From the NCBI GenBank assembly GCA_038087875.1, contig CM075995.1, forward strand, positions 3,722,001-3,786,000: a stretch of DNA of 64,000 bases. Direction: 5' to 3'. A program made the translations under genes and the position numbers. The notes below the pieces were generated by a model. It was not told the DNA's origin. It made no database searches and saw only the letters and a list, made by a program, of their open reading frames with translations. Within the stretch, counting starts at the first letter, position 1; each line of letters begins with the position of its first letter. This document shows, piece by piece, positions 1 to 64,000 of this stretch. This DNA is from Malacoraja senta. Its lineage: Eukaryota.

Positions 1-196
1 AGTCTATTTGTCACATGTACATACAAGATGTGCAGTAAAATGAAAGTGGCAATGCTTGCGGATTGTGCAAAACAAGGGAACAGGTGGTCCTGAATGTATA
101 TTGCCATTTACCACTACTACTAATGCAAGGGCATTCGTTGCCCTTGCCCTGTAAACCAACCCTGGTTCTGCAAATCCTGTCATGCCACCCCCCTTT

Positions 197-434
197 TTGA
201 AAAGCTTCATACGGGCCTGAGAGAGCAGTCCTGAACTACTATCTACTTCATTGGTGGCCCTCGGACTATCTTTGATTGGACCTTGCACTAAAAGTTATTC
301 CTTCATCATGTGTCTGTACACTGTAAATGGCTCGATTGTAATCATGTATTGTCTTTCCACTGACTGGATAGCACACAACAAAAGCTTTTAATTGTACCTC
401 GGTACACGTGACAATAATCTAAACTAAACTAAAC
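197..434 (+). mobile_element. 3' UTR fragment of a Rex1/Babar-like LINE with (AAACT)n tail
   Basis: The same sequence recurs at 2660-2960(-), 21860-23770(-), 32420-32745(-) and 56806-57380(-). At the last site it is contiguous with a Rex1-like RT C-terminus. Confidence 0.6.
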
Positions 435-626
435 AGAGTCTAAATCCTTCTTCATTTGGTAAGCGGTGTACATTGGCATGCCCTAGCTTCTAATTCAGCA
501 TTCATCTAGCCCGAAGTCTGCAAGATCCGATCCCTGCCTCAGGTAAGTCTCTGTCCCTTAAATGTCAAAGTAAATGCTCACAGGGGGCAACACGTTGTAG
601 ATGACCAGAATGTCCACTCTACCTGT

Positions 627-1043
627 AGTCATAGAGTGATACAGTGTGGGAAAAGTCCCTTCGGCCCAACTTCACCACACCGACGAACATGTCCCTGTAT
701 TCAAGAGATTTAGATATTGCTCTTATGGCTAATGGAATCAAGGGATATGGGGAGAAAGCAGGGTACTGATTTTGGATGATCAGCCATGATCATATTGAAT
801 CGCCGTGCTGGCTCAAAGGGCAGAATTGCCTACTCCTGCACCTATATTCTATGTTTCTATGTCCCAGCTACACTAGTCCCGCTTGCATGCTTTTGGTCCA
901 TATCCCTCCACACATGTCCTACCCATGTACCTGTCTAACTGTTTCTTAAACATTGGGATAGTCCCAGCCTCAACTACCTCCTCTGGCAGCTCGTTCCATT
1001 CACTCACCACCCTTAGTGTGAAAAAGCTACCCGTCAGATTCCT
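627..1043 (-). mobile_element. CR1 LINE 3' fragment containing a nested + strand CR1 3' end (696-858)
   Basis: Translation FFTLRVVSEWNELPEEVVEAG...FKKQLDRYM is the CR1 ORF2 C-terminus. The nested piece is flanked by ATGTCCC at 689-695 and 859-865. Confidence 0.8.
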
Positions 1044-1265
1044 AGTCATGACTTGTGTTGTCAGCCTGACTTGCTGCTTGGTTTGAGTTGTGAGTTGACA
1101 ATTGCTCACTGATTCTCTCAAGGAGAAGTTAACACCATGAAATAATTGCCAAGATCACAGTGTCAGATATTAATTTATCAGCCAAATGCTAAATCTTGAA
1201 ACAGTGCAGCTGAACACAACATAGACATCCCAGTTTCCACGTCTGGCTGGAAGCCACTTACAGCT

Positions 1266-1567
1266 TTAGTTTAGTTTAGTTAAGAGATACAGCGTGAAAA
1301 CAGGCCCTTCGGCCCACTGAGTCCACACAGACCAGCGATCCCCGCACATTACATTATCCTACACGTACTAGGGACAATTTACACTTGTACCAAGCCAATT
1401 AACCGACGTCTTCGGAGTGTGGGAGGAAACCGGAGATGTCGGAGATAACCCACGCAGGTCACAGGGAGAACGTAAAAACTCCATACAGACAGCACCAGTA
1501 GTCGGGATCGAACACGGGTCTCTGGCGCTGCAAGCGCTGTAAGGTAGCAACTCTACCGCCGCGCCAC
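1266..1567 (-). mobile_element. tRNA-derived SINE (HE1-like) with CR1-type tail
   Basis: The reverse complement has A-box and B-box (GTTCGATCC) like motifs, the shared SINE body and an (AAACT)n tail. There are more than 10 copies in the window. Confidence 0.8.
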
Positions 1568-2116
1568 AGAGCAGTTTGAGCTTTGTTTGAGCGAATATTG
1601 TACCATCAGCTCTTACATGTCTTTCCCTGCTGCAATTTGCAGGTCAATAACTAGTTACCATTAACTGAGCAGATTTGTTTTCTTGGCAAAAATAAGATAC
1701 AAGATGCTTATAAGATGCTTTGCCAATATCGTTACGAAATCCCAAACACCTAGTCCAAACTTACTGTTCCTGACATGGCTGAAATTAGTGATAGTGCATG
1801 AAGGCCAATAGATGCATGCAACAATGTCAAATGGCATGCAGCACATGCTAACCATCAAAAAATTCTCAAGCTCATTGTTCTTGAGCAACAAAGGACTTAG
1901 CCGATGAAGTGAGTCTTGCTTTAGCTTTAGAAAAGCACATCCTTAAATAATCAGTTGCCAATGAGGTTGAGTCATCCAACATCTTCCATTAGGTTTCAAT
2001 GGAATAGGTGAAGTTTTGGGTCGAGGTCCTTATCTCGGCCTAAAACGTCACCTACTCCATTTTTTCCCGAGATGCTGCCTGACCCGCTGAGTTACTCCAG
2101 CATTTTGTGTCTATGA

Positions 2117-2600
2117 AATTGATCCCTGGGATGGCGGGACTGTCATATGAGGAAAGATTGAACAGACTAGGCTTGTATTCACTGGAATTTAGAAGGATGA
2201 GGGGTGTTCTTATAGAAACATAAAATTATAAAAGGACTGGACAAGCTAGATGCAGGAAAAATGTTCCCAATGTTGGGCGAGTCCAGAACCAGGGGCCACA
2301 GTCTTAGAATAAAGGGGAGGCCATTTAAGACTGAGGTGAGAAAAAACGTTTTCACCCAGAGAGTTGTGAATTTATGGAATTCCCTGCCACAGAGGGCAGT
2401 GGAGGCCAAATCACTGGATGGATTTAAGAGAGAGTTAGACAGAGCTCTAGTGGCTAATGGAGTCAAGGGATATGGGGAGAAGGCAGGCACGGGTTATTGA
2501 TAGGGGACGATCAGCCATGATCACAATGAATGGCGGTGCTGGCTCGAAGGGCCGAATGGCCTCCTCCTGCACCTAGTTTGTATGTTTCTATGTTTCTATG
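2117..2600 (+). mobile_element. CR1 LINE 3' end
   Basis: ORF2 C-terminus SRTRGHSLRI...FTQRVVNLWNSLP, followed by the conserved CR1 3' UTR and a (TATGTTTC)n tail. Confidence 0.9.
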
Positions 2601-3249
2601 CTTCTATTTTCAGTGTAAACCAATACCTGCATGCAGTTCATTCCCACATGCTCTCTCATCAGTTTAGTTTAGTTTATTGTAACGGGTACAGTGAAAAGCT
2701 TTTGCTGCGTGCTAACCAGTCAGCGGAAAGACAATACATGATTATAATCGAGCCTTCCACATGATGAAGGGAGTAACGTGAATAACGTTTAGTGCAAAAT
2801 AAAGCCAGTAAAGTCCGATTAAAGATAGTCAGAGGATCTCCAATGAGATAGATAGCAATTCAGGACTGCTCTCTGGTTGTGGTAGGATGGTGCAGTTGCC
2901 TGATAATTGCTGGGAAGAAACTGTCCCTGAATCTGGAGATGTGCGTTTTCACACTTCTATCCCTAGGTCCTAGTTTGGGTGATTATCTTGGTCTTTCTCC
3001 CAACCCCTATTCACCGTCCACAGGATCCCACAGGCAACAGTACCGCCGACCACTTGCCTCACTCTCTAACCCCTGTCCTTTTAGTAACTTGCTTTCAGAA
3101 TACCATCTGCCTCACTGCTAATGTTCTAATGCATTATCCCATCAACCCAATCCCAACCTCCACCACAACCCACACCTTCACAGATTGTCAGCACGCCCTT
3201 TCCTGAGCCTTGGTAACCCTAGTCGCAGCCTGTTTCTCTGCTCCCCTCT

Positions 3250-3745
3250 TTATCTCACCCAAGCACGACATCCGGAGGCTGCAGCGTATCGTTCGATCAG
3301 CTGAGAAGGTTGTTGGCTGCAACCTTCCCCCCATTGACGAACTGTACACTGCAAGGGCCAGGAAGCGAGCAGGTAAGATCATCTCTGACCCCTCTCACCC
3401 TGGCCACAAACTCTTTGAAGCACTTCCCTCTGGACGGCAACTCTGGACCGTCAAAGCCGCCACAGCCAGACATTAAAAAACGTTTTTTTTTTCACGAGCA
3501 GTAGCTCTACTCAATAACCAAAAGTCTGTAGCTTCCTTTTGCTCTGGTATTTAATTTCATTCACATGTTTAAACTATAATGTTTTATTCTTAATGTTTTA
3601 ATGTTTTATGTTTTATTCTTAATGGTTTACTGTGTGTCGTGTTGTTACTTGCGAGCGGAGCACCAAGGCAAATTCCTTGTATGTGTATACACTTGGCCAA
3701 TAAACATATTAATCAATTAATTCATTCATTCATTCCTTCATTCAT
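3250..3745 (+). mobile_element. Rex1/Babar-like LINE 3' fragment
   Basis: RLQRIVRSAEKVVG...IISDPSHPGHKLFEALPSGR is typical of the Rex1-group RT C-terminus. AATAAA is followed by an (ATTC)n tail. Confidence 0.75.
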
Positions 3746-4567
3746 TCTGTGGACCTGGTCCTAGCACAGGTGGGGCAAAGTTGCTTGTGCGTAACACCCT
3801 CTACCTCATATGTGACATAACTGCACTGCTGAGAGTGCCCATTTAAGGGCTGACAAATGCAACTACAGTGCATGTACAATGGTTCAATGGCACAATCAGA
3901 AATACACTGAGTAACAGAACAGAGCATCAACAAAGAACAAAATGGAACCGAATGAAAACCATGGTCAGTGCAATAATTGAAGATGTAATAGTGGATGATA
4001 CTTATTCTTGCTGTCAGAATAGAATAGTGGGCAGCACGGTGGTGCAGTGGTAGAGCTGCTGCCTCATGGCTCCAGAGACCCGGGTTCGATCCTGACCACG
4101 GCTGCTGGCTGTATGGAGTTTGTACCTTCCTCCTGTGACCTGCGTGGATTTTCTCCAGGAGCCCGGGTTTCTCCCCCCACTCCAAAGACGTGCAGGTTTG
4201 TAGGTTAATTTGCTTGGTAAAATTGTAAATTGTTCTTACTGTGTGTCGTCGTGGCTATCCTTCGAGGTCGAAGATGATGGTCTACGTTCTGTTGTTTTAA
4301 TGGACTCTCAGGTGGCTTATGAGCCCAATCCTGGCTTTGCAGCTCACAGAACGAAGACGCCTGTGTGTGTGTTTGTTTGTTTAACGTGTACTTGATTTTG
4401 CACTCCAAGAAGCACATGGTCCTTCACAAATCAATCAACTAATTCCAATGGCAAGGGAACCAAGACGATTGGAGCTGATTGATCTGTTGCAGCCTTCATC
4501 CGCCTTCACAGCCGTTGAGTTCAAGATAACTTTGTCCGCCTGGTCCGCTGCTGAGGTCTTGTAGGTT

Positions 4568-5648
4568 GGATCGTTCTTAGTGTGGACACTCATCCTCGAC
4601 CTTACTGCCATGGGTGGCCCTACCAGAAGCTGGTGCTTTTGATAATTGCTCGTTTCTAAGCTTCCCCCCAGTCTAGTAAAGTAAGTAAAGTAAATGTATT
4701 TATATAGCACTTTTCAATCAATTTCAATCAAAGAAGCCAAAGTGCTTTACAGAGAAAATTATCCATATAAATGAAAAAAAAGAGGTAGAAAAAAGACACA
4801 ACACACTATAAGAAATTCAACACGACCATCCCCCCACAGCAGAGTCGACACTCTCCACTGTGAGGGAAAGGCACCAAAATGTCCAGTCCTCCTCTTCTTC
4901 CTCCTAGTCCACCTAGTCTAATTTCAGTTAAAACACTGAATTAAGCACTTGAAATTTTATTTTACCAAAAGTGCGTCACAGATCACACACAGTACCTATC
5001 CCACCACGGGTTCAATCCTCGCGTCTGCCTGTTCAAGCCCTCCAGGCATCGCTCAGACAGAGGCACTCCAGAAGTTCACGCAGTTCCGAGCGCTCTTCCA
5101 GAAGTTCGACGCTGAGCCTCGTGATTGTGGACTTTTATATGTCCCGGGACCTCAAGAGGCCGAACCACATGGGGGTAGTCTCTCAATCACCCAATTACAG
5201 ATATCGATTAACCCCATACATAACAGACATTTACCCTGATTAACAGAAAACCCAGACAAGGCTCAACACCTCATCCAATCAACACTTGGCAAAGGCAGAC
5301 TCTGCAACATTATTTACAACTATTTACAAGGTGTATGTCTGGTTTGCAGCCATCCAATCCATTCTATATATTTTGCACCAGATTAACAGGGTTTGTAGAT
5401 CTTCCCATACTTTGCTTGTAAATTGTATCTATGCTCCAGACACTCTGGCTCCTCTTTGCAGCTTGTCCCAGCTCTGCAGAGAGTAATTCCAATTTGTCCA
5501 AATCTCCCAGCAACCCTGAAACTTAACCCCATTTTGAAGTCCTAGCTGCTCCAATTTAGCCAGGATTAACACTTCCGACGGCAGCGCTCTCGGAATCATG
5601 AGGTCACGCAAGCCTCTTCATCACGACAAGGTAAACGATCCGAAGATG
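4568..5648 (-). ncRNA. HDV-like ribozyme fold at the RTE 5' end, split in P4 by the solo LTR (parts 5572-5648 and 4568-4639)
   Basis: P1 CATCTTC/GAAGAGG (1 mismatch), P2 GGATCGTTT/GAACGATCC, P3 ACC/GAT (1 mismatch), L3 TTGTCGT, J4/2 CTAA (4580-4577). Confidence 0.6.
4640..5571 (-). mobile_element. Solo LTR
   Basis: TG...CA ends (TGATAA...TTAACA) with 4-bp flanks CTTT/CTTC. On the minus strand TATAAAA (~5133-5139) precedes AATAAA (~4956-4961). It carries its own insert at ~4676-4914, flanked by AGTCTA. Confidence 0.65.
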
Positions 5649-5974
5649 TTACTGTGTGTAGGATAGTGTTAGTGTGCGGGGATCGCTTGTCGGAACGCTC
5701 TCGGTGGGCCGAAGAGCCTGTATCTCTAAACTAAACAGTTTTGTAACTTATCTCACATTCCCTGTCCCCAACATGTTAGAATCAACACCACGGTGAATTT
5801 TAATTTTACACTGATTTTGATAGCAAGAACAGGAATGCTGTTCTCCATACAATTGATTCATCCCTCTAAACCTTTCCAATCCATGTATCTTTTCCAATAC
5901 CTTGGAAATGTTGTTCTACTACCTGCCTCAGCTACCTCCTCGGGCAGCTCCATATACCCACCACCCTCAAGTAA

Positions 5975-6159
5975 ATGTAGGAAGGAACTGCAGATGTTGG
6001 TTTACATCGTAGACAATGCGGGAGTAACTCAGTGGGACAGGCAGCATCTCTGGATAGAAGGAATGGGTGACTTTTCGGGTCGAGACCCTTCTTCAGACCA
6101 TGTTTTGGGTCGGGACCCTTCTTCAGACCATGTTTCCGGTCAAGACTGTTCTTCTGACC
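5975..6159 (-). mobile_element. Penelope-derived short repeat with three tandem 30-bp hammerhead-core units
   Basis: The minus strand reads CTGAAGAAGGGTCTCGACCCGAAA. The unit is repeated with 30-bp period over 6071-6159. Confidence 0.65.
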
Positions 6160-6635
6160 TTTTAATTTACTTTACTTAATTCACTGATTTACTTTAAACA
6201 GTATTTGGAAAACAGGCATGGATCAGAGTCACAGGCAGTACACGTACTTGAGATTCCGAGCATTTGAAAATAGGGCTAAATTGCAAAAAAGTTAGAATCT
6301 TACCTTATTACTTTCATGCCCCTTAAATATCTCCATATTTCAACACAGCTTTACTGAAAACATTGAGATTGATCTACTTCAAAATGCACGAATAAGATAA
6401 GCAGCTTGAATTCATATTCACATTTTTGTCTCCCATCCTATCGATTATTTTCTAATTGCCTGTGGATATGGATTCCTTTCAGCTTACTGTTGTGTCACCA
6501 GCTGTTGCTCCCACTGTTACCGAAGGATTGTTTCACAGATACCATTGTGCTTTTCATTTTGGCTGCCACAGACCTCACATTCCCTGTTTCTAGTCTCCTC
6601 CAGATATGTCACCCTTCAACTTTCGTTCAGTTTTG

Positions 6636-6930
6636 TTTAGTTTAGAGATACAGTGCAGAAACAGGCCCTTAAGCCCACTGAGTCAGCACCGGCCAGCGAA
6701 CCCCGTACACACTGTCCAACACACGAGGGACAATTTACTATCTTTGCCGAAGCCAATTAACCTACAAATCTGTATGTCTTTGGAATGTGGGAGGAAACCG
6801 GAGCACCCGGGGAAAACCCACGCGGTCACGTGGGGAAAGTACACCGTACAGACGGCAACTGTAGTCAGGATCGAACCCGGGTCTCTGGCGACGTAAGGCA
6901 GCAACTCTACCGCTGCCTAACAGTGCCGCC
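6636..6930 (-). mobile_element. tRNA-derived SINE
   Basis: Same family as 1266-1567, with B box GGTTCGATCC on the minus strand. Confidence 0.8.
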
Positions 6931-7471
6931 TACTTACTCTGTATACTATGGATGGCTTCATTACAATCATGTGTTGTCTTTCCACTGACTGGTTAGCACA
7001 TAACTGAAGCTTTTCACTGTACAGTACTAACTAACTAAGACATTGTAAAATGTCTGAGTGTAGTTTAGTACAGTAAAAGCCAGGCACTATTTTTGCAATG
7101 TCCTTCTTAAACCCCTAGCACTCTCTTTCAAAACCCAACTCTTGGACTAACCTTTTGCTCGTCTTACTCTGTCATCCAATTACATGTTGGAGTCAAATTT
7201 TATTGTGATTGGGACTTGAGTGAAGGTTTATGCGATATTATCTGCGATGCACAGATGCACAGTGACCCTGGGTGTTGTCGACTGCTGTACCCGATACAGC
7301 CTCTGGTCTATTATAGTGAATGTGCGGACAAATTATAATGGTAGGTCCACAGAACGGAGAAACAAAGTATTTAATCCCAAGTATAATGTAAAATACACAA
7401 ACCCACGTTTGAATTTGTCAACCCAATTTCTACCCAATGTTCCTCCCTGGACAGAATCATAGAGTCATAGA

Positions 7472-7850
7472 GTCGGCATGGACAAGTTGTGCCGAAGGGC
7501 CAGTTTCTATGTGATATCTTCATCTTATCGAGTCCACACACAAGATTAGAAGTTGTTCAGCCAGAGCTGAAGACACTTCTCGGCATCTGCATACAATGGT
7601 ATCTGTCTTGTTGCTTCTTATTGTGCATAGGGGTGAAGGAAAGAGCGTTCACGTTGCGGCCCTGTTTCCACCAATCTTTCCACCACCACTCACAAGAAGC
7701 ACAAGAAGCAACAAGACAGATACCACTGTATGCAGATGCCGAGAAGTGTCTTCAGCTCTGGCTGCACAACTTCTAATCTTGTGTGTGGACTCGATAAGAT
7801 GAAGATATCACATAGAAACTGGCCCTTCGGCCCAACTTGTCCATGCCGAC
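7472..7850. repeat. Long inverted repeat (148-bp arms 7472-7619 and 7703-7850, 83-bp spacer)
   Basis: The arms are near-perfect reverse complements with about 3 mismatches by eye. The ORF track shows the same peptide, PKGQFLCDIFILSSPHTRLEVV, on both strands. Confidence 0.9.
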
Positions 7851-8579
7851 CCCATTGATGCTTGTCCCACCTGCCTGCATTTGGCCCATATCCCTCTAAA
7901 CCTTTCCAATCCATGTATTTGTCCAAATGTGTTTCAAATGGTGCTATAATACATGCCTCAGCTATTTCCTCTGGAAGCTCGTTCCATATACCCACCACCC
8001 TCAATTATATGTAGGAAGGAACTTCAGATGCTGGTCTACATCGAAGATAGGCACAAAATGCTGGAGTAACTCAGCGAGACAGACAGCATCTCTGGAGAGA
8101 AGGAATAGGTGACATCACATATTCCTTCTCTCCAGAGATGCTGCCTGCCCTGCTTTTTGTATCAACCCGCAAGTATATTATGTTTCAACTAGAATTTCAA
8201 ACCGCAGAAACTTATCTTCCACACTTTTCCGATCCTTCTTTCATGAGATAAAGGCCAATGCTCCGTTTTTTTTTTAAATTCTTGTCGATAGATGTTAGTT
8301 GTGCCAGCATTTGGTCACATCAATCTTTTTGTTCCATCAGCCGTTCAATTTGCTCACTGTTGGGAAAATACGCTGTTCTATATTTGGAATGGAAAGGGGG
8401 GAGATGTCTGCACGGGTTAAAATAATACAGTTTTGGGTGGAAAAATGATCAATTAACCATCTCCTATCATTCAAAAGTGCACATTCCAAATATTGGTGTA
8501 GCAATTAAGAACAAATGTAACTGCTTTGACAGACAAACAGTTACCGGCTGTTGTTCAGAGATAGACAAGCAAAAGGACA

Positions 8580-8857
8580 AGGGGTAGGCCATTTAGAACG
8601 GAGATGAGGAACAACTTTTTCACCCAGAGAGTTGTGAATCTGTGGAATTCTCTGCCTCAGAAGGCGGTGGAGGCCGATTCTCTGGATGCTTTCAAGGGAG
8701 AGTTAGATAGAGCTCTTAAAGATAGCGGTGCCAAGGGATATGGGGAGAAGGCAGGAACGGGGTACTGATTGAGGATGATGAGCCATGATCACAGTGAATG
8801 GCGGTGCTGGCTCAAAGGGCCAAATGGCCTACTTCTGCACCTATTGTCTATTGTCTA
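8580..8857 (+). mobile_element. CR1 LINE 3' end
   Basis: CR1 ORF2 end and 3' UTR with a (CTATTGT)n tail. Confidence 0.85.
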
Positions 8858-9989
8858 ATATGAAAGAGTAGCTAGGATTCATGCAGAGGACAGAGCTTTT
8901 TATATGATTTTACATGGCCTTCATGAAATGGAGAATGTGGCTCAGTTGTGGCACTCTTAGCTCTGAGTGTGCAGATTGTCAATTCAAGTCCTATTCTCGA
9001 ACTGTACACAAGCTCACACTCAATACTGAGGGGGAAGGGGGGTGGGTGTGAGAACAAAGGAGGACCCTGCATGGAGGGACCACCGTGAGGGGAGGAGGAA
9101 GAACAAAGGAAGACACAGTGCGGGGGGGGGGGGGACTGCCGGAAGGGAGGGGGAGGGGGTGGGGGGGGCGAGAATAATGGTGGACCTGGCATGGGGATAC
9201 TTTGTAACTTTGTCTGCATCCTTTATGTTGCGACTATTTGCATACCTTGGGTATGCAACCAAAGAATTTCACTGTGACTTGTCACATGTCACATGTGACA
9301 ATAAAGTATTCAGCATCATCATCATCATGAATGCTTCACCATCAGAAATGCAGCCTTTGCAAGGGGATGCTAGCTGCTTCCTTGAGAGGAATGTATACCA
9401 TCCCAGGCTGCTACAAAGGAGAAGCAAAAACATTTTGTTTAGGTAAAAAGTGCAGGAAAATGCCCTCTGGTGCACCGAGTCCATGCTGACCAGCAATCCC
9501 CATACACTAACACTATCCTAAACTGAACTAAACTAAACTAAACTAAAGTAAAAAGCAATGAAGTATTCTTCCATTACTACATCTCAGCTTCAGCCTGAAT
9601 TTTTGTGATGAAGTCAAGTTTCAGTTTTCGTTTTAGACTAATGGAAATAGTCTCTAATTAATGGGAGCATTTGAGAAAAAAGAAACAGTGCTCATGTTTC
9701 ACGCTGATGACCTTTCTTCAAAATGAAGAAAACAGGATTCATCGTAGCTGTGTAGAGTTGAAGAGAAGTGGAAAGGGTGAAGCGAGCAAAGTGATTATCT
9801 GGCACAGAGCGGTAGGCAAGAGAAACTAAATGACTGAAATAATATTTGTGCTGGCTGGTCGGATGGTTGAGGTTTGTTAATTGCAACTTGAGGATTTTGT
9901 GTAACTCTGTCAACCACACCCCCCCCCCCCCTTTAATTTCCTCTGTTCCATGGAAGAAAAAAAAACATCCTATACGGTGACTCAAACGT

Positions 9990-10570
9990 TCCAATTCCAC
10001 ACCACTCGGTGGGCCGAGGAGAAACCGAGGCCGGAGCCACGCTGGTCGGAGCCCGCGGCTGACGGTGTCCGCAAAGCCTGGGTCGATGGAGCCCGCGGCC
10101 AGCCCCTGTGTCGATGGAGCCCGCAGGTCGGAGCCCGCGGCCATCAGCCCCTGTGTCGACGGAGCCATGCGGCTGGGGTCTGGGTCTGTGGAGCCCACGG
10201 CTGGGGCCAGGGCCGGTGCCACAGAGGTGTTCGGAGAGGACCCAGCGGTGATAGTGGAGAGGTCAGTGCGGCGGTCGATGAGGGCGCCGACCGACGGATG
10301 AAGATGGACCACGTGGAAGTGAGGACGCTGCTGTCAGGGGAAGGAACAAAGGAGGACCTAGCGTGGGGGGACCGCCATGAGGAAGAGAGGAGAGCAACGA
10401 AGGACCCGGCGTGGGCGGACCACCCTGAGGGGAATGGAGGGGGAGGGAGAACAAAGGGGGACCTGGCACTGGGCTACTTTCTGTGGCGACTATTTGCATA
10501 CCTTGGGTAAGCAAGCAAGGAATTTCACTGTGACTTGTAACATGTGACAATAAAGTATTCATTCATTCAC
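9990..10570 (+). mobile_element. Unclassified GC-rich non-autonomous retroelement with LINE-type tail
   Basis: Internal GTCGATGGAGCCCGCGG repeats. The 3' module GCGACTATTTGCATACCTTGGG...GTGACAATAAAGTATTCATTC is shared with 9020-9330 and 24985-25130(-). Confidence 0.5.
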
Positions 10571-10904
10571 TTATTCATCCTGGTGAATCTCTCCTGAACT
10601 CTTTCCTCTTCAAACATGTGCTTCCTATAGACTTGCACCCAGAACGTGGACTGGACAGCAGGCAACAAAAAAAAGCTTTTCACTCTTACTTGGTATCCAT
10701 GACTATAATAAACTAAACTAAACTAAATTAAACGAAAAAGCTTTTTACTCTCCCTTGGTACACGTGAAAATACTAAACTAAACTAAACTAAATAAAAATA
10801 AACTAAGCGAAACTAAACTTAACTAAACTAAACTGCAATGAAGCATTCTTCCATTACTACATCACAGCTTCAGCTTAGATTTTGATGGTTTCGTTTTCAT
10901 TTTA

Positions 10905-11195
10905 GTTTTAGTTTTAGAGAAACAGGCACTTCGGCCACCAAGTCTGCGCCAGCCAGCGATCCCCGCACACTAACACTATCCTACACACATGAGGGACAAC
11001 TTATACCAAGCCAATTAGCCTACAAACCTGTATGTCTTTAGATTGTGGGAAGAAACCGGAGCTCCTGGAGAAATTCCAAGCATGTCAGGGGAAGAACATA
11101 CAAGCTCCGTACAGACAAGCCCCCGTGGTCAGGATCGAACCCAGATCTCTGGCGCCATAAGACAGCATCACTACCGCTGCGCCACCGTGCTGCCG
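10905..11195 (-). mobile_element. tRNA-derived SINE
   Basis: Same family as 1266-1567. Confidence 0.75.
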
Positions 11196-13163
11196 TCTCT
11201 GTGTTTGTAAGGGTGCTACTAACTATGCCCCAATGGTTGCTCCGTGAGTACCCTCGAGGCACCAGCAGCCACTAACCAGTTAGAATACCTGCAGTTAATC
11301 GCTGCTCTCCTGCTGCTCTGATAGTTTCCAAGCAGGTTAATAATCTCCCATCTCTTCTCCTCATGAAAACAAAATTCATAACGCAAACTGCAAAACGGAA
11401 AAATAATTTCCTGCTTGGTTATCCTTTGGTGACTTGGAAGTGGAAGTGGGAAAACAGATTGAAGGCGTGCAATGTGATTCCATTGTGGTCGAAGAGCCTG
11501 CGCTGAGATTCTGTCCAGTTTTGCGTGGGAAATGGAATGAAGGGCTTGCATGAGAATTTCTGACCTGATTGGATTTAACTGCAGAATGAAAATCAGGAAG
11601 GATGTCGATCAGAAATAATGTGTAATCCCACTTTCTCATCCACGCCCCACACACATGGAGGTGTATAAAATCATGAGAGGAATAGACGCACAGTGTCTCT
11701 TGCCCAGAGTAGGGGAATCGAGAACCAGAGGACAGAGGTTTAAGGTGAGGGAGAAAAGATTTAATAGGAATCTGAGGGGTAACTTTTTCACACAAAGAGT
11801 GGAGGGTGTATGGAAAGGGCTGCCGAAAGAGGTAGTTGAGGCAGGGACTATCGCAACGTTTGAAGACACAATTAGACAGGTACATGGATAGTCAAGTCAA
11901 GTCAAGTCAAGAGAGTTTATTGTCAGGTGTCCCAGATAGGACAATGAAATTCTTGCTTGCTGCAGCACAACAGAATATAGTAAGCATAAATACAGTACAG
12001 TTCAGTGTGTCTATATAGCATAGACCACATATATACACATAAATAAACAGATAAAGTGCAATAGGCTGTTATAGTTCAGTTTGTTTAATGGCGAGTTTAA
12101 TAGCCTGATGGCTGTGGGGAAGAAGCTGTTCATGAACCTGGATGTACCAGATTTCAGGCTCCCATATCTTCTACCTGATGGCAGCAGAGAGATGAGTGTG
12201 TGGCCAGGATGGTGTGGTTCCTTGATGATGCTGGCAGCCTTTTTGAGGCAGCGACTGCGATAGATCCCTTCGATGGTGGGGAGGTCAGAGCCGATGATGG
12301 ACTGGGCAGTGGTCACAACTTTCTGCATTCTTTTCCGCATTCTTTTCCGCTTTTCTGCAAGTTACCGAACCAAGCCACGATGCAACCGGTCAGCATGCTC
12401 TCTACTGTGCACCTGTAGAAATTCGAGAGAGTCCTCTTTGACATAACGGCTCTCCGTAATCTTCTCAGGAAGTAGAGGCGCTGATGTGCTTTCTTAATAA
12501 TTGCATCAGTGTGCTGGGACCAGGAAAGATCTTCGGAAATATGCACGCCCAGGAATTTGAAGTTCTTTACCCTTTCCACCATCGTCCCGTTGACATAAAC
12601 AGGATTGTGGGCCCCTATCCTACCCCTTCCAAAGTCCACAATCAGTTCCTTGGTTTTGCTGGTGTTGAGAGCCAGGTTATTGTGCTGGCACCATTTGGTC
12701 AATCTCACTTCTATACTCTGACTCGTCACCATCAGTGATTCGTCCCACCACAGTTGTGTCGTCGGCGAACTTGATGATGGAGTTTGCACTATGACCGGCT
12801 ACGCAGTCATGAGTATAGAGTGAGTACAGCAGGCGGCTGAGCACGCAGCCTTTTTTTTTAATTTCTTTTTTTATTTTTATTTTATTAGAAGTAAGTACAA
12901 TTGTATACAATCATATTTTCATAATACCTTTTATGTACAGCTTCATATTTTTTAAATTTTTTGAAATAAAGAAGAAAAAGAAAAAAGTTAGATAATGAAA
13001 AATAGAAAAATGTGAGATATATAGTGTGTGAAAAAGTAAAATAAAGAATGAAATAAGAAAGTTGAGACATAGAAAAATAAAAGAATAAAAGAAAAGATGA
13101 GAAGAAAAGAAAATAGAAGGAGATCATTTATAATCTTGACCATCCGCAGTCACGGATTAGCTT

Positions 13164-16100
13164 TTACACCTGTTTTGCACCATACGTTTCCAAAAAGACG
13201 ACAAATGGAGACCAACTCGTTATGAATTGGTCAAATTTATCTATTAGGAGGAATCGCATTTCCTCAAGATGTGCGGTATCCAACATACTTGCAATCCACA
13301 TTTTGAGCGTTGGTATTGGTGTATTTTTCCAAAATTTCAATATTAATTTTTTTGCTATTATTAAACCATAATTAAAAATTGACTTTTGAGATGAGCTCAA
13401 TTTGTTCCCGTCTTCCATTACCCCAAATATAATCAATTCATTATTGGGTTCCATTTTTGTCTTAAATAGTTTTGTAAATATTTTGAAAATATCACTCCAA
13501 AATCCATGAAGTTTTATACAAGAAAAAAAAGAGTGTGTTATAGTTGCTTCTTGGGTTAAACATTTATCGCAAATGGGCAATATATTTGGATAAAATGTAT
13601 TTAATCTTGTTTTTGAGTAATATAATCTATGTAAAATTTTAAATTGGATTAGATTATGTCTTGCGTTAATCGAACACTTGTGAATGTATGTCAAATACTT
13701 TTCCCATGTAGCCTTCGTAATTTTTATCAATAATTCCCGTTCCCACTCTTCTCTAATTACCTCGGTCACAGGTAAATCTATATTTAAGATACTATTATAT
13801 AAATATGCTATTAATTTTTGTGTATCAGCTTTTATATTCATTACTTCTTCTAGTAAATCAGGAGTTATTTTTTGATATCCCTGTATGTATGTCGTCAAAA
13901 AATTACAAATCTGAAAATATTTAAAATAATGAGTGTTTTTCAGTTTAAATTTTAATTGTAATTGTTGAAATGATAATAAATCTCCCATTTCATACATATC
14001 CCCGATCCTTTTAATTCCTAAACTTTCCCATTGATTATATATTTTATCCATCATAGATGGTTTAAATAAAGGATTATTCGCTATCGGTGTTAACAGTGAT
14101 AGGTTTCTTAATTTTAAGGATAGTTTTATTTGTTTCCATATTCTTATTGTATCTTGTATAATTGGGTTTTTCTTATATATTGTATTGTTCATTTTTTTCG
14201 GGGAGAATTGTTCCTATATTACAAGGATAACAATCCTCTTTCTCCATTTTTATCCATTCTGTCTGTTGAGTTGAACTATCCAACCAGTAAATTATATTCT
14301 TAATATGTATTGCCCAATAGTAATACAAAAAATTAGGGAGTGAAAATCCCCCGACATCTTTTGGTTTACATAAGTGTTCTTTTTTAATTCTATGTGATTT
14401 GTAATCCCAAACAAAATTAGTAATATTAGCGTTCAGTTTAGAAAAAAAATATTTTGGTACATATACTGGTATAGATTGAAATAGGTATAATAACTGTGGT
14501 AAGAAGCTCATTTTAATAGCATTTATTCTGCCTATTAATGATAAAGGGAGTGTTTTCCAAAATGTTATCATTATATTAAGTTTATTTATTAAGGGTATAA
14601 AATTAGCATTGAATAAAGCTTTATGTTTTCTAGTAATCTGTATACCCAGATATTTGAATTTTTCTGTTGCTATTTTAAAGGGGAATTTCAATAAGTGTGT
14701 GGATTCTTGAGGTTTTAACGTCATAATTTCACTTTTGTTCCAGTTTATTCTATATCCTGAAAAGGACCCAAATTCCTCTATTAAATTTAATACATTTGGT
14801 ATGCTCGTTTGTGAATTTGTTATATATAACAAAATATCGTCTGCATACAATGAAATTTTATTATTTGAGTCCCTAGTATTATAACCCTGAATATTCGGAT
14901 GGCTTCTTATACTTTCAGCCAGAGGTTCTATCATAAGGGCAAATAGCAGGGGTGATAAAGCACATCCCTGCCTATTACCCCTTGATAATTGAAATTTTTG
15001 AGATAACATGCTGTTGGTTAATATTCTTGCCATCGGTTTATCATATAATAATTTCACCCATGCAATAAAATTCTCTCCCATATTAAATTTTTGTAATACT
15101 TGTATAAATACTGCCATTCTACCTGATCAAATGCTTTCTCTGCGTCCAAAGAAATAATTGCTAAGTCTTTTTCTTCCTTTTTATGTGAGTACATTATATT
15201 AAACAGGCGTCTCAAATTATTAAATGAATATCTTTTGGGTATAAACCCCGTTTGATCAGGGTTTATCAATTTACTAATATATTTGCTTAGTCTTCTAGCT
15301 AAAGTCTTTGCTAGAATTTTCTGGTCGGTATTTAAAAGTGATATAGCTCTATATGAGCCCAGTTCCTCTAGATCTTTATCTTTCTTTGGAATAAGCGTAA
15401 TAGTTGATTCTGCTAATGATTCAGGTAATTTATTTTCTTTAAAAACGTGAGTATATAAATTAAATAGATAGGGGGTCGTTATCTCATGAAACTTTTTATA
15501 AAATTCATTACTAAAACCATCTGGTCCCGGTGTCTTACCATTTTTCAGCAATTTTATTGTTTCACCTATTTCTTCGATTGTAATTTGCGCTCCTAGTTCT
15601 TCTTGTTCCAAAAGGTCAAGTTTTGGTAGATTACATTTATCTAAAAAATTTGTAATTTTACTATCTTCTGTTTTGGTTTTTGATGTGTATAAATTCTGAT
15701 AAAATTGAACAGATCTTTTATTGATATCTTTAGGTAGTGTTAGTAATTCACCATTCTCGGATTTAATTTTATTTATGGTATTTTCCTTTTCCTGTTTTTT
15801 CAATTGACGCGCCAACAGCTTATGTGGTTTGTCACCAAACTCAAAATGTTCCTGTTTTGTAATTTGGAATAATCTTATTACTCTTGCCGAGAGAATTCGG
15901 TTAAGTTTAAATTTCAGTAGTATTATCTTATTATGTTTATCTATAGTGGGATCTTTAGCATTATCTAACTCTAACTGTCTTATTTCTTGTTCTAACAGCA
16001 TCTGTTCTGTTTTATTCTTCTTATTTTGAAAAATTTCATATGAAATTATAATTCCTCTAATAAATGCTTTAAAAGTTTCCCATATTAAAGAAGGTGAGGT

Positions 16101-16967
16101 ACCTGGTGTATCATTTATCTCAAAAAATGATATAATTTGTTGTTTCAAATATTGATAACCCTGTAAGTCATTTAATATATATGTGTTAAACCTCCAAAAA
16201 AAATTCTTTCCCGGCATTCCTTCAAATTTTACTAAAAAAGTCAATGGAGAGTGATCAGAAATACTACTAATATGGTAAGTTGGGTTAATTATATATGGCA
16301 TTAATTTCCTATCCACTAAAAAATAATCAATTCTTGAGTATGTTTTATGTACCGAAGAGTAAAACGAGTATTCCCTTCCTGCTGGGTTAGCAGATCTCCA
16401 TACATCTGTTATGTTAGTATTTTTTATATATGTATTTAGAAATTCACTAGTCTTAGATTTTGTATTACTCCTTCTTTGTTTTGCTGATTTGTCTATGTAA
16501 GGATCTAAAACACAGTTGAAATCCCCTCCTATTACGACATTTTGATAATTAAACTCCAGTATTATATCTATAATTTTCTCAAAAAATTGAGGGTTATCAA
16601 AATTCGGAGCGTAAATATTTACCATAGTTATTGGGGTAGCATAAATTTCTCCCGAAACTATAATATACCTTCCCTCTTTATCTGATATAGTATTCTTTAA
16701 TTTGAACGGTATACCTTTTCGAATAAGAATAGCCGTACCTCTAGATTTAGAAGTAAATGACGAATAATATGTTTGGCCTATCCACTTCGCCTTTAATCTC
16801 ATTTGTGTTTCCTGTTTCATGTGAGTTTCTTGCAAGTAGATTATGTCGCTTTTCAAAGATTTTAGGTGAGCAAAAATTTTACCCCTCTTTATTGGTTCAT
16901 TGGCACCCCTTATATTCTAACTACAGAATGTGATTCCTCCATTCTTTATTTGCCTATCGTCCTGCAT
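13164..16967 (-). pseudogene. L1 ORF2 (APE endonuclease, RT, C-terminal Cys domain); one stop and two frameshifts
   Basis: ATG at 16967 gives MQDDRQIKNGGITFCS*NIRG. Motifs YLQETH, GGDFN, SRIDYF, SDHSP, SLDAEKAFD, RQGCALSP, LYADD and CDKC...HSFFSC. The frame breaks near 15100 and 14190. Confidence 0.9.
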
Positions 16968-17963
16968 TGTATATCAAAGTGATGTTCTTGAAACATATGG
17001 TGCAAACAAATACCTCCGTGTTCTGGACGTTGGGTGGTCATTCCAAATTTTTAAGTTTACATTACATCTCCATCTCCAAAAGTGCCTTAGATAAAGCAAG
17101 AAAAGTTGTGATTTACAATTAATTAAGTGATTTTTAAAAAAAAGTGAAATTAAGGTATCTAAAAGCAGGTACCTTAAAGACAAATAGCCACCTAATTATT
17201 TTATTTTACAGTGATGTTATTTTGTTATTTGATGTTGATGTTATTTTACAGTGAGCCCCAATCCCTTATTAACACCTCGTAAAAAAAAAAAAAACTACAA
17301 ACCGTCTTGTTTATTCTTGTATAACTTTATCAAACTAGCGTTAGTAAAATGCCCCCCAAAAAAATAATTAAAAAAAAAATTAGTAATAATAATAATAATA
17401 ATAACAAAAATATGCAAAGATAAAATATTAAAGAGTTAAAAAAAAAAAAAAAAAAATTAATGTAATTAAACCCCAAATCCAAATATAAACCACAACCTAT
17501 TCTCATTTCTATAAGTATTTGTACTGTACAAATTTATCTAGCCAGCTACCCTACAAGCAGGGGTTAACCTCATTCCTGGATTTTTTCCAAGTTTATGTTG
17601 CGTTCCCACTCAAAAAGAAAGAAAGAAAATGTTAGTAATGTTATAGACATTTTGTTATAGACATTTTGGTTAATTACAACTGATAAGCAATGGTTTATTC
17701 ATAATTATTCATATTTACTACACACACTCACATTAGTTTTGTTAAAGTTAGTTAGTTAAAGTTAGTTAGTTAATTGTAATTAGCATATAATAGTTAAATA
17801 ATAGTTAAATACTCATGTTATCTCGTTCTTTGTACGAGAGCTTTTCATTCAAGGTTAAACAATATTGTCCAATACATTCCAGACAGATAAGCTCAGTAAC
17901 TGTCTGAGAAATCCGCCAGTTCCAGCTCCATCTTAGAAATTAAAAAGTTCCATGTTCATTCCT

Positions 17964-18989
17964 TTAGTCGTCTTCTTCTGATGTTTCCGAGGCTTTCCTC
18001 ATGATATCTTCTGCATATTTAAATGCTTTTTCTGGGTCCGTAAATGAGCGCTCAATTTCCTTATATGTAATTTTCATTTTTGCAGGAAAAACAATACCAT
18101 ATCTGACTTTAGAAATACCCCTCAATATGTTTCTTGTCGGTGTAAACAGGTTCATTCTCTGGACAATCTCTGGAGGATAATCACAGAAAAATCGGATCTT
18201 TTCCCCACGATATATCAAATTTTCACCATGAACAATCTTCTTCAGTATAGTTTCCACTGAAGAAATATCAAGAAATTTCACAATTATCTGTCTTGGAGCA
18301 GCATTTATGCCTCTTGAGACACGTCCAACTCGTTGAACAGTATCTATTCTTAGTTCTCCCGGAAGTTTAAGAACCTCTTTGAGTAATTCAGTAACGAAAG
18401 TACGTGTTTGAGATACATGTTCTTCTCGTCCTTCTCTTACTCCAACGATTCTCAAATTCTGCCTTCTCGCTCTCGCTTCCAAGTCCAAACATTTGTCAGT
18501 CATTCTTGCCAGCTTTTCTGCTTCATCTTTCTTTGATTTTTTCAGACTGTTTATTTCCATGATCATCTCTTTCATATCACTTTCCATCTCTTCCATTCTC
18601 TCGTCAATGTTGTCCATCTTAGCATTTACACCAGAAAGCTTCTTATTATAATCCTTTTCGACTCTAACAATTTCTGAGTTAAGTTTTTTATCAAACTCAT
18701 TATGTTGCTTCTTCAGCTCCTTTAACTCATCACAGGCACCATCAATTTTATGAGAAAATATTTCCATATTATTCTCCATACTCTTAATTGTAGTAGTAAT
18801 TTCTACAAACATTTCCTTTACCTCCAGCTCTTTCTTTCCTCCTTTTGTAGCCATTTCCAGCACAACTCCTTGGCTATCGGGCTCCTCCTCAGAACCTTCT
18901 TCAGTTGTTTGCAGAGTATCCAACACACTTTTCAGCTGGAGGCTTATAGTGGGTTTTTTTGGTGCGCGTGAACAAGTCCTCTTGCTCAT
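17964..18989 (-). CDS. L1 ORF1p (coiled coil, RRM, CTD), 341 aa, open
   Basis: A long heptad-rich region is followed by the L1 ORF1 motifs LEARARRQNLRIVGVREG, PRQIIVKF, IRFFCDYP and YGIVFPAKMKI. Confidence 0.9.
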   Translation of the reverse strand: MSKRTCSRAPKKPTISLQLKSVLDTLQTTEEGSEEEPDSQGVVLEMATKGGKKELEVKEMFVEITTTIKSMENNMEIFSHKIDGACDELKELKKQHNEFDKKLNSEIVRVEKDYNKKLSGVNAKMDNIDERMEEMESDMKEMIMEINSLKKSKKDEAEKLARMTDKCLDLEARARRQNLRIVGVREGREEHVSQTRTFVTELLKEVLKLPGELRIDTVQRVGRVSRGINAAPRQIIVKFLDISSVETILKKIVHGENLIYRGEKIRFFCDYPPEIVQRMNLFTPTRNILRGISKVRYGIVFPAKMKITYKEIERSFTDPEKAFKYAEDIMRKASETSEEDD

Positions 18990-19167
18990 TTAAAAGTCCG
19001 TTATCTAATGATATTTTCCTTATGCAAACCAAGCAGCTCCGTTGAGTTATTTTTAACTTTAAAACGGCTTTTTGATAATTTTTATGGGAGTAAAGCTCAC
19101 TGCAGCGTCCTCAATGTTCCATGACGCTACCGGAAGTCGAGCACGCAGCCTTGAGGTGCTCCCGTGC

Positions 19168-19361
19168 AGGTTATTGTGCTGGCACCATTTGGTCAATCTC
19201 ACTTCTATACTCTGACTCGTCACCATCAGTGATTCGTCCCACCACAGTTGTGTCGTCGGCGAACTTGATGATGGAGTTCGCACTATGACCGGCTACGCAG
19301 TCATGAGTATAGAGTGAGTACAGCAGGCGGCTGAGCACGCAGCCTTGAGGTGCTCCCGTGC
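19168..19361. repeat. 194-bp tandem duplication within the Rex1-like element
   Basis: Duplicates 12674-12852 plus 19153-19167. The L1 sits in the first copy. Confidence 0.85.
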
Positions 19362-20635
19362 TGATTGTTATCGAAGATGACACATTTCCACCAATACGGA
19401 CAGACTGTGGTCTGTGAATGAGGAAGTCGAGGATCCAATTGCAGAGGGATGCTCAGAGACCCAGATCTGAGAGTTTGGTAACCAGCTTGGAGGGGATGAT
19501 TGTATTAAATGCTGAGCTGTAGTCAATGAATAACAGCCTGACATATGAGCTTTTGTTGTCCAAGTGGTCCAGAGCGGAGTGGAGAGCCAGCGAGATCACA
19601 TCAGATCTGTTGTAGCGGTAAGCGAACTGCAGTGGGTCGATGTTCTTGTCGAGGTAGGAGTTGCTATGCGCCATAATCAACCTCCTAAAGCACTTCATCA
19701 CCGCAGACATTAGTGCCACTGGTCGATAGTCATTGAGGCATGTCACCTTGCTCTTCTTGGGCACCGGTATTATTGATGCCCTTTTAAAGCAGGTGGGAAC
19801 CTCAGACCTCAGAAGTGAGATGTTGAAAATGTCCGTAAAAAATCCAGCCAGTTGGTCCGCACAGGTTTTTAGAACACGACCGGGTATACCATCAGGTCCA
19901 GGCGCTTTCCGAGGATTTCCTGACGTCGGCCTCTGTGACTGAGACTGAAATACCATCACAGCGAATGGGGGCTCGGGAACGCACATGAGTTTTCTCCCTA
20001 TCAAAGCGTGCGTAAAACGCATTGAGCTCGTCAGGGAGTGATGCTTCGCTGACAACTGAGCTGCCTCCTGATTTCGCCTTGTAGGAGGTGATGGCATTCA
20101 AGCCCTGCCACAGTTGCCGAACATCTGTCTCATCCTCCAACTTGGAGCAGAAGTCCCTTTTGACCTTTTTGATGGCCTTACGAAGGTCGTATCTGGACCT
20201 GAATGCCCGGGATCTGGACTTCAGAAGAGTGCAGATTTGGACAGATTTGGAGGGAGATGGACCAAAATCAGGCAGGTGCGACTAGTGTAGATAGGACATG
20301 TTGGATCCTGTGGGCAAGTTGGGCTGAAGGGTCCGTTTCCACGCTGTTTCACTCCATGTCTCTATGAAGGAGAAAACAGTTTTCCACCACAATTATATAA
20401 CACCTAGGAGGTTTTAGAGCTTCAGATTAAAACAAACGAAAAAATATTGGATTCCTTAATAACATTTTGTAGATCTTTGGGCAATAACAACCTTGGAGGT
20501 ATTAATATCAGTTTTCAAATGAGAAAGGGCATATTTTACAATGTTTGCCTTTTTCAGGTCCCACTCGAAGATAAGTAGTCTGAAAAAGGGTCTATCCATG
20601 TTCTCCAGAGATGCTGCCTGACCCACCGGGTTTTG

Positions 20636-20928
20636 GTTAGTTTAGCTTAGAGATACAGCACGGAAAAAGGCCCCTTGGCTCACCAGTGATCCACGTACAT
20701 TAAATCTATCCTACACACACCAGGGACAATTTACATATTTACCAAGCCAATTAGCCTACAAACCTGTACGTCTTTGGAGCGTTAGAGTAAAACGGTGATC
20801 CCTGGGAAAACCCACACAGGTCACGGGGAGAAGGTACAAACTCCGTACAGACAAGCACCCATAGTCAGGATCAAACCTGGGTCTCTGGTGCTGTAAGGCA
20901 ACAGTTCTACTGCTGTGCCACCGTGCCG
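20636..20928 (-). mobile_element. tRNA-derived SINE
   Basis: Same family as 1266-1567. Another copy lies at ~21365-21660. Confidence 0.75.
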
Positions 20929-21951
20929 GTCTAGGTCTTACAAAATGTTATTCCAGCACTTTGTACCCTTTCCTCTTTATGTCACGGATTCACGCTGAAA
21001 ATGCCTCACAATTGAAATGAACCAATTTATTTTTTGAAAAAACAAATAATGAAATAATGAGCTCGGAAATGAATCCCTCTCTTCCACAGCCCACCACCTG
21101 TTAAGAGAGTCGAGGGATGTCAACAAGGAGCTAGAATGTGTAATCTGGCTGCCCATAGTTCACTGTGCTAAAATGAGTTCAACACACCAAGTTACAATAG
21201 TGTTGCATCTTGCCTCTGGTGAGTAATAGAGGTTTAGCTGAGGAGATGTTCTCATTGCAATATGACTCGGTTTGCTAATAAAACATACTTATCTCAATAA
21301 AATCAAAGCTCGGTGTTATTTAACCCAGCAGAGTTGCATCTGAAAGAGCCACTGCCTTACTTTAGACTTTAGCCTTTATAGATACAGCATGGAAACAGGC
21401 CTTTCGGCCCACCGAGTCGATGCCGTCCAGCGATCACCCCGTGCACTGGCACTACCCTATACACGCTAGGAACAATTTACAATTTTACCAAAGCCAGTTA
21501 ACCTACAAACCTGTACTCCTTTGGAGTGTGGGAGGAAACTGGAACACCCAGAGAAAACCCACACAGGTCACAGGGAGAATGTACAAACTCCGTACAGACA
21601 GCATATGTGGTCAGGATCGAACCATTGTCTCTGGCAGCAACTCTACTGCTGCACCACTGTGAGTAGAGAGAGTGGAGGGATGGCAAAACTCTTATAACTG
21701 CTCTAATCCTTACTCACCACCACCATGTTTCGCAAGCTAGCATTGAAAGGGGCTCCTTCAGAAGCAGTCCTTCTCGCTGGCTTGCGCCTTTATATTTCTT
21801 AGTTTTAATACAAATTAATAACCTCGGGTCAACAAACTAACTGCAAGGGTTTAGTTTAGTTCAGCTTAGTTTAGTTTAGTTTAGTGTCACGTGTACCAAG
21901 GTACAGTGAAAAGCTTTTGTTGCGTGCTGACCAGTCAGGGGAAAGACAATA

Positions 21952-23532
21952 TCTTTTCATTTTTTATTTTTTATTTATTAGAAGTACATTACATTACAAC
22001 TAATTACATTAGTACTCGTCACGTATATCTTATTACAATTAATGTACTCCGTCATTTTTTACACTAATAAAGGGAAAGGATGAGATTGAGAGAAAGGAGA
22101 AAGTGAAGGAAAAAAGTGAAAGTGGAAAACAACGTGACAACAAAAAAGAACAAAGACCCTATAAGAAATAAATAAATAAATAAAGAATTAAGAAATAGAC
22201 CCTAAAAAAGAAAAAAAAAAGAGAAAGAGGGAAAATAGAAAAACAAATACTTTGTTGTAAGCATCACGCAAATGGGATATACCAACTCTCCAGCTTTCAT
22301 CCCCCCTTACCTGACCTCAGTTTTATTTTTTTAAAGTACTTTTGCACCCTATACTTGTAATAATTCTATAAATGCAGACCACGTCAGGTGGAAGTGATCT
22401 GGTTTACCTGCCAGGAGGAGTCTTATCTCTTCTAGGTGTAATGTTTCGAACATATTTGAAATCCACGTGTTTATAGTTGGTATTGGAGCATTTTTCCAGA
22501 ATTTTAGGATTAACTTTTTTCCAGTTATTAACCCATAGTCTATTAATTTCTTTTGGAACACATTTAGTTCTGGACTATCTTCCGTTGTTCCGAAGATAAT
22601 CCATTCTGCTTTGGGTATCAGTTTTATTTTAAATAATTTTGTAAAGATTTCAAAAATTTCAATCCAAAATTTTTGAATTTTTGTACAGAAAACAAATGAG
22701 TAGCTTCTTGAGATTGACATTTATCACAAATGGATGATATATTTGGGAAAATTTTATTAATTTTAGTTTTGGAATAATATAATCTATGTAAAATTTTAAA
22801 TTGTATTAAAGTGTGTCTTACATTAATCGAACATTTATGCACGTTTAATAAATGTTCATTCCACCTTTCCTTTGAGATTTTAATAGCTAATTCTTGTTCC
22901 CAGTCTCTTCTAATACCTTCCGTAGATGGTATTTCTACATTTAAGATAATATTATACAAATATGATATTAAGTTTGCTGATTCAGCTTGTATCTGCATTG
23001 CTTCATCCAATACATCTGCTGGGATATTATAATGATCTTTTGTATATTTTTTCAAATAGTCACATATTTGAAAATATTTAAAGTATTGATTATTCCCCAG
23101 TTTATATTTTATTTGTAATTGTTGGAATGATAGTAATTTTCCAGTTTCATACAAGTCACCGAACGTTTTAATTCCTAGTCTATCCCATTGTATAAAAGAT
23201 TTGTCTGTAATAGAGGGATTAAACGAAGGGTTATTAACTATTGGAGATAAAAGCGATAGATTTCTTAATTTTAAATTTTGTTTTATTTGTTTCCAAGTTC
23301 TGATTGTACTATGTATAATTGGGTTTTTGTTATAATTTATGTTATTCAGTTTCATTGGTGAGAGGAGGATCGCTCCAATGTTTCCAGAGGAGCAGTCTTC
23401 TCTCTCCATTACAATCCAGTCCACTTGCTGGGCAGAGTTGTCCATCAGTTGAATCATATTTTTAATATTTACTGACCAATAATAATACATGAAGTTAGGG
23501 AGTGCTAAGCCCCCTAATACTTTAGGTTTATT
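21952..23532 (-). mobile_element. 5'-truncated L1 (ORF2 C-terminal third), a different subfamily from the full-length copy
   Basis: GGLALPNFMYYYW...LIQFKILHRLYYSK...CDKC is homologous to 13164-14400. It has an A-rich tail and CAATA flanks (21947-21951, 23533-23537), and sits inside a Rex1-like 3' UTR. Confidence 0.9.
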
Positions 23533-24377
23533 CAATACATGATTACAATCGATCCATTTACAGTGTATAGATACATGATCAGGGAATAATGTTTGCTGCT
23601 TGGCAAAGGCAGTAAAGTCCAATCAAAGATAGTCCGAGGATCACCAACGAGGTAGATAGCAGTTCAGGACTGCTCTCCAGATGTGGTAGGATGATTCAAT
23701 TGCCTGATAACAGCTGGGAAGAAACTGTCCCTGAATCCGGAGATGTGCATTTTCACACTTGTATAACTTTCGCCCCCCCCCCCGGATGTGTAGAAGTGTG
23801 AAAACGCACACCTCCAGATGCAGGGACAGTTTCTTCCCAGCTTATTGCCACTCACTGAAATATTGAGAGCACACAGCGTGCTCTGCGTTTGCCTGCAGTG
23901 GTGTGATAATGAATGCAAATAAAATGTAAATGCTTTGCTCCATGGCCTCCTGTTCCCAGCTTTCCTGGAGATAGTAAATTCTACTAGGCTCCATCTGGCT
24001 TGGCAATTAGAGCACTATAAATTGGAGGCCCTGCTGCTGCCTTTAATAGCAGGGTAATTCATCCAAATTCTACAGCATCCCATCAGCGGGATTCGATTAC
24101 AGTGGGACGCAGCAATCCATTACCATCCACTACTATTTTCACAGCAATCCACATTCTGCCTCCACTGCTGGGCCAAACCATCAGAGTATTCACCCTGATT
24201 CTGCTCCTATGACGATAGACATAGAAACATAGAAAATAGGTGCAGGAGTAGGCCATTCAGCCCTTCGAGCCAGTACCGCCATTCAATATGATCATGGCTG
24301 ATCATCCAAAATCAGTACCCCGTTCCTGCTTTCTCCATATATCCCTTGATTCCGTTATCCCCAAGAGCTAACTCTAA

Positions 24378-24833
24378 TGGAGCTGTCCCACTTAGGTTTT
24401 TTTGGGGGGACTGCCGGCGACTGTCTTAGTCGTAGCAGGTCGCCGAAAAAACGGCGACTGGACCCCCTATTTGACATAAAATTTGAAATAGAATCATTAC
24501 TTTAACAACAAAAAATAACGAAGTCAACACCGGCCACAACCTAGGTCACCTGGCGACAACCTACATTAACCTGGCGACAACCTACGTTATCCTGGCGACA
24601 ACAACGATAGCACCAACGTCAGGAGAAGTCAAGCTATGCTCATTGGCGTCAAACCCACTGTTGCCAACTGTCTCCAAAAAAACTTCAACATGTTGAAAAT
24701 CCAGCGGCGACCAGTATGACGCTACGATTCTGTGGGCGACTGAGGAGACTACTCACGACCATACAGGCGACCATGTGGTGACAGCCTAGTCGCCTGTAGT
24801 CACCTAAAAAATCGCCTAAGAGGGACAGGCCCA
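24378..24833. mobile_element. Non-autonomous PIF/Harbinger-like DNA transposon (MITE)
   Basis: TIRs TGGAGCTGTCCCACTTAGG / CCTAAGAGGGACAGGCCCA with a TAA TSD. Internal 21-bp CCTGGCGACAACCTAC repeats. Inserted in a minus-strand CR1 (24219-24983). Confidence 0.8.
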
Positions 24834-25134
24834 TAACTCTCTCTTGAAAACATCCAGTGAATTGACCTCCACTGCCATCTGTGGCAGAGAATTCCACAGA
24901 TTCACAACACTCTGAGTGAAAACTTTTTTCCTCATCTCAGTCCTAAAAGGCCGACTCCTTATTCTTAAACTGTGACCATGTTTCAATGAATGAATGAACG
25001 AACAATACTTTATTATCACATGTGGCATGCCACAGTGAAATTCTTTGTTTTGCATATCATACACAAAATATGCAAAGAGTCGCCACGTAAAAGTCCCCGA
25101 CAAGATGGGCATCGGCCCATTAGCGTCCATTTAT

Positions 25135-26058
25135 CTTCTTCTTCTTCTGTCGCGTGTCTTTTAGACCTGTAGCTCCGTTGAGGTGAGCCAGGCCAACGTG
25201 TCATCGTCCAGGTCAATCAGACCTCATTCACCATTCGGTGGCCGGTGTTTGGGGCAACTGGTGACGATGTGCTCCACTGTCTGTGTTGGGTCCCCAGACT
25301 CGCAGGAGGCGCTGTCCACGAGGCCCCACCTCTTCATCGCTATTCCATAGCGTCTGATGCCTGTCCTCAAGCGGTTGAGGGTTGTCCACTGCTTTCGGGG
25401 CAGGTCCTGGCCAGGGAAGTCCATGGGGTCATCGATGTAATGGTGTAGCCTGGATGGTTCCGCTGATCTCCACTGGTCTCTCCATCTTGTCTTGACCCAG
25501 GCAGCCTTAGAAGCGTCAACAGGTGTTGTGCAGAGCAGCTCTTGGGCTTGCGTGGCAAAGGGGTGCCGTGACTTGAGGCGCACTCGTCGTGGTGTCTCTG
25601 TGACGATCTGATGGAGGAGGTGGGATTCACTGGTCTGTGCCTTTCGAGAGAGGGCCAGCGTGGCTGCTTCTCGTCTGATGTTGGCTGGGGCGATGCCAGC
25701 GAGGACGGGCAGTTGGTTTACTGGGGTGGCTCGTAGGCATCCGGAGACAGTCCGCAGGGCGCTGTTGAGGGCAGCATCCAACTTCTTGGCGTGAGGGCTA
25801 CGGCACGCAGTACTCGGCGGCTGAGAACACCAGGGCCACTGTGGACAAAGACAGCCTCTACGCGGCCTCCTCCACGAGTAGCTTACAGGCTCATAAGCCC
25901 ACAAAGCGAAACCAATGTCTTTACCACGTCTGCAGACCGCTAAAAGCCGTGCCTCCCCAGGCCAGGCGGTACCGTTAAATGCCGCCAACTGTCGAGGTTT
26001 AGCGCTACTGCAGCTCAATGTTGAAGGCCTTACCACCGCCAAGCTCAACGTCATCGAA
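25135..26058 (-). mobile_element. Vingi/Ingi-clade element with inverted 5' segment
   Basis: The minus part (25135-25845) encodes LRTVSGCLRATPVNQLPVLAGIAP...WTTLNRLRTG...QTVEHIVTSCP and ends in (GAA)n. The plus part (25846-26058) holds the 5' UTR and the endonuclease N-terminus (LLQLNVEGLTTAK). The 8-bp TSD is CCATTTAT (25127-25134, 26059-26066). Confidence 0.8.
25847..25922 (+). ncRNA. HDV-like ribozyme fold lacking the 5' strand of P1, overlapping the Vingi start codon
   Basis: P2 AAAGACA/TGTCTTT, P3 GCC/GGC, L3 TCTACGC, P1 3' strand CTCCTCC, P4 with GCTTA/TAAGC, J4/2 C-CAA (25912-25915). The ATG is at 25915. Confidence 0.65.
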
Positions 26059-27459
26059 CCATTTATGAAGGGCTTTCAGTGCAATGCTGCATTCCAAGGA
26101 GCGAGATCCATCAGAGTCTGAAACCAAGTCAGTTGAGGACGTTCGCTGGGACATGCGAGATAACCAGACTTTTATGAGCGTACCTAGGGGTGAGAGGTGT
26201 AGAGAGGGTCCTGCTGAAATAACTGGGTGCAAGATTGACAATGGTTTGCAAGGGAACTGAGATTTGATAACTGAGAAAAGCTTTTCACTGCACCTTATGA
26301 CCTTATGATATTGAGGTGTGGAAAAATGTGCATGGACATAAACTGGTTGTCATTACGATTCTTCAAGTGTCACCAAAGGATTTGTATCTCAGTCTGCTCT
26401 GTACCTGCAAAGTTTATTGCATCACATTGCAACATTTATCGCAATTCATCAGTTTAATAGCATGGATAGTGTTTCTGCTGGCTTTCCAAAAGAGCCATTT
26501 CTCTCATCTGCTCCTTCCCCTTGGGCCTGTTCAGCTGTACTCTAGCGCAATGATTCAGCTTCGATATTTTAATTTCCTTTCCCTTTTCTGGATGCCAATG
26601 CCACAGATCCAGAATGTAATTTGATCATTTTAATATTCAATATTTCCCATCGATCATGTTTAGTGTTGCAGAACATCTGAGGAAAATATGGTAAAAATTC
26701 ACCAGCAACAAGTTCATAAGTTCATGTTATAGGAGCAGAAAGGCCATTTGGCCCATCAAGTCTAATCCACCATGGCTTATCCACCTATCCCTCTTAACCC
26801 CAATCTCGTGCCTTTTCCTCATGACCCCCGTACTAATCAAACTAACCAAGGGACGTTCTTGGCCCCTTAATAAAAACTCTACGCACTCATGACTGTGTGG
26901 CCAAATTCTACTCTAACCCCATTTACAAGTTTGTGGATAATACCTACGTAATGGTTTGGAATGCAGGAAGATGATTGAGAGCTTAGTAGCATGGTGTAAA
27001 GACTACAACATATCCTTCAATGTCAGCAGCACAAAGGGGCTGATTATCAAACTCAGGGGTGGAGTCATGGCTGAACAATCTTTCCCTCTCAGTCGCATTC
27101 TCCTGCCTTCGCCCCATAACCTCTGACAGCCATACTAATCAAGAAGCTGTCAATCTCTGCCTTAAAAATATCTAATGATTTAGCCTCCACAAACCTATGT
27201 GGCAATGAATTCCACAGTTTCACCACCCTCTCATTCAAGAAATTCCTTCTTAGATGCAGTATGAACTCCGCTACACGGTTTTACTCCACTAACAAATATC
27301 TGCAACCCTTCATTGCCTTCAATGAAGCCACAAAATACACCTTCCCTCACTCCTGAAATCTCAACCTAGTTTTTGTATTTAATTTTCTGAGTGTTACTCT
27401 TCTGAACAGCATCCAGATATACAAGTGTTTGCCATTACTCTGTGCTCATTACTTTTTTT

Positions 27460-27758
27460 AGTCTAGATTAGAGATATAGCACGGAAACAGGCCCTTTGGC
27501 CCACCGAGTCCACGCTGACAAGCGATCCCCGCACACTAACACTATCCTACATACGCGATGGACAATTTACAATTATGCAAACCCAATTAGCCTAGAGTCT
27601 TTGGAGTGTGGTAGGGAACCGAAGATCTCAGAGAAAACCCACGCAGGTCACGGGGAGAACATGCAAACTCCGTACAGACGAGCACCCTTGGTCAGGATTG
27701 AACCCGGATCTCTGGCGCTATATGGCAGCAACTCTACCGCTGCACCACCATGCCGCCC
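27460..27758 (-). mobile_element. tRNA-derived SINE
   Basis: Same family as 1266-1567. Confidence 0.75.
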
Positions 27759-27967
27759 TTAAATGTATTCAGGCAGGAAACCCAAAAATACTGTAGCTCG
27801 TAAAGTATCGGTAAATTGGTCATTTTCATTTGCGTGCACAAGTTCACAGAGCAGCTCAATATCATCATTTAGTACATCGGGCTATGACGATGTCACAAGA
27901 TGCGTTCGATTCCCTTGAAGCCCCACAAAGAAATGCCTTTCACAAACCACCAAACTATCTTTGAGTT

Positions 27968-28098
27968 AAAGAAGGAACTGCAGATGCTGGAAAATGGAAG
28001 GTACACAAAAATGCTGGAGAAACTCAGCGGGTGCAGCAGCATCTATGGAGCGAAGGAAACAGGCAACGTTTCGGGCCGAAACCCTTCTTCAGACTGAT
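27968..28098 (-). mobile_element. Penelope-derived short repeat with hammerhead core
   Basis: The minus strand reads CAGTCTGAAGAAGGGTTTCGGCCCGAAACGTTG. It is nearly identical to 59703-59798. Confidence 0.65.
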
Positions 28099-28206
28099 AG
28101 GGGGTTTAATGATGGCCATTAGTCAGGACCTTCCATTTACATTTACAAGTTATCACAAGAATTAGATTGCTGACGTTACACACAACTGATCTGAAATCAG
28201 GAAGTT

Positions 28207-29786
28207 CATTGTTCTTATTTATTGAACATGTTAAAAAAATACAAACACAAATAAACTTATAAGCAATAAAAAGAAAATAAAACACAAAGGAAAACAAACA
28301 AATAAGTAACTCAAATAATACAAATAATATCGTTCATGTTCAAAAGGGGTAAGAAGAAGTTTGAATACTTTTCTGGTCCTACCCCCTCTTATTTTCTATA
28401 CATTTTCATGGAAAAACAAAATAATGGGAACAAATGACCCAAAATCTGTTGAACAGTCCACAAACAAGAAATAACCAAACAGAAAAGAAAATCACTGGTC
28501 CAGCTCATAACCATTCAATCTTTTGTTTCTGAAGAGTGTTTTTAGTTTGAATAGAGTCTTACATTTTTTCAGCTCATCATGGCAGTTATTCCAGAGACTA
28601 ACACCCTTTGCTGTAACACAATGGAGTTTTGCATTAGTTCTTATTGCCGGTTTTTCGAATATATCGGTTCCTCTCAGGTTGTGTTTGCTTTCTCTCCGTT
28701 GGAACAACCCCTGGATATTACAAGGCAATTGCTGATTTGCTGCTTTGAACATAATTTGGATAGTTTTATAATCTGTCAGATCTTGAAATTGTAATGTTTT
28801 TAGTCTGATAAATAATGGTTTTGTTGATTGTCTGTAGGTGGTTTTATGTATAATTCATATTGCTCTTTTTTGGAGGATGAAGATTGGATGTGTATTTGTT
28901 TTGTATGTGTTTCCCCATACCTCCACACAGTAGATAATGTATGAGAGTATGAGGGAGCAGTACAACATATACAGGGAGGCTTGATTTAGTAGGTATCTGG
29001 CTTTATTCAGTATTGCAATTGATTTGGATATTTTGGCTTTAACATAATTTATGTGAGATTTCCAAGTTAATTTGTTGTCAATTAATACTCCAAGAAATTT
29101 TATTTCAGATACTCTTTCTATTTCTGTGCCATTTATCATGAGCTTTTTCTCTGTGTTGGTTGATCGATTTCCAAATATTATGAATTTTGTTTTACTTAAA
29201 TTCAATGTGAGTTTATTTTCGTCAAACCAGATCTTCATCCTGCTCAATTCCTTTTCCATACTATCCAGGAGCTGTTCCAAGTTGTCTCCACAGCAGAGTA
29301 AGTTAGTATCATCAGCGAAGAGAATAGTTTCAAGAGTTTTTGACACTTCACATATATTATTGATATGCAAAATTAATAATAATGGCCCTAACACTGAGCC
29401 CTGAGGCACCCCACACGTAACCTGCAGTAATTGTGATTTATGGTTTTGTATTTCGACATATTGTTCCCGGTTCTGTAGGTAGCTGAATAGCCATGATAGT
29501 GCGATGCCTCTAATGCCATATCTTTGTAGTTTCTTTGTTAATAACTCGTGGTCTACGGTGTCAAATGCTTTTTTTAAGTCCAAAAAAAATCCCTACTGCA
29601 TACTCTTTATTTTCTATTGCCTTAGTAATTTTTTCTATAAATTCAATAATTGCAAATGAAGTTGTTCTGTTAGCTCTAAAACCATATTGTTGTTCGTACA
29701 GTATGTTATGTTTGGTGATAAATTCGTCCAGTCTTGTGTAAATTTTTTTTCCAGTATTTTGCAGAACTGTGGAAGCAATGAAATGG
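28207..29786 (-). mobile_element. 5'-truncated CR1/L2-group LINE (Crack/Daphne-like), AT-rich
   Basis: RT motifs [33 protein letters not shown] and LFADDTNL. The 3' UTR has a hairpin GGGGTAAGA...TCCTACCCC. A possible TSD is GGAAGTT (28200-28206, 29787-29793). Confidence 0.75.
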
Positions 29787-30326
29787 GAAGTTGGCTGATT
29801 CAAGATTTCATTTTTTGTAGGAAGGAGCTGCAGATACTGGTTTGAACCGAAGATAGACACAGAATGCCGGAGTAACTCAGCGGGTCAGGCAACGTCTCTG
29901 GAGAGAAGGAATGGGTGACGTTTCGGGTCTAGACAATTACTTCTTTCTCTGAACTGCTCCAACTTTCTTTTTATTCATTCTTTTGCTTTCTTAGGCCGAG
30001 AACAGAAACGTCACCCATTCCTTCTCTCCAGAGATGCTGCCTGCCCTGCTGCGTTACTCCAGCATTTTGTGTTTATCTTCAGGATTTCACTTGACAGTTT
30101 TCAGACCGTAGTTAAGATTTAGGCCTTGCTGGATTTCTCGGAATGCAGAGGAAATGAGTCATCCTTGATTCTGAGGGAATCGCCTCAGAAGCAAAAATAA
30201 TGCAATAAAAGGAAGTTTGTGCAGTTAAGAGAAAGAAGTAATTGAGAGCTTGGGGCTTGGGCAGCTAAAATAGTAGCCATCCACAGTGGAGCAAAGAACA
30301 TTTTAGGGTGGCAAGGTTGCGCAGCG

Positions 30327-30656
30327 GGTGACACTGTGGTGCAGCGGTAGAGTTGCTGCCTTACAACGCTTACAGCATGGGAGACTCGGGTTCGATCCTG
30401 ACTATGGGTGCTTGTCTGTACGGAGTTTGTATGTTCTCCCCGTGAACTGCGTGTGTTTTTTTTTCCGAGATGTCCTGTTTCCTCCCACACTCCAAAGACG
30501 TATAGGTTTGTAGGTTAATTGGCTTGGTAAATGTAAAAAATTGTCCCTTTGTGTGTAGGATGGTGTTAATGTGCCAGGATCGCTGGTCGGCGCGGACCCG
30601 GTGGGTCGAAGTGCCTGTTTCCGCGTTGTATCTCTAAACTAAACTAAATTAAACTA
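30327..30656 (+). mobile_element. tRNA-derived SINE
   Basis: A and B boxes, full body and (AAACT)n tail. Confidence 0.8.
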
Positions 30657-31039
30657 GGGACTATAGCAGCTGAAATTTTAACTTAGGTCTGAAAGTCAAC
30701 TATAAAATCCTGAATCACTGCCAGCTTCCCGATTTCAGTTTAATTGTGTGAAGGCATTAATTTATTTCTTGCCATACCTTGTAATTATGGCAACATGTCC
30801 AGCATCACTATTTCTGCAACATCTCCTTCATATGCAACCGGATTATAATATGAACCTAACAACAAATTTGATAGAAGCATTTAAGAGACCTTTCAGATAG
30901 TGAAATGGAGGGATATGGATCATGTGCAGGCAGATGAGATTAGTTTAACTTGGTATCATGTTCGGCACAGACGTTGTGGGCCAAAGATCTGCCCCTGTGC
31001 TTTCCTATGTTCTATAATTTATGTTCCCTATGTTCTATA

Positions 31040-31312
31040 ACCATTTTAGAACGGAGACGAGGAAACATTTTTTCTCACAGAGAGTGGTGAGTCTGTGGAA
31101 TTCTCTGCCTCAGAGGGCGGTGGAGGCAGGTTCTCTGGATGCTTTAAAGAGAGAGCTAAATAGGGCTCTTAAAAATAGCGGAGTCAGGGGATATGGGGAG
31201 AAGGCAGGAACGGGGTACTGATCAGCCATGATCACATTGAATGGCGGTGCTGGCTCGAAGGGTCGAATGGCCTACTCCTGCACCTATTGTCTATTGTCAT
31301 TGTCCATTGTCT
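31040..31312 (+). mobile_element. CR1 LINE 3' end
   Basis: FFSQRVVSLWNSLP plus the CR1 3' UTR. An opposite-strand CR1 end follows at ~31460-31645. Confidence 0.85.
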
Positions 31313-32915
31313 AATCTAACCTATTGATTTTGTTGTTTAATGTGGTCTTTCTTTTTGCTCTCATGCTAAAGCTTTTTTATTGCTTCCAAGATGGTGCACA
31401 ACACAGGCGACCATTTGCGTGCTATCCACAAAAGCAGATTGACAAGCTCATATTACAATCATAGAAACATAGAAAATAGGTGCAGGAGGAGGCTATTCGG
31501 CCCTTCGAGCCAGCACCGCCATTCATCGCCATTCATTGTGATCATGGCTGATCGTCCCCTATCAATAACCCGTGCATGCCTTCTCCCCATATCCCTTGAC
31601 TGCACTAGCCCCTAGAGCTCTATCTAACTCTCTCTTAAATCCATCCATGATTACAATCGCTCCACAATCCTAAATCTACAATGCAAATGGTTCGATTCTA
31701 ATCATGTATTGTCTTTCTGCTGACTGGTTAGCACGCAACAGAAGCTTTTCACTGTACCTTGGTACACGTGACAATAAACTAAACTGAACGGATCTGAAAG
31801 CTGAGTGTATGGAAACTTCCAATTTCAGACTAACGTCATACAGTTGGAACAGGGACTATTTACTCTATTTCCTCCATTTATTATTGGATCTTAATGCAAC
31901 AAGTTCTCACGATAGTCAATATAATTCAGGAATTTCGATGTCATTGTTAATGGCCCTCCAAGCCTGTGTTGGATTAGATTTAACAGCAGCACTTCACATA
32001 AAACGATCTAGTTACTAGATTCCCAAAAGAATGTTTAAACAGAGGAGTCAGGTTTATTATGTTAAACACCACAGAACAGTTCCCAAAGTCCCAATAAATC
32101 TTGTATCACTTGCAAACCTTGTCCTTTTTATAGAACCAGGGTTGTTTATGCAATATTTCTGGTTTGTGAGCCACACAACATAACAACATCTGTTGAATCC
32201 CTTTACCTTCTCAGCAACCCCAGTCAGCGATCCCCACTGAGTAACGTAAATACAATCAACACCAGTTGCCCTGGTCAGGCCTGCACTCGCCTCTCAACTG
32301 TTTGTTTCTCCACATTACCCACACCCTGTAATGCCACACCTGACAAAACTCACGACGCTATCTCGATGTTGGGGGAAAAAAACAATTATGCACGTCGCCG
32401 GCAAGTTTAGAGGCTTCAGTTTAGTTGATTGTCACGTGTGCCGAGGTACAGGGAAGAGCTCCTGCTGCGTGCTTTTGCAGTTGGCAGAAAGACAATACAT
32501 GATTACAATCGAGCCATTTACAGTGTGCAGATACATGATAAGGGAATAACGTTTAACACAATGTCCGATCAAGTATAGTCCGAGATTAGACACAAAATGC
32601 TGGAGTAACTCAGCGGGACAGGCAGCATCTCTGGATAGAAGGAATGGGTGAAATTTCGGGTCCAGATCCATAGTCCAAGGGTTACCAAATAGACGGATAG
32701 TAGTTCAGCACTGCTCTCTGTTTGTGCTAGGATGGTTCAGTTCATACAGCATGGAAACAGGCACATGGGTCAATCGAACCCAAGCTGACAATCGATCACC
32801 TGTTCACACTAGTTCTATGTAATCCCACTTTCTCATCCATTCCCCATACACACAGAGGTGTATAAAATTACGAGAGGAATAGATCGGGTAGACGGACAAA
32901 GTTTCTTGCCCAGAG

Positions 32916-33522
32916 AATCAGAATCAGAATCAGATTTTATTCGCCAAGTATGTTTTGCAATATACGAGGAATTTCACTGGCCAGGTCAGTCATACAATTA
33001 AAAGCAACAGACTCAAAAACACATTTTAACATGAACATCCACCAAAGTGATTCCTACACATTCCTCACTGTGATGGAAGACGAAATAAAGTTCAAGTCCT
33101 TCCTTTTGTTCTTCCTTGGTCGGGGGCTCGAGCCCTCCGTTGACGGGACGGTCTTGACTCCCATAGCCGGCGGCGTTCGGGCCCTCCGCGTCGAGGCGTT
33201 CAGCTCCTGCATCGGGGTGTTGTCAGCTTCCTCGCGGCGGGCGATCGAACCTCGCGTCGGGGCTGGTCGAACCTTCTGCGACGTTGGAGCTCCCGACTTG
33301 CCTCTCCCGAGACTGCAAGCCCATGATGGTAAGTCCGCAGGTCACGGTGGGAGCGATCCCAGGCAAGGGACCCGCTCCGATGTTAAGTCCGTGCCCCGCG
33401 GTGGGGTTCACGACAGTCCGAGGAGGCCTCCAGCTCCAGCGATGGTAGGCCACAGAGCCCGGAGAATGTGATGCGAAAATCAATCACATCTCCGGGAAGG
33501 TAAGAACTTGAAAAAAAATAAT
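32916..33522 (-). mobile_element. Unclassified GC-rich non-autonomous element with (TCTGAT)n tail, inserted in a + strand CR1 fragment
   Basis: The CR1 sequence CTTGCCCAGAG...GGAATCGAGGACCAGAGG is split by this block. Minus-strand AATAAA precedes the microsatellite tail. Confidence 0.55.
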
Positions 33523-34598
33523 TGTGGAATCGAGGACCAGAGGACATGCAGTAGGTGAAGGGGAAAAGATTTAATAGGAATCAGAGGGGTAACTTTTCAC
33601 ACAAAGAGTGGTGGGTTTATGGAACAAGCTGCCAGAAAAGGTAGTTGAGGCAGGGATTATCCTAACGTTTAAGATTATAATTAGATTTGGAGGGATATGG
33701 GTCAAACGCAAGCAGGTAGGACCAGTGTAGCTGGGACATGTTGGGCAAGTTGAGCCGACGGGCCTGTTTCCACGGTGTGTGACTCTATGACTCTATACCC
33801 TTTTCGTAGTCCAGTGGAAGGTGGGTCCTGGAAGCTTCACCCCCGGGCACAAACTCCTCTCAATGCCCACCCCCTCCCCATCCTCTCCTCTCGCAACCTT
33901 TCCAGGTTTCATAGAGGATAGAGCATAGAACATAGAATACAGAACAATATATCACAGGAACGGCACTTCCGCCCACAATGTTTGTGCTAAACATAATGCC
34001 TAGCAGAGCTGGTCTCATTTGGCTGTGTAATCAATACCTCTCCATTCCCAGCAAATCCATGTGCCTATCTAAAAGCTTTTTAAACGCCACTATCGTATCT
34101 GCCTCCACCACTACCCCAGGCAATGCGTTCCAGGCCGCCATCACTCTTTGTGTAAAAATCTTGCCCCATGGGGAAAGGGTTCTGACTGTCCACCCGATCT
34201 CTGCCCCTCATAATTTTATAAACTTCGATCAAGCTTCCCATCAACCTCCGAAGGCCCAGAGAAAACAACACAAGTCGATCCAACCTCCTCTCCCTGGAGT
34301 TCAATCCCTCTCATCCACACAGCATCCTGGTAAACCTCCTTTGCATCCTCTCCAAAGTCTCCACACCTTTCCTGTAATGGGGCTCGAGAACTGCACGCAA
34401 TACGCCAAATACAGCCTAACCAAAGTCTTATACATCAAGGCTTCATGACTATTATTGGCCCTACCTCTAGAGTGGCACGGTGGTGCAGTGGTAGAGTTGA
34501 TGTCTTACAGCCCCAGAGACCCGGGTTCGATTCTGACTATGGGCGGCGTCCTTATGGAGTTTGTACGTTTACCCAGTGACCACATTGGTTTTCTCCAG

Positions 34599-35142
34599 TG
34601 TTACGACTCCCGAAAGCAGGTACTTCAGAGTCGCGTAACATAAGTCAAAAAACAGGTTTAAGTTCAAAAATAGTTTTTAATTACTCAATAACACACCAAA
34701 AACCCAAACCTGATTCAAACAACCCAGACAAGGATATGAATGGATTAACAAACAACTTAAAAGTGCTCAGGCCAGCCACGCGATGGACCGTCAAACCTGA
34801 GGCTCTAAACCTGCCTAAAAGAAAGCTATCCCTGAAACAAAATGCCGATAACTTCTAAGGACAGCCCAATTCAATATTTGGTACTACGTAATGTTGCAAT
34901 TACACAAAGTTCTAAGCCATGTGGCCAGGCCTTTCCACAGCTCACCCAGCATGGCCTCACGAGGCAGGGTCGTCGGAGAGAGAACGAGAATTCTGGGTAC
35001 TCTGCTATTTATACTTCAGATGAGTCACCCGTCACCTGACGCAGCTTGGCCAATCGGGTACAGGAGCCTTTTAGCCTGCACTCGGGAAAGAAACAGAGAA
35101 AGGTTAATACATAACATTGACCAGGAGGGGGAGCGCATAACA
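34599..35142 (-). repeat. 3' LTR (544 bp)
   Basis: Direct repeat of 39295-39840. It is preceded on the minus strand by the G-rich tract GGGTGGGGG. Confidence 0.95.
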
Positions 35143-35208
35143 CCCCCACCCAAAGATACTGAATAAAGTTCGGAAGAAGAGAGAAAAAACACCACCAAAT
35201 CCCCGAAA

Positions 35209-38200
35209 CTATTCAGGAGCTAAACTCCACTGGCGCGACAAGGCGTCAGCCAAGACATTATCCTTGCCGCGGATATGCCTGACCTCCAGGTTGTAGTCTT
35301 GCAGCTGCAAACTCCAGCTCATTAACCGCCGGTTCTTATTCTTCATATTATGCAAAAATACCAACGGATTATGATCCGTGAGTACGATGACAGGGACATT
35401 CGAGGAGCCAACATAAACCTCGAAATGACTCAGAGACATCAACATAGCAAGGGCCTCTTTCTCAATGGTGGAGTACCACTTCTGATGTCGATTAAACCTC
35501 TTAGAGAAGTACGAAACTGGATGCTCCACCCCATCTGAATCATCCTGTAGAAGAACTCCCCCAACCCCACGATCACTAGCATCCACTGCCAGCTTAAATG
35601 GAAGCTCAAAATCAGGTGCCGCAAGCACAGGTGCGCGCACCAGAAGACTTTTAGTATGATCAAAGGCTTGTTGACACTCTGCGGACCACACAAAAGCTAC
35701 CTTCGGACTCAGCAAATCCGTCAAAGGGGCAGCCACCGCAGAGAAGTTTGGACAGAATCCCTTATAGTACCCAACCATAGCCAGATACCTACGGAGTTCA
35801 GTCCTCGAGGTTGGAGCAGGAAATGCGACAATATGCTCCACCTTTTCCTTGAGAGTGCGAACCTGACCCCGGCCCACCACCTTACCCAGATACGTTACCG
35901 TGGCCTGGCCAAACTCACACTTCCCCAGATTGATAGTTATCTTTGCCTCCGCTAGACGATGGATTACCTCCTTCAGCTGACCGAAGTGTTCGATCCACGA
36001 CCTGGAGCACACAACCAAATCATCAAGGTATGCCTCACAGAAGGTCAAACCAGACAATACAATGTTCACCAACCGTTGGAAGGTTGCCGGCGCATTGCGC
36101 ATTCCAAATGCCATCACCGTATACTGCAGAAAGTTATCAGGCATAACGAACGCAGAGATCTCCCTCGCACGCCCAGTCAAGGGAACTTGCCAATACCCTT
36201 TCAACAAGTCCAATTTGGACACAAACAATGCACTTCCCACACGATCCACGCAATCGTCCATTCGTGGGAGAGGATAGCAATCCGGCTTAGTTACCGCATT
36301 GACTTTCCGAAAGTCCGTGCAAAACCTGTCCTCCCCATTAGCCTTCATAGCCAGTAGACACGGAGAACTCCATGGACTACAACTAGGTTCAGCAATGCCA
36401 TGCCGCAGCATATAGTCAACCTGTTTCCCTAGACGATGACGCTTGTCAGGGTTGACCCGATACGGATGCTGTTTAATTGGCGCAGCACCGGCCACGTCAA
36501 TGTCATGCTGCAACACAGACGTCTGAGAAGGCACATCCGAGAACAGTGACCCATTTGACTTCACCAAAGCAAGCAGATCACCCCGCTGACTTTCAGTCAA
36601 ATGCGACAACCGCAAGTGAAGCGACTCCAAAGCCTCAGAGTTACACAGCCTTCCCTGCGTCACTGCCACAGACAACCGTGTCTCACCCACATCACCACCC
36701 GTGTCAGGGGGCAGCACCACTGCAGCCAAAACATGCTTAGACAAAACCGAAGGACACAGCACCTCCCCATCAACCTCCACAGGCTCCTGCTCATGGTACT
36801 GCTTCATCATGTTGACATGACAGAGCTGAGTCTTACGCCTTCGATCAAGGGTACCAATAACATAATCCCTTTCACCAACCTTCTTAACCACCTGATAGGG
36901 ACCGCTATACCGAGCCTGGAGATTGGAACCAGGAATAGGCAACAACACCAGGACTTTGTCACCTGGAGAAAAATACCTACTAGAAGCCTTCCTGTCGAAC
37001 CACTTCATTACCTGACCAAAAACCTTCGACATGAAGCTGGAACCTTGGTCACTCTGCACCACCTTGGGCAAACCGAACAACGAAAAAAACTTAGTGAGAA
37101 ACGTCACAATGGTAGGGGCAGTAATTCTACACAAAGGGACCACCTCCGGAAAGCGGGTAGACGCACACATAATTGTCAATAAAAACTTGTTGCCCACCCT
37201 TGTCCGAGATAGAGGACCCACATAATCAAGTAGAATCCGCCCAAACGGCTCACTGACCACAGGGATTGGATATAAAGGCGCAGGAACAATCGATTGGTTC
37301 GGCTTTCCTGCCACCTGGCAAATGTGACAACACCTGCACTGCTGTTTCACGTCCTTCTCCAACCCTGGCCAAAAGAAATTCCGTAAGATACGGTGATACG
37401 TCTTATTGACACCCAAATGTCCACCCAGAGGACCATTATGAGCCAAACAGTGTATCTCATCCCTATACCGACGAGGTATCACAATCTGATCAACCACGCT
37501 CCAATCATCATGCCTAGATATATCCAAGGGAGACCACTTTCGCATCAGTAAGCCGTCCCTTAGAAAAAAAACCTTTGCTGTGGGATCCATATCCCCCTCA
37601 GGCACCGCGCGGTCGACCAGCTCAGACAAACTTGGATCACTCTTTTGCTCCTCAACCAGCCGGTCACGTGACAGCGACACCGGCCCACTTTCAGTCACTA
37701 TCCCCTCTTGAGATGTAGAAACACCCTTCAACACACAGGATCCCTCATCCAGATCCCCAAAAATGCTCTCACTTAGGTCCACTACATCCTCAAACTTCGC
37801 CTGGCTCTCAGCCATAGCCCTCGTGACAGCACAAGCTGCGAAGACCGTCGGATGCTGCATAGCCAACCCATCAGGACTCTGCACCATCGGAACAGCCGTT
37901 AGCTCAGGAGTAACCAAAACGCCATCTCCTGCCAAGTCATTCCCCAAAATTACTGAAACTCCCGCAACGGGAAAACACGGCCGTAACCCAACAGTTACCC
38001 GGCCTGAAACCAACTCGGACTCGAGACTCACGGTATGCAAAGGTACTACCATGTCATCCATCCCGAATCCTACCACAGGGACACTTGACCCAACCAATGA
38101 TTCCGCAGAAAACGGCAGTACACTCTCCAATATAAAGGACTGAGTAGCACCAGCATCTCGCAAGATGGATACTGGAACTCTATTGCCCCCATCCTCCAGA

Positions 38201-38670
38201 GAAACAAAATCATTCATGATGAACGCAGAATCATCCCTACACTTATCAGACTCAGGCACCTCAGGTACCACAGGTGCCTTCTGTGTACCCACCAAAGCCA
38301 CAGTCTTTTCCTTTTTCTGCTTCAGAACGGGACATGCCCTTAACATGTGCCCTCTCTCTCTACAATAGTAGCACACAGGACCTTCGCTAGTCCTCAAATT
38401 TCCATCCAGCCTATGAGCTCGGACCTCCCCCTGTATCAACGTGCTGCCACTTGCAGGCACAGATACACCTTTGACACTGCCACCGGCGACACCACCACGA
38501 TCAACCGGCCGTGCACCAAAACTATAGGAGCGCCCAACAAAATCAGTTTTATGAGTCCATACATACTCATCTGACAACACCGCGGCTCCAGACACCTCAT
38601 TCACTTTCTGCTCATTAAGGTAAGCAGTAACCCTCTCAGGGAGATCATTCCCAAAGTCTTCCATAATCAT
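35209..38670 (-). pseudogene. Gmr1-type gag-pol remnant: zinc knuckle, protease, integrase (core partly deleted), RT, RNase H; 1153 open codons
   Basis: CYYCRERGHMLRAC; ILRDAGATQS; H-H-C-C plus LDYVGPL, SDQGSSF and SGPY; EAYLDDLVV; LAVDASDRGVG, TDHNPL and LADALSR. Confidence 0.9.
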
Positions 38671-38758
38671 ATCTAATTATTTCTCCCGCAGCCTAATCTG
38701 TGCCCTCTTGGTTTCCTCCTCAAGCTCAAGCTGTTTCATTTCAAGAACATGCATGAGC

Positions 38759-39145
38759 TCATCCTTTTTCATTGCTCTTTTTGTCTGCTCTTTTTGTCTC
38801 CTCCTCTGCTCTTTTTGTCTCCTCCTCTGCTCTTTTTGTCTCCTCCTCTTCTCTTTTGGTCACCAATGCCAGCTCTAACTCCTTCAACCTAATAACTGCC
38901 TCCATGTCCTGACCAGGCTGAACAGAAGTTGTGGGACTGTCTGCACAGCCAGGCAAAACCCCACGGTCCACCAATGCAGCCCACAACACCTTTTTAATAA
39001 CCTGTTTCTTTGCATGTGGGTCAATAGGCACTTCATAGTTCTCTGCCAGAAAAATCAAATGCTCCTTCGTACCTCGATCAAACAACTCCCGACTAGGAGC
39101 TTCAATAAAGTCCTTCCATTTAGACTCCATATCAAATGTAGCCAA
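38759..39145 (-). pseudogene. Gmr1 gag N-terminus with coiled-coil repeats (EEETKRA)
   Basis: It lies directly downstream of the PBS and is out of frame with the long ORF. Confidence 0.7.
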
Positions 39146-39278
39146 AGCACCAGCTAAACCCTAGGCACCAATGCTACCACAAACAGGGAAGAAAAATTTC
39201 CCTCACAACACACAGAGACTTCCTCAGTCCAGAAGCCTACCAAAAAAACACAAAAACTTCTAGGGTCCTCAAAACTTA

Positions 39279-39291
39279 GGACGAGCCCCCA
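39279..39291 (-). promoter_or_regulatory. Primer binding site complementary to the tRNA-Pro 3' end
   Basis: TGGGGGCTCGTCC lies 3 nt after the 5' LTR. Confidence 0.85.
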
Positions 39292-39294
39292 TTT

Positions 39295-39840
39295 TGTTAC
39301 GACTCCCGAAAGCAGGTACTTCAGAGTCGCGTAACATAAGTCAAAAACCAGGTTTAACTTCAAAAATAGTTTTTAATTTCTCAATAACACACCCAAAAAC
39401 CCAAACCTGATTCAAACAACCCAGACAAGGATATGAATGGATTAACAAACAACTTAAAAGTGCTCAGGCCAGCCACGCGATGGACCGTCGAACCTGAGGC
39501 TCTAAACCCGCCTAAAAGAAAGCTATCCCTGAAATAAAATACCGATAACTTCTACGGACAGCCCAATTCAATATTTGGTACTATGTAATGTTGCAATTAC
39601 ACGAAGCTCTATGCCATGTGGCCAGGCCTTTCCACAGCTCACACCAGCATGGCCTCACGAGGCAGGGTCATCGGAGAGAGAACGAGAATTCTGGGTACTC
39701 TGCTATTTATACTTCAGATGAGTCACCCGTCACCTGACGCAGCTTGGCCAATCGGGTACAGGAGCCTTTTAGCCTGCACTCGGGAAAGAAACAGAGAAAG
39801 GTTAATACATAACATTGACCAGGAGGGGGAGCGCATAACA
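39295..39840 (-). repeat. 5' LTR (546 bp)
   Basis: About 13 substitutions and 2 indels versus the other LTR by hand count. TATAAAT is present on the minus strand. Confidence 0.95.
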
Positions 39841-41631
39841 CCAGGTGCTCCGGTTTCCTCCCACATTCCAAAGACGAGTGGCTTAGTAAATTAATTGGCT
39901 GCTGCAAATTGTCCCCAGGGTCTGGGATAGAACTAATGTATGGGCGATCATTGGTCGGTGTGGACTCAGTGGGCCTAAAACTAAAACTAAAACTAAAACT
40001 TATATTCAATGCCCCTAGCAATGATGGCAAGCATATCATATGCCTTCTTTACCATCCTATCCACTTGTGCTGCCACCTTTAGTGAGCTATGAACTTGGAC
40101 ACCAAGATTCCTCTGGATGCTCCGGTTTCCTCCCACAGTCTGAATAAGGGTTCCGACCCGAAACGTTACCTGTTTCTCCAGAGATGCTGCCTGGCATGCT
40201 GAGTTATTCCATCACTTTGTGTCTATCCCAAAGATGTGTTAGTTTATAGTTTAATACACTTCTGTAAATTTGCTCTTAATATGGGGGGAGTGGATGAGAA
40301 CGTAAGACAACACAGGGTCAGCGTGAGCAGGTTATCGCTGGTCAGCATGGACCCGGTGGGCTGATGGGACTGTTTCCATGCTGTTTATCGAAACTAAATA
40401 CTGAGGCAAAACCGAACCGCAGGTGAATCTTGCACTTTGACCCGTTGGCATACGCTTCATGCCAAAAATATCCCAGCTATGGGGAGAGAATGAGCAAGCT
40501 AGGACTCTATTCCTTGGAGCACAGGAGGATGAGATCGCATTAGAGCTATATTGCCATGGGATTCACCCTCCCCCCCTCTGTCGGAACGACCTGACCTCTC
40601 AAACATCTTTAGTAGTTTATTTAGAAGGCTTTTGAAATTGTTCCTACGATGTTGTCAAGCTGGAAAGGGTGCAGAGAAGATTTACAAGGATGTTGTTAGG
40701 ACTTGAGGGCCTGAGCTATGGGGAGAGGTTGAGCAGGCGAGGACTCTATTCCTTGGAGCGCAGGAGTATGAGGGATGATCTTATAGAGGTGTACAAAATC
40801 ATGAGAGGAATAGATCGGGTAGACGCACAGAGTCTCTTCCCAGAATACGGGATTCAAGAACCAGAGGACATAGGTTTAAGGTGAGAGGGGAAAGATTTAA
40901 TATGAACCCAGGGTGCAACATTTTCACATGGATTTATGGAACGAGTTGCCAGAGGAGATAGTTGAGGCAGGTAGTATTGCAACGTTTAAGAAACATTTGG
41001 ATGGGTTCATGGATAGACAATAGACAATAGACAATAGGTGCAGCAGTAGGCCATTTGGCCCTTCGAGCCAGCACCGACATTCAATATGATCATGGCTGAT
41101 CATCCACAATCAGTTACCCATTCCTGCCTTCTCACCATATTCCCTGACTCCGCTATCTTTAAGAGCTCTATATAACTCTTTCTTGAAAGCATCCAGAGAA
41201 TTGGCCTCCACTGCCTTCTGAGGCAGAGAATTCTACAGATTCACAACTCTCTGGGTGAAAACGTTTTTTCCTCATCTCCGTTCTAAATGGCCTACCCCTT
41301 ATTCTTAAACTGTGGCCCATGGTTCTGGACTCCCCCAACATTGAGAACATGTTTCCTGTCTCTAGCATGTTCAAATCCTTAATATTCTTATATGTTTCAA
41401 TAAGATATCCTCTCATCCTAAATTCCAGAGTATACAAGCCCAGCTGCTCTATTCTATCAACAAATGACAGTCCCGCCATCCTGGGAATTAACCTTGTGAA
41501 CCTATGCTGCACTCCCACAATAGCAAGAATGTCCTTCCTCAAATGTGGAGACCAAAACTGCACACAATACTCCAGGTGTGGTCTCACTAGGGCCCTGAAC
41601 AACTGCAGAAGGACTTCTTTGCTCCTATACT

Positions 41632-41685
41632 GGGGTGGGAGATTGCAACCTTCACGTGGTCCACCCTGTTTCGACGAAAGCAATC
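41632..41685 (+). ncRNA. Minimal (essentially P4-less) HDV-like self-cleaving ribozyme, 54 nt
   Basis: P1 GGGGTGG/CCACCCT (G1-U wobble), P2 GATTGCA/AGCAATC (6 bp plus A-A), P3 ACC/GGT, L3 TTCACGT, P1.1 C41653-G41668, TTCG loop in place of P4, catalytic C41675 followed by GAA. Confidence 0.8.
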
Positions 41686-41770
41686 AACCTGGCGTGCACA
41701 AACAGAAGATCAAACAGAACAAGTTGTCTTACAACATTAGCCTGTGCATGCCATATGCAAGAAGAAGAAG
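41632..41770 (+). mobile_element. ~139-bp non-autonomous retroelement: HDV-like ribozyme head plus Vingi-like (GAA)n tail
   Basis: The TSD CTCCTATACT (41622-41631, 41771-41780) interrupts the CR1 coding sequence. The element ends CCATATGCAAGAAGAAGAAG and has no tRNA A/B boxes. Confidence 0.85.
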
Positions 41771-44439
41771 CTCCTATACTCAACTCCTCTTTTTTTGAAG
41801 GCCAACATTCCATTAGCTTTCTTCACTGCTTGCTGTACCTGCATACTTACTTTCAGTGACTGATGAACAAGGACAACCAGATCTCATTGTACTTCCACTT
41901 TTCCCAACTTGACACCATTCAGATAATAATCTGCCTTTCTGTTTTTGCCACCAAAGTGGATAACCTCACATTTATCCACATTAAACTGCATCTGCCATGC
42001 TTCTGCCCACCCGTCCAACCTGTCCAAGTCACCCTGCATCCTCATAGCATCCTCCTCTGTTCACACTGCCACCCAGCTTTGTGTCATCTGAAAATTTGCT
42101 AGTTACTTTAAATCCCTTCATCTAAATCATTAATGTATATTGTAAATAGTTGCGGTCCCAGCAATAAGCCTTGCGGTATCCCACTAGTCACTGCCTGCCA
42201 TTCTGAAAGGGACTCGTTAATCCTTACTCTTTGTTTCCTGTCTGCCAAACAATTTACTATCCATGTCAGTACCCTACACCCAATACCATGTGCTGTAATT
42301 TTGCCCACTAATCTCCTATGTGGTACTTTATCAAATACTTTCTGAGAGTCCAGGTACACTACATTCACTGGCTCTCCCTTGTCCATTTTTCTAGTTACAT
42401 CCTCAAAAAATTCCAGAAGATTAGTCAAGCATGATTTCCTCTTCGTAAATCCATGCTGACTCGGACCGATCCTGTTACTGCTATCCAAATGTGCTGCTAT
42501 TTCATTTTTTATAATTGAATCCCGCATCTTCCCCACCACCGAAGTCAGGCTAACTGGTCTATAATTCCCTTTCTCTCTCCCGCCTTTCTTAAAAAGTGGG
42601 ATAACATTAGCTACCCTCCAATCCACAGGAACTGATCCTGAATCTATAGAACATTGGAAAATGATCACCGATGCATCCACGACTTCTATAGCCACGTCCT
42701 TAACTACCCTGGGATGCAGACCATCAGGCCTGGGGATTTATCAGCCTTCAGTGCCATCAGTCTACCCAACACCATTTCCTGCCTAATGTGAATTTCCCTC
42801 AGTTCCTCCATCACCCTAGGTCCTCTGGCCACTGGTACATCAGGAAGATTGTTTGTGTTTTCCTCAGTGAAGACGGATCCAAAGTACCTGTTCAACTCGT
42901 CTGCCATTTCCTTGTTCCCCATAATAAATTCACCTGTTTCTGTCTTCAGGGGACCCACATTTGACTTAATAAATGTTCTCCTCTTCACATACCTAAAGAA
43001 GCTTTTACTATCCTCCTTTATATTCTTGGCTAGTGTACCTCATTTTTCACCTCGTATTGCCTTTTTAGTTATCTTCTGTTGCTCTTTAAAAGTTTCCCAA
43101 TCCTCTGGCTTCCTGCTCATCTTTGCTATGGTATACTTCTTCTCTTCTATTTTTATACTGTCCTTGACTTCCCTTGTCAACCACGGTCTCCTCTTACTCC
43201 CCTTCGAATATTTCTTCCTCTTTGTAATGAACTGATCCTGCACCTTCTGTATTATTCCCAGAAATACCTGCCATTGTTGTCCCCACTGTCATCCTTGCTA
43301 GAGTCTCTTTCCAGTACGAGCTGCTCTAAGAATCCATCTCAGAGGCACTCCACAAACTCCCTTTCTTGGGGTCCAGTACCAACCTGATTTTCCCAGTCTA
43401 CCTGCATGTTGAAATCTCTCATTACTACCATAGCATTACTTTTGCTACATGCCAATTTTAACTCTTGATTCAACTTGCACCCTATATCCAGGCTACTGTT
43501 TGGGGGCCTATAGATAACTCCCTTTAGCGTCTTTTTACCCTTGCAATTCCTCAGTTCTATCCATACTGACTCTACATCTCCTGATTCTATGTCACCCCTC
43601 TCAAGAGACTGAATTTCGTTCCTCTCCAACAGAGCTACCCCACCCCCTCTGCCCACCTGTTTGTCTTTTCGATAGGATGTATACCCTTGAATATTCAGTT
43701 CCCAGCCCTGGCCCTCATGCAGCCATGCCTCTGTAATTCCCACAACATCATACTTGCCAATTTCTAACTGAGCCTCAAGCTCACCCATTTTATTTCTTAT
43801 ACTTCGCGCATTCATATATACATAGGTCAGGTTTGGAGGGATATGGGCCAAATGCAAGTAGGTGGGACGTGTAGCTGGGAAATGTTGGCTGGCAGGGGCA
43901 AGTTGGGCCAACGGGTTTGTTTTCACACTCTATGATTTTATGATGAGGACTTGGAGGAGGGAGTTTTAAATCCTTACTTGAATCATTTTAAACACTATGA
44001 AATGATAAAAAATAGAGCCATATTTCACAGAAGCCATTTTTCTTTCATTGCTGCTTATTCATTCTGACATGTTGGCTATTGTAAGTGGTGGGGTGTAACA
44101 CTTGAGACAAAAGAGGCACAGTAGCCATGAATGGACACCTACTGTATATGGTCAAGGATATCCAGTATTTCATGCAAGGATTGACAATGCTGAAACAGCG
44201 GTGTTGGTAGTGCTTTCTAAAAGAACCTGATTTATTATTAAAGCTACATTAGTCCTACCTGGCTGCCCCGACCCTTCCTCGAAAACAGACATAAAATGCT
44301 GGGGTAACTCAGCGGGACAGGCAATATCTCTGGAGAGAAGGAAAAGGTGACATTTCGGTTCGAGACCCTTCTTCTCCTCCTCGTTTCTTCCTCTGATGGC
44401 CTCTGGTGGTAAGTGTAACCCATCGACAGTGAGGTATAA

Positions 44440-44937
44440 GATAGTCATAAAGTCACAGAGTCTTACGGAGTGGAAACAGGTGCTCAACTTGCCCACCCGG
44501 CCAACCTGTCCTATATCTACACTAGTCCCACCTACCTGCATTTGTCCCATATCCCTCTAAATCTCTCCTATCTATGTACCTGTTTAAAGGTTTCTTAAAC
44601 GTTGCAATAATACCTGCCTCAACCACCTCCTCTGGCAGCTTGTTCCATACACCTGCCACACTTTGTGTGAAAAAGTTACGTGGTTAAGTTGTCTCAACCC
44701 TACCCCTCATATTCTTATTAAATCTTACCCCCCTCGCCTTAAACCCATGCCCTCTGGTTCTCGATTCCCCAACTCTGGGCAAGAAACTCTGTGTCTACTC
44801 AATCTATTCCTCTCATGATGTTTTACGCCTCTATAAGATTATTCCTCATCCTCCTGTTCTCCAAGGAATAGAGTCCCAGCCTGCTCAACCTTTCCCCATA
44901 GTTCAGGCAGTCGAGTCCTGGCAACATCCTCGTAAAT
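44440..44937 (-). mobile_element. CR1 LINE 3' fragment
   Basis: Reverse complement of the CR1 subfamily at 40640-41016. Confidence 0.75.
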
Positions 44938-45650
44938 GATGAAAACAATTAGAAAGAGAACTTTCCATTTGCAATTATAAGATCGGACTTCCGAATCATT
45001 CAAAATGAATCACTTCTACTTTAGCCTGTTATTCAGGTTGTTCTGTTATCACACACACAGTGATTAAACTTTTATGCGATCTAATTAACAAAGGATGAGA
45101 TATACTGACATTATCAACATGGCTGAACTGTCCAGCCACACTGATTGTAAGAAAGTGGGCTTTCACTTCACATTAAAGCCCATCTTTCCAATCAATAGAG
45201 CAGTCAGGATTCAATTATCTGTCAGCTGATCAACCATTAATGTGCGATGGCCCACACGATACCAGGAAACTGAGAAGAATGAGATCGATCCACACCACAT
45301 AAACCTCAGTTCAAGTTCTTTAATTGGTTTAAGAGAGCATCATTCTTCGAATGCAGTAGCAGAAAGAAAAATGTTAGTGACTTTAATACCATGTAGTCCT
45401 TGAATTCTCATCCTCTTGTATATGTATATATAGATATATATATATGCTAGACTAAGTGGGATCCGTTGGGTCTCGTGTTCATACGGGATGGCTGGTCCCC
45501 CAATGCAATATTCCACCTCTCCACCAATTCCAATATTGGTGGCCAGTGGGGTGGGGGGGGGGGGGTTCTGGAGTGCTAGTATGGGTGTTGAGGGCCGAAA
45601 GAACTGGTTTCCAGAGGGCTAGTATGGACATTGTGGGCCAAATGGATTAT

Positions 45651-45911
45651 TGGGCTGGCAGTTCAGTCACTCAGGCCTGGTGGGCTGGCAGCTCAGTCAC
45701 TTAGGCTTGGTGAGCTGGCAGCTCAGTCACTCAGGGCTGGTGGGCTGGCAGCTCAGTCACTCAGGGCTGGTGGGCTGGCAGCTGAGTCACTCAGGGCTGG
45801 TGGGCTGGCAGCTCAGTCATTCAGGGCTGGTGGGCTGCCAGCTCAGTCAATCAGGGCTGGTGGGCTGGCAGATCAGTAACTCAGGGCAGGTGGGCTGGCA
45901 GTTCACTCACG
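45651..45911. repeat. 30-bp minisatellite, ~9 copies
   Basis: Unit GGGCTGGCAGCTCAGTCACTCAGGGCTGGT. Confidence 0.9.
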
Positions 45912-45921
45912 GCTATTCCTT

Positions 45922-46076
45922 GAAATAGCATTTCAAGCAAAGTGCAGGCCACCGCATTCAATTTCATAGCATTTCAAGCAGAGTGCAGGCCGCCGCATTC
46001 AATTTCATAGCATTTCAAGCAGAGTGCAGGCCACCGCATTCAATTTCATAGCATTTCAAGCAGAGTGCAGGCCACC
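45922..46076. repeat. 39-bp minisatellite, ~4 copies
   Basis: Unit ATAGCATTTCAAGCAGAGTGCAGGCCACCGCATTCAATTTC-like. A further partial unit lies at 55941-55970. Confidence 0.85.
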
Positions 46077-47015
46077 AAGAAGTCTGTCAGGCCCCTGGAC
46101 TCGGACGAGTCGGGCCAGGAGGATTCTCCTTCTTCAATGGGCAGCGTCTTTGGGCGACTGACCCTCATGGAGCACCTAATGGAGAGGTTGCTCCAAAGTG
46201 ATATGCTCCAAAGGAGGGAACTATCTGAGCCCGGGTATTCTAGGGAGCCAGCGGCAGCGGCACCTGTCTCAGGGCTGCACAATGTCTCCCTCTCTGAGGA
46301 GGGGAGCATACGAGGTCAGTTCTACACAGAGTTCGGAGGCACAGCTGGGGAGCATGCTTCTAGGCATGAAGGGCAAGATTCGGAAGTGCCCCCTATGGCA
46401 TCCAAATTTGCTATACCGTCACTAACAGGGGAACCGCTGGGAGAGGATTTAGCCATGAGCATTAAATACCTGGCCTGTCACCAGCTCCACGATCAGGCCA
46501 TGGAGGAAACCACCACCAAATACCATACCCCAGCAAACTGTGCCTCATTGAATGTCCCGGCAGTAAATCACTCCATCTGGGGTTACACTGGAGGGGGCGT
46601 CAGAGCCCAGGAGGTAAAATTACAAAAAATATTAAGATTACTCGCCTCAGGCATCACGGCCTTTGCCAGGTCGGTAGATGGGGGGCCCCTCTCAGATGTT
46701 CAGCAGGACGCCATGGGATTAATGTGCAATGCACATTTTGAGATAAATTGCCTTCGAAAGAATGCCATCCGTCCTGCTCTGAACCCCAAATTTCCAGCAT
46801 TGTGCAAAGCCGGGAACATCCAACCACCAAACCTCCTGTTCGGGGAAGATCTGCCAAAGCAGGTCAGGGAGCTGGATGATGAGGCTAAAGCGGTCGGGCT
46901 TATGAAGGTCCCAACATCTTCCAAGACTTCATCTTTCCGGCGGCAGTACGCCTATCCCCCTCTCAACACCAGACGGTTCGCCGGATATGGTGGGCAACAC
47001 AGAGGCCTTTTTTAG
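46065..47015 (+). pseudogene. DIRS gag-like ORF (N-terminus lost)
   Basis: It is homologous to 51900-52500 (PANCASLNVPAVN, AQEVKLQ, AIRPALNPKF, LLFGEDL) and precedes the RT. Confidence 0.75.
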
Positions 47016-47149
47016 GGCAAGGCCCAACCCGGGCCACGTTCAAGATGCGCGTATGGCGTCCTCCAACAGCCCTACCCCCCAGACCTCGGGGGGAGAAACA
47101 AACACCATCCCGCCGATAACCATTGAGGTAAGTGAGTCTGGTTGTTTGC

Positions 47150-48769
47150 GGAACATGTTGTCTGTGGATCAGTTACAAGTTGGGGGGAGATTACAATATT
47201 TCTTGAATGAATGGCATTGGATAACATCAGATCCGTTTATACTGCACAGTGTACAAGGTTTCCAAATTGAGTTCCTTCTCAATTCACCTCCACCCAAACA
47301 GCATACACATACCGCACATTTGTTTCTTCACAACCGGAGTTTGCGGATGCGCAAGCTGAAATAGAATCTTTACACAAAAAAGGGGTAATTGAGATGTCGA
47401 GTCATGAGTCTCACCAATTTGTGTCCAATATATTTGCTAAGGAAAAGAAGGATGGAGGATGCCGAATTATCTTTGACTTGACTGAGCTTAACACCTTTGT
47501 GCAGTATAAACACTTCAAAATGGAAAACTTTGTTACTGCCAAACAACTGGTTTCCAAGGGATGTTATATGGCATGCATCGACCTCAAAAATGCATACTAT
47601 TCGGTGGCCATTCATAGGGACCACCGGAGATATTTGAAGTTTAGCTGGATGGGGCAACTGTGGCAGTTTAAAGCATTGCCTAATGGGTTCTCAGCCCGCA
47701 GATTATTCGTTAAATTGCTAAAACCAGTCCTGGGGCTACTTAGGGCACAAATTCATATTGTCATGGCATACTTGGATGACATCCTTATCATAGGGAAAAC
47801 TATGAAATTAGCTGAATTATCTGTGACAGCTACGAAACTCATGTTTGAGAGATTGGGGTTCCTCATCCATCCAGTTAAATCCAAATTGATACCATCTAGA
47901 GTAATTGATTATTTGGGATTCACCATTAACTCTATTCACATGTCAGTGACTCTGCCTTGGGGCAAGCAATTAGAATTAATTGAAGCCTGTAACAATCTCA
48001 TTGTTAAGGGCCAACCTTCTATTAGACATGTGGCTAGTATAATTGGCAAATTAGTGGCTGCTTTCCCAGCTGCTCAGTTCGGGCCTTTGCACTACCAAAA
48101 CTTACAATGTGCAAAGGAGCAGGCACTCAAACTTCATAAAGGTCACTTCGGTAGACCTATGTGGTTGCCAGCTGAAGCCATTGCTGAGTTACAATGGTGG
48201 GTGACCAATATTCGGCATTGCTCCAGTACAATTATAGTCGATACACCATCAGTTATCCTACAAACTGATGCTAGTGCTCTAGGTTGGGGTGCTACCAACA
48301 CCGTCATGTGCATGTTCAACTTCAGATTGACAACACTACAGCGGTGGCATACATTAATCACATGGGTGGAATTAAGTCTGTATCCTGTGATAAATTGTCT
48401 AACCTTATTTGGCACTGGTGTATTATGAGAAACATCTGGGTTACAGCTATCTACTTACCAGGTAGATATAACATGGTGGTGGACACTAGGTCACGGAAAT
48501 TCAATGACAACAAAGAATGGATGTTGAATCATGAAGTGTTTAATGACATTGTCGCTAGGTATGGCGTACCGGATATTGATCTGTTTGCATCTAGACTAAA
48601 TCATCAGTTACCAAATTACGTTTCATGGGAACCAGACCCAGGGGCAGTAGCAGTAGATGCATTCTCGCTACACTGGGGTGGAAAGTTCTTGTATGCCTTT
48701 CCCCCATTTTGCCTCATCGGTCGATGCTTGGCCAAGATCAAGCAAGAAATCTGCTGGTTCATCCTGTGA
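47150..48769 (+). pseudogene. DIRS RT/RNase H/adenine-methyltransferase-like ORF, frameshifted, RNase H partly deleted
   Basis: VGGRLQYF, YLDD, QTDASALGWG, IDNTTAVAYIN, DLFASRLN...YAFPPF. Confidence 0.85.
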
Positions 48770-48790
48770 CAGGGGAAAACCATCCACTAC

Positions 48791-50670
48791 ATGACCGAAT
48801 CAAGTTATTGGTTTGCAGATTCTGAGGAACCGTTCCTGGGGCTCGGACTTTCAGATCGTACGGTAGATGTGATCACTGCGGCCTGGAGGAAGAGTACCCA
48901 GAAACAGTACATCACTCATATAAGGAAATGGGAGATGTACTGCTCTCTCTCGAAAATTTCGTATGACACGGCTTCCATTACGGATGTTTTGGAGTTCCTT
49001 TCTACACTATTCTACGATCAGAAACTCAGTTATAGTGCCATAAATTGTGCTAGGAGTGCATTATCATCTTACTTATGGCTGGGGTCAGGGAACCACACTG
49101 TCGGATCTCACCCCTTAATAACCAGATTTATGAAGGGCATTTTTAACTACTCCCCCAAGGCCCCGATATTCACAGATATAGGAAGTGAGCATGGTACTCA
49201 CGCTGCTTCGCCAGTGGGCTCCAGCTTCATCTCTGTCTCTGCCTAATCTCACTGTTAAGGTAGTCATGCTCATGGCGCTGGTTTCAGCGCAACGGGTCCA
49301 GACGTTAAATAAACTTAGACTGGACAGCATGGTTTCATCTTTTGACAATATCACCTTTTTTGTTTATGATTTAATTAAGCAGAGTAGACCAGGGGTGTCG
49401 GGGCTCAAATTAATTTTTATGGCATACCCCTTAGACCTACGGTTGTGTGTGGTTACTCACATACTACAATACATTAAGGTCACTAAGAGCCTCAGAGGCT
49501 CGGAATTATCTTTATTCATCAGCTACACAAAACCTCACAGGAAAGTTACAGTGCAGACCATTTCATAAACATAGAAAGAGAGAAAATAGGTGCAGGAGTA
49601 GGCCCAACATCGGGAACAATCTTCCTGCATCGAGCCTGTCCTACCCCTTCAGAATTTTGTACGTTTCTATAAGATCCCCCCTCAATCTTCTAAATTCTAG
49701 CGAGTACAAGCCGAGTCTATCCAGTCTTTCTTCATATGAAAGTCCTGCCATCCCAGGAATCAGTCTGGTGAACCTTCTCTGTACTCCCTCTATGGCAAGA
49801 ATGTCCTTCCTCAGATTAGGAGACCAAAACTGTACGCAATACTCCAGGTGTGATCTCACCAAGACCCTGTACAACTGCAGTAGAACCTCCCTGCTCTTAT
49901 ACTCAAATCATTTTGCTTTCTTCACTGCCTGCTGCACCTGCATGCCTACTTTCAATGACTGGTGTACCATGACACCCAGGTCTCGTTGCATCTCCCCTTT
50001 TCCTAATCGGCCACCATTCAGATAATAGTCTACTTTCCTGTTTTTGCCACCAAAGTGGATAACCTCACATTTATCCACATTATACTGCATCTGCCATGCA
50101 TTTGCCCACTCACCTATCCAAGTCACCTTGCAGCCTCCTAGCATCCTCCTCACAGCCAACTGCCCCCCAGCTTCGTGTCATCCACAAACTTGCAGATGTT
50201 GCATTCAATTCCCTCATCCAGATCATTAATATATATTGTAAATAGCTGGGGTCCCAGCACTGAGCCTTGCGGTACCCCACTAGTCACTGCCTGCCATTCT
50301 GAAAAGGACCCGTTTACTCCTACTCTTTGCTTCCTGTCTGCCAGCCAGTTCTCTATCCACATCAATACTGAACCCCCAATACCGTGTGCTTTAAGTTTGC
50401 ATACTAATCTCTTATGTGGGACCTTGTCGAAAGCCTTCTGAAAGTCCAGATATAACAAGATGGATAAAACAGGTTCTGGCATGTGCAGGAGTGGACACTG
50501 ACACTTTGAAACCTCATTCCACCAGGGCTGCATCTAAGTCAGCAGTAAGGGATATGGACGTCCCTCTCGACCACATTCTAGGGGCTGCAGGATGGTCTAA
50601 TGAACTGACGTACAAAGGTTTTATAACAAACGTATCGCCAGAACGGGGGCTTTTGCTAAATCTATTTTAG
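48791..50670 (+). pseudogene. DIRS tyrosine recombinase, interrupted by a CR1
   Basis: LSYSAINCARSALS, LVSAQRVQTL, KQSRPG, then after the CR1 RWIKQVL...PHSTRAAS...AAGWS. Confidence 0.85.
49565..50453 (-). mobile_element. CR1 LINE fragment inserted into the DIRS YR gene
   Basis: [37 protein letters not shown]. The 3' end is internally deleted. Confidence 0.9.
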
Positions 50671-51425
50671 GTTCTGTTTTATAGTTTCCCCCTGGGTGAG
50701 AGGGGCCACTATTATTTTCTTTGATTATTAAAGCATCAGCATTTTTTATCTATGTCATGTCTGAATGCCTTAATTATTTTCACTCATCCTGGTCAACTGA
50801 TGCAGTGTGTGACGCATGGACTTGTATCCTCGGCATGAAATCACAGAGCTTTAAAATCTTCACATAGTCACTCACGTGACTCCGAAGAATAATAGTAAGA
50901 TTAAACGAGAACTTACCAGTTTGAAGTTTGATCTTTATTTTATGAGGAGTTACAATGAGCGATTACGTGCCCTCCTTTCCCAACACTCGTATCATAAAGA
51001 TCATCTGGTAGTTCTAGTCATCTCTAATCTTACTATGTTAGTTCAACAACTGTTATCTGTGCTTTCACACCGCTGCTTTGAAGATTGACTGCGCGTGCGG
51101 GCTGACGGCCTTCTCATGTAATCGCTCATCGTAACTCCTCATAAAATAAAGATCAAACTTCAAACTGGTAACTGAGGGTAGCGGGCGTCCGTTTGAGGAG
51201 TCGGTGGCAGCGGGGCCATCAACTCCAGATGCGGTAGAAAGTACCGTTACAGCGCCATTAGGGCGCAAGGCCGGGCAAAAGTCCATGCGACCAGTAGACT
51301 CTGAGGAGTCAGACCCGGAGGTTAACCCTCCTCAGTCAGAAGTTATGGCTACTTGGGTCATTAGTTTAGAATTCCTCATGGGAAAGATGATATATCAAGA
51401 CCCACATCAGGAGGAATACAATCCG

Positions 51426-51803
51426 CGTTGGCCTATGGGAGAGCCAGCGCAGGGAGTGCCTTGGATGGGTCGGGCACAGCGTTGGCCTACAGGAGAGCCA
51501 GTGCCAGAAATGTCTGGAAAAAGGCAGTATATGTGATGGCCTACAGGAGAGCCAGCGCCAGAAATGCCTGAACAAAGGCAGCATATGCGTTGGCCTACAG
51601 GAGTGCCAGCACCAACAATGTCTGAAGGAAGACAGTATAAGCGTTGGCCTACAGGAGAGCCAGCGCCAGCAGCACCTGAAATAGGGCTGCCTATGCGTGG
51701 GCATAGAGGAGAGCCCGCGCGGGGAGAACCTGATAAAGAATTTACTATGCGTAGGCCTATGGAAGAGCCAGTGCTAGAAACACCTGAAACAGGGATGCCA
51801 GAT
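51426..51803 (+). repeat. 54-bp (18-codon) coding tandem repeat, 7 units, in DIRS copy 2 gag
   Basis: Units start at 51426, 51480, 51534, 51588, 51642, 51696 and 51750 and encode RWPTGEPAPEM-like peptides. Unit 3 has CGA>TGA. Confidence 0.85.
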
Positions 51804-52629
51804 CTCCCCCATCATGAGGAGGAACATCAAGATTCAGATGATGAATCATATGAGGACCAGAGCCCAATAACAGAGCCTAAAATACCAGGTCTGGCACAAA
51901 TGTTTGCTGTTCCCAGACTAACAGGGGAACCATTGGGAGATGAATTAGCAATGACTATAAATTACTTGGTCTCCCATCAACTCCAGGAATTAACCATGGA
52001 TGAGACTGTCAAAGAATATGAAACCCCGCAGAATTGTGCACTTCTAGCAGTCCCAGCGGTGAACAACGTAATATAGGGCTACTTGGGCATTGGAGTACGC
52101 GCACAAGAAATGAAATTACAACGGGTGTTGAAATTGCTGGGGTCAGGCATTATGGCTTTCGCCAGAGGTTTGGATGAGGAGCATGTGTCTGCATCACAAC
52201 AGGATGCCTTAGCACTCGTGTGTAGTGCGCACTTTGAAATAAACTGTATTCGTAAAAGTGCCATAAGACCTAATATTCACCCTAAGTTTGCGGGGCTCTG
52301 TAAACCATCTAATATTCAATTGCCTAACCTGCTTTTTGGAGAGAATCCAGCCAAAAGGGTAAAAGACCTGAATGAAGAAGCAAATAACGTGGGAATGATG
52401 AAACCACCGGTGCTTGGCAGATCAACTCGAAGACAGTATCCCTACCGACGGATGTCTGGAGCCGGAGAAGGAACAAGTCGGTCTTTCCCATATACGCGTT
52501 ATTGGCGCACTGCTCCTGGGATGCGTGGAGGTTACAATATTCCCACTAAGAGCAGGGGACAACATTTGCCATCGGCAAACCCCGAGGTAGGTGGGTCTGG
52601 TCCGGTAAGAGACATATTAAATGTTTCAC

Positions 52630-54480
52630 ACTCACAAGTTGGAGGAAGATTACAATTCTTCCTAAAAGAATGGCAACAAATAACAAATGATGCATTTATA
52701 CTGTGCAGTATTGTGGGATTTAGAATTGAATTCTATCCACATTTGGATCCTACTCAGCATATTTCATGCCGGACATGTATTTTCTCAAAAGAAGAGAATA
52801 TGCAGATTCAGGCAGAACTTGAAATATTGTGTAAAAAAGGTGTAATAGAGAAGTCAGTTGAGCAACACCATCAATTTGTGTCAAGTATTTTTACTAGACA
52901 AAAAAGGATGGTGGGTGTAGAATTATTCTAGATCTGACAATCTTAACCCTTTTGTACAGTATAAACATTTTAAGATGGAGACATTTGCCAATGCCATTCA
53001 GCTAATTTCAAGAAAATGCTATATGGCTAGCATAGATCTTTGAGATGCATATTACTCAGTGGCTGTGCATGGTAATGATCGGAGATACTTAAAATTTAGA
53101 TGGATGAGTCAATTATGGCAATTTAAAGCATTGCCTAATGGTTTAACTTCAGCTCCAAGACTACTAAGAGCTCAGGGCCATTTCCTAATGGCCTATTTGG
53201 ATGATATTCTGATTGTGGGAGACACTTTGGCTACAGCAGAAGCGTCAGTGTCAAGAATTAAGCTCACTTTCGAGAGGCTGGGATTCATTATTCACCCAGA
53301 TAAATCCAAACTATTACCAAGCACAGAAATTGATTACTTGGATTTTACCATTAATTCAGAACACATGGTAGTCACTTTGCCTAAAGATAAAAGGCTGCAG
53401 TTAATTGAAGGTTGTATTAGGCTCATTACACAGCACCCACCCTCAATTAGGCAGGTAGCAAGCTTGCTGGGCAAATTAATTGCTTCTTTTCCAGCGGTAC
53501 AGTTTGGACCACTGCATTATCAGCATTTGCAGCGAGCAAAGGTACATGCATTAAGGATACATTCAGGGCATTTTGACAGGCCCATGCAATTGCTAATTGC
53601 AGTTATTACGGAAATAGAATGGTGGATTAGCAATGTCTCTAATGCTTCCAAACAAATTCTGGTTGAAACACCTTCCATTATTCTACAGACTGATGTAAGT
53701 GCTCTAGGTTGGGGCGCTACTAATACTGTTTCCAGCTGTGGAGGTAGATGGAATGTGGAGGAAGTACCTTTGCTCCAAGAACAAGGTATCAATTACCTAG
53801 AGCTTTTAGGAACATTTTATGGGCTTAAAGCTTATTGTTCTAAGATGGAAAATTTGCATGTTCAGGTACAGATTGACAATACTACAGCTGTAGCATATGT
53901 TAATCATATGGGTGGTATCAAGTCAGAATCTTGTGATAGATTGGCAAATGTGATCTGGACCTGGTGTATTACCAGAAACATTTGGCTTTCGGTAATCAAC
54001 CTACCAGGTATATTCAACATAGTTGCAGACACAAGGTCACGTAAATTCAATGACAATACAGAGTGGATGTTGGATCGTGAAAAATTTAATAAAATTGTTG
54101 CACGGTTCGGGATGCCAGAGATTGACTTGTTTGCATCCAGACTTAACCACCAATTGCCTAAGTATGTGTCATGGGAACCTGATCCTGGTGCAGTAGCGGT
54201 GGATGCTTTCTCGTTGCATTGGGGTAGTGTTTCTGTATGCATTTCCTCCATTTTGCCTCATTAATCGGTGTATACAGAAAATCAAATAGGACTCGGCTTC
54301 AGGGGTTTTGGTGGTACCAGACTGGCCTACACAGCCATGCTACCCCCTGGTGTTAAAAATGATCATAAGGCCCATTATGATTATTCCTAAACAGGAAAAC
54401 CTGCTTGTGCACCCTGTAACTGGTGAGTCACATCCTTTACATGATCGTATTGGTTTATTGATTTGCAGCTTCTAAGGAGG
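52630..54480 (+). pseudogene. DIRS copy 2 RT/RNase H/methyltransferase-like ORF, disrupted
   Basis: VGGRLQFF, LPNGLTSAPR, AYLDDIL, INYLELL, IDNTTAVAYVN, DLFASRLNHQL. Confidence 0.85.
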
Positions 54481-55458
54481 CCATATCTCGGAAGAGGATT
54501 ATCAGATCGTACTGTGGATGTTATGGCGGCAGCCTGGAGGAATAGTACCCAGAAGCAGTACATTTCTTATATAAGGAAATGGGAGGTGTTTTGTTTACAG
54601 CAGAATATTACATATCACACTGCAGACATTTCAGACGTGTTAGAGTTTCTGTCAACTCTTTATTTTGATTTACATTTAAGCTATAGTGCGATCAATACTG
54701 CAAGGAGTGCTCTTTCTGCATATCTATGCAGGGAACCAGAACAAAATCCTGTAGGATCACACCCTTGGGTCTGTAGGTTTATGAAGGGAATTTTTAATTC
54801 AAAGCCTTCTAGACCCAGGTGTACATAAATCTGGAATGTAAGAGATGTGCTTATGCTCCTTCGCCAATGGACGCCTATTAAAGCTCTGTCATTGGCCAAA
54901 ATTACCATGAAGTTAGTTATGCTCATGGCACTAGTTTCAGCACAGAGAGTGCAAACATTGCAGAAATTACGAATAGACAGGATGAAAATGGCAGCAGATG
55001 CCATTACATTCTATGTCTATGATTTGCTTAAACAGAGTAGGCCTGGATTCACAGGATGTAAGTTGTTTTTTTCAGCATATCCTACGGATCCACGTCTATG
55101 TGTAGTAGTACATTTACGATGTTACATTGAAGCTACCAGAACCTTAAGAGGTGCAGAATCAGCATTCTTTGTCAGCTATAAAAAAACGCATAAGAAAGTG
55201 TCGGTACAGACTATTTCAAGATGGCTGAAGCAGGTGTTGGTTGATGCAGGTATTGATACTGACAAATTTAAATCTCATTCCACCAGTGCGGCATCAACAT
55301 CGGCAGCCAAGGATTTGGACGTTCCAATAGACCTTATCCTCGCGGCCACAGGATGGGCAAGTGAACGGATGTTTCACAAGTATTACCATAAGGAGATTAC
55401 AGATCCTGGGTTATTTGGTGGTGCTGTTTTAGATTCAGTATTAAGTCCCCCATTATGA
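54463..55458 (+). pseudogene. DIRS copy 2 tyrosine recombinase; internal stop, HxxR changed to HSTS
   Basis: LSYSAINTARSALS, VSAQRVQTL, SHSTSAAS, GWASERMFHKYY. Confidence 0.85.
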
Positions 55459-56397
55459 TAAAGGGGTTACTATTGTTGTGATAAATAAACCATTAACTGA
55501 TTGCATCTATGTTGTGGTTATGCATTGTTGATTGCTTTACTCATTCAGAGTCAATCAATGCAGTGAGACGCCTGGATTCGAATCTACGGCGTGAAATCAC
55601 AGAGCTTTGAAATCTTCACGTGACTCCGAAGTAAAATAGTAAGATTAAACGAGAACTTACCAGTTTGAAATTTGATCTTTATTTTATGAGGAGTTACGAT
55701 GAGGGACTACGTGCCCTCTGCTCCCACCGCTCATAAAGGTCAAGCTGGTAGTTCTAGTCTTTACGTATCTTACTATCATACTTCAGTAATTGTTATCTGT
55801 GATTTCGCACCGCTGCTTTGAAGATTGACGCATGTGCGGCTGGACGTGCTCTTCTTCACGTCACGTAGTCCCTCATCGTAACTCCTCATAAAATAAAGAT
55901 CAAACTTCAAACTGGTACGTTCTCGTTTAATCTTACTATTTCATACCATTTCAAGCAGAGTGCAGGCCATTAAATTTCCAAACAACTCATTGCATTGTCA
56001 TTAAGGGCTAACAAATCATTTATTGCAAGTACATTGCAGACTGACATTTCAGTTGATTCACAGCTTAGAATGACAGTTGTGGACACTCCCTCGCGATCTT
56101 CCAGAGTGACTGACTCATGTCCAGGCATCCGGGGTTTTATAGTCCTGCCCCCCCCCCCCCAGAAAGGGTACCTTCATTGGTAATTGACAGGCGAGAGGAC
56201 CAATCAGCTGATTTCAAGATTTTTTTAACACTTTTTTATTTTTCATCGATCGGAAAAATCCTCGGGGCTGCCTCAGCGGAAGAGGACTGTGAGTAACATT
56301 GCCAAAAATCATAGCAATATAGCATAGCGTTTTTTCTAAAATCAATATACAGCGCAGACAGGAAGTGGTCAAGATGAGACTTTTAGTTATATAGATA

Positions 56398-56690
56398 AGG
56401 TGGCGTAGCGGTAGAGTTGCTGCCTTACAGCACCAGAGAACCAGGTTCGATCTTGACTACTGGTTCTGTCTGTACAGAGTTTGTACGTTCTCCCCGTGAC
56501 CGCCTGGGTTTTCTCCAGGTGCTCTGGTTTCCTCCCACACTTGAAAGATGCACAGGTTTGTTTGCTAATTGGCTTGGTAAAATTGTAAATTGTCCCTAGT
56601 GTGTGTAGGATCGTGTTAGTGTACGGGGATCGCTGGTCAGCACGGACTCTGTTTCTGCGCTGAATCTAAACTTAACTAAACAAAACTAAA
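56398..56690 (+). mobile_element. tRNA-derived SINE
   Basis: GGTGGCGTAGCGG A box, GGTTCGATC B box and (AAACT)n tail. Confidence 0.8.
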
Positions 56691-56805
56691 TTCCCTTAAC
56701 AGGGCCTTTTACCTCTATGGTTCCATATCCTCCATTAGGCCACACTCCATCATGGTACATTGCCCCACTAAACCTGTGCACCAATACATCCTATGGGTCA
56801 GCGTT

Positions 56806-57380
56806 CAGTTCAGTTTAGTTTATTGTCAGGAGGTACAGGGAAAAGCTTTTTGTTGCGTGCTAACCAGACAGCAGAAAGACAATACACGATTACAATCAAT
56901 CCACTTACAGTGCATTGATACATGATAAGAAAATAACGTTTAGTACAGGGTGAAGCCAGCAAAGTCTAGTCAAGGAGTGTCTGAGGGACTTCAAAGAGGA
57001 AGAGAGTAGTTCAGCACTGCTCTCTGGTTGTGGTAGAATGATTCATTTCCCTGATAACAGCTGGGAAGAAACTGTCCCTGAATCTGGAGGTGTGCATTTT
57101 CACACTTCTATACCTTTTGCCTGATGGGAGAGGGGAGAAGAGGGAGTGGCCAGGATACGACACGTCCTTGATTATGCTGCTGGCATTGCCGAGGCAGCGT
57201 GAAGTATAAATGGAATCAATAGAAGGGAGGTTGGTTTGTGTGAGGGTCTGTGCTGCTTTCACAATTTGCTGCAATTTCTTGCGGTCTTGGATGGAGCTGT
57301 TCCCATACCAAACAGTGATGCATCCTGATAAAATGCTTTCTATGGTGCATCTGTAGAAGTTGGTGAGATTGTAGGGGACT
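56806..57380 (-). mobile_element. Rex1/Babar-like LINE 3' end
   Basis: LTNFYRCTIESILSGCITVWYG...LFSPLPSGKRYRS, contiguous with the abundant (AAACT)n-tailed 3' UTR. Confidence 0.85.
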
Positions 57381-57989
57381 TGCCAAACTTCCCGAGCCTT
57401 CGAAGGATGTAGAGGAGTTGGTGCAATGGGTAGAGCTGCTACTAAACAGCATCCAAGGTCCAGGTTCGATCCTGCTCGAGTGCTGCCTGTGTGGAGTTTG
57501 CATGTTCTCCCTGTGACCATATAGGCTTCCACTGGGTGCTCCGGTTTCCTCCCACATCCCAAAGACGTGCGGGTTTCTTGGTGAATTGTCCTCTGTAAAT
57601 TGTCCGCTGGATGAAAAAGTGGGAGAAGATTGAACAAAGTAATTCAGAACAGAGATTAGAAGAGATTTCCTCATGCAAATCATTGGGATTCTCTCGATAT
57701 GAAGGCTGTGAGAGCTTGGGCACTCAGTATATTCAAAAGATCAATAGGTTTTACAAAAATCAAGGAATGTGGTGTTAGTGCTTGGAAGTGGCTGCTGTGG
57801 TAGATTAATTGACCGAGCTGTCACAAGGGATGAAATGGGCCATTTCTGCTTCTATTGTGTAAAACTTGAAAAGAGATGGTGTTTGCTTTAATCAGTATAT
57901 GATCACAAAATCCAGGACATTGCAAAGTCTCACCATCAAATACCCCAATACATCGTTAGCATTCAGTCCCATCACAATTCTTTTGTCCT

Positions 57990-58725
57990 GTTTTAGTTAA
58001 ATTTTAGTTTATTGGGTTGTGTATGTGTGGGTGGGGGGGTGAAACATGATTTTTGTCTCTTCCTTCGGGGGAATGCGACTTTTTCTTGTCGTATCCCCCT
58101 TCTCTGCCTCCGTCTGCGCTGAGGCCTAATGGCGGCCTCCAACTGCGACCGACCTCGAGGCTCCGGAGGCAGAGCCAGGACTTACCAACGCGAGGCTGGC
58201 CGACTTCGGGGCTGCGGTGGCGTTCGGGCGGTGGCGACCAAAGATACTGGTGGCGACCTGAATCCGGGGCTCGGCCGCGGCTGGCCCAGTGGACGACATC
58301 GTCGGGAGCTCGCAGGTCACAGGTGGGTGACCTGTTTTTCTGGAGCTCCCGCAACTACAGCTGCGTCCGCTGGGCTGGAGGGCGGCAGCTTCGGCCACCC
58401 CGGGCCGCGGAGTTTGAAACGGCCCGTCGCGGAGCACGGACTCAGCCGCGGGACTGACTTACCATCACCCGGCGGGGTCACAACATCAGAAGCCTGGATC
58501 GCCTCAGCGCAGAGGGAGAACAAAGAGGGAAGAGACAGAGACCTTAAGACTTTTGCCTCTATCACAGTGAGGAGGTACCTGGTGAACTCACTGCGGTGGA
58601 TGTTAATTTGTGTGTATTGTGTGTTTTGTTATTTATTATTATATGTATGACTGCAGGCAACAAAATTTCGTTCAGACCGAAAGGTCTGAATGACAAATAA
58701 AGGAATCTAATCTAATCTAATCTAA
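57990..58725 (+). mobile_element. Unclassified GC-rich non-autonomous element with AATAAA and (TCTAA)n tail
   Basis: CpG-rich body, hairpin module ATCACAGTGAG...CTCACTGCGGT, and a LINE-like 3' tail. Confidence 0.55.
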
Positions 58726-58903
58726 TCAATAAAAGCAGGAGGACGCACTAAGGTCTTGAGTTACGTTCAGCGATAAAACAAAGAAACAGGCCATTCAGCC
58801 CAAAGAATCAATGCCAGCCATTGATCAACCGTTCATGCTTGATCAATGTTCTCCCACGTTCTCCAACGTTCAAATCCATTTCCTCCACATTATGGGCAAG
58901 TTA

Positions 58904-59378
58904 TGGTCCTGTCCCATTTAGGCGATTTGTTAGGCGACTACAGGTGACTAGGCTGTCACCACATGGTCGCTGGGGTGTCGCCTGTATGATCGTGAGTAGT
59001 CTCATCAGTCGCCTGGATTTTCAACATGTTGAAAATTTTTCAGAAATAGTCGCGACAGTGGGTATGACACCATTGAGCGTAGCTTGACTTCTCCTGACGT
59101 AGGTACTGTCGTAGTTGTCGCCAGGTTAATGTAGGTTGTCACCAGGTTAACGTAGGTTGTCGCCAGGTTAACGTAGGTTGTCGCTAGGTTACGTAAGTTG
59201 TCGCTAGGGCACGTAGGTTGTCGCCGGTGCTGACCTCGGGTTTTTTTTGTTGTTAAAGTAATGATTCTGTTTCAAATCTTATGTCGAAGGGGGTTCCGGT
59301 CGCCATTTTTCGGCAACCTGCTTTGACTATGACAGTCGCTGGCAGTCGCCTAAAAATAGCTTAAGTGGGACAGGCCCT
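58904..59378. mobile_element. PIF/Harbinger-like MITE, second copy, opposite orientation to 24378-24833
   Basis: TIRs TGGTCCTGTCCCATTTAGG / TTAAGTGGGACAGGCCCT with a TTA TSD (58901-58903, 59379-59381). Internal 20-21-bp repeats. Confidence 0.8.
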
Positions 59379-59702
59379 TTATAAAGGCCAATTAACCTAC
59401 ACCCCAAAAATTACCCATTTATTCCTATTCTCCGCATTCTATCTGTTTGCCAATCATCAATGCATGCTAATATATTCCTCCCAATACTGCACATTCCCAA
59501 TTTGGTTCAAACAATCTGTGTATGGTGCATAGACACAAAAAGCTGGAGTAACTCAGCGTGTCAACATCTCTGGAGAGAAGAAATGGGTGATGTTTCGAGT
59601 CTAGCCCCTTCTTCACTGAGAGCCAGGCGAGAGATATGGAAGGGTTAATTGTGAAAACGACAGATCAAAGTAGCCAATGATAAGGAAATGTAGAATGGTT
59701 CA

Positions 59703-59798
59703 GTCTGAAGAAGGGTTTCGGCCCGAAACGTTGCTTATTTCCTTTGCTCCATAGATGCTGCTGCACCCGCTGAGTTTCTCCAGCATTTTTGTGTACCT
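59703..59798 (+). mobile_element. 96-bp Penelope-derived insertion starting at a hammerhead core
   Basis: GTCTGAAGAAGGGTTTCGGCCCGAAACGTT, flanked by the 12-bp duplication TAGAATGGTTCA (59691-59702, 59799-59810). Confidence 0.7.
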
Positions 59799-60322
59799 TA
59801 GAATGGTTCATTGTTAGTGAAGGTGACAACGAGGTATATAATCAGTAAAATGTAATCAAGAGAGTGAAACTAGTCGGAGACTTTGTATGGGGGGTGGGAC
59901 GTAGAGAGAGGGAAAAGCAAAAAGTTACTTGAAGAGAAATCAATATTCATACCGTTGGTGGACACAAAATGCTGGAGTAACTCAGCAGCATCTCAGAAGA
60001 GAAGGAATGGGTGACATTTTGGGTCGAGACCCTTCTTCAGATCATACCTTTGGGTTGTAAGCTGCCCTGGCAAAATATGAGAATGCTGGAAAAGAGTTGG
60101 GGACGGGACAAAGGCTGGTGAGAAGTAGAAGGACACAGGTGAGGGGGACATTTGGATCGTCAGATGGTTTTGGAGCAGCAGTGGAGGACACCAGCATCAT
60201 CTTCAGGCCTGGCTGACCCCATGTAACTCCAACCCTGTGCCACCACCGAGACAACAGGCCTTCACGGGCAAGTTAAGACTTTACATATTCACAAACCTGA
60301 AGGGTACAAGATGGTGTGGACC

Positions 60323-60360
60323 TGGGTCTGAAGAAGGGTCTCAACCCGAAACATCACCCA
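60323..60360 (+). ncRNA. Minimal type I hammerhead ribozyme motif (Penelope-type)
   Basis: Stem I TGGGT/ACCCA, core CTGAAGA, stem II GGGT/ACCC, GAAA, minimal stem III, cleavage triplet ATC (GTC in other copies). Confidence 0.6.
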
Positions 60361-61039
60361 TTTCTTCTCTCCAGAGATGCTGCCTGTCCCGCTGAGTTAC
60401 TCCAGCTTTTTGTGTCTCTCTTCGGTTTAAACCAGCATCTGCAGTTCCTTCCTACACATTTTGTATGGTGCATTATTAGAAGCTCTCTTAACATCCAAAT
60501 ATATCTATCTATTCCGCCCTTTATAAATTGAATTTTGACTTTATCCAAACCTATTAAATTGTTATTATTATCTGAGTGTAATCTTATCAAAATCCCCCTC
60601 ATGTAGGTATAGAATTTGAAGACTTATTGCATTCTAGAATTAAGGGAGCTAAAATGCACAGCGCTGAACATGGAAACAAGGAACAGAAAATTAATCATTA
60701 CAGTTCCTGCCAATCCAGCTTGCATGCATAATTTGTGAAAAGGACACAAAGCAAACGTTTCACTGTATACGTGACAATAAACTAAATTACTGGAGCACTC
60801 AGCATGTCAAACAGCATCTCTGGAGAACATGGATAGGTGAAGATTCTGGTCGTGGCCCTTCAGTCTGAAGAAGGGTCTCAACCCGAAACATCACCTATCC
60901 ATGTTCTCCAGAGATGCTGCCTGGCCTGCTGAGTTACACTAGCATTTTGTGTATTTATCAGCATCAGCAGTTCCTTGTTTTTTTTGGCACATGTCGGATC
61001 TCTCCGACGCGGGAGCTTCGATCGTCCCGACTGCGGATT

Positions 61040-61338
61040 AGTTTAGAGATACAGCACGTAAACAGGCCCTTTGGCTGACCCGGTCCGCGCCGACCAGCAA
61101 TCCCCGCACATTAACACCATCCAACACCCACTAGGGACAATTTTTACATTTACCAAACCAATTAACCTACAAACCTGTAGGTCTTTGGAGTGTGGGAGGA
61201 AACTAAAGATCTCGGAGAAAACCCACGCAGGTCACGGGGAGAACGTACAAACTCGGTACAGACAGCGCCCGTAGTTGGGATTGAACCCTGGTCTCGCATT
61301 CGCTGTAAGGCAGCAACTCTACCGCTGCGCCACCGTGA
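61040..61338 (-). mobile_element. tRNA-derived SINE
   Basis: Same family as 1266-1567. It is inserted into a GC-rich element (~60995-61550). Confidence 0.75.
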
Positions 61339-61871
61339 CTCTCCCGTGGGTCGTTCGACTGCCTCGAGAATAAAGAGGGAAAAAGATTAGAATTTATTCC
61401 CTTCCATCACAGTGAGGAATGTGGGGAATCCGCTGTGGTGGATGTTTGTGTTAACTTTTATGTAGTTGTGTGTCTTGTTGTTTTTTAGTATGGCTGTATG
61501 GTAAATCGAATATCACTGTACCTTAATTGGTACACGTGACAATAAAAGACCTTTGAACATTTTGTTCTTGTTCCTTATAATGATGACACTTCTTCTTTTC
61601 GTGTCCATCTTGTTACAAATGTTGCCCTCGCTGTCATCGTCCGTCCTGAAAAGGACACAAGCGTCCGGCAACAATCAGTGGAAGCTATCACTTGCTGCAA
61701 TAGATGATGGTGGTAGCAGAATTAGCTCAGGATACTTCCAGTTTCCAGTCCCATGACGAGAATGCTTCTGCTATGGGGCCATGATGACACTGTGCAGCCA
61801 GTATTAACAATGCTGTTCATCACTTTCAGCTGACCAAAGGGTACATGTACCAACTCCATGAGGGTAAGGTT

Positions 61872-62460
61872 ACATAGAAACATAGAAACATAGAAAATAG
61901 GTGCAGGAGGAGGCCATTCGGCCCTTCAGGCCAGCACCGCCATTCATTGTGATCATGGCTGATCGTCCCCTATCAATAACCCGTGCCTGCCTTCTCCCCA
62001 TATCCCTTGACTCCACTAGCCCCTAGAGCTCTATCTAACTCTCTCTCTTAAATCCACCCGTGCATTCAACTACAGAAAAAGCAGATGAACACATGGACGG
62101 GGTAAACGATTGAAGAAAGTTGGAAGTGTGAGGTCATAAGGTCAAAAGGTCATAATTGATAGGAGTAGAATTAGGCCATTCAGCCCATCACGTACACTCT
62201 ACCATTCAATCATGGCTAATCTATCTCTCCTAACCCCATTCTCCTGCCTTCTCCCCATAACCTCTGACACCTGTACTATTCAAGAATCTATCTATCTCTG
62301 CCTTAAAAATATCCACTGACTTGGCCTCCACAGCCTTCTGTGGCAAAGAATTCCATAGATTCACCACCCTCTGACTAAATAAATTTCTCCTCATCTCCTT
62401 CCTAAAAGAACGTCCTTTAAATCTGAGGCTATGACCTCTAGTCCTAGACTCTCCCACTAG
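61872..62460 (-). mobile_element. Two CR1 3' ends (61872-62055 and 62145-62460)
   Basis: CR1 3' UTRs, plus SRTRGHSLRF...LFSQRVVNLWNSLP. Confidence 0.8.
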
Positions 62461-63215
62461 GGAGAGTTCAATAATGTTTTAGCATCCTCTGTAGACTTAC
62501 AGCATTAAACTCACCCTAGTGGCTTTGCAGAGTTAGATTGCGTCCTTCCCAAAATAATAGCACTAGTACACTTGCTCAGAAAACCATCTAACAGTATCTA
62601 ATCGCTGGCATTTCAGTGCCTGTTGCAACAGAAGCAGAAACCACTTAACATCTGGCTAGGTGCAGCGGCGTAGGTACACACTTCTTCCTGCAAATCCAAG
62701 CCTGTTGAAAGTGAGTGCTGGTATTTAAAGGAATTTGCAAACAGCTCTCGACCTGTTTTTGAGGATAGTTCAGTTTTATTCAGATGGGAGCACTGGGGGG
62801 ACTGCCGTGCAGGGGGTGGGAAGAACATTGGACAATGGGAAGTGGGGGGGGGGGAGGGGAGTGAGGGGGTAGAACAATGGACAATGGGGACCCGGCATGG
62901 GGGAAACGCTGTGGGGGAAGAGGGGTTAGAGCAAAGGAGGAGCTGACGTACTTTGTAACTTTGTCAGCACAGTAGGTGACTGCAGGTTTTCATACAAAGG
63001 GTGGTGTGTGTATGGAACAAGCTGCCAGATGAATTGTTGTGGCTGGGACAATCCCAACGTTTAAGAAACAGTTAGACAGGTGCATGGATAGGACAAGTTT
63101 GGAGGGATATGTACCAAGCCCAGGCAGGTGGGACATGTAGCTGGGACATATTGGCCAGTGTGAGCAAGTTGGGCTGAAGGGCCTGTTTCCATATTGTATC
63201 ACTCTATGACTCTAT

Positions 63216-63600
63216 AGGCCCTGTCCCACTTACGTGTCCTTGGCACGCAAATTACGCGACCTCGTCGTCGCGTTGCGGCGCATGGGCATCATGTGGCTGC
63301 GCAGGGCCAGTCCCACTTAGAAGCGCAGAAGGGTATAGAGTTGTGCGCGGTATCGCGCGGCGCTCCGGGATTTTGTACCGAACGAAATCTTCGTGCGCCT
63401 CCGGCCTAACGGCCCGCGTACGCACGCAGGCGTACTGCGGTCACACGCAGGTGTCTTGACGTCGTACGCGTAGCGCGTGGCGTTGCGTGATGACGTCGCC
63501 GTGCGACGCCCAAAATCAGTCAGCCCGCCTTTTTCGCGTCAGCAATAAAAGCGCGCGCGATTTGAAAATCCTCACCACACTCACCGCGTTTCTTGCCATG
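63216..63600. mobile_element. One end of a CpG-rich Harbinger-like non-autonomous DNA transposon
   Basis: It starts AGGCCCTGTCCCACTTA, matching the TIR of the two MITEs. No second TIR was seen and the right boundary is approximate. Confidence 0.5.
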
Positions 63601-64000
63601 GAGTGAGGGCCTGTTCAGCAATGATATTTTCAGGTTATGAACATCAATTTTAACATGTAGGATTGATCTTGCTAGCTAATACCAGTACATCTGCAAGGAA
63701 CTGCCAGTTTCAACCTTTTAAAAAGCTGGAGGTCAAAGATGCATGTATTCCCTCCACGGAAATCCTAAACTCAATGTCTGATTTGGAATGCTGAATGTGG
63801 AAACAAGGAAAAAAGAGCTAGACAGGTCATCCTCAGCATTGTTTCTCCTTAAGCAAACACCATCAAAAAATGATTAACTGTTCATCCATCTCATTGCTTT
63901 CTATGTGTCGTAAGGAATTGTAGATGCTGGTTTAAAATGAAGATAGACACAAAAAGCTGGAGTAACTCAGCGGGTCAGACAGCATCTCTGGAGAAAAGGT

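Follow-up and report, generated by a model that had tools for sequence, protein, structure and literature searches.

A dead Vingi-type LINE copy with an inverted 5′ piece and the predicted HDV-like ribozyme that encloses its family's start codon

Introduction

HDV-like ribozymes at the 5′ ends of LINEs, and a proposed role for them in translation, are established (PMC3185411, PMC4035085, PMC3383444, PMC3774820; further sources are PMC6765202, PMC8501958, and PMC13725137). The ribozymes of other LINEs cleave and reportedly promote translation (PMC6765202, PMC3185411), and L1Tc has been proposed to refold for translation with the loss of P2 (PMC4035085, PMC3185411, PMC3383444, PMC3774820, PMC6765202). 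In L1Tc/ingi, R2, and RTE elements, the ribozyme is a nested double pseudoknot that starts at the element's first base and has a single-pair P1.1; 5′ processing and cap-independent initiation have been proposed for it, and the ORF lies downstream. The ribozyme-bearing clades are given as R1, R2, R4, RTE, and Ingi as well as LOA, and Vingi is not among them in the available part of that source (PMC5786205).

Vingi, a clade of non-LTR retrotransposons reportedly described by Kojima et al. in 2011, has elements with a single ORF that lack the RNase H of Ingi (PMC13708176). The described members of the clade (Vingi-1_Acar, Vingi-1_EE, and Vingi-2_Gav) combine a single APE-RT ORF of ~1,000 aa without RNase H with a microsatellite tail, a short TSD, and internally deleted derivatives within the clade, and the available passages of their descriptions mention neither a ribozyme, nor a start codon within one, nor 5′ inversions (PMC13708176, PMC5786205). 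Gene-writing tools based on Vingi-1 are under development, and the native 5′ UTR is noted to be retained in one driver RNA (PMC13708176). Our search, which covered papers, found none on Vingi ribozymes or on the overlap of an HDV-like ribozyme with a start codon; a prior description is possible.

L1 inversions are accounted for by twin priming (the Ostertag and Kazazian model). They have a single TSD, an inverted 5′ piece, a tail-bearing 3′ piece, and microhomology at both joints (PMC2912911, bioRxiv 2024.08.27.596794), and the accompanying internal deletions are mostly short, with a median of 14.5 bp (bioRxiv 2024.08.27.596794). Cell assays yielded inversions almost exclusively for L1, short overhangs being thought insufficient, and ZfL2-1, which has 5-bp TSDs, made none (PMC4245944).

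The locus at 25135–26058 of the window (the whole 64-kb stretch of DNA that was analyzed) is a dead copy of a Vingi-type element, inverted in its 5′ part. It has the single TSD, the inverted 5′ piece, the tail-bearing 3′ piece, and the microhomologies of L1 inversions. It differs from them in being a non-L1 element, in its TSD of 8 bp as against 10–20 bp, in an inverted piece that reaches the 5′ terminus, and in a loss of ~2.2 kb (~737 codons) where the L1 median is 14.5 bp; it is not of the usual small-loss L1 form. Its predicted ribozyme has the architecture found in L1Tc/ingi, R2, and RTE, but the AUG, instead of lying downstream, is part of J4/2-P2. To the known HDV-like ribozymes of LINE 5′ ends and the known twin priming of L1, our analysis adds a putative start-codon-in-ribozyme unit in Vingi-type LINEs and a U-A version of P1.1. 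We consider it likely that the account given below holds as a whole, namely that this is a dead twin-primed Vingi copy from a family whose 5′ ribozyme contains the start codon and probably serves as a fold-then-translate switch.

Results

Contigs from four public runs (of 23 listed) were aligned to positions 25060–26130. Our results show that 25135–26058 is a single insertion of a Vingi-type LINE, composed of a 713-nt 3′ piece on the minus strand and a 215-nt 5′ piece on the plus strand. It is bounded by direct copies of CCATTTAT at 25127–25134 and 26059–26066; this 8-mer is the longest repeat common to both flanks within the flanks searched, and the first C of its right copy is also the next base of the family, a 1-nt microhomology that is not above chance. 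The empty site is precise, as a contig from run X4 passes from 25112 to 26059 through 15 flank-like letters that hold a single copy of the 8-mer. These data bear out the original prediction, which had placed ~710 bp on the minus strand and ~210 bp on the plus strand between 8-bp TSDs.

Read from 25847 to 25135, the minus piece runs through the ORF end and a 13-nt 3′ UTR into GAAGAAGAAGAAG. Its coding part (25164–25847, minus strand) is the 3′ part of the single ORF, from the end of the RT region to the C terminus, and corresponds to aa ~786–1019 of the relative P0012. The stop codon (25163–25161) and the 3′ UTR occupy 25148–25163 and the (GAA)n tail 25135–25147, both on the minus strand; the family contigs stop at 25134–25138, and the flanks beyond are unrelated. 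Two lesions disrupt the reading frame, a deletion of 11 bp near 25806 and a stop codon at 25226–25224. Against the majority sequence of the family, a count from the contigs gives, among the positions listed, 17 differences in addition to the 11-bp deletion, which amounts to at least 1.8%. The plus piece (25844–26058) encodes aa 1–48 of P0012 (1,019 aa), the ATG and the first 48 codons lying at 25915–26058 and forming the start of the APE endonuclease with its LQLNVEG motif. Since aa 1–48 and ~786–1019 of P0012 are present, ~737 codons (2.2 kb) are missing between the pieces. At the inversion junction, GACA (25844–25847) belongs to both pieces as a 4-nt microhomology, because the joints of family contigs show the family 3′ piece continuing as ...GGACA-TGCGCAG and the family 5′ end reading ...GGGGGA-GACA.

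The two pieces match the same full-length proteins of ~1,000 aa, with PF03372/PF14529 and PF00078, in keeping with the single family that had been proposed for them; the middle of these proteins, absent from the copy, is known through relatives. The 192-aa open part of the minus piece has 49 longer relatives, the best of which (P0001/P0002) are 77–78% identical, and the named cluster members for the closest proteins come from teleost fishes. A Pfam scan (E 0.1) detected APE and RT domains in all four full-length relatives and an RNase H family in none of the four, and it matched no family to the window's two protein fragments, including the C-terminal 192 aa. There was no named Vingi protein among the protein matches, and the label rests on the domains, the absence of RNase H, the TSD, and the tail. 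Elements of the Vingi clade typically have a TSD of ~8 bp and a microsatellite tail. The single APE-RT ORF, the lack of RNase H, and the 8-bp TSD fit Vingi, as does the (GAA)n tail, so the Vingi-like assignment of the original prediction can be kept for what appears to be a Vingi-type family. The family is multi-copy, three runs each contributing 1,450–1,871 aligned contigs. Of the 31-mers sampled from 25135–26058, about half occur in runs of five coded organisms, indicating that near-identical copies span several species. A protein scan of viral contigs found no relative, and four 17-base matches there were taken as chance because they came with no related protein.

An HDV-like ribozyme that lacks its first six bases was recognized at 25844–25922 (plus strand) by a descriptor, an alignment, and a covariance model. 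Its predicted pairing comprises P2 (25847–25853/25916–25922), P3 (25854–25856/25864–25866), the loop L3 (25857–25863), the 3′ strand of P1 (25867–25873), a P1.1 formed by U25859 and A25874, and P4 (25874–25911), at the base of which AGUA (25877–25880) stands opposite GAAA (25908–25911); J4/2 is CCAA (25912–25915), of the C-N-R-A form seen in HDV-like ribozymes, in which P1.1 has one or two pairs. P2, P3, and J4/2 were thus found where they had been predicted. The predicted catalytic C at 25912, in a column at least 90% conserved in a 17-sequence alignment, is also the −3 base of the start codon; by analogy with HDV, we take it to be the equivalent of C75. The U at the start of L3 is invariant in the same alignment. 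Contig joints place the start of the family 5′ ends at the P1 strand. The bases before 25844 are GGGGGA (X1, X4) or GAGGA (X4, two contigs), giving with the adjoining bases GGGGGAG and GGAGGAG, both of which pair 7/7 with CTCCTCC, so the pairing test posed for the ribozyme does not refute it. G25844 is therefore base +7 of the family 5′ end, and the joint at 25501 can perhaps be read as GGAGGAG minus six bases. The 5′ strand of P1 had been described as missing exactly at the junction, and six of its seven bases are indeed gone, although the last G (25844) is still there; the predicted GGAGGAG does occur in the family, with GGGGGAG beside it.

The HDV-core descriptor found three places in the 64-kb window, the best score being that of the ribozyme in 25135–26058. 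A covariance model built from 14 other loci, with no window sequence, placed the locus third in the window despite its missing strand; the places with E < 0.05 were 41632 (6.5e-5), 7629 (0.0025), and 25838 (0.038), all of these E-values being rough. A further match at 57875–57946 (E 0.14) was considered chance by eye. The nested fold of the locus has z = −2.1. An Rfam search of the window stretch at the locus gave no match, and three of five relatives matched HDV-type families (CPEB3 or HDV-F-prausnitzii) below the gathering score, which means that the ribozyme is not filed under any Rfam family. The pairing of the family 5′ ends and, as given below, the relatives that carry the fold and its covariation indicate that the HDV-like fold at 25844–25922 is real.

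Relatives were collected by a metagenome scan with an N-terminal alignment, from which the best 80 of 159 loci were kept. The descriptor, which required neither an ATG nor the 5′ strand of P1, matched 26 of 81 upstream regions (the window and the best 80 of 159 loci), compared with 11 of 1,620 shuffles and none of the 81 reverse complements. Seventeen ribozymes, including the window's two, were picked from the descriptor matches and aligned on all anchors; 96.3% of 300 cells are paired, a fraction inflated by the selection of rows for fitting the fold, and related rows are counted more than once. Double changes occur in 14 of the 18 pairs, all seven P2 pairs covary, and the covariation score is 0.758, versus 0.227 for shuffled sequences and at most 0.157 for slid partners. 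The covariance model recovered the fold in 52 of the 80 loci (the best 80 of 159), 14 of them being training rows. P1.1 is C-G in 13 of the 17 ribozymes, U-A in two (the window and L005), U-G in one, and other in one, so the T-A variant read from the window is shared with a relative; the first P1 pair, G-C in the window, is G-U in most relatives. As a separate observation, AGUA opposite GAAA at the base of P4 is present in the window, L005, L006, L044, L045, L058, L064, L069, and L071, and resembles the loop E/sarcin-ricin motif.

Compared by eye, the CPEB3 consensus (RF00622) and the 5′ end of Vingi-2_Gav, as printed in the supplement to PMC5786205, agree in 36 of the 38 positions spanning P1 to P1.1 and in 12 of 12 in J4/2-P2, and SINE2-1_AMi carries the same CPEB3-like piece in that supplement. 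Two of our relatives, L068 and L030, match RF00622 with E-values of 1.9e-5 and 9.4e-4, below the gathering score. The mammalian CPEB3 ribozyme shares the one-pair P1.1; unlike the Vingi-type unit, it is intronic and single-copy and has no ORF, and the window sequence itself has no Rfam match. The CPEB3 ribozyme may derive from the 5′ end of a Vingi element, an origin for which our literature search found no paper.

The ATG at 25915 takes its A from the end of J4/2 and its other two bases from the start of the P2 3′ strand, which makes the predicted catalytic C its −3 base; C at −3 is a weak context under the Kozak rule. In the window, as in L005, it is the only in-frame ATG ahead of LQLNVEG. 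The overlap of P2 with this ATG, part of the original prediction, is thereby confirmed, and the junction ATG is conserved among relatives. In 32 distinct ribozymes, the first open in-frame ATG lies at the J4/2-P2 junction in 10, in P4 in five, in the 5′ half in one, and downstream in seven, with none in nine, mostly decayed copies. Six of the seven downstream cases also look decayed on inspection, the junction or P4 codon being changed or separated by a frameshift or a stop codon; the seventh, L036, is a genuine exception, its intact ORF of 998 codons beginning 30 nt past the ribozyme. Intact ORFs run from the junction ATG in L044 (1,033 codons), L045 (1,034), L068 (1,003), and L081 (1,010). 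The distance from the junction ATG to the motif takes 11 distinct lengths between 42 and 165 nt, eight of which are multiples of three, a frame preference of p ~0.009 by hand calculation among lineages that are related. Carriers of the junction ATG fall into at least five groups, four of which, when compared, are 37–54% identical over 70 aa, the deep branches of the short tree being weak.

Departures from this arrangement were also seen. P2 starts with A-U or A-C in the L008–L030 group, whose ATG is found in P4, at a distance of 10 nt upstream and still within the fold; L064 does not have its junction ATG in frame; and in several lineages a second in-frame ATG, with a better context, follows 3–33 nt further on. 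Within the 17-ribozyme alignment, the junction A is invariant and P2 columns 94 and 95 are mostly U and G, and the −3 base of the junction ATG is always the predicted catalytic C. Judging from these columns and from the Rfam HDV-F-prausnitzii consensus, an AUG at J4/2-P2 would arise easily from the fold itself. The printed Vingi-2_Gav reads, by eye, ATT at the junction (PMC5786205 supplement). Seven full-length relatives (P0003, P0004, P0012, P0023, P0027, P0051, and P0053) begin with Met-Ser, which a P2 3′ strand starting UGUC would force. Nested folding predicted no downstream switch that frees P2 in the window, L005, L044, or L068; among the six sequences folded, P2 was lost at some lengths in L022 and L030 only. 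The conserved ribozyme–start-codon unit of Vingi-type LINEs is the transferable result of this comparison.

The 13 joints listed from the family contigs comprise one empty site, four small deletions inside the 3′ piece, one ambiguous joint, and seven head-to-head joints of the 3′ piece to the 5′ piece. The latter come from three runs and leave the 3′ piece at 91–562 nt from its end; five of the seven listed enter at 25843–25849, the 5′ terminus, and the other two at 25971 and 26015. Three of these seven, with one side of <30 letters at 85% likeness, may be artefacts. A joint between 25844 and 25914 on opposite strands, outside the seven, represents a small 5′ inversion or a deletion derivative. 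Among the metagenome loci (the best 80 of 159, many of them short or decayed), no flank held a minus-strand match to P0012, so the inversion pattern did not turn up in them. The contig depth summed over the 5′ piece roughly equals that 700 nt from the tail, a possible hint of bipartite copies that we set aside, since depth is no copy number.

Discussion

Twin priming, the geometry put forward in the original prediction, appears to fit the insertion best, given its single TSD, inverted 5′ piece, tail-bearing 3′ piece, and junction microhomology of a kind similar to that in L1 inversions (PMC2912911). A first nick would have primed cDNA synthesis on the (GAA)n tail, stopping after ~713 nt, and a second nick would have primed at ~+221 of the RNA, its cDNA extending as far as the 5′ end or close to it. 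Both cDNAs would then have annealed via GACA, with the loss of the first six bases as a consequence.

The template is less certain, and we lean slightly toward a full-length RNA over an internally deleted one. Ordinary twin priming with a small loss on an internally deleted (bipartite) Vingi RNA has an appreciable probability, if the lesser one: the internal deletions of L1 twin priming are mostly short (bioRxiv 2024.08.27.596794), Vingi is reported to form internally deleted derivatives (PMC5786205), and the distant relative L014 joins aa ~152 to aa ~796, ~10 codons from the start of the 3′ piece. Yet the joint of NVIE to STVAL codons that the original prediction proposed to look for is absent from the 13 listed, in contigs that drop rare variants. 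Endonuclease codons continue past 26059 (nine contigs in X1 and 11 in X8; median 19 and 53 letters, agreement ~0.6), RT codons continue past 25847 (seven contigs in X4, agreement 0.91), and the other head-to-head joints recur at varied positions of the 3′ piece, at 91–562 nt and at no single place, so that a fixed deleted template is not seen; a deletion derivative with breakpoints further out is possible. It is about an even bet that those other joints are snap-backs of full-length cDNA near the tail and not products of twin priming anchored at the 5′ end, 25135–26058 being a one-off. Snap-back after full-length cDNA has been described for R2 (PMC11371274), the element at 7472–7850 has such a form, joined at the first G of its ribozyme, and five of the seven joints at the 5′ terminus would be explained by it, but not the two that enter off the terminus at 25971 and 26015. 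Nor can it yield 25135–26058 itself, because this copy is bounded by a direct TSD, lacks an inverted flank, and has a 5′ piece ending at +221. That two separate insertions were nested in opposite orientation, or that the pieces stem from unrelated families, is highly improbable in spite of the many copies of the family in three runs, as a single TSD encloses the two pieces, the empty site is precise, and the same proteins are matched. The listed joints from the 3′ piece are, moreover, seven head-to-head against none in the same orientation (0.5^7 ~0.008 by hand, assuming equal detection).

The RNA of the living family would start with the HDV-like ribozyme, most likely cut from a host co-transcript by predicted self-cleavage 5′ of G1, which would leave an uncapped 5′ G. 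It would have no separate 5′ UTR, as the start codon, at which, to judge from the conserved frame, initiation probably occurs, would consist of the final A of J4/2 followed by bases one and two of the P2 3′ strand. A ribosome could occupy the junction AUG only with P2 melted, so the folded ribozyme and initiation would be mutually exclusive on each molecule. The overlap may thus tie RNA cutting or folding to protein synthesis; most likely, it would keep translation low and order it after cleavage, a regulatory effect for which the proposed P2-losing refold of L1Tc is a precedent.

There is a nearly even chance that the overlap is real but a by-product of compaction, the core often spelling AUG and the first AUG being used, with folding that exerts no translational control. 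The invariant junction A and the U and G that prevail in columns 94 and 95 would often produce the codon by themselves, one lineage starts in P4 and L036 downstream, and a refolding switch was not predicted in four of the six sequences. This reading has to accommodate a frame kept over spacers of 42–165 nt and across deep lineages, which points to use of the codon and not to regulation, and an ATG that is still inside the fold in the L008–L030 group, where the junction lacks one.

It is the design of the family that matters, the copy itself being dead. In cell assays, 5′ inversions have been reported as a near-exclusive feature of L1 (PMC4245944). A 78-nt unit with both the cleavage site and the start codon makes the translation of uncapped, ribozyme-cut LINE RNAs testable, and a ribozyme overlapping the AUG would bear on the design of the Vingi-1 driver RNA and on inverted by-products. 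A Vingi origin of the CPEB3 ribozyme, if true, would address where that ribozyme came from. [quoted passage not shown]

Other elements in the window

A 139-bp element at 41632–41770 (plus strand) has a ribozyme head (41632–41685; covariance model E 6.5e-5), an ORF-like middle, and a (GAA)n tail, between TSDs of 10–11 bp (41621–41631/41770–41780). Its head is 82% identical over 38 nt to L044 and is minimal: P4 is nearly absent, and the first base of the P2 3′ strand is mismatched. The middle resembles the C-terminal Vingi codons of L055 (0 of 300 shuffles as good; one of 11 comparisons) and is not above shuffles when compared with the 3′ end of the 25135–26058 family (35 of 300 as good). The tail comparison suggested in the original prediction (41750–41770) shows CATATGCAAGAAG to be nearer CACACGCAAGAAG of L019/L033 than GACACGCGACAGAAG of the 25135–26058 family. 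As ribozyme and tail resemble other lineages, this family is a possible RT donor for the 139-bp element, as had been proposed, but not a favored one; the element is probably a short, internally deleted member of another Vingi-type lineage.

A second ribozyme-headed short element lies at 7472–7850, with its fold at 7630–7681 (model E 0.0025). Ahead of it stands an inverted repeat of its 3′ part (98% identical) together with ~45 nt of flank; the two meet at the first G of the ribozyme, in a snap-back form. Internal deletions also occur in distant relatives, from aa ~152 to ~796 (P0012 numbering) in L014 (491–507) and from aa ~625 to ~973 in L055 and L056.

Two elements of other kinds were noted. 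The minus strand at 35209–38676 holds a 1,154-aa LTR-element ORF with integrase domains ahead of RT and RNase H, an order that we take to be that of Gmr1-like elements. An L1-like element occupies 13164–18989 (minus strand), with an ORF1-like frame at 17964–18989 that has a weak Transposase_22 match and endonuclease-RT frames downstream of it.
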